Assembly: GCA_016839915.1 (NCBI GenBank)
Contig: JAEOTH010000028.1
Coordinates: 15,433 to 79,432 of the forward strand
Direction: 5' to 3'
DNA from: Promethearchaeota archaeon
Lineage (GTDB): Archaea; Asgardarchaeota; Lokiarchaeia; Sigyniarchaeales; SOKP01
DNA: 64,000 bases
The notes below the pieces were generated by a model. The model was not told the DNA's origin. It did no database searches and saw only the letters and a program-made list of their open reading frames with translations. Shown here piece by piece: positions 1 through 64,000 of this stretch (position 1 is its first letter; every line of letters starts with the position of its first letter). Both the position numbers and the translations under genes were made by a program.

Positions 1-563
1 TGTCTATATCTCTCAAAGCGATTTTCCCAATTAGCATCCACATTAAATGCCACTTTAGCAAATTCAATTGATTTAATCTCCTTAGTTAACCCTTCCTTTT
101 CTTTCGGACTATATATTTTAATAGGATCTCCTATAGCAATATTATTTGGAGGAATAAAATAATTAGCGGGAACTAAAGTATTCGCATGAACAAAAGCTCC
201 AACTGCTACTGCAGCACCAGATTCAACAATGGCACCTTGTAATATCGTAGCACCAGTTGCTATATATGAATTAGACTCAACTTCACAACCAATAAGAGTA
301 GATTGTGGTGAAATGAAGACATGATCTCCAATTTCTACAGGATATTCACGATTTCCTGCAGCTGAAGCTCTAAGAACAGCATTTTCACATATAATTGAAC
401 ATTCACCGATTTTAATCTTCGATCCCTCTGAATCAAGAATAGAACCATACATAATCCGTGAATCTTTTCCAATCGTAATATCTCCAATAACAACAGCAGT
501 AGGCGCGATAAATACAGATGAATCAAATTTAGGTTCGAAACCTCGATGTTTTATTATAATAAT
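1..563 (-). CDS. gamma-carbonic-anhydrase-like / hexapeptide-repeat (left-handed beta-helix) protein, 3' end outside window
   Basis: Open minus-strand frame absent from ORF track (no stop inside window): IIKHRGFEPKFDSSVFIAPTAVVIGDITIGKDSRIMYGSILDSEGSKIKIGECSIICENAVLRA..VEIGDHVFISPQSTLIGCEVESNSYIATGATILQGAIVESGAAVAVGAFV, repeated hexapeptide pattern. Frame opens after TGA 567-569; only ATT/ATA codons follow an AGGTGA motif. Confidence 0.6.
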   Translation of the reverse strand, partial: MIIIKHRGFEPKFDSSVFIAPTAVVIGDITIGKDSRIMYGSILDSEGSKIKIGECSIICENAVLRASAAGNREYPVEIGDHVFISPQSTLIGCEVESNSYIATGATILQGAIVESGAAVAVGAFVHANTLVPANYFIPPNNIAIGDPIKIYSPKEKEGLTKEIKSIEFAKVAFNVDANWENRFERYR

Positions 564-727
564 CTTTCACCTTATATTATTTTCAAAGAAATTTGATTAC
601 TTACTAATTCTTTATTATTTAATAGTTTTATAGGAAAACATGGGATAATTCAAATTAATAGGTTAAAAATTAAAATTATTAATAATTAAAATTAACAATA
701 AATAAAAAAAGGAGAAAGGAGATTAGA

Positions 728-1282
728 ATGAAAAAATCTGAACTAAGTCCAAAAATTTCAACATTTCCAATGCCTGTAGCAGTTATTTCTGTAGGAACAG
801 GCGAAGCCGCTAATTTAATAACATTAGCATATGTAGGTAAAGTCTGCCATGATCCTCCTATTATTGCTATTTCTATAAGACCAAATCGACATTCTTACAA
901 ATTAATTGAAAACCTTGGTGAATTTGTGATCAATTATCCTACAATAGAACAATTAAGAGAAACCGATTATATTGGTACACATTCGGGTAGAGATGTCAAT
1001 AAATGGAACCATTTGAATTTAACTAAAGAAAATGCTTCAGTGGTGCAAGTTCCGATGATAAAAGAGTTTCCATGGAATATGGAATGTAAAGTAATAAAGA
1101 GAGTAGAATTTGGATCACATATTTGTTATTTTGGAAAAGTAGTTGCTACACATTCTGATCCTAATTATGTGCAAAATGAAACTTTAAATCCAGAAGAATT
1201 TAATTTTCCAGCATATATAGCAGGTAATTACCTCCAACTAAAAAAAGGTGCTTTAGCAAGGCATGGATTTACAGTGGAGTAA
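728..1282 (+). CDS. flavin reductase-like (FMN-binding split-barrel) domain protein
   Basis: 184-aa ORF, GGAGAAAGGAG upstream; FPMPVAVISVG..ANLITLAYVG..PPIIAISIRP pattern resembles flavin reductase-like domain. Confidence 0.6.
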   Translation: MKKSELSPKISTFPMPVAVISVGTGEAANLITLAYVGKVCHDPPIIAISIRPNRHSYKLIENLGEFVINYPTIEQLRETDYIGTHSGRDVNKWNHLNLTKENASVVQVPMIKEFPWNMECKVIKRVEFGSHICYFGKVVATHSDPNYVQNETLNPEEFNFPAYIAGNYLQLKKGALARHGFTVE

Positions 1283-1320
1283 TTTCTATAATATTTATAA
1301 ACATTTTTAATTAATTTAAT

Positions 1321-1851
1321 ATGGCAAAAGATTCAATTGCGCTTATTGGTTTTATGGCCACCGGAAAAACTAAAATAGGTAGATTGTTAGTGAAATATCT
1401 TGGAAAAGAATATCAATTCATTGAAACTGATGAAAGAATCATCCAAGAAGTTGGGAAACCTATTCCTAAAATTTTTGCTGAGGAAGGAGAACTTAAATTT
1501 AGAGAATATGAAACATCAGTATGTAGAAAAATGTCTAACTTAAATAAGGTTGTGATTTCATGTGGAGGAGGCGTAATATTGGATGAGAAAAATATTGAAA
1601 ATTTAAGGAAAAACTGTCATATTGTCTTATTAAAGGCGTCTTTAGATGAAATTCGTAAAAGAATATTAAAAAATGGCAAAGAATCAAGACCTTTAATTGA
1701 TAAAGAGGATCCTAAGAGAGAAATTGCTGAAGTTCTAACTTTTCGTGACCCTTATTATATAGCAGCAGCCGAAATTGTTATTGATACCACTGGAAAAAAA
1801 ATTAAAAACATTGTCCGAGAGATCGCTATAAAAACCAGATTAAAAACCTAA
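1321..1851 (+). CDS. aroK: shikimate kinase (AroK type, P-loop)
   Basis: IALIGFMATGKTKIGRLL Walker A, FIETDE, ISCGGGVIL, size 176 aa. Confidence 0.8.
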   Translation: MAKDSIALIGFMATGKTKIGRLLVKYLGKEYQFIETDERIIQEVGKPIPKIFAEEGELKFREYETSVCRKMSNLNKVVISCGGGVILDEKNIENLRKNCHIVLLKASLDEIRKRILKNGKESRPLIDKEDPKREIAEVLTFRDPYYIAAAEIVIDTTGKKIKNIVREIAIKTRLKT

Positions 1852-1912
1852 ATTTAAATTTGTCAACTCTACTAACTATTCATCATAATTATAACAGAGT
1901 TAAGGTAATAAT

Positions 1913-2118
1913 ATGACCGAAAATAAATTCACTCGAACTAAATGTCCACAGTGCGGAAATGAGAATCCACGTAAGCTTCACGAGGAGCCAGACAAAAATA
2001 ATGTGCTATACTACAGTATAGGTAAGGTTATTTCAACCTACCGCTGAAGCAGGGCACTCCTGTCTATGTTAAGAATATGAAGTGTGGTGGATGTGGAAAT
2101 GTTTTTAAAAAGGATTAA
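1913..2118 (+). CDS. small four-Cys zinc-ribbon protein, interrupted by a 29-nt intron (join 1913..2019,2049..2118)
   Basis: Exon 1 MTENKFTRTKCPQCGNENPRKLHEEPDKNNVLYYS, exon 2 (-1 frame) ..QGTPVYVKNMKCGGCGNVFKKD*; joined length 177 nt = 58 aa + stop. Confidence 0.6.
2020..2048 (+). other. putative bulge-helix-bulge (BHB) intron in mRNA, 29 nt
   Basis: Central helix CAGT(2014-2017)/GCTG(2043-2046), bulges ATA(2018-2020) and AAG(2047-2049), inner hairpin GGTA(A)GGTT-ATTTC-AACCTACC; removal restores frame. Confidence 0.7.
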
Positions 2119-2125
2119 TTTATAA

Positions 2126-2148
2126 TTTTTTTTTCATATTTTTTTTTT
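2126..2148 (+). terminator. oligo-T tracts downstream of zinc-ribbon gene (archaeal-type terminator candidate)
   Basis: T9 and T10 runs within 30 nt after stop codon. Confidence 0.35.
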
Positions 2149-2404
2149 ATTTTCACATGATTAATATCATATCAGAATATGGTATTTTATTAAAGATGAA
2201 AATAGAGCATTTTTCTTTGATAAATTAATCCTTGCCACTGGAAGCATTCTAAGAATTCCATCAATTAAATATACGGTATTGTAAGGGAGTTTTTACATTA
2301 CCAAAATAGATATTTCGTTAGAGGTTCGCGTAAGGAGAAACGCAATGATTAAATAGTTGTCTTTCTTATCACTCCTAATATTTATTTATTATTTGAGAAC
2401 TCTT

Positions 2405-4576
2405 ATGAAACTTACTACTCTTAAAATAAATGATTTGCTAAAATTGAGTAAAAAATTCACTTTTTTGGTAGGAGCAGGTTGTTCTGTTAGTGCTCCTTCA
2501 TGTCTTCCTGCAGGATATCCAATGATGAAAGCACTTATTAATCATACATGTGCTCAATCAGAGATTAATGATATGTTAGAATTAATGAAATTAGGAAAAT
2601 TACGATTTGAAGCTTTAGTTGAGATTATTCGAGATCAAATAGATGAAAATCTCAAACTTATCGATTACTATAATCAATGTGATAAACCAAATATCCAACA
2701 CTTTTTCTTAGCAGAGATGATAAAAAGTGGAAATTTTGTTATGACTACTAATTTCGATTATTTAATTGAGTATGCCTTAAAACACTTAGAAGTACCTCTT
2801 GAGGAGATTGTTCCAGTCATTACGAAAGAAGATTTTGAAAAATTTGCTGATCCTTATGAACAATTAAATCAAAGAAAAAAATCAGTATATAAAATACATG
2901 GTTCAACAAAAAATTTTGCTACTCAAGAAAACACAAGAGATTCTCTAGTTGCCACAATTCAAGCATTTGGATCAAACAAAGAGGGAGAAAATGTATTCCA
3001 ATTAGAACCATTTAAACGGCCTTTATTTGAAAATATCACAAAAGATCGTTCTTTAGTAGTAATGGGTTATTCTGGAAGTGATGATTTTGATATTGTCCCC
3101 ACCTTAAAAATATTAAAAAATGTTCAGAAAATTATATGGATAAATTATCAACATAATATAGAAATGGGAAAAGAACAGATATATGAAATTAATGATAATA
3201 CATTCCAATCTTTAGATAAATTGGATAGGAATTTAAAGAAGGTTACTCAGATTCTTTTTGAAATATGGCAAATGAAGAATATAAGTCAAATATACCTAAT
3301 AAATTTAAACACAGAGAAAATGGCAGAAGGGTTATTAGAGATTAAACCTCCTATAAGTAATGAAAATTTTTCCCTCGATCTTAATGATTATCTTTATAAC
3401 ATCTACCAAGATGTTATTGAATTAACTAAAAATTATATTCCTAATAGAACCTATCACGCGTTAGATATGTATTCTAATGTATTAAGGAGCAGTAAAAACA
3501 TTCTACTAATTGCGGATAAAGAAAAGTATCATATTTGGAAAGCAATTGCACTCAATGACATTGCAGAAATCTTTATTAGTCAAGGAAAATATGAAGAAGC
3601 TTTAAAAAATTTAGAAGAAGCTTTTGAGATCCCTACAATTTCAAGTAATCCATATCTGAAATCTAGCATTTTTAATAATATGGCATTAGCTTATACAGCA
3701 ATAAGGGATTATCCTGCAGCTATTAAAAGATATAAAGCATCTCTTGAAATTGATAAAAGAATGGGAGATCCAAAGAAACAAGTTGCTAGCCATAATAATC
3801 TTGGTCATTTGTATAACACTCAACAACAGTTCTCTGAAGCATTGAAACATTATAATGAAGGACTAAAAATTGCAGAAAAATTAGGACTTTTAAAAATAAA
3901 AGGTGTTATTTTAAATAATATTGGAAATATTTATGCGGCACAAAGAAATTATTCAGAAGCAAGGAAAAGAACTGGAGAAGCACTAAATATTTCTGAACAA
4001 TTGGGAAATCCAAGTCTAAAAATCGCATGCTTTTGTAATTTTGCAAGGATAAATGAATATCAAGGAAATTTTCAAGAAGCTGTGAAATTATATGAAGAAG
4101 CAAGTATGATTGCTGAAATGATAGGAGAAAGAGAAACAAAAAATTCAGTTCTTGATTTACTTAACTCAGCTAAAAAGAAACATGCGGAAACTAAAAACAT
4201 GATTGACGAGCATGGAATTTCCCAAGGAAAAAAAAAAATAAAACAAGAGATTATTTGTCATCCAAAATGGAATTCAAATGAGATAAAGAATTTTTTAAAA
4301 GGATTTATTAAACCATTTTTTGATTCATTTAGAGATTCACTCAACTGGCAAAGAGTTGAAACAAATTGTAATGAATTGAAACCAAATTTACTAGAAATCT
4401 CCTCCGGTGATAATTTTAAAGCTTCTATTTATATTGTAGAAGAGAATAAAAAGAAAAAATCTATTCAGATTGAATGGGAAGAAAGAAGTGTGGTGGCGAG
4501 ACAAGTTTGGGAAGGAATAACCAACCAATTAACAGATTTGTTCAAAAAACCAGGATTAAAATCCTTGAATAAATAA
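2405..4576 (+). CDS. SIR2-like domain protein fused to TPR repeats and a C-terminal ~110-aa domain
   Basis: ORF track 2357..4576; ATG at 2405 more likely start. FTFLVGAGCSVSAPSCLPAGYP, VYKIHGS, VVMGYSGSDDFDI (SIR2_2-like); central repeats NNLGHLYNTQQQFSEALKHYNEGLKIAEKLG etc. (TPR); C-terminal CHPKWN.. domain. Confidence 0.65.
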   Translation: MKLTTLKINDLLKLSKKFTFLVGAGCSVSAPSCLPAGYPMMKALINHTCAQSEINDMLELMKLGKLRFEALVEIIRDQIDENLKLIDYYNQCDKPNIQHFFLAEMIKSGNFVMTTNFDYLIEYALKHLEVPLEEIVPVITKEDFEKFADPYEQLNQRKKSVYKIHGSTKNFATQENTRDSLVATIQAFGSNKEGENVFQLEPFKRPLFENITKDRSLVVMGYSGSDDFDIVPTLKILKNVQKIIWINYQHNIEMGKEQIYEINDNTFQSLDKLDRNLKKVTQILFEIWQMKNISQIYLINLNTEKMAEGLLEIKPPISNENFSLDLNDYLYNIYQDVIELTKNYIPNRTYHALDMYSNVLRSSKNILLIADKEKYHIWKAIALNDIAEIFISQGKYEEALKNLEEAFEIPTISSNPYLKSSIFNNMALAYTAIRDYPAAIKRYKASLEIDKRMGDPKKQVASHNNLGHLYNTQQQFSEALKHYNEGLKIAEKLGLLKIKGVILNNIGNIYAAQRNYSEARKRTGEALNISEQLGNPSLKIACFCNFARINEYQGNFQEAVKLYEEASMIAEMIGERETKNSVLDLLNSAKKKHAETKNMIDEHGISQGKKKIKQEIICHPKWNSNEIKNFLKGFIKPFFDSFRDSLNWQRVETNCNELKPNLLEISSGDNFKASIYIVEENKKKKSIQIEWEERSVVARQVWEGITNQLTDLFKKPGLKSLNK

Positions 4577-4633
4577 AATAGATTAATTTATACCATATAA
4601 ACCTTTATTAAGAGCAATATCACAAATAATATC

Positions 4634-4981
4634 ATGCCAAAAATTATGAAATGTCATCCCGATTGGAATGATGACTTAATAACAACAGTTATTACTAGTG
4701 GAGTTGGGGCATTTCTTGAAAATCTAAGAGGTCAATTCTTATTTAAGTTTCTTGGAAATGAAACAATAATTAATAATATAGCGTCCAATATAATAGAAAT
4801 TACATCAGGTAAACAATTTATTGGAAGATTTCAAATAATTGAAGATCCCTCTGAAGGCAAAATAGTTAAAATAGATTATGAAAAAAGCGGTAAAAAGGCG
4901 AAAAAACTACTTTGGGATAGTATTTTTGAGATCATTGAGGGAAATCTCAAGAAATCACCTCTAGAAACAGCTAATGTATAA
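4634..4981 (+). CDS. stand-alone paralogue of the C-terminal domain of the upstream SIR2-TPR protein
   Basis: MPKIMKCHPDWNDD..IEITSGKQF..IVKIDYEKSGKKAKKLLWDSI aligns by eye with ..IICHPKWNSN..LEISSGDNF..SIQIEWEERSVVARQVWEGI of 2405..4576. Confidence 0.5.
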   Translation: MPKIMKCHPDWNDDLITTVITSGVGAFLENLRGQFLFKFLGNETIINNIASNIIEITSGKQFIGRFQIIEDPSEGKIVKIDYEKSGKKAKKLLWDSIFEIIEGNLKKSPLETANV

Positions 4982-5069
4982 ATTAAGTGGTGTTCAATTT
5001 ATTCCACGTAAAATCAAATCAGGATTTACCAGGTTCTAATTACTTTTTTTTCTTATTTTTTTTTATATG

Positions 5070-6296
5070 TTATATTAATGATAGAACAATCTTATTTTGA
5101 GCTTTTAACATATCTTCCATGATAAGCTCCATAGCTTCTTTAATATCGGGGGCGTTCTCAGGTATACTACGCTTTGCGTTTACGCTTGCCATGAGTACTT
5201 CATTTAATCCACGTAAGATCATATCAGGAGAATACCAAGGGCGCTGAGATGCCCACCATTGCTGACAGCTATGAATTCCTCGATCTAACAGATTTCTTGC
5301 ATTATCAAATATTCTTTTCTTCTCATCATCCATGCTATCACGATATTTGGATGATAGATGTATTAAAGTAAGAGCATACATGAAAAATCTGTGTTGTTCT
5401 ATGTGTATCTCATTTTGAGGATTGAACCATAAAGGGAATGGGACATCAGTAGCAATATCATATGGCATTGTTGACCAACTTGAATCTCTTGGAACTTGAG
5501 TAAAGCCTTTAGGAAACATATCAACAATTTCGGAAATGTTCCAAATCTTTACATCATTTCTATAAGGGACTGTTTGAAATAATGGGATTAAAAAGTTATT
5601 TATAGCATGCTTAACATGGTGCCCAAAAGTTTCACCATCCATAGCAAGTATAACATAATAATCCTCAGATGTGTGCTTGTAATATAGACGTTTAATAAAT
5701 GTATCAATATTGTTAATCTTATCAAAAGCGCAGTCAATTGAGATATAATCATCTCTAAATAACAGTTTAAGTCCATTTGGATGTACAGATATATGGTTTG
5801 TAGGAAACTCCGATAAAGTATTAGCAATTCCACTCATAATAATCCAATCAAAACCAGAATTTTTCACAATTTTAAAAACTTCTTCTGAAACCGCCATTTC
5901 TGGTGGAAAAAATCCGCGAGGCTTATAAATCGTCCCAAAAAAATGTTGATTTGTATCATTATTTAGAGTTATTTGGCGTTTAACTTCAGGCTCAGGTATC
6001 AATGGGAGGAGAGGATGAAATTTTCCAGAACCTGTAAATTCAATCTGTCCTTTAGATGCTAAAGTTGTAATTGCTCCAATTAAATCATCATATCCAAAAT
6101 CATGCAATTGTTCTGTTAACGTTCCATTGATATTTAAAGTAATTTTCGCTTCTGGGTTTTGCTTTAAAGCATCAATTATCGGCCTGTAGGATTCATTTAC
6201 AATTTGCTTGATTACATGTGGGATTTGTACTGGAGGTTGATATATATGAAATAAAAAGGCAAAATGAACGACCATATTATAAATTAGAAAATCCAC
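5070..6296 (-). CDS. glycoside hydrolase family 57-like protein
   Basis: FHIYQPPVQ, GQIEFTGSGKFHPLLPLI, ILAMDGETFGHH motifs; start may be the second Met. Confidence 0.6.
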   Translation of the reverse strand: MDFLIYNMVVHFAFLFHIYQPPVQIPHVIKQIVNESYRPIIDALKQNPEAKITLNINGTLTEQLHDFGYDDLIGAITTLASKGQIEFTGSGKFHPLLPLIPEPEVKRQITLNNDTNQHFFGTIYKPRGFFPPEMAVSEEVFKIVKNSGFDWIIMSGIANTLSEFPTNHISVHPNGLKLLFRDDYISIDCAFDKINNIDTFIKRLYYKHTSEDYYVILAMDGETFGHHVKHAINNFLIPLFQTVPYRNDVKIWNISEIVDMFPKGFTQVPRDSSWSTMPYDIATDVPFPLWFNPQNEIHIEQHRFFMYALTLIHLSSKYRDSMDDEKKRIFDNARNLLDRGIHSCQQWWASQRPWYSPDMILRGLNEVLMASVNAKRSIPENAPDIKEAMELIMEDMLKAQNKIVLSLI

Positions 6297-6327
6297 TTTT
6301 TTTAATCTTCATAATTCTAATTGCAAT

Positions 6328-7074
6328 TTAATTTAGAATTAAATTATATATCTCTTTCATTTTGGAAATATTAATTTGTCCCGGTGCTGTCTCCTCATCC
6401 AAAGAAGCATATGTCATAAAAGATCCTTTAATAACACACATAATTCTTGAGAAAACCCCTAAAGTTCCAATACAAAATGAAACTATGTTCTGATTTGAAT
6501 TTGAGTAATTTTTGCACAATTTTAAAGGTATTAGATTATCTTCAAAAGTTTGAGCATTAAAAATAAGTTTATAAATATAATTTTTAAGAATTTTAGGCTT
6601 TATTGATAATCGCTTAATTAGTTTTTCGTGAAAATTATGAACTATATAAGCTGATTCCTCATATGTTAGTGTTTTATCAAGGTCATGGTGCGAAAAAATT
6701 AATTTTATACCTCTTTGAGACGCGAGATTAATGATTTCTCTTAAATAGTTTTCATTAGTATTCATCTCTATATCGATGTAATCGGGTTTAGTCTCAATAA
6801 AAACTTTTATAATTCTAAAGCGTTCTTGTTGTTCTATTTCAACTTGACCCCCTTCAGATGAATCTCTGAAAGTAAAGATAACGGCAATAGGAGGATGGAT
6901 AAAATTTAATAACTCTTTTAGGAAAACCAAAGAAATTATTTTTATGTTTGAAATAAAATCAAATCTCAACTCAATAAAATCGGGTTTTGATTTTATTGCG
7001 TGATCGATAACTGGTTTACAATCTTTAATACTTGTAAATTTAAAAGGAATTGAGACACATAGTTTATATTTCAT
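6328..7074 (-). CDS. aroD: 3-dehydroquinate dehydratase, type I
   Basis: KLCVSIP.., DFIELRFDF, IFTFRDSSEGGQ, DYIDIE, IFSHHD, SFCIGTLGVFSR pattern. Confidence 0.75.
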   Translation of the reverse strand: MKYKLCVSIPFKFTSIKDCKPVIDHAIKSKPDFIELRFDFISNIKIISLVFLKELLNFIHPPIAVIFTFRDSSEGGQVEIEQQERFRIIKVFIETKPDYIDIEMNTNENYLREIINLASQRGIKLIFSHHDLDKTLTYEESAYIVHNFHEKLIKRLSIKPKILKNYIYKLIFNAQTFEDNLIPLKLCKNYSNSNQNIVSFCIGTLGVFSRIMCVIKGSFMTYASLDEETAPGQINISKMKEIYNLILN

Positions 7075-7107
7075 GATTTTGAGTGTTTAGATAATAAAAA
7101 AGAAATT

Positions 7108-7752
7108 TTATATTTCGATAATTTTCTTTATATCATTCTCAGTGAAACTTAAAGTATCTGTAGCATCAACTTTTTTAAGTTTTCCCCTTTTCTTATAATA
7201 TTTAATAAGTGGTTTGGCATTATTTTCATAAGCATCTAATCTATTCTTTAAAGTTACTTCATTATCATCAGCTCTTTGCTCAAATTTAATATCAGCACCA
7301 CATTTATCACATATACCTTCTACTTTTGGTGGGAGTGTGTATTTATTGTATATTTCCCCGCAATTGATACAACTATATCTGCCTAATATTCGCTTAAATA
7401 TAATATCTCTTGAAACCTGTAGCAATAAAAGCAAATCTATTTCAGTTATATCTTTTAATGCTTCAGCTTGAGGTAATGTTCGAGGAAATCCATCCAGGAT
7501 AAAACCATTTTTCTTAACATCCTCTCTATTTAATCTATTTCTAACCATTTCAATAGTAACATCATCAGGTACTAATTCTCCTTTATCCATGAAACTTTTA
7601 GCTTTTATACCCAGAGGTGTTTCATTTTTCAAATTTTCTCGAAATATATCTCCAGTACTTATATGAACGATTTCAGGCGCTACTTTTTTAATCTGTAAAC
7701 TGAAAGTACCTTTTCCCGCACCTGGAGGTCCAAATAAAATTAATTTTTTCAT
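7108..7752 (-). CDS. adk: adenylate kinase, long (bacterial/eukaryotic-type) form with Zn-lid
   Basis: ILFGPPGAGKGT, ISTGDIFR, ILDGFPRT, lid CINCGEIYN..CDKCG. Confidence 0.9.
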   Translation of the reverse strand: MKKLILFGPPGAGKGTFSLQIKKVAPEIVHISTGDIFRENLKNETPLGIKAKSFMDKGELVPDDVTIEMVRNRLNREDVKKNGFILDGFPRTLPQAEALKDITEIDLLLLLQVSRDIIFKRILGRYSCINCGEIYNKYTLPPKVEGICDKCGADIKFEQRADDNEVTLKNRLDAYENNAKPLIKYYKKRGKLKKVDATDTLSFTENDIKKIIEI

Positions 7753-7852
7753 AAAATAATTCTCTACTTTTTATAATATATTAAATTGATTACTTTTTTA
7801 AGTAAAAAATAAAATTTAAAGTTATAATAAATCCTTTAGTAAAAAAAAAATC

Positions 7853-8773
7853 TTACTTTATTTCCTTCGATTTACCGAAATCTTTAACTAGATTTATAAT
7901 TTGTGCTTTACGATATGTAGAAGGGACTTTTATATTCTTTTCAGCACAGTAAGCTTTCAATTGTTTAACTGTCCACTTATTATAATCAATTGATAGTTTT
8001 GGCTTTCCTTCAATCATTTCAGAAGTTTTTTTAGCTAACACTTCGATAGCTTCAATAACATTTAACTCATCATTGAAATGTATGCGTAATTTATGACCAG
8101 TTAACTCAATTATTTTATTAGGGAATTCCTTAATACTTTTCCACTCTGATTCTTCAATTGGTGTGCTAAAAATTTCTGTTTTTTTAACAACAATTCCATA
8201 AAGAGTATTATTTCCTATTAAAATATGATTTCGTTTATAATCATTGGGGGTTTCAATTTGAAGGATTTTGTACAATACCTCTTCATCTGATTTATAGGGA
8301 ACTCTTTGAAAATCTTTTAAAGGTTTAGTTTTAATAAATTTAGGTTTTTCATGATACTCGGTTTTGTTTTTAGGAAAATTTAAGGTAGAGAATTGAGATT
8401 GCGTAATTTTTTCTTTCTCAGGGATTTTTTGCAACTTTAAACCAAAGGCATTTAAAAACTCGAATGGTTCTTCGCCTTGATCAATGGAAACTATTTTACA
8501 TCGATGAAAATTTGCTGAATAAGTTAATTCTTGTTGCAAATCTTGAGCAACACGAGAAGCAATAAATTTTTTTCTCACGGTTGATTGATGACCCTTCCAT
8601 ATATATATCTTTCTTAGGTCTTCTTTTACAATTAATACCACTTGTGAATCATGTAGGATTTTGTTTCCATTATCTTGAGATAATTCTTCTTCTGTTATGT
8701 TAACTCTTTCTTTTTCACCAGAATCCTTTAGTTCAAACATCATAAAGCTAGAATAATCATCAAGCACGTTCAT
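7853..8773 (-). CDS. gelsolin/villin-like domain protein with C-terminal SAP/HeH-like motif
   Basis: VVLIVKEDLRKIYIWKGHQSTVRKKFIASRVAQDL..IVSIDQGEEPFEFLNAFG resembles one gelsolin repeat; C-terminus WTVKQLKAYCAEKNIKVPSTYRKAQIINLV is SAP/HeH-like. Confidence 0.55.
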   Translation of the reverse strand: MNVLDDYSSFMMFELKDSGEKERVNITEEELSQDNGNKILHDSQVVLIVKEDLRKIYIWKGHQSTVRKKFIASRVAQDLQQELTYSANFHRCKIVSIDQGEEPFEFLNAFGLKLQKIPEKEKITQSQFSTLNFPKNKTEYHEKPKFIKTKPLKDFQRVPYKSDEEVLYKILQIETPNDYKRNHILIGNNTLYGIVVKKTEIFSTPIEESEWKSIKEFPNKIIELTGHKLRIHFNDELNVIEAIEVLAKKTSEMIEGKPKLSIDYNKWTVKQLKAYCAEKNIKVPSTYRKAQIINLVKDFGKSKEIK

Positions 8774-8908
8774 TTTTTAATCTTATATTTTTTAAATTCT
8801 TGAGATTAATTTCTAATTTTATTTATCACTTCTAAATTTTAAGAGAGGGCAACTGTATTGTAATTTGTTATTTTACATTTCTCGAAATTTCAGATAAATA
8901 TATCATAA

Positions 8909-9496
8909 TTAACCAGTAAAATATGAAAATTCAATTGTTTTAATTAAATATTCAACTACTCGTTTTTCTCTTATGTTAAAGACATTATCAAAATCACATT
9001 TTATGGAAAATCCGTAGTAAGAATTCCCAAAAAAGGTATTTGATTTTTTTATTGAATCTAATATAAGCTTTTTGTTTCCTGTATGAAGATAAATTGATAT
9101 ATCATTGATTATTAATACCTCTGTTGGATTTTCAGTAAATATTTTTAATATATTGAAAGTTTTTTTAAAATTTTTGCATGCATTTTCATAAAGGTTTTTC
9201 CTATTTCTTGCGTTAAGGCGAGGTGGAATAATATCTCCTTCAAAACAGATATTATTACAAATTTTACTGTTTTTATAGAAATTCATAACTTTACCTCCAA
9301 TTTTAATGTCATTAATTACATTTAAAGAAGGAGCAAAATCCAAAATACTAATTTCTTTTGGATCAAAATTCTTATCTTCTATGAGAAATTGAATAAATTT
9401 TGCGGTATAATAAGTTTTTTTAGTATCAGTCTCACCATACAATAAAATATGATGCCCTAAAAAATCATTAAAGTTTAATTTTTCAATTAATACCAT
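8909..9496 (-). CDS. hypothetical protein with degenerate P-loop-like motif
   Basis: 195-aa ORF, HHILLYGETDTKKTYY; no confident family. Confidence 0.4.
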   Translation of the reverse strand: MVLIEKLNFNDFLGHHILLYGETDTKKTYYTAKFIQFLIEDKNFDPKEISILDFAPSLNVINDIKIGGKVMNFYKNSKICNNICFEGDIIPPRLNARNRKNLYENACKNFKKTFNILKIFTENPTEVLIINDISIYLHTGNKKLILDSIKKSNTFFGNSYYGFSIKCDFDNVFNIREKRVVEYLIKTIEFSYFTG

Positions 9497-9510
9497 TTTG
9501 AATTTGTGTT

Positions 9511-10107
9511 TTATGAATTTAATTGCTGAATGAAATCATCTCTAGTAATTCCAGTTCTTCTCAAGATTTTCAATGTTAAAAATCCCAAAACACAACCGGT
9601 AAGACTGCTTGCCCCAAATAAACCCCAAAAAAACATTAATCCTTCAAAGGATACAATTCCTTGGACTGGAGTTATAATTTCTGCGATAGTACCTGCAATA
9701 AATATTGTTCCTAAAGGTTCTGCTAGAGCAGCTAAATCAACATATTTTGGTTTATATTTCCATAAAAAATAAGCCGTAATTGATACTACTATCGCTCCGG
9801 ATAAGTGCCCATGGAAGGCGTGAATTGTCCCTAACGCAAGAGAAAATCGGATAATTGCAATTCCTAAAGCAGTAGTTGTTGAGAACGCCAATCCTATCAG
9901 AACTCCTGTTATGGCATTAATAAAATGAGCAAAGGGAAAGATTTTTGCACCAATTAGAGGTATAAAGGCAAAGGGATTAATATGTCCTAATACAATACCG
10001 ATTCCCGCGAAAATTGCAGCAGTAGCGATTTTTCGTGTTATACTTATTTTAAAAATCCGTTTTTCTCCATTCCTTTCATTTAAATTTTCAGACTTAGTTT
10101 CTGCCAT
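9511..10107 (-). CDS. ThiW-like / ECF-type substrate-capture membrane protein
   Basis: Five to six hydrophobic spans, KIFPFAHFINAITGVLIGLAF and LGTIHAFHGHLSGAIV resemble ThiW family. Confidence 0.5.
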   Translation of the reverse strand: MAETKSENLNERNGEKRIFKISITRKIATAAIFAGIGIVLGHINPFAFIPLIGAKIFPFAHFINAITGVLIGLAFSTTTALGIAIIRFSLALGTIHAFHGHLSGAIVVSITAYFLWKYKPKYVDLAALAEPLGTIFIAGTIAEIITPVQGIVSFEGLMFFWGLFGASSLTGCVLGFLTLKILRRTGITRDDFIQQLNS

Positions 10108-10234
10108 CTATTATCAATCGTTCAAATAAGCAATCAGTTTACAATAATCTAAATAATAAATTTCTTTAAAGTTTAATCATATTTTGAATTAATAAACTAT
10201 TAATCTTCATAATTCTAATATTGAGAGAAATAAG

Positions 10235-10906
10235 ATGAAGCTTGGAGATCGTATAATTGATCCAACAAAAATAATCTGTTTGGGACGAAATTATTTAGAT
10301 CATGCAAAGGAGATGAAAGCCGAAGTACCTAAGAATCCAGTATTTTTTGTAAAGACTCTTAATACGCTAGTGACGAATGGAAATCCAATAGTTTACCCCA
10401 AGCTCCTGTACAGTACTCAAGAATATAATCGAGTAGATCATGAAGTGGAATTAGCTTTCATTGTCTCTCAGATTTGTAAAAATATTCAACCGGAGGAGGC
10501 TTACCAATATATCGAAGGTTATACTATTTTTCTTGATATAACTGCAAGGAAAATGCAGATCAGTGATCGAAATACTAAGTTACCATGGTATAGAAGTAAA
10601 AATTTCGATACTTTTGGACCTATAGGCCCAAAGATAGCTCCTTGTAGTGAGATAAATGATCCTCATAATCTGAATCTACAACTAAAATTAAATGGAGAAA
10701 TACGTCAACAATCAAATACAAAATATATGATATTCAAAGTTCCAGAAATTTTAACTTTTCTTTCCAGGTTTATCACTTTAGTTCCTGGAGATATCGTAGC
10801 AACTGGGACCCCAAGCGGAGTAAGCCCAATCCAACCGGGAGATATTATTGAAGCATCAATTGATCAAATTGGAACGATCACACATAAAGTTATTTTGGGA
10901 GAATGA
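10235..10906 (+). CDS. fumarylacetoacetate hydrolase (FAH) family protein
   Basis: KIICLGRNYLDHAKEM, PVFFVKT, DHEVELAFIV, PGDIVATGTPSGV. Confidence 0.85.
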   Translation: MKLGDRIIDPTKIICLGRNYLDHAKEMKAEVPKNPVFFVKTLNTLVTNGNPIVYPKLLYSTQEYNRVDHEVELAFIVSQICKNIQPEEAYQYIEGYTIFLDITARKMQISDRNTKLPWYRSKNFDTFGPIGPKIAPCSEINDPHNLNLQLKLNGEIRQQSNTKYMIFKVPEILTFLSRFITLVPGDIVATGTPSGVSPIQPGDIIEASIDQIGTITHKVILGE

Positions 10907-11017
10907 AGGTAAGGGTTAATTATTCAGGTTAACCAGAATTAAAATTTATTTTTCTTTATCAGAATCTATTTAAACAAGTATTTTTATTATTTTCAGTAGT
11001 AGAACATTGGATGTAGA

Positions 11018-12160
11018 ATGCCGAAAAAAGTATTAATAGCTTCTGAATCAGCTTATCGTAGGAATTTATTATCTGAAATGCTTTCTTCACATAATAAAAT
11101 AATTATAGCTGATATTGCGCGAAATGGACAAGAAGTAATCAATATCATAGGAACTAAAGAACTTGATGTGTTAATTCTCGATATTGAGTATGAAAACAAA
11201 GAATGGTTAAAACCATTTAATCTTTTAATAGACCAATTCAATATTCCAACTATTGTGTTAACAGATATAAATCCAAAAAACGTAAGTTCCTTTGAAGTAC
11301 CAGTAATCCAAAAATCTTATGATTATATTGTTAAACCTAGTGGCATATGGAAAGATGTACTCCCAACAATCAAAGAAAATCTAATTTCTAAAATTAGAAT
11401 GACAGATATGTCTAAAAAACAGAAAATTGACAGTAAATCGAGATTATTAAAGAAGGATTCTTTTATTCAAGAAAGTCAGAAATTGAGAGTAACACATGAA
11501 CTTCAATTAAATAAGAATATCGAATCATCTTTAGAGGATAGAGCTGAAGAGTTCTTTTTAGAGATATCACCTGTTAAGATAACAAGATTACCTACACGAA
11601 TTGTTGTTATTGGTGCGAGTGTAGGTGGTCCTAGAACATTAAGAACTATTCTAAGTGAAATTCCTCCCAATTTTTCAGCACCAATTTTAATTGTCCAACA
11701 TTTAAATCATCTTTTCATGCGTCAATTTGTGATGGCATTAAAGGAGATTTGTAAAGTAAATGTAAAAATAGGTGTAAATTACGAAGAAATCAATCCAGGG
11801 ACTATTTATTTTTCACCAGGAGATAAACATATGCAAGTTACAGTAAAAAATAAAAAACCTTGCATTCGAACATTTGAAGGAGAACCAGTCAATTTTTGTA
11901 GACCTTCTGTTGATGTGTTGTTTTACTCCACAGCACGAGTATATAAGGATAAAACTCTTGGTATTTTATTAACAGGGATGGGATCTGATGGAGCTTCAGG
12001 TTTAATGGCAATTAAACAAGAAGGTGGTAAGACTATTGCTGAATCTGAAGAAACGAGTATATTGTATGGAATGCCCAAAGTCGCTGCTGAAACTGGTGCA
12101 GCAAACCTAATAATACCTAGTTATAAAATTGTAAATGAAATAATTAAATTCGTAAGTTAA
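11018..12160 (+). CDS. cheB: chemotaxis response regulator protein-glutamate methylesterase
   Basis: N-terminal receiver (VLILDIEY), C-terminal VVIGASVGGPRTL, ILIVQHL, GMGSDGASG. Confidence 0.8.
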   Translation: MPKKVLIASESAYRRNLLSEMLSSHNKIIIADIARNGQEVINIIGTKELDVLILDIEYENKEWLKPFNLLIDQFNIPTIVLTDINPKNVSSFEVPVIQKSYDYIVKPSGIWKDVLPTIKENLISKIRMTDMSKKQKIDSKSRLLKKDSFIQESQKLRVTHELQLNKNIESSLEDRAEEFFLEISPVKITRLPTRIVVIGASVGGPRTLRTILSEIPPNFSAPILIVQHLNHLFMRQFVMALKEICKVNVKIGVNYEEINPGTIYFSPGDKHMQVTVKNKKPCIRTFEGEPVNFCRPSVDVLFYSTARVYKDKTLGILLTGMGSDGASGLMAIKQEGGKTIAESEETSILYGMPKVAAETGAANLIIPSYKIVNEIIKFVS

Positions 12161-12192
12161 AATTTATTAATAAACACTAATAAATTACTATA

Positions 12193-12378
12193 ATGAACTT
12201 GCAAGTGAGTGAAGAAGTTAAGAAAGAAATTTTTCAATTGATAGCAACTCCTGGAATTGAAATAGAAGATATTATGAAAAAAACCAAATTAGATTCAGAT
12301 ACGATCATAAATATATTGTCTGAAGAATATATGAAATGTGATTTAAACCATGGACGTAGAATATGTTGTAGATTTTAA
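12193..12378 (+). CDS. hypothetical small protein
   Basis: 61-aa ORF only. Confidence 0.25.
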   Translation: MNLQVSEEVKKEIFQLIATPGIEIEDIMKKTKLDSDTIINILSEEYMKCDLNHGRRICCRF

Positions 12379-12587
12379 TTTATTCTGATTTTAACAAAAT
12401 TTTTTAATATTACTTAATTCTAAAACTCACTAAGTTTAAAAAAATTATTCTAAGAAACTTAGAACGCAAATTAAAGCGGTTTCAATATATTCAAAGATAT
12501 TGGAAAGAAATTTTGTAATAATTTCGCGTTCATACTTTTTTAGATATTTTTTTAACAGAGATTTTTAAGCATAAACGGTGAGATTAT

Positions 12588-13155
12588 GTGAGTGAAAAAG
12601 GAAAAATAATTGTTAAGGCTCTTGTGACTGGTGGGAGTGTATAACTTTAATGATCGTTTCGATTAGACCCCAAATGCATCAGGAGGGCCGCCTATTACAT
12701 AAAGCATATCGCTTTTGTCAAATTATGGTAAAGGCCCCTCCGTAGGACCCACAGGTATAAATATTAAAGACGTAGTAGATGAAATCAACAAGCAGACGCA
12801 GGTGTTTAGGGGACTAACAGTTCCAGTCAGAATTGAATGTGATCCCGAAACAAAAGAATTTGAAATTTTTATTGAAACCCCTTCTACAGCTTCACTACTA
12901 TTAAAAGAAGTTGGTACTGAAAAAGGGAGTTCAATTGCTTCAGAACAAAAAATTGGAAATTTAACTCTTGATCAAATTCAAAACGTAGTTGATCAAAAAC
13001 GAGAAAAATTCTTGGAGAAAACATATAAAGCATCAGTAAAAACAGTGTTAGGCACAGCTTTATCAGTAGGACTAACCGTAGAAGGAGAAGATCCAAGGAT
13101 CATCCAGAAACGAATTGATAATGGAGATTATGATGATAAAATCAGGGGTGAATAA
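12588..13155 (+). CDS. rpl11: 50S ribosomal protein L11 (uL11), interrupted by two short introns (exons about 12588..12637, 12675..12695, 12732..13155)
   Basis: GTG 6 nt after GGTGA. Spliced product [44 protein letters not shown].. is colinear with the archaeal L11 N-terminus; ORF track only shows truncated 12715..13155. Confidence 0.8.
12638..12674 (+). other. putative BHB intron 1 of rpl11, 37 nt
   Basis: Central helix TGGG(12632-12635)/CCCA(12669-12672) perfect, bulges AGT and AAT; contains in-frame TAA; removal shifts frame by +1 as required. Confidence 0.75.
12696..12731 (+). other. putative intron 2 of rpl11 (33-39 nt, boundaries uncertain)
   Basis: In-frame TAA at 12700-12702 between GGPPI and [11 protein letters not shown]; inner hairpin AAAGC-ATATC-GCTTT; several alternative BHB-like registers. 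Confidence 0.45.
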
Positions 13156-13161
13156 TAAAAT

Positions 13162-13890
13162 TTGAAAGTTGATGATAAATTATTGAAAAGATCTTTAAAT
13201 GCAGCTATTGATTTTTCAGTAATTAAAAAGGACGGGTTTAAAGATAAAGTAAGAAAATTTGATGAATCCATTGATGTTATCATTAATATTAAGGATATTA
13301 ATTTAAATGATCCAAAAAACAGAATAGATAAAGAAATTATCTTATCAAACGATATAATTGTGAATGATAACCCAAATATTTGCGTAATTGCATCAGACGA
13401 GATATTGCAAGAAGCAAAAAAGCTCGGGGTTGATACTATTGATTCAGATGGATTGGTTAAATTAAATAACGAAGAGAAGAAATACAAGAAAAAATTTGCC
13501 AAAAAATATGAGTACTTTGTTGTCGAAGATAAAATGATGAGAGATGTAGCTCGATATTTAGCAAGATTTCTTGGCCCAGTTGGTAAAATGCCAAAACCCT
13601 TCCCTACAGGATATGGAATAATTTCAAGTTCAGAAGAATTAAAAGTAGCTTATGAAAGATATAAAAGAATTATAAGAATTCAAATGAAAAAGCAGCCTAT
13701 AATTTTCGCTAAAATAGGTAAAAAATCTATGGATGTTGAGAAATTATATGAAAATATGAAAACTGTTGTGAATTTTATTGGCGATCAAATGCCTCATAGG
13801 TTTAACAATTTTAGATCAATGTATCTAAAATCTACGATGGGAAAACCAATAAAAGTAACAGAAGAATTTCTAAAAAGTATAGAGGTGTGA
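13162..13890 (+). CDS. rpl1: 50S ribosomal protein L1 (uL1)
   Basis: Position after L11; ..ARFLGPVGKMPKP.. motif; TTG start. Confidence 0.9.
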   Translation: MKVDDKLLKRSLNAAIDFSVIKKDGFKDKVRKFDESIDVIINIKDINLNDPKNRIDKEIILSNDIIVNDNPNICVIASDEILQEAKKLGVDTIDSDGLVKLNNEEKKYKKKFAKKYEYFVVEDKMMRDVARYLARFLGPVGKMPKPFPTGYGIISSSEELKVAYERYKRIIRIQMKKQPIIFAKIGKKSMDVEKLYENMKTVVNFIGDQMPHRFNNFRSMYLKSTMGKPIKVTEEFLKSIEV

Positions 13891-13894
13891 GGTA

Positions 13895-14794
13895 ATGATT
13901 AAAGATAAACATATACCGCAATGGAAAATAGAAGAAGTAAATCATCTAGTTGATTTATTCAGAAACTATAAAAGTGTTGCTGTGATTGATGTTGCCCGTA
14001 TTAATGATATGCAGATTCAGACTATGCGAAAAATTTTGAGAGAGAATGCAGTATTTAGAATGTCCAAAAGATCCTTACAACTACGTGCTATAGAAGCATA
14101 TAAAAATGAATCCAAAAAGAAAAATTTAAATGAATTAGCAGAACAAATCCCGGGTCAATCAAGTTTAGTTTTTACTAATCTTGACTTATTCGAATTAAAG
14201 AAAATCTTTCTAGAAAATGAGTGGATGGTCCCTGCAAAACCTAATGAAATTACACCTGTAGATATTTGGGTACCAGCTGGAGACACAGGTTTGCCAACAG
14301 GACAAGTTATTAGTGAATTGAATATGACTTTACGATTACCAACAAGAATTATGAATGATACTATACATGTTCGAGAAGATACTAGAACTCATAAAGCTGG
14401 TGATTTAGTTAATGTTAAACAAGCTGCAGTTTTGAAAAAATTAGGAATAGCACCAATAGAATCCTTGATTAAGATTCACTTTGCTTGGAGCGATGGAGAA
14501 ATTATACCTGAAGAAATATTGTATATGAATTTAGACCAATTTAAGCAAAATGTTGTTCTGGCTTATAGAGAAGCCCTTGAAATTTTATTCGAAATGCCCT
14601 TTTTCTTAGAAGATTTGATGGAGGATTATATTAGAAAAGCAGCCTCTGAAGCCAACATTTTAAATACTACCATTTTTGGAGAAGGAATCAAAGCTCCGAA
14701 ACAACTAAAAAAACCTAAAGTCAAAGAGAAAGAACTAGAAGAGAAAGAAGAAGAAGAAGAAGAAGAAGTAGGTATTGGTGGATTATTTGGATAA
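13895..14794 (+). CDS. rplP0: 50S ribosomal protein L10/P0 (uL10)
   Basis: Acidic tail ..EEKEEEEEEEVGIGGLFG, position between L1 and P1. Confidence 0.9.
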   Translation: MIKDKHIPQWKIEEVNHLVDLFRNYKSVAVIDVARINDMQIQTMRKILRENAVFRMSKRSLQLRAIEAYKNESKKKNLNELAEQIPGQSSLVFTNLDLFELKKIFLENEWMVPAKPNEITPVDIWVPAGDTGLPTGQVISELNMTLRLPTRIMNDTIHVREDTRTHKAGDLVNVKQAAVLKKLGIAPIESLIKIHFAWSDGEIIPEEILYMNLDQFKQNVVLAYREALEILFEMPFFLEDLMEDYIRKAASEANILNTTIFGEGIKAPKQLKKPKVKEKELEEKEEEEEEEVGIGGLFG

Positions 14795-14869
14795 AAAATA
14801 AGATTTTTTTAAATAACAATTAAAATTACAAATATAATGATAAAAAAATAAAAAAAGAGGTTAGATAAC

Positions 14870-15160
14870 ATGCAAAGTATTTATGCAGCTTTATTACTTC
14901 ATAAAGCTGGAGGTAAAATTACCGAAGCAAATGTAGAAAAGGTATTAACTGCCGCAGGTGCAAAAGTTGATAAAACAGAAATTACTAAACTTATCGCTGG
15001 CTTAAAAGCTACAAAAATTGAGGACATTATTAAATCAGCTAGCACTTTACCAGTTGCAGTTACTCCAACAGGAGCCCCTGTAGAAAAGAAAAAAGTAGAA
15101 AAGAAAAAGAAAGAAGAACCCGTGGAGGAGGAACCTACAGGTATCGGAAGTCTGTTTTGA
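14870..15160 (+). CDS. rpl12: 50S ribosomal stalk protein P1 (L12)
   Basis: MQSIYAALLLHKAGGKITE.. and C-terminal EEEPTGIGSLF. Confidence 0.9.
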   Translation: MQSIYAALLLHKAGGKITEANVEKVLTAAGAKVDKTEITKLIAGLKATKIEDIIKSASTLPVAVTPTGAPVEKKKVEKKKKEEPVEEEPTGIGSLF

Positions 15161-15466
15161 GTCGCAATGATATCTAAAATAGGTAATCTGGCTGAATTAA
15201 TGAATGGATAAAATAGAAGAAAAATTATAATGATAGTATTAATCATTCTAGTTTCAGGTTTCAATTATAAAAATATATAAATTTTTTTATTTCCTTTTTT
15301 TGTTTTATATAACCAATCGAAACATTATCATATCAACAAACTTTTCAAATCGCAAACTTTTTTTAAAATTCAATTTTTTTTTAAATTACATTTCAGTTTT
15401 TAATATCTGAAATTATTTCAAAAAAATATAAAATAAAGTAGTAGAAAAGACTAAGATTATTGATTA

Positions 15467-16969
15467 ATGATGACTGGAAAGTTTCTTAAATTTTTCTCTC
15501 CGTTTGTAAAGGCAATGCCAGAACTAAAACAGCCACAACGTGAAGTCACCTTTAAAGAGAAATTTATTTGGACAGCACTGGTCTTAATTATTTACTTGAT
15601 TATGAGTAATATTCCCTTATATGGAATAAATACCTCAGAATCAACTGACTATTTTTACTGGTTAAGAGTTATTCTTGCTAGTCAAAGAGGAATGTTAACT
15701 GAACTAGGTATAGGCCCAATAGTCACATCTGGTCTTATTATGCAATTACTTCTAGGTGCAAGAATTATCAATGTAAATATGGCCGATCCTTACGATAGAG
15801 CAATGTTTAGTGGAGCTCAAAAAGTGCTCGCAATATTTTTAACAATCTTCAATGGTATTGCTTATATTATGGGAGGCGCATTTGGAAGTGTAGCTGAATT
15901 AGGTATTGCAAATATATTTTTCATTTTCTTTCAATTATTGTTTGCCGGAATAATTATCATATTATTAGATGAACTCCTCCAAAAGGGTTGGGGCCTTGGA
16001 AGTGGAGTTTCCTTATTCATAGCTGCAGGTGTTGCAGGTCAGATTTTTTGGAATGCTTTCAGTTTTATTCCAACTCCTTCTGTCGCCGATGGGGGAGACG
16101 GTCTACCTAGAGGAATTATCATTGCTATTTTTACTGCTTTATTTGATAACGATCCTAATACAACACTAGGGACAATATTTTTGCGGCAAGGTAACTACCC
16201 CTCATTATTAGGAATTATAACAACTATAGGAATCCTTTTTGTGGTAGTCTGGTTCGAATCTACGCGAGTTGAGATACCACTTGCATATCGAGGAAGTCGC
16301 GGCTTTAAAAGTAAATATCCAATGAAATTACTTTATGTTTCCAATATTCCTGTAATTTTGGTTAATGCCTTGTATGCAAATGTGCTATTCTTTGGGCAAT
16401 TAATTGCGGGACCTGGTTCTACATTGCGTGTTACTAACGGTGGACTTATTCCGGATTTTTGGATTGATCTTATTGGAAAATTTAGGGTAGAAACAGGAAC
16501 AGGTCCTGTGTCAGGTACTCAGCTTGTTCCAATAGGTGGTTTGGTTTATTTACTTACTCCACCATTAGGACTTGATGAATTAGTAGCAAGTCCTCTTAGA
16601 GCGATTATTTATTTAGTAATATTTATATTTCTTTGTGTGATGCTCGGCCGTGTCTGGGTCGAAGTCAGTGGCTTAGCGCCCCGCGACATATCCCAACAGA
16701 TAATTGACTCAAAAATGCAAGTTCCTGGATTTCGTAGTTCTAGAAAAGTAATAGAGAAAATTCTTAAACGCTATATCCCGACATTGGTAATCTTAAATGG
16801 TATCATAATTGCAGTGATGAGTTTCACAGCAGATACATTGGGGGCATTAAGTTCTGGAACAGGATTATTGATTGCAATAGGCATAATCCACCAATATGGG
16901 GAAACTATCGCTAAAGAATTAGCTGCGAGTCAGTATCCTGGGATGAGAGCAATGCTTGGAATGGATTGA
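15467..16969 (+). CDS. secY: preprotein translocase subunit SecY
   Basis: 10-TM pattern, ..SNIPLYGI.., ILASQRGMLTELGIGPIVTSGLIMQLL. Confidence 0.9.
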   Translation: MMTGKFLKFFSPFVKAMPELKQPQREVTFKEKFIWTALVLIIYLIMSNIPLYGINTSESTDYFYWLRVILASQRGMLTELGIGPIVTSGLIMQLLLGARIINVNMADPYDRAMFSGAQKVLAIFLTIFNGIAYIMGGAFGSVAELGIANIFFIFFQLLFAGIIIILLDELLQKGWGLGSGVSLFIAAGVAGQIFWNAFSFIPTPSVADGGDGLPRGIIIAIFTALFDNDPNTTLGTIFLRQGNYPSLLGIITTIGILFVVVWFESTRVEIPLAYRGSRGFKSKYPMKLLYVSNIPVILVNALYANVLFFGQLIAGPGSTLRVTNGGLIPDFWIDLIGKFRVETGTGPVSGTQLVPIGGLVYLLTPPLGLDELVASPLRAIIYLVIFIFLCVMLGRVWVEVSGLAPRDISQQIIDSKMQVPGFRSSRKVIEKILKRYIPTLVILNGIIIAVMSFTADTLGALSSGTGLLIAIGIIHQYGETIAKELAASQYPGMRAMLGMD

Positions 16970-17107
16970 CATTTTTTGAGCGCCTTCCAAATAAAAATAT
17001 ACTGTTAAAATTTCTCAAATTATAAATAGAGACATAAATATCGATTGTTATCAAGAAAATTATCATATGAAAACTTTATAATAATTTCAATATAAATAAA
17101 TATAGAG

Positions 17108-17710
17108 ATGTGGTTATTAATATTTCAGAATCCCTTTTTAGATCTCATTAGCAACCCTCCTGGTTCAATGTTATTTGTTTTAATTTTAGCAATAACGACT
17201 GCTTTAATTAGTACATTATTAACAAAATTATTAGTTGACACTGAAGAGATAAATCGCAAACAGAAGCAAATTAAAGCTCATGAAGAAGAGAAGGAAAAAA
17301 TAATTGAATTAGCAGAGATCGATCCTGAGCGCTATAAAAAGGCTCGAAAAAGATGGGAACGCAAACAAGCAATGTATAAACAAACTCAACAAAGAATGTC
17401 TCTTCAGAGAATGAAACCAACTTGTATAACATTTCTTCCAATGATTATTATATTTGGAATTATAAATACGTTTTTAGGGGGCAAACCTGTAGCATTATCT
17501 CCAATGAATGCTAACGATGTTCCTTTAATCGGTGCGTTTATCGCAGTAGGTAAAGTATGGATAAATTTTACTGCTTGGTATTTCCTATGCTCTTTAGGAA
17601 TTAATACACTTGTCCAAAGGCTACTTAAAATACAAACTCAAGCTTCAGGCGGTATGGGAGGAATGTTTGCTGGGCAAAAAGCAAAAGCTTTAGAATTCCC
17701 AGACGCATAA
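17108..17710 (+). CDS. DUF106 / EMC3-TMCO1-YidC-like membrane protein
   Basis: TM, K/E-rich coiled coil, two TMs; conserved archaeal position next to secY. Confidence 0.55.
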   Translation: MWLLIFQNPFLDLISNPPGSMLFVLILAITTALISTLLTKLLVDTEEINRKQKQIKAHEEEKEKIIELAEIDPERYKKARKRWERKQAMYKQTQQRMSLQRMKPTCITFLPMIIIFGIINTFLGGKPVALSPMNANDVPLIGAFIAVGKVWINFTAWYFLCSLGINTLVQRLLKIQTQASGGMGGMFAGQKAKALEFPDA

Positions 17711-17731
17711 GATGATTGTTGTATAAAAAAA

Positions 17732-17864
17732 TGCGCAACGGGAGGGATTTATTCCCATAAGAAGTAATTTCTTATAATTTGAACCCCCGAGTGCATTCAC
17801 ACACTGGCTTTCTGGGTGATTTACCACTCCAAGCCAGCGCCGTACCGGGCTAGGCAACCGTTGC
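17732..17864 (-). tRNA. tRNA-Ser (GGA) with two BHB introns
   Basis: Acceptor GCAACGG/CCGTTGC, discriminator G, anticodon stem CTGGC/GCCAG, mature loop TTGGAGA, long variable arm, T arm GGGGG-TTCAAAT-CCCTC. 17-nt intron at 37/38 (17810-17826; helix TTGG/CCAG) and 30-nt intron in T loop (17749-17778; helix GTTC/GAAT); mature 84 nt. Confidence 0.8.
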
Positions 17865-17922
17865 ATTTTTTACAAAAAATAATACAAAGTTAAATGATTA
17901 TTTAATATTTAATTCAATTAGT

Positions 17923-18210
17923 TTATTTTATTGGGATAGATACAGGTTCTTTCATCTTTTTTTCTAATTTTGCTTTTTTAATTGCAGCTTCTACTTGTTC
18001 ATGTGGAGCTCCCTTTTTAATTTCAATAACCTCTGGAGTAGGTTCAATATGATTAAAATTTGCTCTTCTTCTTCGGACTTTTAACCCATCAATTAGTAAG
18101 TAGTTTTTATCGATTACATCAACAATAACACAATAATGTCCTGCTTCTCTTCCCATTGTTTTTACACATAATCTTCCAATATCATATACGCTCATATAAT
18201 TTGTCACCAA
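17923..18210 (-). CDS. rpl14e: 50S ribosomal protein L14e
   Basis: IGRLCVKTMGREAGHYCVIVDVID..VRRRRANFNHIEPT. Confidence 0.85.
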   Translation of the reverse strand: MVTNYMSVYDIGRLCVKTMGREAGHYCVIVDVIDKNYLLIDGLKVRRRRANFNHIEPTPEVIEIKKGAPHEQVEAAIKKAKLEKKMKEPVSIPIK

Positions 18211-18335
18211 ATTATTACATTTTATATCTTTATTACTGGTGATTTTAAATAGCCAGTAAAGTTAAGTTGTTTTTAGTAATTTTAAAAATAAAAATAAGAA
18301 TAAAATTTTTTCGATTTATAGAGTGAAAAAGCTTT

Positions 18336-18869
18336 TCATAGTTGTTCAATAGCAGTAAGTATTTTTTCTAAAATTTCTTCAATTGAGAGGGTTTCAGTAT
18401 TTATTACTAGATCATACAATAAGGTCACTTCTTCTGCATCATTTAAATCGATTTGATAAAGGCGTTTAAACCGCTCTAATTCTGATTTTTCTCTCAATAT
18501 TGTCTCTTCTAATTTTTTTTCATAATTAGTATTATCTCTTTCTGCCATTCTTTTAACTCTGGTTTCTAGGGGACATGTTAACAATATTTTAAGATCTGCT
18601 ATAGATTTGAGAATATATCCACTTATTTGACTATCAATAATTATTTTTCCTTTTTGAGCGATTTCAACTATTTTATTATCCAGTTTTTTATCAATTTCAG
18701 GATTTTCCTCTACAAATTTAGTGAATTCTTCTAATGACATGTTCATTTCTTTTGCTAAATCTCTAAAAGCTTGACCAGTACTATAATATTGGATTTTTAA
18801 TTTTCCAGCAATTAATTTTCCAATTGCAGATTTGCCAGTTCCATGAAGTCCTGAAATAGTTATAATCAT
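18336..18869 (-). CDS. cmk: cytidylate kinase (archaeal type)
   Basis: MIITISGLHGTGKSAIGKLIA, conserved position between L14e and L34e. Confidence 0.85.
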   Translation of the reverse strand: MIITISGLHGTGKSAIGKLIAGKLKIQYYSTGQAFRDLAKEMNMSLEEFTKFVEENPEIDKKLDNKIVEIAQKGKIIIDSQISGYILKSIADLKILLTCPLETRVKRMAERDNTNYEKKLEETILREKSELERFKRLYQIDLNDAEEVTLLYDLVINTETLSIEEILEKILTAIEQL

Positions 18870-18962
18870 GTTATCTGAATATTATAAATTATACTATAAT
18901 TCATTTAAAAAGGAGAATATTTATGATTTTTACTGTTTAGAATAAAAATTAGAACTAATTAT

Positions 18963-19241
18963 CTAAGAGGTCTTTTGGCTCCAAACGGTCTCTTTTATTA
19001 ACTTTTGAAGACATTTTGAGCAGTATCTTCCACTTTCCATCCTATTTGCCCTTCTTGCCGTATTTTGAGTTTTTACCATTTTAGCGGGTCTTAATCTTGG
19101 AACAGATTGAAGAGGTCTTTTACAAATTGCACATTTTGCTCTTGTTGGTTTTTTTCTCCAATAATGACTAACAACACGGTTCCCTGGTGTGCTAAGTTTT
19201 TTTCTTAATTGAGATTTGGATCGTAGACCTGGGCGTGGCAT
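18963..19241 (-). CDS. rpl34e: 50S ribosomal protein L34e
   Basis: MPRPGLRSKSQLRKKLSTPGNR..KCAICKRPLQSVPRLRP. Confidence 0.85.
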   Translation of the reverse strand: MPRPGLRSKSQLRKKLSTPGNRVVSHYWRKKPTRAKCAICKRPLQSVPRLRPAKMVKTQNTARRANRMESGRYCSKCLQKLIKETVWSQKTS

Positions 19242-19315
19242 AATAATTATCTATAATTTTTCGATTTTAGATATGAAAATAAATTGCTAAAAAAATATTA
19301 ATTTTATTATTTTAC

Positions 19316-19939
19316 TCAAGGTTTTAGATTCAACTTGTTTTGAAATTCTTTAAATATTTGATATAAATTATCTATTAGTTTTTCTTTGAAATCTGCATCA
19401 GAGAATAATCTATCAACATGATTTAAAGCTTTTTTTTGAAGAGATTCAACCTTATATAATACATCATCCAATCCTGGAAACTTACTTAAATTAAAACTCA
19501 ATTCATCAAATAAATTCAAAATAATATCATTTTTTTTTAATCCTTCTAACGTTAACGCATCCATAAGGGTTATAAAAGACGAAGTTATTTCTGAAGTGAT
19601 AGCAGGTAATTCTAAAAATGTCTGATCTTTTTGATATATTCTATTATCCGCAAGATTTAGAGAAGAGACTCGATTTATAATATCTATAGCAGAGTTATAC
19701 TCTTGATCCATTTTCATTCTCTTTAAGAGATCAGGTAAATGAATGTTATTTTCTTTCAAGGTAATGTTTAACTTAAATAGGCTATTCATAGTTGTTTTTA
19801 AAGCTTTTCTGAAGAAATTTCCATTTACAATACCTTTTTGATATTTATTATTTAAATTTGTAATTGATTTAACTAAGGCGAATAGTTCAGACTCAATTTT
19901 GTATTCAGCATCAAGATGATTATTATTATTTTCAGTCAT
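19316..19939 (-). CDS. Vps28-like (ESCRT-I) protein
   Basis: ESELFALVKSITNLNNKYQKG.. and ..ITSSFITLMDALTLEGLKKNDIILNLFDELSFNLSKFPG resemble eukaryotic Vps28 (ELFAVVKT.., SLFITVMDKLRLE..) as recalled from memory. Confidence 0.55.
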   Translation of the reverse strand: MTENNNNHLDAEYKIESELFALVKSITNLNNKYQKGIVNGNFFRKALKTTMNSLFKLNITLKENNIHLPDLLKRMKMDQEYNSAIDIINRVSSLNLADNRIYQKDQTFLELPAITSEITSSFITLMDALTLEGLKKNDIILNLFDELSFNLSKFPGLDDVLYKVESLQKKALNHVDRLFSDADFKEKLIDNLYQIFKEFQNKLNLKP

Positions 19940-20002
19940 TTTATACCTAAATAATTAAAAAACAGATTATTTATATAACGTTTGGAATGAGAGCTAATAA
20001 AT

Positions 20003-20923
20003 TTAACCAAATATTGTTGGACGTAAAAAGTAGAATAAAATCGCCACTAAAACACCAATTATAATGGTAGGGATCAACACTCGAGTTGTAGAAGAATTAC
20101 TTAATTCTCTTATAGCTAAAGTCATCAAAATTGGTATCCATATAGCAATTGTTAATGCATCAATGATATCTAAAATTAACCAAGTGTTTGAATTTAGCAT
20201 AAGATCGAATACAGCGGGATCAAAAGGAAAAATCACATCCGCATTTGGAAAGCCAAATAGAACAATCAATATTTTTATTGCATTAATAAGTAGAAATGGA
20301 GTGAATGCGCATAACATCATTCTGAATTTATAGGCACCTTCTAATTGTAACATAGTTCCACCTTTATATATACTAAATGGACTTACATCTGTTTCTTTAT
20401 ATTTTTCTTTTTCTTCTTTTACTCCTCCAAATCGCCTTTCTAACTTATCTGTAAAGCCTACGGCATAATTGGCGCCCTTACTAGATATCCATATTAGAAA
20501 CCAGAAGAAAATTAATTGAAAACAAAAACCAAATATAAAAAAAGATGCGAAAAAACTTAAGCTATATAAGAAGTGGGCAAATGAAAAAGGAGGCATGAAA
20601 AGAAAATTAAAATGTGAAAAGAATGCTAATCCCATTAGTCCATATAACAATGAACTAAATAATAATATTAACCATCCAGGAGCTTTACTTCTTTTATGAT
20701 TAATGTCGTGAAAAGCCTTTGGAGCATTCACAAAAAGATAAAAAATTTTCATATACCAAGGATAGGGTTCAGTCCATTCTGCTTCGTATCTTCTAAAAAA
20801 CCTAATAGTTTCAATTCTTTCTATTTTTAATCTAATACCACAGAAATTACAAGCAAAACTATCAGCAGTGTTCTCATTTCCACATCTAGGGCACCGTTGA
20901 AATGCGGCAACAGTCTGAGACAT
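20003..20923 (-). CDS. membrane protein with N-terminal zinc ribbon (possibly Yip1-family)
   Basis: CPRCGNENTADSFACNFCG followed by about 5-6 TM segments. Confidence 0.4.
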   Translation of the reverse strand: MSQTVAAFQRCPRCGNENTADSFACNFCGIRLKIERIETIRFFRRYEAEWTEPYPWYMKIFYLFVNAPKAFHDINHKRSKAPGWLILLFSSLLYGLMGLAFFSHFNFLFMPPFSFAHFLYSLSFFASFFIFGFCFQLIFFWFLIWISSKGANYAVGFTDKLERRFGGVKEEKEKYKETDVSPFSIYKGGTMLQLEGAYKFRMMLCAFTPFLLINAIKILIVLFGFPNADVIFPFDPAVFDLMLNSNTWLILDIIDALTIAIWIPILMTLAIRELSNSSTTRVLIPTIIIGVLVAILFYFLRPTIFG

Positions 20924-21014
20924 TCTTATTTGAATATTTTAATTTTTTATAATAAACATATAATAAAATAATCTTATAAAAATTTCTTCATATCTTCAGA
21001 TGTTTTTTTGTTAT

Positions 21015-22055
21015 TTATAGTAACTTTATTATAAAATGTGTTTTCTCAATTGAAACTTGGTAATTTCTATCCAGAAAGAATTTGATCAATTCAAGATTAG
21101 TCCTAGTATGATTTGTAACCTCAAGCACTTTTATTTTTGATGGTTCTTTAATAGTTGCCATGAAAGGAATTAATTGATCACTTAAATAATTATCAACCGG
21201 AATCTCTTTTTTGATATATGATATAATTTTATTAGCTGCTATAATTCCAAGGTCTTCTGATGTAATATTTTTTTCTCCGAGTATTGTTCCTGAAGAAATA
21301 ATTGCACCTGTATCTGAGAAAGCCCATAAAGAAAGGCCGACTCCTGGACTTAATGAATTTACATATTTAAAATTAATTCTAACTTCAATTCCTAAATTCT
21401 TATTTAGTTGAAATTCTGCGGATTTTTTAATTCTTTCACACACTTTTTTATTAATTAAATGATTGGTGCTGATAATCTCACCCTGAATTAATTCAACTTT
21501 TCCTAATTTAGTTAAATTAATTGGTTTAATTCTTTTAGGAGGATATATTGTGCATTTAGCAACCGCCCCTCCTTTAGGATAGAAACCATGTTTCAGAATA
21601 TCAATTTCAATGTTAAAACCATGATTCCTAAATATATTGTATGCTACGTGTTGAAGATAATTAAGACTAGGAGCCCATTTTCCAAATGTTCCACCTCCCC
21701 GTATAAAAATTTCAATTTTTTCTGGTTTATTAAAATTTAAACATGCAATTAGGATAGGTTGGAGTAATAATCCAATACTCCCTGCTGTTCCAATTTCAGC
21801 TTCAATATTACTTTTTATTGATTGTTTAGGGGTTAGTGTGATCTCTTTTGTCCCTACTCGACATTCTGACAATGTACTATTTGTTAATCTTGATAGGGTT
21901 TTTAAGCTCATTAAATGCTGGAGTCTCAATCCAGGCTTAGGTCTGTTTGCTCTTATATTTCTAATTCGAATAGGGCGTTGGAATAAAATTGAAAATCCTG
22001 CTCCAATCCTCAGGATTGCACCTCCTCCTTCCCCAAAGGAACCATCAATATCCAA
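21015..22055 (-). CDS. rtcA: RNA 3'-terminal phosphate cyclase
   Basis: DGSFGEGGGAILRIGAGFSILFQRPIRIRNIRANRPKPGLRLQHL. Confidence 0.85.
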   Translation of the reverse strand: MDIDGSFGEGGGAILRIGAGFSILFQRPIRIRNIRANRPKPGLRLQHLMSLKTLSRLTNSTLSECRVGTKEITLTPKQSIKSNIEAEIGTAGSIGLLLQPILIACLNFNKPEKIEIFIRGGGTFGKWAPSLNYLQHVAYNIFRNHGFNIEIDILKHGFYPKGGAVAKCTIYPPKRIKPINLTKLGKVELIQGEIISTNHLINKKVCERIKKSAEFQLNKNLGIEVRINFKYVNSLSPGVGLSLWAFSDTGAIISSGTILGEKNITSEDLGIIAANKIISYIKKEIPVDNYLSDQLIPFMATIKEPSKIKVLEVTNHTRTNLELIKFFLDRNYQVSIEKTHFIIKLL

Positions 22056-22069
22056 GAACTTATCTGACG

Positions 22070-23203
22070 TTATAAATCATCCATTTTTTTATATAATGAT
22101 TTTATTCTTTGAACTCCATTAAATTCTTTAATAAGCTCAACAACTTCTTTTGGTACTAGACTTTTCCACTTCTCATCATTCTTGCCAATTAAATTTCTAA
22201 TATTATTGCCATTGAATTTATTTTTGAAAATAGTTATTTTCTTCTCTACTTTGATACCTTTATTACTAAATAATACTCTTATCCATTCACTATTAGAATA
22301 AACAGAATTGAATTCCCCAACAATTGTGATTACATGATCTACCCATTTCTTAGCATTAAAAATATCTGAAATACAATATATATCATAAACCGCGGAGGAG
22401 ATACCTCTTTTTTCTAAAGCAGTCTTAATAAACTTTTTTCTTTCATCACTTGTAAATGGGTCATTTAGAGTATGAGATAACTGAGAGCTACCTATTCCAA
22501 TTTTAATTTTTTTATTAGATTTTAAGATTTTTTTAAGAACGTAAATATGTCCATGATGTAAGGGTTGAAATCTTCCTATAAACAGAGCATTTCTATTCAA
22601 ATTCCCAGTTAATGGTTCTATTTTATCCTCAAAGAGAGAAAAAATGTCTGTATTTAAAAGCTTTTTCCAGGTTTTTTTTGAATAGTCTATATTTTTTTCA
22701 GTTTCTAACAATTTTTCAAGTTCAGTTTTATTATAGAATCTACTGAATTTAATGTCTAACTCTCTCTGATCAGGATTTAATGGAACATTGTAATCAACAG
22801 TACCTATAAAAATATATGCAATTTCATCACCTTCAGTATTTATATCATAAAATTGTACCTTCTTGACTTTTCTTGAAGGAATTCCAAATTCTTCTTCAAG
22901 TTCTCTTAACGCATTATTCTTAATTTTATTTAAATCTAAATTTCTTGCCCAATTTACATGTCCTGAAGAAGAATCAGTAAAATACTGAGGGAATGTCTTT
23001 TTACTTTTTCCGCGTTTTTGAACTAAATATAAAATCTCGTCATCTGGTGTAACAGATAATATAAAAAATCTTGTAATTAAATGACATATCTTTTTATTAT
23101 GGGCTTCCACTCTTTCCATTGGAAAAATATATTTAGAAATCTGGCCAGATTGTAAGAATTTTTTGTTCTCTTTATCAATGCAAGCCAATATTTCTTTATT
23201 CAT
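22070..23203 (-). CDS. bifunctional Nudix hydrolase / nicotinamide-nucleotide adenylyltransferase (Nudix N-terminal)
   Basis: Nudix box ..SSSGHVNWARN..ALRELEEEFGI; C-terminal ALFIGRFQPLHHGHIYVLKKIL (archaeal NMNAT HxGH). Confidence 0.7.
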   Translation of the reverse strand: MNKEILACIDKENKKFLQSGQISKYIFPMERVEAHNKKICHLITRFFILSVTPDDEILYLVQKRGKSKKTFPQYFTDSSSGHVNWARNLDLNKIKNNALRELEEEFGIPSRKVKKVQFYDINTEGDEIAYIFIGTVDYNVPLNPDQRELDIKFSRFYNKTELEKLLETEKNIDYSKKTWKKLLNTDIFSLFEDKIEPLTGNLNRNALFIGRFQPLHHGHIYVLKKILKSNKKIKIGIGSSQLSHTLNDPFTSDERKKFIKTALEKRGISSAVYDIYCISDIFNAKKWVDHVITIVGEFNSVYSNSEWIRVLFSNKGIKVEKKITIFKNKFNGNNIRNLIGKNDEKWKSLVPKEVVELIKEFNGVQRIKSLYKKMDDL

Positions 23204-23219
23204 ATTTAATCATATTTAT

Positions 23220-24050
23220 TTATAATTTTAACATTATATTATCTCCTACTTTAAACCCCAATTTCTTAGAAGCATTTCCCTGATTAATTGAAAGTTCAAG
23301 AAAACCTGTAGAGCCAACAAGAAATAAAAGTGAATTGATTGGTACACTTGAAAAACTTGGAGAAAAGAATCCTTTATAATATTTTTCCCTTATTTTAACG
23401 CTGATCTCTAAGCCTTCCTTTAATATGAATTTAGTGTTTTGAATATTATTATTTACTAATGGAATATTTGTTGTTCCATTTCCAAAAGAATCTATATACT
23501 GAATCGAGCAATGGATAACTTTATTTTTAATATCAATGTTATATGGAAGTTTAAATTCATTTAAGTTATTAAGATTAAATTTAGGACCAAATGCACTTAA
23601 TAAAATATTTGTTGTCAAGTGGGCACCTATTGGAGCCATAATATCTCTTCCATGAAACGTATTTGAAGTAGGTATATTAAAGAATTCTTCGTTCTTTATT
23701 TCAATACAATCATCGATATTATTAATAAGAGCCCCTGAAAATATTCCATTATTTGGTCCAATAAAATAATGATCTGATTTGGTTTTTATTAATAAAATTT
23801 CTCGGGAACTTCCCACACCTGGATCAACTACAATTATAAAGATGGTTCCTTTAGGAAAATTCTTGTATATGGTTTTTAATATGTATGATGCTTCAATTAC
23901 TGAATATGGAGTAATATTATGCGTAATATCTATTATTTTTATATTTAGATTAATTTTTAAAATAACTGCTTTCATACTAGCTACATAATGTTGACCTTTC
24001 AAACCAAAATCAGAAAGTAAGCATATTATTTTTTGATTAAATTCTACCAT
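23220..24050 (-). CDS. SAM hydroxide adenosyltransferase / DUF62 (fluorinase-chlorinase family)
   Basis: LLSDFGLKGQHYVASMKAVI, VVDPGVGSSREIL. Confidence 0.8.
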   Translation of the reverse strand: MVEFNQKIICLLSDFGLKGQHYVASMKAVILKINLNIKIIDITHNITPYSVIEASYILKTIYKNFPKGTIFIIVVDPGVGSSREILLIKTKSDHYFIGPNNGIFSGALINNIDDCIEIKNEEFFNIPTSNTFHGRDIMAPIGAHLTTNILLSAFGPKFNLNNLNEFKLPYNIDIKNKVIHCSIQYIDSFGNGTTNIPLVNNNIQNTKFILKEGLEISVKIREKYYKGFFSPSFSSVPINSLLFLVGSTGFLELSINQGNASKKLGFKVGDNIMLKL

Positions 24051-24110
24051 TTTTGAAAAAAAGTAAGCAATATAGTGGAGTTTATTTATGAGAAATAAAG
24101 AAAGAGAGAT

Positions 24111-25016
24111 TTATTTATTTTTTCTATATTTTTCATCGATTTTATAAAAATCTTCTAATGCTTTTGATTTTAGTCTATATTCCTCTTCTTTATCAAATTG
24201 AACTAATTTTTTAGATATATCGCTAGCTTTTCTATAATGAGTATAAGCAGTATGAAAGTCTTCATTTCTGAGAGCATTTCTGGCTTCTTGGATAATTCTT
24301 TCTCTTTCTTTTGATAGTTCAGGAATTCTTTTAGAAAAATCACCTTTTTCTTTAAGTGAAGTAGCAATATCCATTACGTAGAGACTTTCTGCAATTTCGG
24401 CAGCTTTATTGTAAAATTTAGCAGCTTTCTCATAATCCAAATCTTTTATTGCTTTTTCAGCCATTTTGTAATTCTCTGAAATTTTGTTATGTTCTCCATT
24501 TTCCATCTTCTCTACAAGTTCTTGAGCTATTTTTCTTTCTTGTGTTTCACCACTTATCATAAATTTAGTGATGTTTATAATACTATCTTTTAAAGCTTTA
24601 GGTTGAAGTATGTCTATTAACGGTTCTAAATGCTCCAGATATACATCCTTTAATATTATTTCAAATTCTTCTCTTGGTTTTTTTAAAATATTAAGACTTG
24701 GAATTTCAAATGCTTCTGCTGCTTCTTTAAGAGATGAACGAAATTTTTCTGGTTTATCGTTTTCAGTTAATAATAAACCTATTATAAAACCTGAAGCATT
24801 CCGTTTTAATTTTCCCTTAAACTTATGATCATATGAAAAAATATGAAGATCCTTTATTTTTAGCAAATTATATTCATTTTTTGAATGATCAAGATTTAAT
24901 CTAAGAAATAAATCATTTGTTATTTCAAAATCTGACTTACCCTCTTTAAAATAATATCCCATTACTTTATAATCTGAATCTGTGGGAAGTAATATCACAA
25001 AACAGCCTGATGGCAT
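24111..25016 (-). CDS. hypothetical protein, N-terminal alpha/beta domain plus helical repeat C-terminus
   Basis: 301-aa ORF; C-terminal half has TPR/MIT-like helices (KAAKFYNKAAEIAESL, TAYTHYRKASDISKKL). Confidence 0.4.
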   Translation of the reverse strand: MPSGCFVILLPTDSDYKVMGYYFKEGKSDFEITNDLFLRLNLDHSKNEYNLLKIKDLHIFSYDHKFKGKLKRNASGFIIGLLLTENDKPEKFRSSLKEAAEAFEIPSLNILKKPREEFEIILKDVYLEHLEPLIDILQPKALKDSIINITKFMISGETQERKIAQELVEKMENGEHNKISENYKMAEKAIKDLDYEKAAKFYNKAAEIAESLYVMDIATSLKEKGDFSKRIPELSKERERIIQEARNALRNEDFHTAYTHYRKASDISKKLVQFDKEEEYRLKSKALEDFYKIDEKYRKNK

Positions 25017-25082
25017 AAAAATTTTGCACCTATTAATTCATGTTTATTAAATTAAGACAATACATAAAAAAATTAAAATTTA

Positions 25083-25502
25083 TTATTGACTGGCACTAAT
25101 AATTCTATTTGTTTCTTCTCGTATACTTTGAATGATGTTTAATAATTGAGCAAAATAAAGATTATCTGTTACTGCTTTCGAAGCTTGCTTTATAATATCA
25201 ATTGCTTTCTTTTCTTCTTCTGTTATTGCTTCAATAGCTTTTTTTTCCCAGAGTTCTTTTATTTTTTGATTAAAATCATCTGAAAGATCTGTTAGGCTTT
25301 TTGTAGATTGAACTCGGAATTGTTTTAATACTTCTACTATTAATCTAATATTTTCTGTCATAGCAACTGTTTGTTCAGAGAAGTTTTGACTCATTTGATT
25401 GATAGCTCCACTCATTTGATGGATTTGAGCTATAGTACCATCTAAGGATGCCATAATCTGATTAATTTTTTGAATCATTTCATCAAGTAATCGTTCTGCC
25501 AT
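25083..25502 (-). CDS. all-helical coiled-coil protein (paralogue of 25523..25936)
   Basis: 139 aa, MAERLLDEMIQKINQI.., heptad-like pattern. Confidence 0.4.
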   Translation of the reverse strand: MAERLLDEMIQKINQIMASLDGTIAQIHQMSGAINQMSQNFSEQTVAMTENIRLIVEVLKQFRVQSTKSLTDLSDDFNQKIKELWEKKAIEAITEEEKKAIDIIKQASKAVTDNLYFAQLLNIIQSIREETNRIISASQ

Positions 25503-25522
25503 TTTTTTGACACCTATATTTT

Positions 25523-25936
25523 TTATTCAACTACCTCTTCTTCTTTAATAGATTCTTTAAGGCTTTTAACTGAATCAATTGCTTCTGATAATAGTAAATT
25601 TACAGTTTCTTGATTCAGAATACCTTCAGAAAGTTTAGAAAAGTCATCAAGTTTTTTGATTAAATTTTTAAGAGCATCTAAACCTAAACCTTCTTGGATT
25701 AATTTCAATTCATCTGTTGTCCCTTCTCCGATTTCCCTTACAACATCTATATACTTAGTTTGAGTGTTAGTAATCTCATTAGAAAATTCCTCTAATTTCC
25801 CGGTTAAATTTGAAATTTTATCTTCAATATTATTGTTAAGAGAATTAAGAGAGTCGTTAAGCTGCTGTATTGAAGCGCCTAATTGAGCTATCCTTTTATA
25901 GATATTCTGAAGGAGGTCTGTTAACATTTCAGCCAT
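25523..25936 (-). CDS. all-helical coiled-coil protein (paralogue of 25083..25502)
   Basis: 137 aa, MAEMLTDLLQNIYKRI.., similar size and N-terminus. Confidence 0.4.
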   Translation of the reverse strand: MAEMLTDLLQNIYKRIAQLGASIQQLNDSLNSLNNNIEDKISNLTGKLEEFSNEITNTQTKYIDVVREIGEGTTDELKLIQEGLGLDALKNLIKKLDDFSKLSEGILNQETVNLLLSEAIDSVKSLKESIKEEEVVE

Positions 25937-26114
25937 AATATATCAACTTCTTCAATTTTTTTTTACCAATTTATAAATTTCTCTTTTTTTCACTTCAATT
26001 ATAAATATAACAGATTACACCAATAAAAAAATTTTTATCTTTTTATGTCTTTTGAGATTATAAAGTATTGCATTTCAAAAGTTTAAAAAAGGAATCAAAT
26101 ATAATAAGCTAGCA

Positions 26115-26286
26115 GGGCCATTTGCTTAGCTATTATCTAGACTTTCTCTAGATATCTGAAATGGTTAACAGGTTTAGAAGCTTGGTCAACAAGCGCAGGT
26201 CTTATAAATGACCATCGGACATACAATAAAAAATTGTCCGAAAAAGTAAAAACCTGAGATCCGGGGTTCAAATCCCCGATGGCCCA
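26115..26286 (+). tRNA. tRNA-Ile (UAU) with two introns
   Basis: Acceptor GGGCCAT/ATGGCCC, discriminator A, T arm CGGGG-TTCAAAT-CCCCG, anticodon stem CAGGT/ACCTG, mature loop CTTATAA. 54-nt D-loop intron 26130-26183 (helix GCTT/AAGC, bulges AGC/TTG) and 44-nt anticodon-loop intron 26208-26251 (helix TTAT/GTAA); mature 74 nt. Confidence 0.7.
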
Positions 26287-26408
26287 TATTTTTATTTTTA
26301 TTGATCGTGAAACATCTATTTTACGTTTTTTCACATATTTCTAAATAATACCTCAATATATGTTGAGGTAATATTATTGGATCAGATAATTTCAATAGAT
26401 AATTTTTG

Positions 26409-27089
26409 TTATTTATCTAGAAATGAACTAATTAAATCTAGAAGCCATCTTTTTATTTGTGTGAGATTTTTAAGAATACCGGGAATAAGATTTTCGGGAA
26501 AATTATGTTCTTGTTCTAATCTTTGAGCAGTTTCCATCCACTTATTCAATGCTAATTGTACTAGGCTTGCACCTTCAGCTTCCATAAACAAAGGAACAAC
26601 AGCTGCAGATTCCCGAGCATCCCCTATTGCAAAATATATTCTACGATTTACACCTTTTAGCATTACTAAGTTGGCACACTCATCAAGTTTTCTTTCAACT
26701 AATATGCTTTTTAAAACCTGGTTTTTTATTTCTACTTCTTTTGAAGCAAAAACTGCTTTTCTCTTCTTAAGTATAGGTTGAATTTCAGTAATCACTTTAT
26801 CACCAGTGGTACCTTCAGTAAAATATTTTGTGATTTTTAAAGAATTATCCAAAGCTTCTACAGCGGTAAATTTTTTGCTATTTGAATAAAAAACTGCTTT
26901 AGAACCACCTTGATCTTCGCTTGAAGATTGTTTTATATAAATATTTCTCATAGCCACCGAATTACATGTATGGTAAGCTAATTCAAATAATTCTCGAGCA
27001 AGTAAAGGGCCGTATGGTTCTTCTATTTGTTTAAAAAGCCATTGAGAAGTAATAACATTATTAAATTGGCTTAAAAGCCGGTTTTCCAT
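26409..27089 (-). CDS. hypothetical protein
   Basis: 226-aa ORF, no recognised family. Confidence 0.4.
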   Translation of the reverse strand: MENRLLSQFNNVITSQWLFKQIEEPYGPLLARELFELAYHTCNSVAMRNIYIKQSSSEDQGGSKAVFYSNSKKFTAVEALDNSLKITKYFTEGTTGDKVITEIQPILKKRKAVFASKEVEIKNQVLKSILVERKLDECANLVMLKGVNRRIYFAIGDARESAAVVPLFMEAEGASLVQLALNKWMETAQRLEQEHNFPENLIPGILKNLTQIKRWLLDLISSFLDK

Positions 27090-27208
27090 TGTGAATCCCT
27101 ACCTAATTTAAATCATTCAAATAATTTTTATTAAAATATAGAACTTCTAGTTTTTATTTATTTTTATTTCTGTTTAAATAGAAACTTAAAATATTTAGAA
27201 TATTTTTT

Positions 27209-28582
27209 CTATTGGACTATTTGATTATACGCTTTTTCAAATCTCTCAACAGCAGATAATATATCTTTTTCTGTTACTCCAATTGCAGCATTCATTACAA
27301 TATAGGGAGTTGGATAATTAGTACAACATGTTCCAAACATTTTTTCTTTTGGATTATATACTCTTGGTCCAGTTACTCTTAAATTATAGAGAGCTCCACC
27401 AAGAGCATATAATTGTTCATCTTTTATATTTTTTAAAGATAAAGCTACTGCAACTGGATTATATATATCAAGAATTCTTTCATTTAGTTTTTCAGCAATT
27501 TCTTTGAGTTTTGTTTCAAGAATTTTACGATTTTGCTGTTGTTCTTCAATTAGTTGTTGATAACCAGTAATACCTAAAGCTAACATAGAAATTAAGAAAT
27601 TCACAATTGGAGTTGCTGAGGCACGACCTGCATATGCTTGGCTGATTTTTTTTATATTCTCTTTTGATGGAGATGCAATTACAGCCCCTCCAACTGGTGT
27701 AAGGAAATTTTTATCCGTTGACTGAATTATCGCATCAACTCTACCCGCATCAATTCCAGATCGTATTAATTGCATCCATTTAGGAGCTTGAACACCATAT
27801 GCGTTTATAATAATATGAACGAGATTATTTTGTTGAGCAAATTTACTTATTTCTTTAATATCATCATTTTCACGAGGTGGAAAAAAACTAGTAATGGAAA
27901 TGACAGCAAAACAATCATCGTCTAATTCTTTTTTTATATCTTCAATAGGAATCCTAACGGCATCCCCAAAAATCTGCCCAGGGACAATTTTTGCTTTAAA
28001 ACCTATTAAATCAATTGATTTTAAGAGTGATTTATGATCAATTTGAGGAACTAAAACAGTACGTTTAGAAATCGAATTAATGTTGCTTTGATCTGGTTTT
28101 AAAGCTCCTAAAGTTAATGATAATGACATTCCAGTACATAATGGTACAATAATTGCGTCTTTTATGTTAGGTAATCCAGTATATTTCATTATATTTCGAG
28201 CTAAATAGTTAGAAAGCTCATACATTATTGAACCTCCGGGTGCTTTTGGTTGAGCAGCGGTTAAAAAACCACTTCTTCCTACACCATGACAAAATCCAGC
28301 TGATGTTTTTAATTGTAGTTTGGAAGCAATTCTCGCTTCTCTTTCACCTACTCGCGCGGCATTATTATCTTTATCTGTATCCATATTTGAAAGCGTTTGG
28401 AGAAGGAAATCAATTTGAGCATCAGTCCAAGGTTCTTTAGGAACTGATCTTTGTTCTAGAAGAGTTTTTATAGGTTTAAGGAACTCACTCAAAACCAGTT
28501 GACCTCTAATTAAAATATTCTCTGGAATATTTAAATTTTCAAAAAATTCTATTATTTTATTAAAATCAACCATTATTAACAC
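27209..28582 (-). CDS. spcS: O-phosphoseryl-tRNA(Sec) selenium transferase (SepSecS)
   Basis: ..AARVGEREARIAS..FCHGVGRSG.., PLP-Lys motif QSTDKNFLTPVGG; adjacent to tRNA-Sec. Confidence 0.85.
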   Translation of the reverse strand: MLIMVDFNKIIEFFENLNIPENILIRGQLVLSEFLKPIKTLLEQRSVPKEPWTDAQIDFLLQTLSNMDTDKDNNAARVGEREARIASKLQLKTSAGFCHGVGRSGFLTAAQPKAPGGSIMYELSNYLARNIMKYTGLPNIKDAIIVPLCTGMSLSLTLGALKPDQSNINSISKRTVLVPQIDHKSLLKSIDLIGFKAKIVPGQIFGDAVRIPIEDIKKELDDDCFAVISITSFFPPRENDDIKEISKFAQQNNLVHIIINAYGVQAPKWMQLIRSGIDAGRVDAIIQSTDKNFLTPVGGAVIASPSKENIKKISQAYAGRASATPIVNFLISMLALGITGYQQLIEEQQQNRKILETKLKEIAEKLNERILDIYNPVAVALSLKNIKDEQLYALGGALYNLRVTGPRVYNPKEKMFGTCCTNYPTPYIVMNAAIGVTEKDILSAVERFEKAYNQIVQ

Positions 28583-28596
28583 TTATAATAATAATT

Positions 28597-28689
28597 TGGC
28601 GGCCCTCGAGGGGAATCGAACCCCTATCCCTCCGCAGGATAACTGGGTTTGAAGCCCAGCGTCAGAGACCACTCCAACCGCCAAGGGCC
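28597..28689 (-). tRNA. tRNA-Sec (UCA)
   Basis: 93 nt: 9-bp acceptor, 7-bp D stem with 4-nt loop TGGT, anticodon loop CTTCAAA, long variable arm, 4-bp T stem GGGG-TTCGATT-CCCC, discriminator G and encoded CCA. Confidence 0.9.
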
Positions 28690-28771
28690 ATACATAATAA
28701 ATATTTCTAATTCAAATTATTTACCTTTTTAAAAGAAGTTTTTGGTTATAAATAATGATTAAACAAATGAT

Positions 28772-29989
28772 TCAACAAAAAAAATCTGATACTTTTTTAC
28801 CTTCTTCAAAAATACCATTTACTTTCTTCATAACATCAGGAATATCAATCTGTTGGGGACACTTATCTAGGCATTCCCCACATTGAATACATAAACTAGC
28901 TGCTCCATCTACTTCATCACCTTCAGATAGCTTCTTTGCTAAATCTTCTGAGGTTTTTGCCATCCTGTTATAAAAGAACATTAGCCTTTCTTTACGTTTT
29001 TCACCCCAATAACTTAATTCATTTAAGAGTCTGAATACCCAAGGAATTGAAACTCCATTTGGGCACGGTAAGCAATACTTGCAACTAGTACAAGGTATGA
29101 TAATATATTTTTTATATGCTTCACGTAATTCAGAAATTATTTGTAATTCTTCTTCAGTTAAATGGTTACTTCTTGATTTTTCTGCTGATTCTAAGTTTTC
29201 TTTGACTTGTTGCATTGTACTCATACCACTTAATGCGACTGAAACTTGGGGGTGGTTCCAAACGAACTGTAACGCCCAATCAGCCATGTTTCTTTGAATT
29301 TTTGATTTATCTACAACTGCTTTAATTTCTGGTTTTGAATCTAATTTTTCTTTTGGAATTGCTAATTGCCCACCTCGAATCGGTTCCATAATTATTAAAG
29401 CAATATTTTTATCACCCGCGTATTCTACTCCTTTTGTTCCTGCTTGATAATCGATATCTAGATAATTAAATTGAATTTGACAACAATCCCATCTATAGTA
29501 ATCAATTATTTCTTTGAATACATCAAAGGTATCATGAAATGAGAAACCTATATATTTAATTAATCCTTTAGTTCTTGCGTCTTCCATCTTCTCAATTAAA
29601 TTAAACTCTTTGATTTTCTCCAATCGTTGCTTATTTAAACCGTGGAATAAATATAAATCCGGAAAAGTTTGTAACCTTTCAATCTGTTCATTGAGATATT
29701 TATCAAAATCTTCCCTATTCTTTACAGCCCAAATTGGTAATTTTGTTGTAAGATGAACTTTTTCCCTATAGCCATCTTTTAATGCTTTCCCTACAATAAT
29801 TTCACTCTCCCCATTGTGGTAAGGATAAGCAGTGTCTATATAGTTTACTCCGTTATCTACAGCATAACGGATCATCTTAATTGCTTCTTCCTCGTTAACC
29901 TTATTTTGATCAATCATAGGAAATCTCATAGCACCAAATCCAAGAACAGACACGTTCCAACCAAGCGAACCCATTTCTTTATATTTCAT
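28772..29989 (-). CDS. aldo/keto reductase with C-terminal 4Fe-4S cluster domain
   Basis: LGFGAMRFP, NYIDTAYPYHNG, C-terminal CTSCKYCLPCPNG and CIQCGECLDKCPQ. Confidence 0.8.
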   Translation of the reverse strand: MKYKEMGSLGWNVSVLGFGAMRFPMIDQNKVNEEEAIKMIRYAVDNGVNYIDTAYPYHNGESEIIVGKALKDGYREKVHLTTKLPIWAVKNREDFDKYLNEQIERLQTFPDLYLFHGLNKQRLEKIKEFNLIEKMEDARTKGLIKYIGFSFHDTFDVFKEIIDYYRWDCCQIQFNYLDIDYQAGTKGVEYAGDKNIALIIMEPIRGGQLAIPKEKLDSKPEIKAVVDKSKIQRNMADWALQFVWNHPQVSVALSGMSTMQQVKENLESAEKSRSNHLTEEELQIISELREAYKKYIIIPCTSCKYCLPCPNGVSIPWVFRLLNELSYWGEKRKERLMFFYNRMAKTSEDLAKKLSEGDEVDGAASLCIQCGECLDKCPQQIDIPDVMKKVNGIFEEGKKVSDFFC

Positions 29990-30274
29990 CTTCTTTCCAA
30001 TATATTTTTTTTTGTCTTTTAAATAAAAGATAATATTATCTGTTAATCCTTAAAATTTATGATAGTTATTGAAATTTTCTGTAATAAATTTTAGATTGGC
30101 TCTAATCTTGTTTAAAAGGTATTGTGTAAATATTATATCTAATGATAAAAAAACTTCTTCTAAATTAAAAGCAATTTAAAGCATGAATTACTAAATTTTG
30201 ACTGTTTTTCCTTTTATATTTGACTGACTGTTAATATTTTTAAAAAAAAAAATTAAGGAGAGAGTGATAAACGT

Positions 30275-30430
30275 ATGATTAGTGATACTAAATTAACTTC
30301 TAACTTGGATTTGACTAAATGTCCATTTTTATCAACATGTCTACTCCCTAAAATACAGTTTTTATGTAAAATCCCAAATTGTCGAAATTGCCCCGATTAC
30401 TCATCCAAATTAAAAAAAGTCAGTCAATAA
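30275..30430 (+). CDS. small Cys-rich protein (51 aa)
   Basis: AAGGAGAGAGTGA upstream of ATG; MISDTKLTSNLDLTKCPFLSTCLLPKIQFLCKIPNCRNCPDY..; below ORF-track cutoff. Confidence 0.3.
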   Translation: MISDTKLTSNLDLTKCPFLSTCLLPKIQFLCKIPNCRNCPDYSSKLKKVSQ

Positions 30431-30434
30431 TTTC

Positions 30435-31157
30435 TTAAAATTTACTTGTGATTCGATTTTTATACTTGATGTATTCCTTTATTTGCTTTATTTTTTCAAG
30501 TTTAAACCTTTCTAAACCTAGATCTGACATCAAAAAACCATAAACTCTTTCAATAAATGTTGAAATTAGGTATGCTGTTGCTCCCCAAACTGTATGAGTT
30601 TTATTTTTCGTTTTATCAACATAATTAAAATAAAATATAGGAAACTTCCTACCATTAATATCTACAGCTTGTTCTCTGAAATTTGTTTTTCTAATAAAGA
30701 AATTAATTGGAATTTTGAGAATTTCTTGAACTTCTCTTTCATCTCTGATTAGTTTTTGATCTTTATGAATAACTCCTATAAAAGGAGTAATTATGAACCT
30801 TGTCATTGTTGGAAAATCATCCATACATCCCAAAATGTCAACATTCTTAAATGGTACACCTATTTCTTCTTCTGTTTCTCTTAAAACGGTATCTCTCAAA
30901 GATTTGTCTAAAAGCGGGTCAAATTTCCCTCCCGGAAATGACATTTCACCTCTATGTCTTGTACCCTTATCTGCTCTATGAATTAAAATTAAATCATACG
31001 GTTTATGTTCATATGGAATTATTGAAAAAAGAACAGCTGAACTTGTAAAGTAATTATCTTTAATCGAGACTCGTAGTGGTGAATCACAAGGAAAAAATGA
31101 TCTTTTTATTAAATCTTTGTTAAAAATCAAGTTTGCTGTATCCATTTGTTTTGGCAA
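30435..31157 (-). CDS. Nudix hydrolase, CoA pyrophosphatase-like
   Basis: MSFPGGKFDPLLDKSLRDTVLRETEEEIGV. Confidence 0.7.
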   Translation of the reverse strand: MPKQMDTANLIFNKDLIKRSFFPCDSPLRVSIKDNYFTSSAVLFSIIPYEHKPYDLILIHRADKGTRHRGEMSFPGGKFDPLLDKSLRDTVLRETEEEIGVPFKNVDILGCMDDFPTMTRFIITPFIGVIHKDQKLIRDEREVQEILKIPINFFIRKTNFREQAVDINGRKFPIFYFNYVDKTKNKTHTVWGATAYLISTFIERVYGFLMSDLGLERFKLEKIKQIKEYIKYKNRITSKF

Positions 31158-31229
31158 AAATTTTAAGATATAATATATTTAAAAAACATAGTAATTTATT
31201 CTAATAAAGTTTTTAGCAAGTGTTTTACT

Positions 31230-31529
31230 GTGAAACTTCCAAAGGAAATTAAAGATAAAAGGGATTTAACCAGATTGTCTAAAAATAGAAAATGTTCGAT
31301 AAAGGGGTGTGAGGAAAATGCTATTCGTTCGCTTTCAGAAAATTCTTGGAAAAATTATATTGAAAAAGCTGGCTTAAAATTTAATAGCAATTCTTTTCAT
31401 AAGGTATATTTATGTAAACCCCATTATAATCAATCCAATAAATATAAAAAATCACAGGAAAAGATTTTTCAGAAGAAGGGATTCCTAGATAATTCAACAG
31501 CCGCTAAAAAAGGAAATTGGGAATATTAA
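31230..31529 (+). CDS. hypothetical basic protein
   Basis: 99-aa ORF, GTG start, CSIKGCEE..LCKPHY. Confidence 0.3.
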   Translation: MKLPKEIKDKRDLTRLSKNRKCSIKGCEENAIRSLSENSWKNYIEKAGLKFNSNSFHKVYLCKPHYNQSNKYKKSQEKIFQKKGFLDNSTAAKKGNWEY

Positions 31530-31702
31530 GGGATAATAACCATTTGTTCATAAATAGAATTTAATATGAGGTGTTGTCCTTGAACAATACCAATTGCTAG
31601 AAGTGATAATCCTATCAATAAAATTATTATTGCCACTAATTTATTTCTCATATTTATCGAGTTTTTAAATATTTCTTAATAAAAATATTTTTACTAAAAC
31701 TT

Positions 31703-32581
31703 TTACTTTGTCAGGTTTTCTAATGTATCAATTTTTGTTTTGATTTTTTTTAACTTTAGGTCAAAATCTTTATCTTTTGCCTTAAATTCATCTTCAGTAA
31801 TCTCTTTTGCGTGGAATCTACCTTTATTAAGTTTGCGATTTCCTGACAATTCTGTCTTTTCCAATTTCAAATCTTGAATCCATAGTTTCATTCCTGCAAT
31901 CAAATCATCACTTTCATTTTCTAAATCCATTTTTTCCTGTTTATACTTTTCTCTTAATTTTTCAAATGTTTCTCTATCAACTTTATGTAATTTATGTTCT
32001 CTTGCTAAATTTTCGAGTTGAAACACTTTGGTATCAATATCAGTTTTAATTCTTTGCACAATAAATGGTTCGTCTAAATTTTGCTTAATTACACTTTCTT
32101 TTTGTTTCATTTCGCTTATTAAAGTTTTTACTGCTTCTAATTTAACATTTATATCTTTTTTAAACTCCATATCGTATTCATATCTAGGATCTTTTGTGGA
32201 TTTTGATATTTCATTTAATTTCTCAATGAGAATTTTCTTATTAAGCTGAATATCATTATACTCAATATAATAAACCATCTGTTCTTTTACTTCTTCGGGA
32301 AGAGGTTTGGCTTCACCTTTAACTTTTAAATTTTTAAACTTTTTCTTTTCTTTTCCTTCTGTTTCCGTGCCAATAATATCTTTCTTCGCTTCTTCTTCCT
32401 CTTCCTTTATAATTTTTGGTTCTTCTTCAACTTTTTTAACTTTTTCCTTTTTAGCTGGTTCTTTTACTTCAGGTTTCCTTTCTCGTTTAGGGATATCTGT
32501 GAGTAGAGGTTTACCACATATAATGCAAAATTTATCACTTTCTTTTACTGGATTACCACAGTAAGGGCAAAATTTACTCAT
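31703..32581 (-). CDS. zinc-ribbon protein with K/E-rich linker and coiled coil
   Basis: CPYCGNPVKESDKFCIICGKPL then charged low-complexity and heptad region. Confidence 0.45.
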   Translation of the reverse strand: MSKFCPYCGNPVKESDKFCIICGKPLLTDIPKRERKPEVKEPAKKEKVKKVEEEPKIIKEEEEEAKKDIIGTETEGKEKKKFKNLKVKGEAKPLPEEVKEQMVYYIEYNDIQLNKKILIEKLNEISKSTKDPRYEYDMEFKKDINVKLEAVKTLISEMKQKESVIKQNLDEPFIVQRIKTDIDTKVFQLENLAREHKLHKVDRETFEKLREKYKQEKMDLENESDDLIAGMKLWIQDLKLEKTELSGNRKLNKGRFHAKEITEDEFKAKDKDFDLKLKKIKTKIDTLENLTK

Positions 32582-32739
32582 TTATTCATCAATTATTTAG
32601 TAAATTAGTTATATGTTATTTATAATCAAAAACCTAATTAAAATTAATTGAGTCCGATTTTTGAAATTTCTGTAATTCGAATTTAATTTTGTATTCAATA
32701 AAAATGTATATATTTTTTTAATTTTTTAAGATATTAAAG

Positions 32740-34158
32740 ATGGAAATTGAAAAGAAAATCCCGATTCACATCGGTTTATTTGGGCATATTGACTCTGGGA
32801 AGACAAAAATAGCAGAAGTACTTAGCGAGATTATTTCCACAGCAGGGATTGATGCACATCCTCAAAGTAAAGAGAGAGGTATTACCATTGATTTAGGTTT
32901 TTCCAGTTTTTTACTTGATAAATATCTAGTAACTCTAGTAGATGGTCCTGGTCATGCTGATTTAATAAAAATCAGTGCTTCCTCTGTTGAAATTATTGAT
33001 TGTGCATTAATTGTTATTGATATTAATAAGGGTCCTCAAGTTCAAACAGGAGAACATCTGATCATGGTCGAGGCTCTGAACCTTGATACAATTATTGTTG
33101 TTCTCAATAAAATTGATCTATTTATTGGTAATATCGAGGAAGAAATAAAAAAAATAAGAAAATTTTTCGGTTCAACTTCTTATGGTTATAATGTGCCTAT
33201 TTTTGCAGTTTCTGCAAAAGATAAGAAAGGATTTGAAGAATTAAAGAATGGTATTTTAGAATCAATTAATTCTTTAAAAATTGAGAGAAAACCAACAGAA
33301 GATCTTATAATTCCTGTTGATCATCATTTTCCTATAAAGGGTATAGGCGCAATATTAACTGGTACCATTTTAAGTGGTTCATTAACTTTAAATCAAAATT
33401 TGGAAATTTTACCTCTAAATACCTCCGGTAGAGTTAAAAACATTCAGATTTTTCACCAAGATGTTGATTCAGCAAAATCAGGTGATAGAGTTGGTATTAA
33501 TATAAAGGGAATTGAATTGAAGAAAGTTTATCGAGGTTGTTATGCTACATCTAATCCCAATGCTTTTGAATTTTGTAATATAATCGAGGTAGAAGTAAAG
33601 AATCATGTACTGTTCAAACCTAAAACAAGCTTTGGTACTCAACTTCATATTACTATTGGAATGTTAACCATCACTGGAAATATTTATCCTTTCTATGAAT
33701 TAGATGGAAAAAGAATTCAAACAACAATTTCAAATAAAGATCAAGGATTTAAAGCTATAATTTTATTTAAAGAGAAGGTTTTAATCAGGAAGAAGAATGC
33801 ATTTATGTTACTCAGTCGATTAGATTTACCTCCAACTACTTTAAGAATATTAGGATCAGCAGAGTTATTGAAAATTTTTAGGGAGCCCCCTATATTTTAC
33901 AAGTATAAAACTAAAAAAGGAAGTATCAAAAATCCTAATCATCCTGAGGGGATTATATGTACAGGTTTAGCGCAAAGCCCTACTGGAGCGAAGAAACTTA
34001 TTGGGAAACTATTAGACTCTCCCTTTACTAAAATATTAAGTACATTTGGTACTAAAGGTGCTGTTATAGTGGGTATTAAAGACCAAAATAAAATAGTAAA
34101 GAAAGGAGATCCCGTATTTCTCAAAGAATTAAGAAGTTTTCAACTAAAAAACATTTAA
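32740..34158 (+). CDS. selB: selenocysteine-specific elongation factor SelB
   Basis: GLFGHIDSGKT, DGPGHADLI, NKIDL, translation-factor beta-barrel domains; no EF-1alpha-type context; near tRNA-Sec/SepSecS. Confidence 0.8.
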   Translation: MEIEKKIPIHIGLFGHIDSGKTKIAEVLSEIISTAGIDAHPQSKERGITIDLGFSSFLLDKYLVTLVDGPGHADLIKISASSVEIIDCALIVIDINKGPQVQTGEHLIMVEALNLDTIIVVLNKIDLFIGNIEEEIKKIRKFFGSTSYGYNVPIFAVSAKDKKGFEELKNGILESINSLKIERKPTEDLIIPVDHHFPIKGIGAILTGTILSGSLTLNQNLEILPLNTSGRVKNIQIFHQDVDSAKSGDRVGINIKGIELKKVYRGCYATSNPNAFEFCNIIEVEVKNHVLFKPKTSFGTQLHITIGMLTITGNIYPFYELDGKRIQTTISNKDQGFKAIILFKEKVLIRKKNAFMLLSRLDLPPTTLRILGSAELLKIFREPPIFYKYKTKKGSIKNPNHPEGIICTGLAQSPTGAKKLIGKLLDSPFTKILSTFGTKGAVIVGIKDQNKIVKKGDPVFLKELRSFQLKNI

Positions 34159-34198
34159 ATCTTTGAAAATTAATATTATCTTAAGACAGGTGGTTTAA

Positions 34199-34633
34199 TT
34201 GGAAAAAGCTAAAGAATCTGAAATTAATATTAATCAAGATATACTAGATGAGTTAATGCGTAATCTAGAAAATTTAGAAGCATCAACTGATTTAGAGGGG
34301 ACAGCAGTAGTTTCAAAAACTGGATTAAGAATTGCGAGTTCTGAAACTGCCGATGTTGTATGGGATATTTATAGTGCGAGTCCAGCTACCTTAATCTCTT
34401 TAGGAGAAAAGATTAGCCAAGGGCTAGAACAAGGAGAATTAAGAGATATCGTTATTAGAGGAACTAAAGGGTATACAATTATTCTTGTTGGATCTACTGA
34501 TAATAATTTCATGTTGTTTACAAATTGTAAAAAAGGGTATAAATTAGGCTATTACTTCCATAAAATTAGGAAAGCATTCAGAGAAATGGAACCTGTTCTG
34601 AAGAAAATTGAGACAAAAGATATGAAGTATTAA
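34199..34633 (+). CDS. Roadblock/LC7 (MglB-like) domain protein
   Basis: ..LEGTAVVSKTGLRIASS..IVIRGTKGYTIILVG..; TTG start 41 nt after selB stop. Confidence 0.65.
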   Translation: MEKAKESEININQDILDELMRNLENLEASTDLEGTAVVSKTGLRIASSETADVVWDIYSASPATLISLGEKISQGLEQGELRDIVIRGTKGYTIILVGSTDNNFMLFTNCKKGYKLGYYFHKIRKAFREMEPVLKKIETKDMKY

Positions 34634-34720
34634 AATTTCTTATTAAATTTCTGATTTTAATTTAGTTAAAATTCAAATTAAGAAAGAAAATTCATTATCA
34701 ATAAGATGCCATTTCTTTAA

Positions 34721-35131
34721 TTATAAGAATTCTCTTATCAACCACTCTACCTCATCTTTGTCATCTAAAGGGTAATTTGGCGAACCTACATTCGGTGTAA
34801 TATTATTAACCATATAAATCCACCCACCATTAATCCCACCACTAATCCCGTCAATTTCTTCCACAAATATACCCCAACTGAAATCAGTGTATTTAACATC
34901 ACACCATTTATCTAAAGCATCAAAAGCTGTTGTTTTTCCATTGTCTAATGTAAAATTTTTATGAACTCTTATAGTACCATTATTATAATCAACAATTAAA
35001 GAGATGCCGCTGACACTTTCTTTAGGTGGAGCGATAGGAATATAAATTAAGTTGAAGTTAACGATTAAAAGTAATGAAAAACAGGTTACCCCTGTAATTG
35101 CTATAATAAAATATTTCAATTTCTTATCCAT
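34721..35131 (-). CDS. DUF4430-like secreted/membrane-anchored protein
   Basis: N-terminal TM, ..TAFDALDKWCDVKYTDFSWGIFVEEIDGISGGINGGWIYMVNN. Confidence 0.55.
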   Translation of the reverse strand: MDKKLKYFIIAITGVTCFSLLLIVNFNLIYIPIAPPKESVSGISLIVDYNNGTIRVHKNFTLDNGKTTAFDALDKWCDVKYTDFSWGIFVEEIDGISGGINGGWIYMVNNITPNVGSPNYPLDDKDEVEWLIREFL

Positions 35132-35170
35132 AAAATATGCTCACTAGTTTTGGAAAAAAAATAATGATAT

Positions 35171-35974
35171 TTAGTTTATTTCTTTTTTCTTTATTAATTT
35201 ATGAATTACTATCAGTAAGGTTGTAGTAACTATTGCACAAAGTAGCATTATTGGAAATGATGGAATTTCTAGTTCGGTTTTTTGAAAATTTAACTCATAA
35301 TCATTTAATTGTATTTCGAAATCTGGGCCAAAAATACTCTGAACTTTACTATAAACTAAAATACCTGTTGTTTTATCATAAATCATAGTACTATTTTGAT
35401 TTCTATTATCTTGTTTAAAAATAAATTCAACCATGTAATCATATTCCTTGTAAGTAAAATCTCCTAACAGGAATCCTGTTACTTGATCAGCAGCTAAGGT
35501 CGTTAAATTTGCTAAATTATTTATTTGGATTAGAAATCCAGAATGAAACGAATTATAACCTATAGCTAAAGATAATCCTGCTTCGCTATTAGATACGTTA
35601 TAGAATGTAGTATTTGTAACCAACATTCCAGTTATGTTTTCCATGAAAGATATGCTAATGTATGGAATAGGATTGCTAAAACATGACGCACCCCCTGCGG
35701 GAGGATCATCAAAAAATCCTGTAAAATTGACTTTTATCTGTCCACCTGGATTCGTAATAGCATCGCCTTGTGGAACCCAATTTAAATTAAGCCAAGTAAA
35801 TTTTGAATCAAATTGTGTTACATTATATACATAAGTTTTATTAAGATTGAAATTTTGGTAGTAAGAATGCGGGATATCATCCTCAGCTTTAACAAATGGG
35901 ATAGAGCCAAAATAGAGTAACTGCAGAAACATTAAAATACTAATGAGGTAAATTATTTTTTTTTGATTTTTCAT
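35171..35974 (-). CDS. secreted protein with C-terminal TM anchor
   Basis: Signal-like N-terminus and C-terminal hydrophobic segment followed by KKKE. Confidence 0.4.
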   Translation of the reverse strand: MKNQKKIIYLISILMFLQLLYFGSIPFVKAEDDIPHSYYQNFNLNKTYVYNVTQFDSKFTWLNLNWVPQGDAITNPGGQIKVNFTGFFDDPPAGGASCFSNPIPYISISFMENITGMLVTNTTFYNVSNSEAGLSLAIGYNSFHSGFLIQINNLANLTTLAADQVTGFLLGDFTYKEYDYMVEFIFKQDNRNQNSTMIYDKTTGILVYSKVQSIFGPDFEIQLNDYELNFQKTELEIPSFPIMLLCAIVTTTLLIVIHKLIKKKEIN

Positions 35975-36256
35975 TGTTATCTATTTCTAATTTTTATATT
36001 TTTGATTATATATAGGATAACTTACCATATTATCCAAATATAATTGTATGAAGGAAATAAGCTATTTAAAGATTGGTAAATTATCCTACTGAACTCGGGG
36101 CTTCTACTCTTGTTAAAGATGAATTAGAAGAGGACACAACAAGAAAGTTTTAAAGAGGAATCTTAATATTTCAACAAATTATTAGCAAATCAAAAAAGAT
36201 TTATTAATATTCGCTATTAGAATCAATCTAAAAGCTATTGTTTTATGTGTGATTAA

Positions 36257-36961
36257 ATGTCTGAAGATTTTGATTTTGAGAAATATTGGTTGAACAAATT
36301 TTCTAAATGTATGCATGATCTTGTAGGAGAAGAACTTCAAAGAGAAATAATAGCGGGAAGTGAAAATTTCACTGATAGAACTAATATAAATGAAAAATTT
36401 AGTTGGTCTCAGAAAGCAATGGAAAAACTCGATTCGCTTATTGATGAAGAAAAATGCATTGAGATTATGACTGGATGTGCTTGTCAATATCCAAAACAAG
36501 ATTTGCATGAAATTAGGAAAAAATATGAAGAAACAAAAGATATTAAATTAGTTCATCATTTGATTCAGGAAAAATTCGAGAAATTCCTAAAAAATAATCT
36601 TAAATTAAATGAGGAATATTTTGATTTTATTGTAAGTAGAGGATGGGGTTTAGCAGGTATATTGGAAGAGAGCAAAATTATAGCGACTAAAATACCTAAA
36701 ACTAGATTTCTTGCAGAATACATGAAAGAATCTGATAATGAGAAGAAGAAAGCATATTATTACCATTGTCCTAGAGTAAGAGATATCTTAAAAACACCTG
36801 ATGTAAAAATTTCTCCCACCTATTGTTATTGTGGGGCAGGTTTCTATAAGGGTATTTGGGAAGAAATACTGCAAAAACCGGTAAAAGTTGAAATCTTAGA
36901 ATCAGTGCTTAACGGAGGAGATGTGTGTAAAATTGCAATAGAATTACCTCCTGAGATTTGA
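36257..36961 (+). CDS. hypothetical Cys-containing protein
   Basis: 234-aa ORF; overlapping antisense ORF 36182..36508 judged spurious. Confidence 0.4.
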   Translation: MSEDFDFEKYWLNKFSKCMHDLVGEELQREIIAGSENFTDRTNINEKFSWSQKAMEKLDSLIDEEKCIEIMTGCACQYPKQDLHEIRKKYEETKDIKLVHHLIQEKFEKFLKNNLKLNEEYFDFIVSRGWGLAGILEESKIIATKIPKTRFLAEYMKESDNEKKKAYYYHCPRVRDILKTPDVKISPTYCYCGAGFYKGIWEEILQKPVKVEILESVLNGGDVCKIAIELPPEI

Positions 36962-37087
36962 AGAATGCTTATTTTCATAATCCTTTATGTGCATTTAATA
37001 ACCCTCCTTAAAATAATAATTTTTAAATAAAAGTTTATTAATTCATTACAATTAATTTACTAAAATTATAGAGGGAAGATTTAACAT

Positions 37088-37627
37088 ATGTCTGATAATA
37101 ATATAAAAGAAAAGTTTGGAAAAGAACGAATCACTGAAGAAATTAAAGAAAGTTATGAACATAAACTTGTCCAAAGACTTGAAGCTCCCCTTATAGGGTT
37201 AATTGCATTTAGTATTGCACTATGGGGTTCGAAATTGTTCACCGCTATCTCACCAAGTACGAGTGTAACTTTTCAAATCGCTGGTTTCGACATTCATTTC
37301 CACCACTTTCATTATGGTATTATAGCATTAGCAATTGGATTAGTACTTACTTTTTTTGAAGGACGATGGTTTGTAAGAATTGAGCATGTATTATTTGGTG
37401 CAGGTTTAGGATTTGTTATTGATGAATACTGGTTGCTTTTAACTTTTGATGAGACAACTTATTTCGGTCCAGAATCACAATTTATCTCCATGATGATTGG
37501 AATTATTATTACAATAATTTATGTTGTAATAATTGTGGGCGTATATTACAAATCGAGAGGAGAACGAAAACTATGGAAAGAACTTTATGATGCTGTAAAA
37601 TCAGGTAAAGTAAAAATAGATATATAA
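37088..37627 (+). CDS. membrane protein
   Basis: 179 aa, four hydrophobic spans. Confidence 0.4.
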   Translation: MSDNNIKEKFGKERITEEIKESYEHKLVQRLEAPLIGLIAFSIALWGSKLFTAISPSTSVTFQIAGFDIHFHHFHYGIIALAIGLVLTFFEGRWFVRIEHVLFGAGLGFVIDEYWLLLTFDETTYFGPESQFISMMIGIIITIIYVVIIVGVYYKSRGERKLWKELYDAVKSGKVKIDI

Positions 37628-37641
37628 AATAAAAAAATAAT

Positions 37642-38109
37642 TTATGGTATTATACTATTATTAATTTTCTCTTTCAATGCTTGTAATGCTTTTGCCCATG
37701 CATTTTCGAAGTAATTATGAGCATTTTGCCATTCCTTTTCCTTTCTCCAACCTGTATGGAATAAATGAATATTAGTTTTATTCGGATCTTTATTATGTGA
37801 AAAGAAAACAATCACATGTGTTAACGGGTCAGCTGTATTCATAAAACTCTGGAACTGAACTGGACCTTTCCAATCGAAGGAAATATATCTATTTTTTTCA
37901 ATTCCAGTAATTTTACACCCAATAGTGCTATTGTTCTCCCTATTGCCAGGCTCCCAGAAAAGCTCATATTTACCTCCAACTTTAGAATCCACCTCAGCTT
38001 TTTCTGTCAACCAACTCTCCAATAAATCATTTATTGTAAATAATTTGAATGCAGTTGAGATATCACATTCAAGTTCTTCTTTAATTTTTATAATTTTTTC
38101 CAATATCAA
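37642..38109 (-). CDS. SRPBCC / AHSA1-like (START-fold) protein
   Basis: ..FKLFTINDLLESWLTEKAEVDSKVGGKYELFWEP.. typical Aha1-like layout. Confidence 0.65.
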   Translation of the reverse strand: MILEKIIKIKEELECDISTAFKLFTINDLLESWLTEKAEVDSKVGGKYELFWEPGNRENNSTIGCKITGIEKNRYISFDWKGPVQFQSFMNTADPLTHVIVFFSHNKDPNKTNIHLFHTGWRKEKEWQNAHNYFENAWAKALQALKEKINNSIIP

Positions 38110-38213
38110 TAACCTTCATATATGTAAATTATTTATAACAATAAGTTATAAAGTGTTATAAAGTAACAAAGTTTAATATTATTTAAACTGGATAGTAACA
38201 AAATAGTAATATT

Positions 38214-38618
38214 GTGAGCAAAATGGAAGTTTGGGAAGATTTAGAAAATATGAAAAATTGCCCAATAGAAGTAACTCTTAATTATTTAGGAAAAAAATGG
38301 ACGATGCAAATAGTAAGAGATTTATTTAAAGGGAAAAAAAGATTTTCAGAATTCTTGAAAGCAAATCCTCAAATTAGCACAAAAATGCTGTCATTACGCT
38401 TAGCAGAATTACAAGATACGGGTCTAATTAAAAAGGAAGTTGTTTCAACTACCCCGCTAAAAGTTGAATATTCATTAGCACCAAAAGGGAAGGCTCTTAA
38501 TAAAATTCTTTTTCAATTAGCAGAATTTTCTTTAAAAAATTATCCAGATGAAGTGTATTATAGGATACCAAAGGCAATAGAATTAGATATATTGAGTTTA
38601 AAAAGATTTTTTAAATGA
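38214..38618 (+). CDS. HxlR-family winged-helix transcriptional regulator
   Basis: CPIEVTLNYLGKKWTMQIVRDLFKGKKRFSEFLK..ISTKMLSLRLAELQDTGLI. Confidence 0.8.
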   Translation: MSKMEVWEDLENMKNCPIEVTLNYLGKKWTMQIVRDLFKGKKRFSEFLKANPQISTKMLSLRLAELQDTGLIKKEVVSTTPLKVEYSLAPKGKALNKILFQLAEFSLKNYPDEVYYRIPKAIELDILSLKRFFK

Positions 38619-38793
38619 GATAGTTATTCTCCAAATTCAGAGTTGTCTCTAAACAACAAAAATATTATCTTTCTAGATTCATTTTTTGATGAGTAAACGC
38701 TTGGGGCTCTGTAGGATATGTTACCAGCATCTTTAAAATAGTTGGTACATTATAAAATATATTACTAAAAAAAGTTATGTAAAATGATTAAAA

Positions 38794-39435
38794 TTGGAGA
38801 TAAAATCCGAAACTAAGAAAGCTAATGAAACAATCGAATTAATTACTAGTGAGCAAGAAAAATTGAATCACTCGATATGGTTAGAAAGAGTACCTTTTCG
38901 ATTAGTATTAATGAGCACTTTTATAGCTTTAGCTGTAAGTTTAGGTTATTTGCTAGCATATATTCCTAATATTGAGTTATTTACTCTTATTGTTTTCTTA
39001 TCGGGTTTTATATTAGGTAAAAGAGATGGATTGATTGTTGGATTTTTAAGTTCTTTTATTTTTTGTTTTTTTAATCCTTTAAGCCCCTCTCCTTTACCGC
39101 TCTTGGTTTTTCAATTAACACATTATTCTTTAACAGGACTAATTGGAGCTTTGTTGAGTGGCTTTCTATCAAAGAAAAAAATATTTAAATCAGATAAAGA
39201 CTTGTATAGAATTTCTTTAATGGTAATATTCGGTTTTATTGGTGCATTAATTACATCAAGCTTTCAAATTTTTGCTTCATTAGTTTATACTTTATCCTTC
39301 TATGGTATTAATCAATTTATTCCCTATCTTCTCACTGGTGCAATATTCACAGTTATACATATTATTGGAAATACACTTGGATTTGTCTTTATATTGCCAG
39401 GATTAATCCAGTTAATAAAAAAGATGTTATACTAA
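38794..39435 (+). CDS. polytopic membrane protein (ECF S-component-like?)
   Basis: 213 aa, 5-6 TM. Confidence 0.4.
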   Translation: MEIKSETKKANETIELITSEQEKLNHSIWLERVPFRLVLMSTFIALAVSLGYLLAYIPNIELFTLIVFLSGFILGKRDGLIVGFLSSFIFCFFNPLSPSPLPLLVFQLTHYSLTGLIGALLSGFLSKKKIFKSDKDLYRISLMVIFGFIGALITSSFQIFASLVYTLSFYGINQFIPYLLTGAIFTVIHIIGNTLGFVFILPGLIQLIKKMLY

Positions 39436-39647
39436 TTAATGATTAAAAAATAGCTATTAATGCTAATGAAGCTGGCAACATCATCACTAGTAGTAAAATA
39501 ATACAGATCAATAAACATGTATTTTTTTTTTTCTCTTCAGATTTTTCATCAATTTCAGTACCATTTAAATCCTCTATTTTCATGGTATGTTCTCTAATAC
39601 AAAGATTTATTTATAAAATTAATATAAAATTAGAATGAATTTGTTAA

Positions 39648-40133
39648 TTACTCTGCTTGAGACAATAAAGTAATTTTGCCACCAGCAGCTTCAATTTTCT
39701 CAATGGCTTTTTGAGAAGCTTTATTTACAGTTAAATTAATTACTTTTTTAATCTCTCCTTTTCCTAATACTTTTTGAATGTTAATTTCAGATAAATTGAG
39801 ATTATAGGTGTTTCCTGTCTTTGTTGCTTTTTTTTCAAGAACGTAACTTTCTATCTTTTGGTCTAAATCTTTAATATTAATTGTATTTATTTGATAAATC
39901 CTAGTAATATCTTGGGGTCTTTTAAAACCTCTCTTTCCCATATCCCAATCTGGGTCTGGAAATCCGAGTTCCTTTTGTTTTAAATAAAAACTTTTTTTAC
40001 TTTTTTTCCATTGAGTTGTTTTTCCTCTTCCAGCTCTTTGTCCCGTTTTTCTGTGCTGTCCTACTTTTCCGTACCCATGTGTACGTCTACCTCTCATCTT
40101 TCGAACTTTTTTAGGGAATTTTCTTGTAATCAC
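39648..40133 (-). CDS. rpl15: 50S ribosomal protein L15 (uL15)
   Basis: KMRGRRTHGYGKVGQHRKTGQRAGRGK; operon position. Confidence 0.9.
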   Translation of the reverse strand: MITRKFPKKVRKMRGRRTHGYGKVGQHRKTGQRAGRGKTTQWKKSKKSFYLKQKELGFPDPDWDMGKRGFKRPQDITRIYQINTINIKDLDQKIESYVLEKKATKTGNTYNLNLSEINIQKVLGKGEIKKVINLTVNKASQKAIEKIEAAGGKITLLSQAE

Positions 40134-40143
40134 TCATCACCTT

Positions 40144-40668
40144 TTATAACATTTTATGGATTAATTCATTGATATATATGCCAATATTACCAAGTGTTCC
40201 TCCTTCATTAAAATGCTTTTTAATAGTGCCTCGATGTCCTTTTCTTGGAGGATGTAATCGGAATACTGGTTTAATTTTGTAGATATCTTTTTCTCTATAT
40301 TGAATTTCTCCAGATAACAAAGCTTTTGCTAAATCTCTGAAATTTTTATAATTTGTCAGATTTTTAATATGTTCTTCAGTTAGTGGCTGATTACCTTCAA
40401 CCCTTCCTCTCACTCTCAATAATCTAATCAATGTTTTTTCATCAATTTCTCCATATGAAATATAATCTTTACATTTACTTAGCATTCCTTCAAATGATGC
40501 GGTACCCCAAATAAGAACGCCATGGTTTACTTTATGCATTCTTAACATTTTTAATGTATCCAATATTTTTCTCCTCATACCTGGAGCACCTCTAACTCTT
40601 ACCACAAAAAATAATTTTGGCGTGGATTCTGTTTGCTTTGTTTTTGACTTCTTTTTTGCCATAGCCAT
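40144..40668 (-). CDS. rpl30: 50S ribosomal protein L30 (uL30)
   Basis: FVVRVRGAPGMRRKILDTLKMLRMHKVNH. Confidence 0.9.
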   Translation of the reverse strand: MAMAKKKSKTKQTESTPKLFFVVRVRGAPGMRRKILDTLKMLRMHKVNHGVLIWGTASFEGMLSKCKDYISYGEIDEKTLIRLLRVRGRVEGNQPLTEEHIKNLTNYKNFRDLAKALLSGEIQYREKDIYKIKPVFRLHPPRKGHRGTIKKHFNEGGTLGNIGIYINELIHKML

Positions 40669-40685
40669 TTATACACCACTCTTAT

Positions 40686-41300
40686 TTATAAATTAAAGTT
40701 ATATTTATGAGCATTTTTTAAAGCATCAAATGTTGCCTTTACTAAATTTTCACTAGTTCTAGTATCTCCATAGGTTTTACTCCAGATATCTTCAATGCCA
40801 CATAATCTTAATACTTGCTTAACTTTATCAGCGCATGCTAAACCTACGCCTACGGGAGCAGCTATTAAACGAATTTTAACTGAACCGCATTTTCCTTCTA
40901 CTCGGAAGGGAATACTATGGGTTCCACCACAAACACATTCTCCACTCCCACAACCTCTCATAATAGGAACCACAGATAATTTTGCTTTATCAATAGCTTT
41001 TCTAATAGCAGGACCAACTTCTTTACTGCGTGCAGAGCCAACTCCAAGAAAACCATCAGCTCCTACAATAACAACTGCTTTAAATCTGCTACGCTGACCG
41101 CTAGCGGTCATCTTTTGAACCATCTTGATCGTGATTACGTCCTCTTTGAGTTGTGGGAGGAGAATATCTATTATTTCTTTTTCCTTTACTACAAGATTAT
41201 TTTGAAAGATTTTATCAAGAGTTATAAGCCCTTGTTTTACAAGTTCTCCTAATTTAGTTTTAGGAAACCATTCCTCTTCAACATTTCTTAAACGACTCAT
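40686..41300 (-). CDS. rps5: 30S ribosomal protein S5 (uS5)
   Basis: ..GQRSRFKAVVIVGADGFLGVGSARSKEVGPAIRKA. Confidence 0.9.
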   Translation of the reverse strand: MSRLRNVEEEWFPKTKLGELVKQGLITLDKIFQNNLVVKEKEIIDILLPQLKEDVITIKMVQKMTASGQRSRFKAVVIVGADGFLGVGSARSKEVGPAIRKAIDKAKLSVVPIMRGCGSGECVCGGTHSIPFRVEGKCGSVKIRLIAAPVGVGLACADKVKQVLRLCGIEDIWSKTYGDTRTSENLVKATFDALKNAHKYNFNL

Positions 41301-41314
41301 TTTTTTTCACTTTT

Positions 41315-41905
41315 TTAGGTTTTATTTTCTATAGATTTTAATGAATTTGAAAACAGTTGGCTAATTTTTAGTGGATTAACTTTCTTGTTTATATATCCAG
41401 AAAATATATGTTCAAATTTTTCGGGGTCATTTGATTTTAATTTTTTTGCATAATCTTCAATATGAGCCCCCTTAATTCTATCTTCTAAATTTTTTGGAAA
41501 AAATTCTTCCCGATATGGAATATTCATACCAGAATCTACTAATCCTTTACAAGCGGCTAATACTCGATTTCGGTGGTAAAATATGCCTAAGTCAAAAATA
41601 GCTTCTGAGATATTTTTAGCTTTTGCTCTTGTTCCTGCTAAATAACCCGTTAAATATGCTGCCGGTATGTTTCCTGTATTCGCATCCCACCCAAATTTTA
41701 AGGGTAATTCCTTTGAAAATGCAGATACCAAGATTTTATCTCCCTCTAATTTTGATTGGATAATTTGAACTCTTATATGATCATTTGAGGCTCGAATTGT
41801 TATTCTTAATTTCCTTGATTTTAACAATTTCAACCTTTTGTGGTAATCTGTTTTACCTTCGTTGCGGCGTCGAAGTGATCTTTTATACCTTGGACCTCTT
41901 GCCAT
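41315..41905 (-). CDS. rpl18: 50S ribosomal protein L18 (uL18)
   Basis: RRRNEGKTDYHKRLKLLKS..RASNDHIRVQII. Confidence 0.9.
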   Translation of the reverse strand: MARGPRYKRSLRRRNEGKTDYHKRLKLLKSRKLRITIRASNDHIRVQIIQSKLEGDKILVSAFSKELPLKFGWDANTGNIPAAYLTGYLAGTRAKAKNISEAIFDLGIFYHRNRVLAACKGLVDSGMNIPYREEFFPKNLEDRIKGAHIEDYAKKLKSNDPEKFEHIFSGYINKKVNPLKISQLFSNSLKSIENKT

Positions 41906-41907
41906 TT

Positions 41908-42369
41908 TTAACGCCCCCTTCCTCGTCTTATTATTTCTTTTTCTTTAATGTATCTATTCAATTGAGCAACGCTAGTAAACATACCACCTTTAGCGTTTTT
42001 ATATAATTTCCTATAATTGGTAGCAGTAATTAATTTTCTATCTCTAAGTTTTTTCAATTCTCGCCTAATTGGACGAATTCTCAAAATCCATGCTCTTTTT
42101 TTAGGAGTTCTCGCATGTTTTGTCCCTTTTCTTTTTCCTAATCCCCTCGCCCTTCCTCGTTTTTTTCTTTCATGATGAAGATTTTTTCGATATTTTGAGA
42201 TACCTTGCTTATATTTTTTCTGAATTGCTCCTTGCTTTATTAAATTACGGACATCCTCACGAGTTATAGCTAACGAGATATCTTCAATTAAATATGGATC
42301 AAAATATACTCGATTCTCCCCACACTTGAGAATCTCACTAGCCATCCTTTTTTGTGGTTTTAAATTCAT
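41908..42369 (-). CDS. rpl19e: 50S ribosomal protein L19e
   Basis: LKPQKRMASEILKCGENRVYFDP. Confidence 0.9.
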   Translation of the reverse strand: MNLKPQKRMASEILKCGENRVYFDPYLIEDISLAITREDVRNLIKQGAIQKKYKQGISKYRKNLHHERKKRGRARGLGKRKGTKHARTPKKRAWILRIRPIRRELKKLRDRKLITATNYRKLYKNAKGGMFTSVAQLNRYIKEKEIIRRGRGR

Positions 42370-42370
42370 T

Positions 42371-42862
42371 TTATTCTCCCTCTAAAGCATCTTCTAAATC
42401 ATCAATATCAATAAAATCTTCATCTTCTATATCAGATAAAGGAGCTTCTACTATGGCTTCCAACCTTTCCATTTCTTTTTGTGATATTCCAAGATTTAGG
42501 ATTTTAAATCCCCTTTTTTGACAGTAGTCGATAAGAGCAACACGTTTCTTGGAACCTAATTTGCTAGAAATTTTAATAGCATGATATTTTTTATTTAAAT
42601 TAGTTAAATCTTTTAATGTGGTAACTCTAACTTCTTCATAGCCAGATGGATGCACACCTCTTACTTTTTTTGGAGTTCTATATCCTACTGAGGGAGATTT
42701 TACACCTGATTTCTTTTTCTTTCTAGTTTTTGAATCAATACCCCTAGCCTTTCTCCATGAATCTTTAACTCTTTTATATCTCCAAGATTCAACTCGCCTA
42801 AATGAGGGCTTTTTTTTATTCATTTTTTTCCGTAATTCCATCAATCTTTTATCTTGAACCAT
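42371..42862 (-). CDS. rpl32e: 50S ribosomal protein L32e
   Basis: KKPSFRRVESWRYKRVKDSWRKARGIDSK. Confidence 0.85.
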   Translation of the reverse strand: MVQDKRLMELRKKMNKKKPSFRRVESWRYKRVKDSWRKARGIDSKTRKKKKSGVKSPSVGYRTPKKVRGVHPSGYEEVRVTTLKDLTNLNKKYHAIKISSKLGSKKRVALIDYCQKRGFKILNLGISQKEMERLEAIVEAPLSDIEDEDFIDIDDLEDALEGE

Positions 42863-42877
42863 AAAAATAACCTCAAC

Positions 42878-43456
42878 TTAATATATTTCCCAGATAACTT
42901 CTTCTCCTAATATTTTTTTATACAAATAAACCCCATCTTGAAAAACTCGAGGGTCTTTTTTTCGGATACGACATGCTCTTTTTACATTAGCTGCTGCTTG
43001 TCCTAATAATTCTTTATCAGGTCCAATAAAATATACATCATCTCCTTTGACTTCTACTTTTACATTTTCTGGATATTTTGCTTTTCTAGGAGCTCTTTCT
43101 CCCAAGAAATTAACTACATGGATCTCATGCTTATCTTGTTTCACCTCACAATTACAAGGAAAGTGTGAATAACAAATTTTTGAGACATATTTATAATTAG
43201 TTTGAACCCCAATCATTAAATTATTAATAATACTGACAACAGTTTTAATTAAAGCAAGTGTCCCACTCTTTGGAAAATTTGTGGAAAAAATAATTTTATT
43301 TCCCTCAATTGAGACATTAATACCTCTCACATGAGAAAAATCTTTTATAATATCTCCATTTGGACCTTTTACTTTGATATGATGTCCACCCTCAAGAGTA
43401 ACATTTACGCCTTTGGGTATTTCCAATTCATCTTTAAAGAACGCTATTTTTACCAT
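42878..43456 (-). CDS. rpl6: 50S ribosomal protein L6 (uL6)
   Basis: operon position, ..IKVKGPNGDI.., 192 aa. Confidence 0.9.
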   Translation of the reverse strand: MVKIAFFKDELEIPKGVNVTLEGGHHIKVKGPNGDIIKDFSHVRGINVSIEGNKIIFSTNFPKSGTLALIKTVVSIINNLMIGVQTNYKYVSKICYSHFPCNCEVKQDKHEIHVVNFLGERAPRKAKYPENVKVEVKGDDVYFIGPDKELLGQAAANVKRACRIRKKDPRVFQDGVYLYKKILGEEVIWEIY

Positions 43457-43477
43457 TTCTATTCACTTTGTAAAATT

Positions 43478-43861
43478 TTAATAAATATAGCATAAAGTGT
43501 GACCACCAATATGCTTTTCTTCTGCTTCACTCATTGTCATAATTCCTTGATTTGTAGTAAGTATTATAATCCCTAAACCAGGTGCGGGTAATAATTTTCT
43601 TTCTAACATTTCATATTGAGATATTTTATAATTTAACCTCATTAATCCTGAACATTCATTAATTTTGCCCAATAAAGCAATTTTGAATTTTCCCTGCCTT
43701 CCATCATCATATCTTTCGAATTCTCCAATATAAGCATGTCTTTGAAAAATTCGAAGAATTTGCTGCAGAACTTTGGAAGCGGGGGTAATCACTAATTCTT
43801 TTTTACGTGCTCTCTCTGCATTTTTAAGTGCGCAACATGCATCAGTTATTGTATTTGTCAT
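43478..43861 (-). CDS. rps8: 30S ribosomal protein S8 (uS8)
   Basis: DACCALKNAERARKKELV..GGHTLCYIY. Confidence 0.9.
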   Translation of the reverse strand: MTNTITDACCALKNAERARKKELVITPASKVLQQILRIFQRHAYIGEFERYDDGRQGKFKIALLGKINECSGLMRLNYKISQYEMLERKLLPAPGLGIIILTTNQGIMTMSEAEEKHIGGHTLCYIY

Positions 43862-43896
43862 CTTAATTTACTCTTTCGATTTTTTTCATATAATTT

Positions 43897-44046
43897 TTAT
43901 TCAAATCTTTTAAATCCAATATCCTTTCCTATCTCATAAAAGCATCTTCGGCAGATGGATAATCCATAACGTCGAATTATTCCTCTATGAGTATGACAAC
44001 GTCTACATTCACGGACACCTTTTCCATAATGTTTGCCTTGTGGTAT
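43897..44046 (-). CDS. rps14: 30S ribosomal protein S14 type Z (uS14), apparent ATA start
   Basis: Not in ORF track. (M)[48 protein letters not shown]; frame opens after TGA; ATA lies 6 nt after AGGTGA; canonical position between L5 and S8. Confidence 0.75.
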
Positions 44047-44065
44047 TTTCTTTCACCTTACCTTA

Positions 44066-44659
44066 TTATATAAATTCTAAATCTAATTTCTTTACAATTT
44101 CAACGCCAAATTTTTGTTTTAAAAAATATTGGGTTTCTTCTCGTGATGTGTAATGATGTTTAGGAACTTTAGTACGAGCTTTTCTTCTAGATTTTACTCT
44201 CATCCCTGGTCTTACTACTCTTCCTACACAATCTAATCCCCAAATACCAATTGTATTATCATATTCAATACCGGGAATAGAAATATGTTCTGTTATTCCA
44301 AAACCAAAATTTCCATAATCATCAAAACTTTTTCTCAAAATTTTATTATTATTTACAATTAATAATTTTTTGAGCAGTTTTTCAGCATTTTGGTTCCTGA
44401 TAGTTATTTTTGTACCAATTGGGCGCCCTTTTCTTAGATTAAATTCTTTTACATTTGTTTTTGATAACGTTTTAATTGCTTTTTGACCGGTTATTGTTTC
44501 TAACACTGTAACTGCTTTTTCTAACTCTTCTCCGCCAACTCCAACACCAATATTCAAAACCAACTTTTCTAAAAATGGTTTTTTCATTGGATTTTTCCAT
44601 TTCTCTTCAAATTCTTTTGAGAGAACATCTTGGGTCTTTTTTCTAGTTTTACTCGACAT
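44066..44659 (-). CDS. rpl5: 50S ribosomal protein L5 (uL5)
   Basis: PFLEKLVLNIGVG..NFGFGITEHISIPG. Confidence 0.9.
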   Translation of the reverse strand: MSSKTRKKTQDVLSKEFEEKWKNPMKKPFLEKLVLNIGVGVGGEELEKAVTVLETITGQKAIKTLSKTNVKEFNLRKGRPIGTKITIRNQNAEKLLKKLLIVNNNKILRKSFDDYGNFGFGITEHISIPGIEYDNTIGIWGLDCVGRVVRPGMRVKSRRKARTKVPKHHYTSREETQYFLKQKFGVEIVKKLDLEFI

Positions 44660-44687
44660 TTTCTACTCACATAGTTTTTTATTATAA

Positions 44688-45443
44688 TCAATTTCCTATT
44701 TTAGGCAAAGCAATTTCAGAATTTTCTTCTCCTATAATGAATGTATAATCATATAAAGTTTCTGTACGGTCACCATTATGCTGAATTGATACTGTACTTG
44801 CTTTGGGGCCAAATCTTTTCAATACATTAATAATCTTTCCAACCTGGCCAATATTTTTTCCAGACATAATGATCGCAATATTATTTTCTTTAAATTTCAA
44901 TATTTTTTGAACTTCTTGCTCAGGAATAGAAATTTTTAAAACATCCATTCTCTTATAAATATCTTCTTTAGGGCTTCTTGGATCCTTAACCCTGATTAGA
45001 ATATTTCTTCCATCATGAAGGTTTAATTGAATATGACCTCCTTTTATTGTTAATTTATTATTTATTCTACATAATTTGAACATACTCTCCTCTTCAGAGA
45101 TTTCATGTAGAATTAGACCATAATGAGAATCTGGTAATATTCTATAGTGCTTTTTCTCTTGTTCTATTGATAACACATCCATTAATCCGACAGGATATGA
45201 TTTAGTACTAACAACTTTTCCATCAACCTTAAAGTAACCTAAGCCAATAAGCTTTTTCGCTTCCTTATGATTATCGACAATATCGAGTAAATCTCTCACA
45301 ATGTGAAGGAGTGGTAAACAAAATCTTCTAGGATGAGGTCCTGGGGTTGGGTTTGTAAAAAACTTTCCATGTTTTCTTTTAATTTGTAAATGAGCAGGTG
45401 TATTAAGCCTTTTTAAGACTTTTTGACCGCCATGTTTAGTCAT
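44688..45443 (-). CDS. rps4e: 30S ribosomal protein S4e
   Basis: HLKRLNTPAHLQIKRKHGKF..; 251 aa. Confidence 0.9.
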   Translation of the reverse strand: MTKHGGQKVLKRLNTPAHLQIKRKHGKFFTNPTPGPHPRRFCLPLLHIVRDLLDIVDNHKEAKKLIGLGYFKVDGKVVSTKSYPVGLMDVLSIEQEKKHYRILPDSHYGLILHEISEEESMFKLCRINNKLTIKGGHIQLNLHDGRNILIRVKDPRSPKEDIYKRMDVLKISIPEQEVQKILKFKENNIAIIMSGKNIGQVGKIINVLKRFGPKASTVSIQHNGDRTETLYDYTFIIGEENSEIALPKIGN

Positions 45444-45446
45444 TTT

Positions 45447-45887
45447 TTATTTTTCCACCTCTTTCCCTTTCTTTGGGCCTGTTAATTCTTCCTCATAAAA
45501 TCCATATAATGCCTTTCGTTCAATCATATTCCCACGCCATGGATCCATTTTTTTTTCCTTTGTAAGCTTAGTAATTACCAAATTCGACACATGAATTGGA
45601 GGATGGAACTGAGTACCATCAGATTTTTCGAATTGAGCTTCTTTAATTTTACATCTTAAATCTTTAGTAATCTCAAGCACTTCGCCTTCAAAATCTTTGA
45701 ACTCTCCTTTACATATCCTCACATGATCGCCTACTCTAATAGGGAGTCTTTTAATTCCGTATTCATCACGAAGAAAGTCAGCTACTCGAGTACTAAGTAA
45801 CTTTGAACGTTGATGATTGTTATAATTATAGAGTGCTTTCCTTTGTTTTCTTGGTTGTTTTGATTTAACTTTCATTTTTAATCCCAT
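45447..45887 (-). CDS. rpl24: 50S ribosomal protein L24 (uL24)
   Basis: KQPRKQRKALYN..IRVGDHVRICKGEFKDFEGEV. Confidence 0.9.
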   Translation of the reverse strand: MGLKMKVKSKQPRKQRKALYNYNNHQRSKLLSTRVADFLRDEYGIKRLPIRVGDHVRICKGEFKDFEGEVLEITKDLRCKIKEAQFEKSDGTQFHPPIHVSNLVITKLTKEKKMDPWRGNMIERKALYGFYEEELTGPKKGKEVEK

Positions 45888-45889
45888 AC

Positions 45890-46315
45890 TTATATTATTA
45901 ATGATGATATTGATGCGAGACGTGGAAACATTTCTGCTGCTTCTCGTGCGATTGGGCCTCTAATCTCTGTTGCTTTCGCTTCCCCTTCTTTTGTTACTAG
46001 TACACCAGCATTATCTTCAAAGCAAAGTCTTGTTCCGTCTAATCGTCTGTAAATCATTTTTTGCCTTACAATTACAGCTTTTACTATATTTCCTCGTAAT
46101 TCAGGTTTTCCTTTTTTTATTGTGACTGTACAAATACTACCAACTGAAGCTTTCGGTAACCTTCTTAATCTAGTTTTAAAACCATCTACATTAATAATTT
46201 GAGCTATCTTTGCTCCTGAATTATCAGCAATAATAATTCGTGATCCATTACATAAACCATAACTTGTGCGTGGTTTTGCATATGTTTTTCTTCCAAGCTT
46301 TCTTCTTGTACCCAC
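45890..46315 (-). CDS. rpl14: 50S ribosomal protein L14 (uL14)
   Basis: ..IIADNSGAKIAQII..FEDNAGVLV. Confidence 0.9.
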   Translation of the reverse strand: MGTRRKLGRKTYAKPRTSYGLCNGSRIIIADNSGAKIAQIINVDGFKTRLRRLPKASVGSICTVTIKKGKPELRGNIVKAVIVRQKMIYRRLDGTRLCFEDNAGVLVTKEGEAKATEIRGPIAREAAEMFPRLASISSLII

Positions 46316-46681
46316 TTATTCCACCCCACTCGAAATTTTATCCAGTACGATAAATGCTTTTGTTTTTGATATTTTTCGGGATTCTCCAACTCTCACCAAA
46401 TCACCTATTGCAATATCATGGATTAAACAATCTGGTAGATGACAAGCAAGTCTCGTATTTCGGCGCTCGTATCTTTGATATTTTTTAATAAATTGAACAT
46501 AATCACGTCTAACAATAACCGTATTTTTTGATTTTTTACTTACAATGATCCCTTTTGTAATTTTTCCTCTTATTCGTGTATTACCATGATAAGGGCATGA
46601 TTGATCTTTACATTCTTCTGTTTTACCTTGGGGAGGAACTACACCGGGGATACCAATATTTCTACTCATTTTTTTAACCAT
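46316..46681 (-). CDS. rps17: 30S ribosomal protein S17 (uS17)
   Basis: CPYHGNTRIRGKI..VIVRRDY..IGDLVRVGESRKISKTK. Confidence 0.9.
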   Translation of the reverse strand: MVKKMSRNIGIPGVVPPQGKTEECKDQSCPYHGNTRIRGKITKGIIVSKKSKNTVIVRRDYVQFIKKYQRYERRNTRLACHLPDCLIHDIAIGDLVRVGESRKISKTKAFIVLDKISSGVE

Positions 46682-46983
46682 CTCTTTTTCTTTAAACTTC
46701 TCAATCTATTTACAGGTCGTCCAACAATCTTATTCCCCTCAACTTCTAAATAATAATCTTCTTCTTCATTCGAGTTATTTGGAATTTTAAACCTATATAT
46801 ATAGTCTTTTTTAATATACTTCTTGATTTTCTTATCTTTTTCAACAATTAACATATCTCTTGTTTCATCAATCACAACGCCAATTAGCGAGAAATTTTTA
46901 TCATTCAACCTTGATTTGGGTTTGGCAAAGGTATAAATACCTATTAAATCATGGTATATTATATATTTTGGATTTATCATCAT
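46666..46983 (-). CDS. rnp1: RNase P protein component 1 (Rpp29/Pop4)
   Basis: HDLIGIYTFAK..LIGVVIDETRDMLIVE; canonical position between L29 and S17. Confidence 0.8.
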   Translation of the reverse strand: MMINPKYIIYHDLIGIYTFAKPKSRLNDKNFSLIGVVIDETRDMLIVEKDKKIKKYIKKDYIYRFKIPNNSNEEEDYYLEVEGNKIVGRPVNRLRSLKKKRWLKK

Positions 46984-47177
46984 TTTTCTTCATTTATTAC
47001 AGTAAGTAATCTAGCAATTTGTTTTCGTAATAATTTTGCTTTAGCTGGATTGTCAGAAAGGCCTCCACCAGTTTGCATTGAGTATAATATCATTAGTTCT
47101 TCTCTTAAATCAATTAGAGCTCTTTCTCTTTCTCTTTCATCCATTTCACGGATTCTTTTTGCTGTTAATATATCCAT
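46980..47177 (-). CDS. rpl29: 50S ribosomal protein L29 (uL29)
   Basis: IREMDERERERALIDLREELM.. Confidence 0.9.
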   Translation of the reverse strand: MDILTAKRIREMDERERERALIDLREELMILYSMQTGGGLSDNPAKAKLLRKQIARLLTVINEEK

Positions 47178-47203
47178 ATCCTGTCACAAATTTTATAATA
47201 ATT

Positions 47204-48079
47204 TTATTCATTTTCTTCCTTTTCTTCCTTTTCTTCATTTTCTTCTTTTTCTTCATTAGGAGTTAAAGAGATCTCAGAAATATCTTGTTCATCAACATCA
47301 TCGAGGAGTTTTTTATCTTCCTCACTTATTACTCCTTCTTCCTCTTCAATTATATAATCTGCTTGAGTTTTCGCTAATTTTGCTACTTCCTGTGCTTGAG
47401 CCTTGGTAAGAAGATCCTCTTTGATTTTTATGTCATCACCCATTTTTGTATTGGCTCGCATAATTTTCACTATTATACCTAAAACTCCTGATTTCTGTAT
47501 ACATTGAGCTACACCCTTATCTACGCCTTCTTGTGCCACTTGACCACTTTTTGACATTGTACCAGCGCGAAATATCTGTGTACGAGCTCTTTGGCTAGTT
47601 ACTTTCCCTGAAATGATAATTTCAACTCCCCGAGCCCCTGCATCCATTACCTTTCTTAGGATATAATAACCTGCTCTTCTATAGTGTCTTCCTCTATCTA
47701 AACTATATGCTAACCTTTCTGACATAATCTGCGCATCTAAATCTGGTTCTTGGACCTCCTCAACTTCAATTTGGGGCAATTAGCTTGGTTTTCGATTAGA
47801 AAACAAATTTTCCAGCCCAAATTTTTCTTGGAGGACATCAGTTATCTCTTGAATGCGCTTACCGCCTTTTAGCTAATAAGTCGAAATGACTTCATACTTA
47901 CCAATGACCAGACCTGGTCTTGACGTCTTGAGGGTAATGCGCACTCCAAGAGGTGTTCGTTGTAGTTCCACTCCGGCAAATCCTGCACGGATCAACTCTG
48001 AGCGTAGGTATTCATTTATTTGCATTAGCTTAATTCCTTGCTCTATGAAATTCTTAACAAGAGGCACTTGCTTCACCAA
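47204..48079 (-). CDS. rps3: 30S ribosomal protein S3 (uS3), interrupted by two 30-nt introns (exons 48079..47898, 47867..47809, 47778..47204)
   Basis: ORF track shows two fragments (47873..48079, 47204..47779). Spliced product ..[44 protein letters not shown].. restores the KH GxxG motif and is colinear with archaeal S3; exon sum 816 nt. Confidence 0.85.
47779..47808 (-). other. putative BHB intron B of rps3, 30 nt
   Basis: ATTTGTTTTCTAATCGAAAACCAAGCTAAT; central helix TGGA/GCTA (3 of 4), bulges AAA and ATT, inner hairpin GTTTTC-TAATC-GAAAAC, outer exon-exon helix TTTGGGC/GCCC(C)AAA, in-frame TAA. Confidence 0.7.
47868..47897 (-). other. putative BHB intron A of rps3, 30 nt
   Basis: GTATGAAGTCATTTCGACTTATTAGCTAAA; central helix TGGT/GCTA (two G.U), bulges AAG and AAA, inner hairpin with ATTTC loop, in-frame TAG. 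Confidence 0.7.
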
Positions 48080-48244
48080 TGAGAGTTACTTTTTTTTTTA
48101 TCCATTCTATTTTTTCCATTCTATTTTTTTAACGTGATAAGTGAAGTAAGAAGGTATAAAATTTTAAGTTTATTAAAAAGCGATATAAATCTATAAGGTA
48201 TCAGCTGAAAACGAAAGATTTATATTGAGGGAAAAAACTTGATT

Positions 48245-48655
48245 TCATATTTTTTCTAAAAGAGGAGATAATAAACAAATTAATTCCTGGAGCTCCTTAT
48301 CAATAATATTTACTTCTCCCTCTCCCTCTCTATCTATTGTAAAATTAGTTAATTCAATCAATAACTTGAAGGACCTAACTAATTCTTCTTTTTCTTCATT
48401 ATTAATGTAATCCTTATATTCTAACAAATCATCATGAAATATTGATCTTAACAATGTGTCATAATTTGCTCCTTTATGCTCAAACTCCAAATTGAAGAGA
48501 ATCTTAATATTTCTCTCTAAGTTTTTTAACAGGTGAAGATAATTCCTTACCAAATCGAAATCTCTAAATTCTGGATTATCAGCATTCTTCAAAGAAAACC
48601 TTAATAGATTTAACAATTTATCATAATTCCTTAAAATCCTCTTTGAAGCCAACAT
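48245..48655 (-). CDS. hypothetical helical protein (within insertion between rpl22 and rps3)
   Basis: 136-aa ORF, no family recognised. Confidence 0.35.
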   Translation of the reverse strand: MLASKRILRNYDKLLNLLRFSLKNADNPEFRDFDLVRNYLHLLKNLERNIKILFNLEFEHKGANYDTLLRSIFHDDLLEYKDYINNEEKEELVRSFKLLIELTNFTIDREGEGEVNIIDKELQELICLLSPLLEKI

Positions 48656-48736
48656 AAGTCATTAAAAACATATATGTCTAATCTTAAATAATTAACTAAT
48701 TTTAGCCGAAACAAATTTATAAGAAATAGAAAATAA

Positions 48737-48952
48737 TCAAATTAAGAAATTTGACTTCACAAATCTTACTAAATCATCCCATCTATACCCTGTATAAGTG
48801 TCTAAAAACCGATTCGCATTGCGCTTTAATGAATCTAATGGATAGCCATAATCCTCATGCAATCCTAAATCAATAACAAGCTTACCCATATTATAGTGAT
48901 ACCTACTATTCCCAATTTCTTGGACATGAGAATGAAGCAGCTGAATAGCCAA
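48737..48952 (-). CDS. hypothetical small protein; frame stays open upstream to about 49024
   Basis: 71-aa ORF with TTG start. Confidence 0.3.
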   Translation of the reverse strand: MAIQLLHSHVQEIGNSRYHYNMGKLVIDLGLHEDYGYPLDSLKRNANRFLDTYTGYRWDDLVRFVKSNFLI

Positions 48953-49015
48953 CTCAAAATAATTCTTAACAGGAATATTAAGAGCTTGAAATCTTAAATC
49001 TACAAAGGAAACTCC

Positions 49016-49052
49016 TATATATAGCTATATATATATATACGCGCAATTCGCG
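49016..49052. repeat. (TA)n tract followed by GC-rich hairpin CGCG-CAATT-CGCG
   Basis: tatatatagctatatatatatata then cgcgcaattcgcg, a GC island in AT-rich DNA. Confidence 0.5.
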
Positions 49053-49122
49053 TCGCTTCGTAGAAAGGAAGTCTAAATAGCTTTTTTTGGATTTTGTGGT
49101 AATATCTAATATCTTAATTTTT

Positions 49123-49581
49123 TCAAAGAAGCTTTTCTAAGGATTTTCTCAGCAATTTCACTTGTTCTTCCAAAATTTCTTTCGTTACCATGTCAGTGCT
49201 CTCTTCTGAGAATTCCATTAATATATTGTTGATAATCTCTTCATTTAACTTGCTACTTTTCAAATCAGATTGAACCATCTTATTTATCACTGGTTCTAAA
49301 ATCTTAAAGTTAAGTTCTATTAAGTCGTTACACACTTTCACTCCTTCTTTTGTTAGGCGATACTCTCTTTTATCAGCTCCGGCAATCTGTGGTTTCTTTA
49401 TTAACCATTCCACAAGTTTTTGTTCTTTCAATTTTTTAAGTTTCATATCTAAGGTATGCCGTTTTATATCAGGGAATTTTTCCCTTAGTTTGCTTGAGGT
49501 GGTGTATTTTTCTCCAAATGAAGAGAGAAAAATAAGAAGGTTAATTGTGTCTAGAGTTCCATATAGAATTTTTTTGCTCAT
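49123..49581 (-). CDS. winged-helix (PadR/ArsR-like) transcriptional regulator
   Basis: ..SKLREKFPDIKRHTLDMKLKKLKEQKLVEWL..REYRLTKEG. Confidence 0.5.
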   Translation of the reverse strand: MSKKILYGTLDTINLLIFLSSFGEKYTTSSKLREKFPDIKRHTLDMKLKKLKEQKLVEWLIKKPQIAGADKREYRLTKEGVKVCNDLIELNFKILEPVINKMVQSDLKSSKLNEEIINNILMEFSEESTDMVTKEILEEQVKLLRKSLEKLL

Positions 49582-49646
49582 AGACAGTCATTGAGATTGG
49601 GTTTATATTTAGTAACAATTGTCAATATATTTATAATTGGTCATAT

Positions 49647-49681
49647 ATATGTTGATCATCAATGCATAATATGTTGATCAT
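49647..49681. promoter_or_regulatory. two direct copies of ATATGTTGATCAT spaced 22 bp, candidate operator
   Basis: 49647-49659 and 49669-49681, in the divergent intergenic region between 49123..49581 and 49743..49979; each contains palindrome TGATCA. Confidence 0.4.
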
Positions 49682-49742
49682 TTAAATAGTAAGATTTCTA
49701 TTATATATTTTAAAAGAAGACAATCTTCTGACCTATTTTATT

Positions 49743-49979
49743 ATGACATTGAATCGTGATGAAATTCTTTTTGCTGAGTTGTTATCATTACATTCATTGA
49801 GTTTGAAGGTTCTGGAGAAAAGAATCAAGTCAAGGATAAAACAATTAAAAAAGCAGAATCATTTATATGGAGATTTTTTTCTTAACCATATTATTTTTAG
49901 ATTTAATCGTATACTTGAATTGTTTAATAAAGTAGAGTTCAGGATATTATTTAGGAAAGTTAAGAATTCAAAAAAATAA
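49743..49979 (+). CDS. hypothetical small basic protein
   Basis: 78-aa ORF divergent from the wHTH gene. Confidence 0.3.
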   Translation: MTLNRDEILFAELLSLHSLSLKVLEKRIKSRIKQLKKQNHLYGDFFLNHIIFRFNRILELFNKVEFRILFRKVKNSKK

Positions 49980-49989
49980 CAGTTTTTCA

Positions 49990-50469
49990 TTAACTTGGGA
50001 ATTCATAAATGACAATTTCTATGTGTGATAAGTGCTTAAATTTTGCAGTACTTCGCCCATGAGCTCGAGGAATGTATCTTTTTATAATTCTTCCCCTATG
50101 TGTTGCGGCGTGAATAATTCTACAAAGATCAATATCTAAACCTTTATATTCTGCGTTTGACTCTGCAGATGCAAGAATTTCATATATTCTAGCGGCTGCT
50201 TTTTGAGGATACCTTCCAGCATACCATTTAAATTGCTTTAAATCATGTTTATGAGCAACTTTTTTCTTATGTCTTCTAAATGGTACTGATTGTTCTAACT
50301 GAATCACTTTTTCAAGAAATTTTTTTGCTTGGTCTACTCTTATTCCCTTAATTACGGCACAAATTTCTCTTGCATGTTTTGGTTTAATCCTTATATCTCT
50401 ACCTGATGCTTTCGCTAACCTATCTGCATCATACTTTTGTTCTGTAAAAGAATAATCCCACGTTGGCAC
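49990..50469 (-). CDS. rpl22: 50S ribosomal protein L22 (uL22)
   Basis: ..ASGRDIRIKPKHAREICAVIKG..VPFRRHKKKVAHK. Confidence 0.9.
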   Translation of the reverse strand: MPTWDYSFTEQKYDADRLAKASGRDIRIKPKHAREICAVIKGIRVDQAKKFLEKVIQLEQSVPFRRHKKKVAHKHDLKQFKWYAGRYPQKAAARIYEILASAESNAEYKGLDIDLCRIIHAATHRGRIIKRYIPRAHGRSTAKFKHLSHIEIVIYEFPS

Positions 50470-50494
50470 TAATCATCAACTCTAAATATAATCT

Positions 50495-51070
50495 TTATTT
50501 CAATGGAACATATTTTGAACTTCTTGTGGCTCCAATTCCAGGTGATCCGTGTTGTACACGCTTTCTTGTAAGAGAGAACTCTCCAAGATAGTGTCCAATC
50601 ATTTCAGGTTTTATTTCAACAATCTCGAATATTCTTCCGTTATATACACCGATTTTGAGCCCCACCATTTCAGGAAAGATTAACATGTCTCTTACATGTG
50701 TTCTTGTAAGAAGATCCTTACCTCTCTTTTTAGCTCGATATGCTCGTCTTAACCGTTCAAGTAATTTTTTTTGTCTCGGAGGTAAACCTCGTTTTAATGA
50801 TCGTCTTGCTCTAGCTGGCAATAATTGTATAAATTGATCCATATTCATTTTCTTTAATTCTTCTAAGATATAACCTCTATATTTGAATCTTAATCTATCT
50901 AACTCTGCTTCTGTGTCTAATTCCTTTGTTTCCTTGATATCTTCTTTCAATTCTTTCCCTGTTTCGGTTTCAATCTCTTTCTCTGGATCTATATCTTTTT
51001 CTAAATCATTCTGAAGTTCTTCTTCCATTTCTTCTGATTCCTTATCATCAGATTGTTCTTCAGGAGCCAT
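50495..51070 (-). CDS. rps19: 30S ribosomal protein S19 (uS19) with acidic N-terminal extension
   Basis: ..[47 protein letters not shown]; first ~55 aa D/E/K-rich. Confidence 0.9.
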
Positions 51071-51288
51071 TTTTTAACCAATCTATTTGTTCCATTTATA
51101 ATATTCTGTAAATTTTTTCTTATATAATGTATTACGGTAAGGTTTATTGTGTAGTATTTAATTTTAACTTTTAGGTTAAGTTAACAAAAATCATAAAACT
51201 TATAAGTGTTAGATGTAATTTTGGAGAGAAACTCCCTTCTCTTCCCGCATCAAGTCATTGTTTGAGTTTTCTCTACTTTTTTTAAGAT

Positions 51289-51972
51289 TTAAAATTCTCT
51301 TACATATTGATTTGGATTAAAAACTCGTTTTATATCATTCTCATCGAATTTTCCATTCCACTTTTCCTTAATAACTACGAACTTGTCTTTTTCTTTATTA
51401 GGGTTAATTATAGAATGATAACTACCTATAGGATTATGAAACGTCGTTCCAGATTCTATAAAATAATGGATACTATTTCCATTAATTATAATTGGTTTTC
51501 CTTCAAGGATTTCCCAAGATTCGTTTCTATATTTATGAATCTGAATTGAAAGTCCAAATTCGGGTTTAAGAAAAATCAAATTATATTTTGGATAAGTAAA
51601 TTTAAAGCTATACCACTTCGGAAGGGTACTAATAAATCCTTTAGGAATATCATAATTAGATTTAAAGAATTCTAGGGTAAAATTGACTTTCTTTGAAAAT
51701 TCATATTTATAGGGATTATAAATTATTTTATGATTTGAAATATTTTGACTATAAAATATATCCAATTCCTCTTTTCCATTATTTACCACCATATAATACG
51801 AATTCGGTTTAATTAGTAAATCAGATTTTGAAATCCCAACAGTAATGAAACTTTTTCCGTTAATCAGGAAAATATCTTGAAATTTACTTTCAAGAGTCTC
51901 AATCTCTAACTGCTGAGAGTTATTTTTTCTTAATGATGTACTTTTTTGAGCAGGAATATTTTCTTGGTCCAA
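51289..51972 (-). CDS. cupin-domain protein (type II phosphomannose isomerase-like)
   Basis: GLSIQIHKYRNESWEILEGKPIIINGN..GSYHSIINP. Confidence 0.55.
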   Translation of the reverse strand: MDQENIPAQKSTSLRKNNSQQLEIETLESKFQDIFLINGKSFITVGISKSDLLIKPNSYYMVVNNGKEELDIFYSQNISNHKIIYNPYKYEFSKKVNFTLEFFKSNYDIPKGFISTLPKWYSFKFTYPKYNLIFLKPEFGLSIQIHKYRNESWEILEGKPIIINGNSIHYFIESGTTFHNPIGSYHSIINPNKEKDKFVVIKEKWNGKFDENDIKRVFNPNQYVREF

Positions 51973-51986
51973 ATTTAGTACTCCTT

Positions 51987-52955
51987 TTATTTATTATTAA
52001 TATTTAATGCATTTAATTTATTTTGAATTTCGTCTAAGAATGGCATTGATTCTTGGGCGCCTTTTCTTGTGACAGCAATAGAAGCTGCTACAGTGGCAAT
52101 TTTAACCGCATTTATTATGATTTTACCTTCACTTAGCATGCTAGCTAAAACACCAATAAAACAATCTCCTGCTCCAACAGTATCTATAGTTTTAACTAGT
52201 GGAGCAGGTAATTCATAAAACTTATTATCTTTTCCAAAATAAATTAAACACCCTTTATTTCCTAATGTAGTTATTATATAACTTATTCCTAAACTAGAAA
52301 TATCCTTTGAAGCATGTATAATTTTCTGTTTCCCTTCATTAATTAATTCTTTAAAATTTAAAAGAGAATGCAATCGAAAAAGTTCACCTTCATTAGGTAT
52401 TATTATATCCACATTCTTTAGTATTTCAATTGGAATTGGTTTCAATGGAGCTGGATTTAATATTTTTATAACATTACCTTGAGAAGCTATATAAAATATT
52501 CTTTGAATAGATTCCATCGGTATTTCCATTTGAACAACAATGATTTTTGCATTTTTGATAAGTTCTTGTCTATTATTTATATCTTCGATATTTAATTTAG
52601 AATTAGCACCAGGTGCTACGCTTATCATATTTTCCCCATTTTCATCAATTAATATGAAAGCTACTCCACTTGGGTTCTGTGGATCCCTGATAATAAAATC
52701 AATATTTATTTTTTCATCTATTAGTTGAGAGATCATCTGGTCTCCAAATAAATCAGTTCCAATTTTTCCAATAAAAATTGTTTTTGCTCCCGATCTTGCT
52801 GCTGCAACTGCTTGATTTGCTCCTTTTCCTCCTAAAAATTGCTTGAAGGTTCCCCCAGTAACTGTTTCTCCACGATTAGGAAATCTTTTAATATATATAT
52901 TTAAGTCCATATTGCTTGAACCGATTATTAAAACATAGTCATTTTCATTAATCAT
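51987..52955 (-). CDS. rbsK: ribokinase (PfkB family)
   Basis: GGKGANQAVAAARSG, TVGAGDCFIGVLAS. Confidence 0.8.
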   Translation of the reverse strand: MINENDYVLIIGSSNMDLNIYIKRFPNRGETVTGGTFKQFLGGKGANQAVAAARSGAKTIFIGKIGTDLFGDQMISQLIDEKINIDFIIRDPQNPSGVAFILIDENGENMISVAPGANSKLNIEDINNRQELIKNAKIIVVQMEIPMESIQRIFYIASQGNVIKILNPAPLKPIPIEILKNVDIIIPNEGELFRLHSLLNFKELINEGKQKIIHASKDISSLGISYIITTLGNKGCLIYFGKDNKFYELPAPLVKTIDTVGAGDCFIGVLASMLSEGKIIINAVKIATVAASIAVTRKGAQESMPFLDEIQNKLNALNINNK

Positions 52956-53208
52956 ATGATCAGCACTTAATTTGAAAAATTTTTATGATTTTAATTGTAT
53001 TTATCTCTTCTATTTATAGATCATCAAATTATTTTATTTATGATCAAGTATCATTAATAGAATGGTTTTAATTTAATCATTTTTTAAAAAGTAATATTAA
53101 ACAAATCTTTTTATATAAAATTAATCTAAATTAAATGAATTAACAACTTAAAAAAAAATAAGGAGTTGAACCACAATCGCAAAAGATAAGTTAATAGGAG
53201 CGATAGTT

Positions 53209-53521
53209 ATGGTGGTTGGTATCCTAATCGCTATCATTTATACTTTAGGTTCTGTCGTAGATCTCTACATGATAAAACTTGGGGGTAGTCCGAGAGGAAT
53301 CGACCTTACTTCAAGCTGGTTTTTTGGAATTGATTTACTTAGTTGGGAACTCTTCGTCGTCTTACCTATGTGGCTTTTAGTAATTTTGATAGCAATTATT
53401 GCTATTTGGATTGGATATAGTATGTTAACCACACCAGCGCCTGTTCCACTCGAAGCTATCTACTGCTTATCGCAGAGATATCGAACAATTGGAAGAGGAA
53501 CTAGCTGCTGAGGAAGAATAA
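53209..53521 (+). CDS. small 2-TM membrane protein with acidic C-terminus, interrupted by 31-nt intron (join 53209..53455,53487..53521)
   Basis: ATG 8 nt after GGAG. Spliced C-terminus ..TTPAPVPLEELEEELAAEEE*; exon sum 282 nt. Confidence 0.6.
53456..53486 (+). other. putative BHB intron in mRNA, 31 nt
   Basis: Central helix TCGA(53450-53453)/TCGA(53481-53484) perfect, bulges AGC and ACA, inner hairpin TATCT(A)CTGC-TTATC-GCAGAGATA; removal gives the required +1 shift. Confidence 0.75.
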
Positions 53522-53527
53522 TAATAA

Positions 53528-53542
53528 TTTTTTTTTTTTTTT
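53528..53542 (+). terminator. T15 tract immediately after the spliced stop codon
   Basis: 15 consecutive T 7 nt after TAA 53519-53521. Confidence 0.4.
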
Positions 53543-53673
53543 CACATTATTTTTATTATTTTGCAACTAAACCCGTACTACTTTAAGATTATATTCTTAA
53601 CCTCTCTTAAAGTAGATTAGAAGAAGTTAGAAGTTTTAGGGAGAAAAAATAAGAAAGAAAATATCGGTGTCGA

Positions 53674-53865
53674 TTATTTATCCATCTCATCTAAGTTTGA
53701 GATCATCTCAATCACTAGCTCAATATATCTCCTAATTGCATCAATGATAAACTCATGATGAGTCCTATATCCTAACTCAGGAATTAGAATTAATATAATA
53801 TCCACCAGTATTTTTGGAACCTGTATATTTTTATATTCTGTTTTTATCTTTTCAGTCAGTTGGAT
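53674..53865 (-). CDS. ribbon-helix-helix (CopG-like) protein, no canonical start
   Basis: Not in ORF track: ..KNIQVPKILVDIILILIPELGYRTHHEFIIDAIRRYIELVIEMISNLDEMDK*; the only canonical start codons are internal (GTG at codons 21 and 51, ATG at codons 54 and 61), all leaving far shorter products. Confidence 0.4.
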   Translation of the reverse strand: MQLTEKIKTEYKNIQVPKILVDIILILIPELGYRTHHEFIIDAIRRYIELVIEMISNLDEMDK

Positions 53866-54116
53866 TCACCCTATTATTCATTATATTCACATACCTTTTT
53901 TGTTATTTCACCTTACAGTTTGTAATTTTTGTTCCATATCATATACCCCATTTTTCAGTACACCCTATCAAGAATCTCTTATATTACTCATTCTTAAAGA
54001 AATAAATGTTTTTCTCATCATTTCTAAGAAATAATCCTGATATTTAAAGAAAAGACCTTTTATGACCTTTTTTAAAAAAAAAGAGTTAGAATTTTTCGCT
54101 TGATTTTTATCAATAA

Positions 54117-55016
54117 TTATAAATTTTTCAAATTATATATAACTCTATTGAGGGTTACCGATTCTCGGTGTGCAAATTGATGAACCACAGAATATTCGTA
54201 TTGTAAAAGGTCGTTTCCATCCTTTAATATAGCCTCATGATCATATACCAATCCATCACCACCATGTGGCCACATCCAAACTATCCACCAAACATCCCCT
54301 CTAATCGTCATCCAATTAATATCACTATATGCGGTAGCATCACTTCTACTATATGGTGTATCTTCACCAGAATTAAGATTTGCAAGAAAACTGGATCCAG
54401 TCATCATTTGTCGATCTTGGTAATTATTTTCCCCTATTAACAATTTGACCAAAGGGTCATCAAAGAAATTTAATAATTCTCTTAAATTAGCTAAATTGAC
54501 GCCTTGGTGTGGAGTAGCAATTGAGCAATAATGCTTAATAGTAATTCCAGCATTTTTTATTGTAGGATAATAATCCTTAATCATGCTTCTAATAACAAGT
54601 CCGCCCATAGAGTGACATACAATATCAAGCTCATCTGCTATAATCCCTTGTTGATGAGCCCAAATTATATAGTTTTTCATATAATATCCAATAGTTCTAA
54701 TACTAGTATCAACAGTTACAGAATTAAATTGAGAAGGATGATCAGCTCTAGAACTATAATATGAGATAGCAACCATATTAGCGCTACCATAATAATCTAT
54801 GAAATCTTGTCTCGCTCTCAGAGTATTCCATGTACTTGCTTGGTCAGACTTTCCATGAATTAATAAGAGTGTTTTCGTTGGGGGCGGGGGTGGGGGAGGA
54901 GCACCGCCGCCACCATCCCCAGGGGTTAGCATTGCTGGCGCAAAAGCAGGTAGAAAAATTCCAACTGTAAACATTAAAATTAAAGTAAATCCTAAAAATT
55001 TTTTTGAGCTTTTCAA
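54117..55016 (-). CDS. secreted alpha/beta hydrolase (lipase/PGAP1-like)
   Basis: Signal peptide, GGGGAPPPPPPP linker, nucleophile elbow CHSMGG. Confidence 0.6.
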   Translation of the reverse strand: MKSSKKFLGFTLILMFTVGIFLPAFAPAMLTPGDGGGGAPPPPPPPTKTLLLIHGKSDQASTWNTLRARQDFIDYYGSANMVAISYYSSRADHPSQFNSVTVDTSIRTIGYYMKNYIIWAHQQGIIADELDIVCHSMGGLVIRSMIKDYYPTIKNAGITIKHYCSIATPHQGVNLANLRELLNFFDDPLVKLLIGENNYQDRQMMTGSSFLANLNSGEDTPYSRSDATAYSDINWMTIRGDVWWIVWMWPHGGDGLVYDHEAILKDGNDLLQYEYSVVHQFAHRESVTLNRVIYNLKNL

Positions 55017-55212
55017 ATTTTTTCACCTTTATAATTTTATAGATATGCCTTAAAAATCAATTTGTAATTAAATTGAATTTCAAATTAATAAATATTCAAC
55101 TTTGCTATATAAATGTTCTTTTATTGTTATTTTGTGGATAAGTTCTAACAATTTAACTTGCCCAACATTCGTTAAATTATTTTATCTCAAATATTCTTCA
55201 TTATCGTAATAA

Positions 55213-55401
55213 TATAGAGGATTTCTATTCACTAAACTTGTTGCGCCTATACTAGGAGATTTAGCATTAACCCCTCAAGCTCAAGAAAAACGACTTACTA
55301 TTAAAGAGGAAACAAACGGTGAATTACTTTGCAAATTTTGTGGTTCCATACTCTCGGAAGGAGAATCAATATGTCACGTGTGTAAAAATAAAATTGAATA
55401 A
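55213..55401 (+). CDS. possible small zinc-ribbon protein, start unresolved
   Basis: Open frame ..LTIKEETNGELLCKFCGSILSEGESICHVCKNKIE*; no ATG/GTG/TTG in frame. Confidence 0.25.
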   Translation, partial: YRGFLFTKLVAPILGDLALTPQAQEKRLTIKEETNGELLCKFCGSILSEGESICHVCKNKIE

Positions 55402-55522
55402 AATTTTAAGTAAAAATAAATATATACAGTTTTGTATAAGTTCATGGATAAGATATTATTATATATAAGAAGAATTTGTTTAAAGATGGTTTATACTCCC
55501 ACATATAAAATTATCGTTTTTG

Positions 55523-55554
55523 GATTAGAAATTTTTATATCAATATATACAGTT
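55523..55554 (+). repeat. promoter-like repeat copy A (GATTAGAAATTTTTA ... AATATATACAGTT)
   Basis: Same two blocks recur at 56661-56699; AATATATACAGTT also at 55419-55431. Confidence 0.5.
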
Positions 55555-55629
55555 CAATAAATCATTTCTCTACCCTCAGATTTATTGTAAAGTTTCTCAT
55601 AATATAGTAACAAAAGTAGGGGTGATAAC

Positions 55630-56043
55630 ATAACGACATTTCAAAAACTGAAAGATGATCTATCGAAATATTTATCAAGTAAGAATCTTGAGGAACATAT
55701 TTCTAATATAATAGGTATTGTTAATAAACATAACAATACGAAGCCTAAACCTATTCTAACTAGTACTAAACCGACTAGGAGGAGAGGCTCGAAAGAGATT
55801 CTATACGAAAATCAATTCTTTATAATCGTGAAAGATTTTCATACGAAAGATAAAATGGATATATGGGTATTAAAATTAAAACGGAAAATCTGGTTAGAAA
55901 AAGATGATTTCTCTGAATTAAAAGAACTCGTTGAATGTTATGACGGATACTATTCAGGATTTTCAGGGGGTTTTATTTTTAAATCCATGCCTATCAAGAG
56001 GATCTTGGAGGAAGTAACAGAATTTCTTGAAAACCTCGTATAA
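55630..56043 (+). CDS. hypothetical protein, probable ATA start (or internal GTG 55828 / ATG)
   Basis: Frame open from 55603; ATA 4 nt after GGGGTGA; ..DIWVLKLKRKIWLEKDDFSELKELVECYDGYYSGFSGGFIF.. Confidence 0.4.
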   Translation: MTTFQKLKDDLSKYLSSKNLEEHISNIIGIVNKHNNTKPKPILTSTKPTRRRGSKEILYENQFFIIVKDFHTKDKMDIWVLKLKRKIWLEKDDFSELKELVECYDGYYSGFSGGFIFKSMPIKRILEEVTEFLENLV

Positions 56044-56063
56044 TAAGTAAGTAAGTTGAATCA

Positions 56064-56279
56064 TCAATCTCGGAGTATTTTTAATGAAACTATATATGCT
56101 ATTAAAAAACCTGCTGCATAAATGAAAATGACTACTGCATTTGTTGCCGCAGAGGTGGGGGAAAAATGGGGATCGGTTATGCCCAACCATAGACCATATA
56201 GCATTATCCATATTGATCCTATAATAGTAAACATAATTGTGAATATTAGCAAAACACCTTTAATAATAGAATGTCTCAT
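56064..56279 (-). CDS. small 2-TM membrane protein
   Basis: 71-aa hydrophobic ORF. Confidence 0.35.
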   Translation of the reverse strand: MRHSIIKGVLLIFTIMFTIIGSIWIMLYGLWLGITDPHFSPTSAATNAVVIFIYAAGFLIAYIVSLKILRD

Positions 56280-56660
56280 TTGAATTTTCCTCTATAACTA
56301 GATAGTATATTTTTGGATATATGTGGATATTGAAATAACTATTTAAGAATTTACCCATAGGATTTTAAGTGTTTGAAAAACAATTTGAAATTTATCAAAA
56401 TCATATTTTTTTTGTTTATAAATATCTATTTCCTTACTTATTAATGTATGAAGGACCTCATAGTACAATTAAAATTTCCTCGCAAAATAACTTTACCATT
56501 GCAAAATAATTGATTCAATAATAAAAAATACTTTGGCATCCAAATATGTAATTAGTGTTTTAATAGGAATTCTTCCGAAAACCTCGTATAATTATTATTT
56601 ATTAAGATTCATCGGTTATGTTGCTTTGATGACACTGATTTTAAAAGTGACAATTTGAGA

Positions 56661-56699
56661 GATTAGAAATTTTTAAAATAAGACTTAATATATACAGTT
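56661..56699 (+). repeat. promoter-like repeat copy B
   Basis: GATTAGAAATTTTTA (56661-56675) and AATATATACAGTT (56687-56699); preceded at 56577-56591 by a copy of the 3' end (GAAAACCTCGTATAA) of ORF 55630..56043. Confidence 0.5.
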
Positions 56700-56728
56700 A
56701 TGTATCATAGTCGATAATGGTAACAAAA

Positions 56729-57085
56729 TTAAATCAGTTTAGCAAAACAATTTCTACAATAGCGTTGGTCTTTTTCTATCGAAATACCACAATTCCAACA
56801 GAAATTTGTATTCAACACCTGCTTAATGGGTATTACATCTTCTGTAATAACCGCAAGTCCCGTATAGATATCAATTAGATCATACCATAATATTTCCCCT
56901 CTCCTGCAAGAAAAATTTATTATTGCATCTGCTCCTATGGTTTTAGCTTTTCTTATCAACCTTTGCATACTTTCTCCTTCTCCTAAATCCTTATAATCCT
57001 TTACTTTGATTTCTCCCAAAACTTCTACAATCTTTTTAGTGGGAATATAATCGGTTTTGGAAACGATCACTTGGAATCCCCCCAT
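56729..57085 (-). CDS. YbjQ/UPF0145-like domain protein with C-terminal zinc ribbon
   Basis: ..AKTIGADAIINF.. and CWNCGISIEKDQRYCRNCFAKL. Confidence 0.5.
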   Translation of the reverse strand: MGGFQVIVSKTDYIPTKKIVEVLGEIKVKDYKDLGEGESMQRLIRKAKTIGADAIINFSCRRGEILWYDLIDIYTGLAVITEDVIPIKQVLNTNFCWNCGISIEKDQRYCRNCFAKLI

Positions 57086-57426
57086 ATTTTCTATGATCTA
57101 TTTATACATATAATGTTTAAAAAAAATAGCTAATAAACTTTTTTTTAATTTAACCTAAACGGTTGAGAGATAAAGAGGAGATTCATCTAAACGGATTTTT
57201 ATCTTTTGGTACTACAACGCCGGAGTCTCAATTATTCTGCAGTTCAATATTTTCTAAGATTGTATCTATATACTGGATATTTTCTTTACCGGCCTCCTCG
57301 ATTAGCTTTTGTGCAAAGAAAACTTTAAAACTCTATGACTAATAAGAAAGATTAATAATAATTATTTTTATTTTTTTTTCCAATTTTAAACATTTCTCTT
57401 CAATTTACCTAATAATTAAATTTCTT

Positions 57427-58626
57427 TCAGCGTGGTTTTTCTTCTAATTTATAGGCAAAGAGAGTTCCATCATCATGACAACAAAAAACTAATCCCCATT
57501 CTATATAAAGTTGGATCATATTCAAACAAGAGAGACTCCGTTTATTGAATAATATTTTACCTGATTGCTCCTCAATAATAATGAGCTCACCTTTAGTTGT
57601 GCCAATAAAAATAAGTAATCTATCATTAACTTTTCTCACTTTTAGAGTCTCAATGTTATATCCTTTTAATTCCCAAATAATATCGATAAATTCGTTGAGA
57701 CACATTAACTTTGATGAAAAGTCAATTTTTTCCAGTGGCATTGAATCATTAAAAAAAGCAAATGAGTAAGAGCTAACCAGAGCTTTATTACAAATTGAAA
57801 AGGGGTAAGAAACGCATTTCCATACATAATCTTTGAATTCATAAGTATGAAATTCTTTTTGTGTATTTTTACTAATGAAATGTAATTTCTTATCATCACC
57901 ACCACAAATTACAGCAGGTCCTTTAATTGAGTTTAGATAAGAAATACAGCGTACTTTATCCGAAAATCTCTTGAACCATAGCATTGTTCCATCAATAGAA
58001 TTGAAAACTCTTATTGTTCCGTCATTTCCACACGCTATAATTTCTTTATTAGCTGATTTTATATTATCTCTAAAAATTAGAGCATCTCCGATTCCTTCCT
58101 CAAAAATTTGACCCCATACTAAATTGCCGTTTAATGGATTTAGAACCCTTAAGGTTTTATCAAGAGAATACACAATTATTTCATCTAATTCATCATTATT
58201 TATATTATCAATTAGGATTCCACTGATAGAAGCACCAAATTTATGGTTCCAGAGAGGTTCCAAATAATATTTTATGTTCGCTTTAAAAATTTTTAATATG
58301 CCGTCCATTCCACCTAAAATTATTTCATTTTTACCATCTTTATCAATATCGTATATTCTTAAAGCCCAAATTGGAGAATTTTCTGAAATTAATACCTTAT
58401 TTAATAATTCGCCCTTTAAAGAGATAATTAACACCCATCCGGATTTTGTAAAAGCCACAATTTCTATTTGCCCATTGTTATTAATATCCCCTAATTCAAT
58501 TCCAAGGAGAGGTTCATTATATCTGAATTTCCAATGTTCTTTTATTATCATGGTGAGCTGGCGATCTAGTATTAATATGTTTAGTTTTAGTTTTAAAAAA
58601 ATTAAATGGTTGATAACTTTTCTCAA
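57427..58626 (-). CDS. beta-propeller repeat protein (FG-GAP/WD40-like)
   Basis: Repeated DINNNGQIEIV / DIDKDGKNEIILGG / NDGTIRVF / GGDDKKLHF motifs; real start probably an internal Met. Confidence 0.5.
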   Translation of the reverse strand: MRKVINHLIFLKLKLNILILDRQLTMIIKEHWKFRYNEPLLGIELGDINNNGQIEIVAFTKSGWVLIISLKGELLNKVLISENSPIWALRIYDIDKDGKNEIILGGMDGILKIFKANIKYYLEPLWNHKFGASISGILIDNINNDELDEIIVYSLDKTLRVLNPLNGNLVWGQIFEEGIGDALIFRDNIKSANKEIIACGNDGTIRVFNSIDGTMLWFKRFSDKVRCISYLNSIKGPAVICGGDDKKLHFISKNTQKEFHTYEFKDYVWKCVSYPFSICNKALVSSYSFAFFNDSMPLEKIDFSSKLMCLNEFIDIIWELKGYNIETLKVRKVNDRLLIFIGTTKGELIIIEEQSGKILFNKRSLSCLNMIQLYIEWGLVFCCHDDGTLFAYKLEEKPR

Positions 58627-58724
58627 TAAAAACGAAATTTATATTTTTTATATTATTATCAAAATTAGGATTATTATAAAATGATCAAAAATATTACAAT
58701 AAAAACAAAAAGGAGTCAAAAACT

Positions 58725-58922
58725 ATGTCCTTTGATATAAAATTAGATATGGATGCATGTACTGGATGTGGTACATGCTATGAAGTATGCCCATCTGAAT
58801 GCTTTGGTGAACCTGAGGGAGGTAAAGTAAACGTTATAGAGGAAAACAGAGAAGATTGTGTGGGATGTCGGGCTTGCGAAACTCAGTGTCCAGAAGAAGC
58901 TATAGAGATTATAGAAAACTAA
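58725..58922 (+). CDS. 2x[4Fe-4S] ferredoxin
   Basis: CTGCGTCYEVCP and CVGCRACETQCP. Confidence 0.85.
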   Translation: MSFDIKLDMDACTGCGTCYEVCPSECFGEPEGGKVNVIEENREDCVGCRACETQCPEEAIEIIEN

Positions 58923-59029
58923 TTTTTGGAACTAGTAATCATATTTTATTTTTTTTATTTTTTCTTAATATTTTTATTACGAAACAAACAAAAATCCATT
59001 AAATGTCTACAAAAATTAGAGATAAAGAA

Positions 59030-60157
59030 TTACCATAATAAAATTCTACCACAACTTTTACATATTCCTTCATTTATCTGTGAATTAATACAATTTTCAT
59101 GATAAGGGGTTTTACATGCTTGACAAATATAAATTTTTCCAGAATAATCTGTAAAATCGTATTCGCAATAAACACATTTATTAACGTAGGAAAAATCACT
59201 ACTATTTGCATCCACTTCAATAATTTGGGAAGTTTCTGTCAACGTGCTACCTCCCGTAGCGGGTGTTAAATAATTTGGTTGTTGTGGTGGCGAAATCCAT
59301 TGTTGTTCTAATGGAGGTTGAGAATGTGGCTGTTGAGGTTGAGATGATTGCCAATCAGAAACATATTGTGGAGCTGATTTTTTTGAGAGCCCCATTTTTT
59401 GAGATACTTTCTCATCTAAAATATTTGTGAGAATAAGAGCAGAAGCATATTTCCCTTTTGCTCCACCTTTTTGTAAATGAGTATGGCTAATCATGTGTAT
59501 TACTCTTCCACCCATTTTACCATAATCAAACTCTACAAGAACAGGTGATTCTCCCCATTTGTTTTGGATTTCCCACGAGCCAATTAATACTCTGACAGCT
59601 TGAGGGTTTAAAATTTGTATTGGAAATGATCTAGTTTCTAACCACCATCGAAATTCACTTTTCTTGGTATTCTTAGCTGTTTTCTTTTGCCACTTACTTT
59701 GTTGAATTTCACTTAGTACACCATCTAAAAAAGGATGATTAGGTTCAATAATTTGACATGCTACGACAGCATCAGCAGTTTTTGCCCGATTCCAACGTAT
59801 AAAACCAGGAAATATATTTTCAATAATACTTTGTATCGCCCAATCAGTTGTTATTAACCATCCACCATTCGAAACAAAATCTTTAACTTTTGGATACGAG
59901 GCATGTGGAATATCGCTACCTGGACAACCGATAAGTACAACATCATACTGAGATAAATCTTCTTTCATAATTACTTTTTCTGTGATTACCTTTTTTAATG
60001 ATGCGTACATATGCTCAATAACTTTTTTAGGTTTTTCATATCTTCCATTAACAGCTAATATTTTTCCATGTTTTTCAACAGCTTGAACTACATCTTTTTT
60101 ATTTAATGCTTCCATTTTACGTTTTTTTACTTCCGAATAAAGATCTTTGTAACTCAT
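59030..60157 (-). CDS. hypothetical protein with Q/P-rich linker and C-terminal C4HC3 (PHD/RING-variant-like) zinc finger
   Basis: CVYC-x13-CQAC-x4-H-x2-C-x9-CKSC at the C-terminus. Confidence 0.5.
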   Translation of the reverse strand: MSYKDLYSEVKKRKMEALNKKDVVQAVEKHGKILAVNGRYEKPKKVIEHMYASLKKVITEKVIMKEDLSQYDVVLIGCPGSDIPHASYPKVKDFVSNGGWLITTDWAIQSIIENIFPGFIRWNRAKTADAVVACQIIEPNHPFLDGVLSEIQQSKWQKKTAKNTKKSEFRWWLETRSFPIQILNPQAVRVLIGSWEIQNKWGESPVLVEFDYGKMGGRVIHMISHTHLQKGGAKGKYASALILTNILDEKVSQKMGLSKKSAPQYVSDWQSSQPQQPHSQPPLEQQWISPPQQPNYLTPATGGSTLTETSQIIEVDANSSDFSYVNKCVYCEYDFTDYSGKIYICQACKTPYHENCINSQINEGICKSCGRILLW

Positions 60158-60253
60158 TTAATCAGCCTTTAAATAAAGTTAAAAGGAATTTAATGTTATT
60201 TTATAATTATTATAAATGAATTAATATATATATTTTGATTATGTAGGATAATT

Positions 60254-61750
60254 ATGTTAAATTTTAAAGATTTTGGACATCCTTCTGAATTTTGGGAATA
60301 TTTCGAAAAAGTTTCTAAAATTCCTCGATGCTCTGAGCATGAGGAGAAAATTAGGTCCTTTATAAAGCAAGAATCAGAGAGATTGGGCTATAAAAATAAG
60401 ATTGATTCTATTGGGAATCTAGTAATAAATATTCCGGCTAAATCAAAGCAGACTTTAAATTGTGTTTTACAATGCCATATGGATATGGTGTGTGAAAAGA
60501 ATGAATCTATCATCCATGATTTTTCAAAAGATCCATTGAAATTAAAAATAAAGGAAATTGAGAATGAGAATTGGCTTACGGCTGAAGGAACTACTTTAGG
60601 TGCAGACAATGGAGTAGGAATATGTTATATGCTATCTCTAATGAACAAAATTCAGAAAGGAGAATTAAGTTTTGAATCGTTAGGTTTGGATTTATTATTT
60701 ACAGTTGATGAAGAACAAGGTTTACGAGGGGCGTTTGGTATTGAAAAAAGTTTTTTAGAAGGAGATTTTCTTATAAACCTTGATTCAGAAGAAGATGATG
60801 CTGTAACCATAGGATGTGCTGGTGGTCTTGTTCATTTTATAGAAATAAAAAAGGAAACAATAAACTTAAATCTTCAAGACGAAAAATTCGTGCCAACTAG
60901 AATTTTTATTTCTGGGTTATTAGGGGGTCATTCAGGGGTAGATATTCATTTAGGGCGAGGAAATGCTTTAAAAATAATTGGACAACTTCTTTGGAAACTA
61001 AATGAAAAATATTCAATTCATATAAGTTCAATAAACGGAGGTAATAGAACTAATGCTATACCTCGAGAGGCATCTACCATATTCTATATCGAAAAAAATA
61101 AATCTTCAGAGATTTTAGAGTTTATTGATGAATTATTTAGAGAAATAAAACTGATTTTTAATGGTATTGAACCAAATTTAGAATTAACCATTGAGAAATT
61201 AGAAAATTATAGCAATGTTAACGTATTATCAAAAAAAATTCAAAATAATCTATTAAATATTATGTACATTATCCCTACTGGTCCTGATTCTATGCATCCT
61301 CAAATTAAGGATTTAGTATTTACATCATCCAATTTTGGGACAATTACAACTCGAAATGATGACATAGAAATAAAAATAAGCCAAAGAAGTTTGAGTGAAT
61401 ATTTTAAGAATGTAATTTGGGAAAAAGTTGAGGCCTTATTCAAATTCAGTGACTTAGAAATTAAAATAATAAAAGATTCTGATTATCCGGGCTGGACACC
61501 AAATTTTCAATCTAAATTATTGAAATATTATAAAGAAGTCTACAGAGAAATATTTAATAAAGATATAAATATAAAAGCCATACACGCTGGTTTAGAATGT
61601 GGAATTCTTAAAAAGAAGTTCCCTCAGATGGAAATGATTTCAATTGGTCCTACGACCGAAGGTGCTCATTCACCAGATGAAAAATTAAAAATTGAATCTG
61701 TTGAAAAGGTTTGGAAGTTAATTATTAGTTTACTTAAAAAAATTAGTTAG
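60254..61750 (+). CDS. pepD: aminoacyl-histidine dipeptidase (M20 family, PepD-like)
   Basis: LQCHMDMV, GTTLGADNGVG, FTVDEEQG, GLECGIL, 498 aa. Confidence 0.8.
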   Translation: MLNFKDFGHPSEFWEYFEKVSKIPRCSEHEEKIRSFIKQESERLGYKNKIDSIGNLVINIPAKSKQTLNCVLQCHMDMVCEKNESIIHDFSKDPLKLKIKEIENENWLTAEGTTLGADNGVGICYMLSLMNKIQKGELSFESLGLDLLFTVDEEQGLRGAFGIEKSFLEGDFLINLDSEEDDAVTIGCAGGLVHFIEIKKETINLNLQDEKFVPTRIFISGLLGGHSGVDIHLGRGNALKIIGQLLWKLNEKYSIHISSINGGNRTNAIPREASTIFYIEKNKSSEILEFIDELFREIKLIFNGIEPNLELTIEKLENYSNVNVLSKKIQNNLLNIMYIIPTGPDSMHPQIKDLVFTSSNFGTITTRNDDIEIKISQRSLSEYFKNVIWEKVEALFKFSDLEIKIIKDSDYPGWTPNFQSKLLKYYKEVYREIFNKDINIKAIHAGLECGILKKKFPQMEMISIGPTTEGAHSPDEKLKIESVEKVWKLIISLLKKIS

Positions 61751-61819
61751 AAAATTGTATCTTAATGGAATCTAATTAAAAAACTTAATAAATTTTATTT
61801 AATAATTATAGTTTAGTTT

Positions 61820-62317
61820 ATGCAAAAAAACGCATCTAAGAAAGAGGAAATTATTGGTTCTGAAACGGTAATAGAAAGAATTAGAAGTAGAACCCCTTGG
61901 ATTTTTGGAAAATCGCTTAGGAAACCCAAAATTAGTTTTCCAAAAATAAGGCTTCCAAGATTTTCCCTTCCTATGCCAGCAAGATCATTAAGTATTATAA
62001 CAATCCTAGTTATCTTATTTATCCTCCAGACAGGGGTAGTTTATTTAATAGTGAGAGAACCTCTTGCTCTTGGAGCAACAACATCAGGAGATCCATTGTT
62101 TGTATATCCTGATCTTCATGAAAGCTTTATTATGGAAGGAATTGTAGCGTCATTTTTAATTTTATTGTGTTCAATAGGATTTATAATGCTATATCAAGCA
62201 TCTAAATATGTATATAATAAGAAGATGGCATGGTGGATTTTAATAATTGGAGTTTTGATGATTCTTATTGCTTTTATAATGCTTCAATATATTATTAATT
62301 TGAAAGTGGGTCAGTAA
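61820..62317 (+). CDS. OSTC/DC2 (Ost3/6-family)-like membrane protein
   Basis: ..LQTGVVYLIVREPLALGA..SFIMEGIVASFLILLCSIGFIMLY.. resembles eukaryotic OSTC (..ITGGIIYDVIVEPPSVGS..QYIMEGLASSFLF..GLGFIILD) as recalled from memory. Confidence 0.5.
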   Translation: MQKNASKKEEIIGSETVIERIRSRTPWIFGKSLRKPKISFPKIRLPRFSLPMPARSLSIITILVILFILQTGVVYLIVREPLALGATTSGDPLFVYPDLHESFIMEGIVASFLILLCSIGFIMLYQASKYVYNKKMAWWILIIGVLMILIAFIMLQYIINLKVGQ

Positions 62318-62404
62318 GCATTTAATATGTTTCGTTATATTTGTTCTAAAATTTTAAAAAAAAAGAAAATTAATTTAATAAAAAATAAGAAAAATATAGT
62401 CTTA

Positions 62405-62797
62405 TTATCCTATAAAGGAATTATACGCTGTTTCATCTAATAAATTACCTTTTTCAGCGTCCCAATTGGATGGTTCTATTTTAAATAACCAAGCCGTAAA
62501 TGCATCTTCATTAATTTTTTCTGGCTCATCCATTAAATCCGAATTGATCTCTTTTACACTACCACTCACTGGTGAATAAATATCACCAACAGCTTTACTT
62601 GATTCGACAGTACAATCAATAGGATCACTTGAAGGCTCATCTCCATCCATTTTTACTTGCTCAAGTTCAGCCCCCTCTAGACCTTCCACATCTACAAAAC
62701 TAATTTCTCCAAGTTGTTCTGCCGCAAAAGGAGTAATTCCAACCATTTTAGTTCCATCATCAAACCATTGATGTGTTTTAGTAAACCATTTGGCCAT
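62405..62797 (-). CDS. gcvH: glycine cleavage system H protein-like (lipoyl carrier)
   Basis: ..GITPFAAEQLGEISFVD.., VESSKAVGDIYSPVSGSV (lipoyl-Lys context). Confidence 0.75.
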   Translation of the reverse strand: MAKWFTKTHQWFDDGTKMVGITPFAAEQLGEISFVDVEGLEGAELEQVKMDGDEPSSDPIDCTVESSKAVGDIYSPVSGSVKEINSDLMDEPEKINEDAFTAWLFKIEPSNWDAEKGNLLDETAYNSFIG

Positions 62798-62917
62798 TTT
62801 TATCTAACTCTTTTTTAATTAATTTATGAATATCAATAATATTGAATTAAATAGTATGTTTTTATTAATTAAGGTAATAATTTAAAATTTTATTATTAAA
62901 TTGAATTTTCTAATAAA

Positions 62918-63745
62918 ATGGTTTCTAAGTTAAAGGATCAACTTGATTTCTATAATGATTTTAAGGATTGGTATTTTCAAATAATCAATGATTTTAAATT
63001 TAGTTATCAAAAGGATTGTGAAGCTCGAGATTATTTATCACGATTATTATTTAAAAAAGGTCAGACTTGGAAATTTAATAGAATATTAAATTTGTTTAAA
63101 AACCATATATCATCAAAACAAGCAATAATTATTTATGGGTGTGGCCCATCATTAGAAAAAACTGTTGATATTATCTTAGAAAAAGAGGGTTTGAATTTCT
63201 TTGACAATTTCATCAATTTAACTGCAGATGGTTCTTCAATATTATTAAGAGAAAAAGGGATAAAGATTGATGCGATTTTTACTGATTTAGACGGAATAAC
63301 CAAAGATGAATTCTGCAATGCATTGTTTAATATAGTTCATGCTCACGGAGATAATATTAAATACCTAAAATTTTTTAAAAAAGAGATATTAAAATTCGAA
63401 AATATCATCGGAACAACCCAAGTAGAACCAATTTCAAATTTAATAAACCCAGGAGGATTTACTGATGGAGATAGAATATTATTTTTTCTACGCACTTTAT
63501 TATCTTCATTACATAAATTATATCTAATAGGAATGGATTTTGGAACAATAATAGGGAAATATTCAAAACTAGATATAAAAATGAATCAAGAAGCAAGCCT
63601 TAACAAAATTAAGAAGCTTAATTATGCAAGAGAATTAATATTGTGGCTAAAAAATAGGATAAAGATTGAAATTACTTTTATTAATTCTAAATTTTTATCC
63701 AAGGATTTTATAAATCTATCAATAGAAGAATTTTTAAAATTATAA
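62918..63745 (+). CDS. mptE: MptE-like 6-hydroxymethylpterin diphosphokinase (DUF115)
   Basis: IIYGCGPSL, TDLDG, HAHGDN. Confidence 0.55.
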   Translation: MVSKLKDQLDFYNDFKDWYFQIINDFKFSYQKDCEARDYLSRLLFKKGQTWKFNRILNLFKNHISSKQAIIIYGCGPSLEKTVDIILEKEGLNFFDNFINLTADGSSILLREKGIKIDAIFTDLDGITKDEFCNALFNIVHAHGDNIKYLKFFKKEILKFENIIGTTQVEPISNLINPGGFTDGDRILFFLRTLLSSLHKLYLIGMDFGTIIGKYSKLDIKMNQEASLNKIKKLNYARELILWLKNRIKIEITFINSKFLSKDFINLSIEEFLKL

Positions 63746-63746
63746 A

Positions 63747-64000
63747 TCAACATATTTTAAAATCTTGGATTCCCAAGGAAGTAATCTTGTAAAGCAATCT
63801 TTTTTCTGGAAGATGCATTGAATTTACTAACTGGATATATCTTTTTTCTTGCTCTTTATAATCTAAATATAAATATTCTGAAAAAAATTGATTCAATAAT
63901 TGATTTCCTGCAGGTAATACGCGAATCTGTGTTTCTCGAATTATATTTGAAATTACTTGAGCTGTTGTTATAGTTATTAGATTATATTTTCTGGTTAGAA
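63747..64000 (-). CDS. hypothetical protein, C-terminal fragment (5' end outside window)
   Basis: Open minus-strand frame ..NLITITTAQVISNIIRETQIRVLPAGNQLLNQFFSEYLYLDYKEQEKRYIQLVNSMHLPEKRLLYKITSLGIQDFKIC*. Confidence 0.35.
   Translation of the reverse strand, partial: LTRKYNLITITTAQVISNIIRETQIRVLPAGNQLLNQFFSEYLYLDYKEQEKRYIQLVNSMHLPEKRLLYKITSLGIQDFKIC

What the first reader, a model, noticed from the sequence alone, without database searches (positions are those of the whole stretch)
53209..53521. 31-nt BHB intron near the 3' end of a small membrane-protein gene
- The unspliced frame ends ..PLEAIYCLSQRYRTIGRGTSC*.
- A self-complementary TCGA/TCGA central helix (53450-53453 with 53481-53484) is flanked by bulges AGC and ACA.
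- It sits next to a 9-bp hairpin with a TTATC loop, which predicts removal of 53456-53486.
- The spliced frame ends ..PLEELEEELAAEEE*, and a T15 tract follows 7 nt later.
Basis: seen in the sequence. Interest (0 to 1): 0.7.

Follow-up and report, generated by a model that had tools for sequence, protein, structure and literature searches.

The report
Mini-intron in an Asgard membrane-protein gene
A 31-base insertion near the end of a small, highly conserved membrane-protein gene of an Asgard (Loki-type) archaeon has the shape of an archaeal bulge-helix-bulge intron, and removing it at the predicted cut sites restores the protein's invariant tail. Until now such introns inside protein-coding sequence were documented only in the crenarchaeal cbf5 gene.

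Summary
No RNA evidence was available.

- **Exact insertion.** Window 53456-53486 is a clean 31-nt insertion relative to syntenic intron-less relatives, one of which differs by a single residue.
- **Cut sites match.** The boundaries are unambiguous. They are the sites given by the BHB rule: cut after nucleotide 2 of each 3-nt flank of the UCGA/UCGA helix.
- **Tail restored.** Excision gives ...TTPAPVPLEELEEELAAEEE. All 120 listed orthologues carry this motif, one with a Glu-to-Asp change.
- **More introns in the same gene.** Other Loki-type lineages carry 29-32-nt introns here. Four further alleles have one at the same site. Two alleles have one at a second site about 25 exon nt upstream, and one allele has both.
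- **Same rule throughout.** All seven introns restore the conserved protein when cut by the same rule.
- **Structure is conserved.** The intron hairpin covaries, with 7 of 9 pairs changed on both sides. The downstream exon varies only at third codon positions of the spliced frame.
- **Rivals excluded.** Ribosome hopping would meet a UAG stop in three alleles.
- **Recent turnover.** Introns are present or absent among near-identical alleles.

This is a new member of a known kind, and to my knowledge the first in Asgard archaea.

The parts
53176..53455 (+). Exon 1 of the small two-helix membrane-protein gene. The first ATG is at 53209. The probable true start is the AUC at 53176, which aligns with the initiator of orthologues that begin MAKDK(I/L)IGAIV.
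   Evidence: ORF list and orthologue N-termini. All 4 differences from L001 in 53176-53208 are synonymous. The aligned codon is ATG in 46, ATC in 25, ATA in 10 and TTG in 9 of 97 loci.
53456..53486 (+). 31-nt BHB mini-intron, CUAUCUACUGCUUAUCGCAGAGAUAUCGAAC.
   Evidence: A clean gap with unambiguous boundaries against the intron-less relatives L001, L002 and L088. Excision restores the conserved tail. It occurs once in the window at up to 3 mismatches.
53487..53521 (+). Exon 2, encoding (E)LEEELAAEEE plus the TAA stop at 53519-53521.
   Evidence: Among five intron-bearing alleles, all 8 variable sites fall at third codon positions of the spliced frame.
53450..53453 (+). 5' strand of the 4-bp central helix (UCGA, exon 1). 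It pairs with 53481-53484.
   Evidence: MFE fold. The helix is invariant in all five alleles with an intron at this site.
53481..53484 (+). 3' strand of the central helix (UCGA, intron nt 26-29).
53454..53456 (+). 5' 3-nt bulge AGC. The predicted cut is between 53455 and 53456.
   Evidence: Fold. The cut site equals the left indel boundary.
53485..53487 (+). 3' flank ACA. The predicted cut is between 53486 and 53487. In this allele it is part of a 1x5 internal loop, with C53449 opposite 53485-53489.
   Evidence: Fold. The cut site equals the right indel boundary. The flank is a clean 3-nt bulge closed by C-G in L087 and L097.
53457..53480 (+). Intron hairpin (helix h'): 53457-61 pairs with 53476-80 and 53463-66 with 53472-75. 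A53462 is bulged and the loop is UUAUC (53467-71).
   Evidence: In 7 of 9 pairs both sides change while the pair is kept, across five alleles.
53440..53448 (+). 5' strands of the exon-exon helix h. CCU 53440-42 pairs with AGG 53496-98, and UUCCA 53444-48 pairs with UGGAA 53490-94.
   Evidence: 86.7% of cells paired.
53490..53498 (+). 3' strands of the exon-exon helix h.
53528..53542 (+). T15 tract, 6 nt after the spliced-frame stop codon. It is probably the archaeal oligo-T terminator.
   Evidence: Read directly from the sequence. The terminator function is inferred.

Best explanation
Window 53456-53486 is a 31-nt archaeal bulge-helix-bulge (BHB) intron inside the coding sequence of a small, highly conserved Asgard two-helix membrane protein.

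**Proposed structure in the pre-mRNA**
- Exon-1 UCGA (53450-53) pairs with intron UCGA (53481-84) to form the 4-bp central helix.
- On one side lies the 3-nt bulge AGC, stacked on a 9-bp intron hairpin.
- On the other side lies the flank ACA, next to the exon-exon helix UUCCA/UGGAA.

**Proposed mechanism**
- The tRNA-splicing endonuclease cuts after nucleotide 2 of each flank.
- In Asgard archaea this enzyme is reported to be the broad-specificity (alpha-beta)2 type with the L1 loop.
- An RtcB-type ligase then joins ...CUCGAAG to AAUUGGAAG....
- The frame shifts by one nucleotide, so translation ends in the invariant acidic tail ..PLEELEEELAAEEE rather than ..PLEAIYCLSQRYRTIGRGTSC.

**Wider picture**
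- This intron belongs to a set of 29-32-nt mini-introns found in the same gene in several Loki-type lineages.
- They occupy two sites.
- They are present or absent among near-identical alleles.

**Shown and inferred**
- Shown: the exact insertion, its geometry, restoration of the conserved protein, recurrence, covariation and frame-specific conservation.
- Inferred: cleavage by EndA, ligation, and that splicing occurs in vivo.
For: 1. **Exact indel.** The syntenic relatives L001 and L002 (about 89% DNA identity) and L088 (97%; its product differs from the window's spliced product by one residue) lack exactly 53456-53486. The bases at both boundaries exclude any other placement.
2. **Geometry.** The MFE fold is the BHB-like structure. 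The BHB cut rule gives exactly the indel boundaries. The chance rate for such a motif at a specified position and length is about 3e-5.
3. **Restored protein.** All 120 listed orthologues carry PAPVPLEEL(E/D)EELAAEE. Of 80 genome loci, 79 encode the tail uninterrupted.
4. **Recurrence at the same site.** L097 has a 31-nt intron, 19 of 31 positions identical to the window's. L103-L105 have a 32-nt intron, seen in three JGI samples. L099-L102 have a 32-nt intron, seen in four runs or assemblies. L087, L095 and L096 have a 30-nt intron with an unrelated hairpin.
5. **A second site.** L098 has a 31-nt intron and L099 a 29-nt intron there. All seven introns restore WIGYSMLTTPAPVPLEELEEELAAEE.. when cut by the same rule.
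6. **Covariation across five alleles at the window's site.** In total, 85.5% of cells pair, against 29-52% when partners are slid. Seven of nine hairpin pairs change on both sides. None of 500 shuffles reaches the covariation score.
7. **Frame-specific conservation.** All 8 variable sites in the 30 nt after the intron are third positions of the spliced frame. Pairwise codon differences are 43 synonymous and 0 nonsynonymous in that frame, against 0/39 and 0/43 in the other two frames.
8. **Exon context.** TTCCACTCGAAGA(A/G)TTGGAA, which supplies the central and outer helices, occurs in only about 5 of 85 intron-less loci. It is present in 4 of 5 alleles with an intron at this site, and L103 differs at one base. 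Synonymous differences from the nearest intron-less alleles cluster beside the intron.
9. **Host enzyme.** Asgard EndA is reported as (alpha-beta)2 with the L1 loop, which confers broad specificity (PMC5829648). Relaxed motifs and lengths of 16-44 nt, some a multiple of three, are typical of the one known coding-sequence case, cbf5 (PMC2738675).
Against: - **No RNA evidence.** No transcript, circular-intron or proteomic data were available, so splicing itself is unproven.
- **Relaxed motif.** In this allele the 3' side is a 1x5 internal loop with a C.A mismatch, not a clean 3-nt bulge. Two other alleles, L097 and L087, are instead relaxed on the 5' side.
- **Motif is common.** BHB-like patterns abound in this AT-rich DNA.
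- **Single assembly.** The window's own allele is known from one NCBI contig of 89,706 nt.
- **Selection evidence is partly inherited.** The frame-specific conservation partly reflects history before the introns were gained.
- **Enzymes not checked here.** The EndA and RtcB genes of this genome were not examined, and the window holds no intron-containing tRNA.
Confidence: 0.85

Rival explanations
1. The 31 nt is a small DNA insertion, either a palindromic MITE-like element with a TCGAA target duplication or a mutational insertion. It is not removed from the RNA, so the gene is a pseudogene or makes a variant protein with a basic, Cys-containing tail.
For: The insert is essentially a hairpin, which resembles terminal inverted repeats. 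It is flanked by a direct repeat TCGAA, or CCACTCGAA in L087. The region is rearrangement-prone: a 3.8-kb insertion starts 57 nt downstream in the window, and the segment is inverted in another lineage. Presence or absence among near-identical alleles fits recent insertion.
Against: - The apparent target duplications differ in length (5 nt and 9 nt). In L087 the repeat model needs an extra point change, and the BHB model needs none.
- There is no other copy in the window.
- TCGA is a palindrome, so the direct repeat follows automatically from central-helix pairing.
- Seven inserts in six alleles all obey the same cut rule and restore the invariant protein. One allele has two inserts and otherwise intact exons.
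- The hairpin covaries.
- The downstream exon shows only synonymous variation in the spliced frame.
- Several intron alleles recur in independent samples.
Confidence: 0.08
2. The ribosome bypasses the insert during translation, as in phage T4 gene 60. It would take off at GAA 53452-54 and land on the matching GAA 53483-85.
For: Matched GAA codons lie 31 nt apart, with a hairpin immediately after the take-off codon.
Against: Landing on the intron GAA gives E-Q-L-E-E in the window, where every orthologue has E. In L087 it gives E-K-L. In L097, L103 and L099 it runs straight into a UAG stop. There is no stop codon after the take-off site, unlike gene 60. The second site has no such matched-codon logic.
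Confidence: 0.01
3. The insertion is an assembly or sequencing artefact, for example a k-mer-sized (31) chimeric insertion.
For: The window allele is known from one assembly only. The length 31 is a common k-mer size.
Against: The insert is not a copy of neighbouring sequence. It has precise BHB geometry. A homologous intron with 19 of 31 positions identical sits at the same site in an unrelated JGI sample. Other introns in this gene were recovered by different assemblers from several runs.
Confidence: 0.01
4. Splicing is regulated and partial, so the gene deliberately makes two isoforms: an unspliced one with a basic tail and a spliced one with an acidic tail. This would resemble the frame-switching HAC1/XBP1 introns of eukaryotes.
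For: The intron shifts the frame, and the unspliced ORF stays open for 18 more codons. The ligase step would be shared with XBP1 splicing (RtcB; established knowledge).
Against: The unspliced products have nothing in common across alleles. L087 has an in-frame 10-residue insert. L103 stops inside the intron. L099 gives a long aberrant tail. Most strains and species lack the intron altogether. No conserved second isoform can therefore be under selection.
Confidence: 0.05

Closest known systems
BHB intron in the cbf5 (pseudouridine synthase) pre-mRNA of Crenarchaeota (Watanabe 2002; Yokobori 2009, PMC2738675)
   Same: A short intron inside a protein-coding sequence, 16-44 nt in cbf5 and 29-32 nt here. 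The cleavage motif is often relaxed. Some copies keep the reading frame and others shift it. The intron interrupts an indispensable, conserved part of the protein. It is gained and lost among related lineages. The hosts have the hetero-oligomeric endonuclease.
   Different: The gene is different: a small membrane protein of unknown function. The phylum is different: Asgard, Loki-type. Here there are two sites within about 25 exon nt, and one allele carries both introns. Presence or absence is seen among alleles identical or nearly identical in protein sequence. Splicing has been shown experimentally for cbf5 but not here.
Non-canonical tRNA introns of Thermoproteales and Asgard archaea (Marck and Grosjean 2003; PMC11291895)
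   Same: The same hBHBh' or relaxed HBh' architecture, the same size range and the same presumed enzymes. Asgard lineages with very many tRNA introns are documented.
   Different: The host RNA is an mRNA, so there is no tRNA body to help recognition. Excision must be exact to the nucleotide to keep the reading frame.
BHB intron in the 5' UTR of HVO_1309 mRNA, Haloferax volcanii (PMC7714728)
   Same: An mRNA substrate of the archaeal splicing endonuclease, confirmed in vitro.
   Different: That intron lies in the untranslated leader and does not alter the protein. The host is a euryarchaeon with the alpha'2 enzyme.
Unconventional cytoplasmic splicing of HAC1/XBP1 mRNA in eukaryotes (established knowledge, not tested here)
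   Same: A tiny intron, 26 nt in XBP1, removed by a protein endonuclease and sealed by RtcB. Removal shifts the frame and replaces the C-terminus.
   Different: The endonuclease is IRE1, which recognises twin 7-nt loops rather than a BHB. It is a regulated stress response. Nothing here suggests regulation, and archaea lack IRE1.
Translational bypassing in phage T4 gene 60 (established knowledge)
   Same: A short non-coding gap inside a coding sequence, with matched codons at both ends and a hairpin.
   Different: Tested here and not met. Hopping would change an invariant residue or hit a stop codon.

Membership tests
Archaeal BHB (bulge-helix-bulge) intron | A 4-bp central helix formed between the two splice-site regions | tested here: met
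   UCGA 53450-53 pairs with UCGA 53481-84 in the MFE fold. The helix is present in all 7 introns of the family and invariant in the five alleles at the window's site.
Archaeal BHB (bulge-helix-bulge) intron | Two 3-nt bulges on opposite strands flanking the central helix (strict hBHBh') | tested here: inconclusive
   The 5' bulge AGC is canonical. The 3' flank ACA sits in a 1x5 internal loop with a C.A mismatch, so only the relaxed form (HBh'-like) is met. Other alleles are canonical on the 3' side and relaxed on the 5' side.
Archaeal BHB (bulge-helix-bulge) intron | Flanking helices: an intron hairpin stacked on one bulge and an exon-exon helix next to the other | tested here: met
   A 9-bp hairpin at 53457-80 lies directly next to the 5' bulge and the central helix. 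UUCCA/UGGAA and CCU/AGG form the exon-exon helices. The hairpin covaries.
Archaeal BHB (bulge-helix-bulge) intron | Cleavage after nucleotide 2 of each bulge yields the functional mature sequence | tested here: met
   The predicted cuts at 53455/56 and 53486/87 equal the indel boundaries against intron-less alleles. They restore the invariant C-terminus in all 7 introns.
Archaeal BHB (bulge-helix-bulge) intron | The host encodes a splicing endonuclease able to cut relaxed motifs outside tRNA, and an RtcB-type ligase | not tested
   Literature only: Asgard EndA is (alpha-beta)2 with the L1 loop (PMC5829648). The genes were not sought in this genome, and only 64 kb of it is available.
Archaeal BHB (bulge-helix-bulge) intron | The intron is removed from the transcript in vivo, giving spliced junctions and linear or circular intron RNA | not testable with these tools
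   No transcriptome data are reachable.
cbf5 pre-mRNA intron family | Located in the cbf5 (TruB-family pseudouridine synthase) gene of Crenarchaeota | tested here: not met
   The host gene is a 2-TM protein of about 104 residues with no significant Pfam, NCBIfam, PDB or Foldseek match. The organism is Asgard. The mechanism is the same but the family is not.
Programmed translational bypass (gene 60 type) | Matched take-off and landing codons whose use yields the functional protein | tested here: not met
   Matched GAA codons exist. Landing gives Q or K at an invariant Glu, or an immediate UAG stop in 3 of 5 alleles.
MITE / small transposable element | Multiple genomic copies, and a target-site duplication of fixed length | tested here: not met
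   There is a single copy in the window at up to 3 mismatches. The apparent duplications are 5 nt and 9 nt and are explained by palindromic central-helix pairing. Only 64 kb of the genome could be searched.

The most novel reading that the evidence does not exclude
These 29-32-nt BHB mini-introns may be an actively turning-over, possibly mobile, intron family in Loki-type populations.

**Evidence consistent with this**
- They are gained or lost among alleles identical in protein sequence.
- They occur at two sites in one gene, and both can be occupied in the same allele.
- Introns at different sites share the same apex, GC-N5-GC at intron positions 10-18.

**Why the window's site could be a birth hot-spot**
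- The intron-less mRNA already forms a hairpin, UUCCA-CUCGAAGAAU-UGGAA, with the palindrome UCGA in its loop.
- A tandem duplication of that hairpin automatically creates a BHB whose excision removes exactly one repeat.
- A perfect 24-nt tandem duplication of this stretch exists in L106.
- The L087 intron ends in a 9-nt copy of the exon-1 end.

If true, this would be a tractable case of intron birth in protein-coding genes in the closest archaeal relatives of eukaryotes.
Probability: 0.3. Interest if true: 0.85.

Novelty: new member of a known kind. Interest (0 to 1): 0.68.

Why it matters
**State of knowledge.** Protein-mediated BHB splicing of a coding sequence has rested on one gene, cbf5 in Crenarchaeota, since 2002. 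A 2020 paper still lists cbf5 as the only case besides one haloarchaeal 5'-UTR intron. Seven literature searches found no report for Asgard archaea.

**What this adds**
- A second gene family, in the archaeal group closest to eukaryotes.
- Several independent or diverged introns, two sites, and presence or absence among near-identical alleles.
- Together these make intron gain and loss in an mRNA observable at population level.

**Practical consequences**
- Gene callers mis-annotate these alleles as truncated or aberrant proteins (P0124, P0130, P0159, P0208, P0209).
- Clustering at 90% identity hides them behind intron-less representatives, so similar introns in other genes are probably being missed.
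- The approach used here is simple: look for small indels against close relatives and apply the BHB cut rule. It could be applied genome-wide.

Tried and rejected
- **Motif-only statistics.** A permissive BHB pattern scan of the window gave 8,611 half-motif hits and 456 at the stringency this site meets. The motif alone is therefore uninformative in 29% G+C DNA.
- **Other interrupted genes in the window.** I combined BHB candidates with an ORF-joining test. Those checked against the ORF map lie at gene boundaries or antisense to real genes, for example 43457-43489 and 21723-21756. No second case was found. The test needs at least 40 codons after the junction, so it would miss introns near gene ends like this one.
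- **RNA families.** Rfam at gathering thresholds found only tRNA-Sec. ARAGORN, with and without the intron option, also found only tRNA-Sec.
- **Exact-product look-up.** No contigs were returned for the window's protein, although the sequence is in the collection.
- **Gapped back-translated pattern scan of metagenomes.** This found only one further intron allele, L087. The pattern was too strict in codon choice and fixed the intron region.
- **Protein function.** Pfam, NCBIfam, PDB sequence search, an AlphaFold model (pLDDT 83; helices 3-34, 57-85 and 92-105) and Foldseek against PDB gave nothing significant. There are only sub-threshold PIG-P and DPM2 similarities.
- **Readings rejected.** Ribosome hopping. 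A single +1 or -1 frameshift, which cannot remove 31 nt. An assembly artefact. A MITE with target duplication. Regulated two-isoform splicing.

Full report
**1. What the window is**

The window has 27-33% G+C and carries a tRNA-Sec at 28597-28689 on the minus strand. The flagged gene has hundreds of relatives. All named ones are annotated as Asgard archaea: Promethearchaeota/Lokiarchaeota, Thor-, Hod-, Hermod- and Odinarchaeota. The window therefore comes from a Loki-type Asgard archaeon. Its exact unspliced product is held by NCBI on one contig of 89,706 nt.

**2. Checking the observation**

- The ORF 53209-53511 ends ..PLEAIYCLSQRYRTIGRGTSC*.
- The minimum-free-energy fold of 53436-53500 is -22.1 kcal/mol. 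It holds 70% of the ensemble and has z = -3.4 against dinucleotide shuffles.
- That structure has these parts:
  - Exon-exon helices CCU/AGG and UUCCA/UGGAA.
  - An unpaired C53449.
  - The central helix UCGA 53450-53 with UCGA 53481-84.
  - A 3-nt bulge AGC.
  - A 5+4-bp hairpin with a bulged A and a UUAUC loop.
- One departure from the description: the 3' side is a 5-nt loop ACAAU opposite C53449, not a clean ACA bulge.
- Removing 53456-53486 gives ..PLEELEEELAAEEE, TAA at 53519-21, and a T15 tract at 53528-42.
- My reading of BHB geometry comes from established knowledge of pre-tRNA. The 5' strand runs exon helix, central helix, bulge, intron helix. Cuts fall after nucleotide 2 of each bulge. 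This gives exactly 53456-53486.

**3. The decisive comparison**

- All 120 listed orthologues carry ...WIGYSMLTTPAPVPLEEL(E/D)EELAAEE...
- The top hit, P0001, is 97% identical and 93 residues long, the same length as the spliced product.
- P0001's gene lies in the same neighbourhood: PfkB kinase, a cupin, and ribosomal proteins S19 and L22.
- DNA alignment shows one clean 31-nt gap at 53456-53486. G53455 differs from C53486, and C53456 differs from A53487, so the gap cannot be moved.
- A closer relative, L088, is 97% identical in DNA. Its product P0125 differs by a single residue. It also lacks the 31 nt.
- The insertion is therefore real and exact, and its ends are the BHB cut sites.
- A permissive scan shows BHB-like patterns are common in this AT-rich DNA. 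Significance comes from the coincidence with the indel boundaries, at about 3e-5 per specified position and length.

**4. The same gene carries such introns elsewhere**

*Genome and metagenome scans*
- Of 80 Asgard genome loci, 79 have the tail uninterrupted and one, L047, has a 30-nt in-frame insert at the same nucleotide position.
- A gapped pattern scan of metagenomes found the same allele, L087.
- That allele also occurs on an 82-kb ENA scaffold, L095.
- Its product equals that of the original Loki's Castle sequence KKN35437 (P0122), apart from the insert.

*Alleles hidden inside protein clusters*

The protein database shows only 90%-identity cluster representatives, so intron alleles hide behind intron-less ones. 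Listing cluster members and fetching their DNA gave more.

| Allele | Site | Length | Notes |
|---|---|---|---|
| L097 | same site | 31 nt | 19 of 31 positions identical to the window's intron |
| L103-L105 | same site | 32 nt | three JGI metagenomes |
| L099-L102 | same site | 32 nt | three sequencing runs plus one ENA assembly |
| L098 | second site | 31 nt | inside the Thr85-Thr86 codons |
| L099-L102 | second site | 29 nt | this allele has both introns |

*Common properties*
- In all seven introns a 4-bp central helix exists. It is UCGA/UCGA at the window's site and GCUY/GAGU at the second site.
- Cutting after nucleotide 2 of each 3-nt flank restores WIGYSMLTTPAPVPLEELEEELAAEE...
- In L099 the BHB-predicted junction at the second site gives ACU. 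This matches the ACT codon of the relative L103, which lacks that intron.

**5. Evidence that the structure and the spliced frame are under selection**

- Five alleles with an intron at the window's site were aligned, and the window's structure was imposed on the alignment.
- Overall, 85.5% of cells pair, against 29-52% when the 3' partners are slid by 1-3 columns.
- Seven of the nine hairpin pairs show changes on both sides that keep the pair.
- None of 500 shuffles reaches the observed covariation score. With five sequences this is supportive, not conclusive.
- In the 30 nt after the intron, all eight variable sites are third codon positions of the spliced frame. Pairwise codon differences are 43 synonymous and 0 nonsynonymous there, against 0/39 and 0/43 in the other frames.
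- Part of that signal predates intron gain. It does show that none of these alleles has begun to decay.
- The exon context that supplies the helices, TTCCACTCGAAGA(A/G)TTGGAA, occurs in about 5 of 85 intron-less loci. It is found in four of the five intron alleles at this site, and L103 differs at one base.
- Synonymous differences from the nearest intron-less allele cluster beside the intron. There are 4 in the 40 flanking nt for the window against L088, where the background is 2.6%. There are 5 in 20 nt for L095 against L089.
- This clustering fits selection for pairing. It equally fits short recombination tracts that carried the intron in or out. I cannot separate the two.

**6. Rivals**

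- **Ribosome hopping** between the matched GAA codons would put Q or K at an invariant Glu. In three alleles it would hit UAG at once.
- **A single frameshift** cannot remove 31 nt.
- **A transposon-like insertion** is contradicted in three ways. The apparent target duplications vary in length. TCGA is a palindrome, so the direct repeat is the central helix. There are no other copies.
- **An assembly artefact** is contradicted by the homologous intron in an unrelated sample, and by recovery of other alleles with several assemblers.
- **Regulated two-isoform splicing** is unlikely, because the unspliced products share nothing across alleles.
- **A non-spliced pseudogene** cannot be fully excluded without RNA data.

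**7. Mechanism**

- The most likely mechanism is cleavage by the tRNA-splicing endonuclease and ligation by an RtcB-type ligase.
- Asgard EndA is reported as the (alpha-beta)2 type with the L1 loop. That form cuts relaxed motifs, and a hetero-oligomeric endonuclease has been linked to crenarchaeal pre-mRNA splicing (PMC5829648; PMC2738675).
- Each allele here has at least one canonical bulge-helix half.
- These steps are inferred, not shown.

**8. Comparison with what is known**

- The closest case is the cbf5 intron of Crenarchaeota. It is 16-44 nt, often has a relaxed motif, is sometimes a multiple of three in length, and is gained and lost.
- A 2020 paper states that cbf5 is the only BHB intron reported in an archaeal mRNA besides the HVO_1309 5'-UTR intron.
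- Seven full-text searches found nothing on BHB introns in Asgard protein-coding genes. The library is incomplete, so prior description cannot be excluded.
- I classify this as a new member of a known kind.
- Three aspects go beyond cbf5: two sites, double occupancy, and polymorphism among near-identical alleles.

**9. History of the introns**

- The window and L097 introns are homologous.
- The L098 intron at the second site shares the apex GC-YUWUC-GC at the same intron positions, 10-18.
- The L087 intron looks unrelated.
- In every lineage the nearest relatives lack the intron.
- The pattern requires either repeated gain or transfer, or many exact losses.
- A speculative route for intron birth at the window's site is tandem duplication of the exon hairpin that carries the UCGA palindrome. 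L106 has exactly such a 24-nt duplication.

**10. The protein**

- It has two predicted transmembrane helices and an acidic C-terminal helix.
- There is no significant family or fold match.
- Sub-threshold similarity to PIG-P and DPM2 recurs in most members.
- Its function is unknown.

Noticed in passing
window 53544-57343: A segment of about 3.8 kb is absent from the close relatives L001 and L088, which are otherwise collinear. It holds a DUF676/PGAP1-like serine-esterase ORF (54117-55016, minus strand) and a YbjQ/zinc-ribbon ORF (56729-57085, minus strand). It is flanked by imperfect direct repeats of about 35-40 nt that include the 3' end and oligo-T tract of the small gene (53513-53545 and 57345-57385). 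No integrase was seen.
   Followed up: partly
L095 1316-2122 compared with L089, L090 and L091: In the Loki's Castle-type lineage, the segment of about 0.8 kb carrying the small gene is inverted relative to its flanks in some assemblies and not in others. Inverted repeats of about 80-100 nt lie at the segment ends. This is either a real invertible segment or an assembly ambiguity.
   Followed up: partly
window 53176-53208: The gene probably starts at a non-AUG codon. Orthologues begin MAKDK(I/L)IGAIV-M. Here the aligned codon is ATC, three codons after an in-frame TGA, and all 4 differences from L001 in this stretch are synonymous. Across 97 loci the aligned codon is ATG 46, ATC 25, ATA 10, TTG 9 and ATT 1.
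   Followed up: partly
L106 669-716: There is a perfect in-frame 24-nt tandem duplication, GTTCCTCTTGAAGAATTAGAAGAA twice (VPLEELEE twice), spanning the window's intron site in another lineage. Such a duplication would itself fold into a BHB-like motif whose excision removes one repeat. It may be a route to intron birth.
   Followed up: partly
L099 825-853 and L098 454-484: A second intron site lies in the same gene, inside the Thr85-Thr86 codons and about 25 exon nt upstream of the window's site. Its central helix is GCUY/GAGU. The L099 allele carries introns at both sites.
   Followed up: yes
protein family of window 53176-53521: Sub-threshold Pfam similarity to eukaryotic PIG-P (22 of 26 members, best E = 2.5e-5) and DPM2 (20 of 26, best E = 1.6e-3) recurs across the family. 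Nothing was found in NCBIfam or PDB sequences, or by Foldseek against PDB.
   Followed up: partly
window 28597-28689 (minus strand): A tRNA-Sec gene (ARAGORN; Rfam RF01852, 60.1 bits) is the only tRNA detected in 64 kb. It indicates a selenocysteine-using Asgard archaeon.
   Followed up: no
protein database clusters (P0124 in the P0001 cluster; P0121 in the P0122 cluster; P0130, P0159, P0208, P0209): Intron-bearing alleles are annotated as aberrant or truncated proteins. They are hidden inside 90%-identity clusters whose representatives lack the intron, so representative-only searches miss them.
   Followed up: yes
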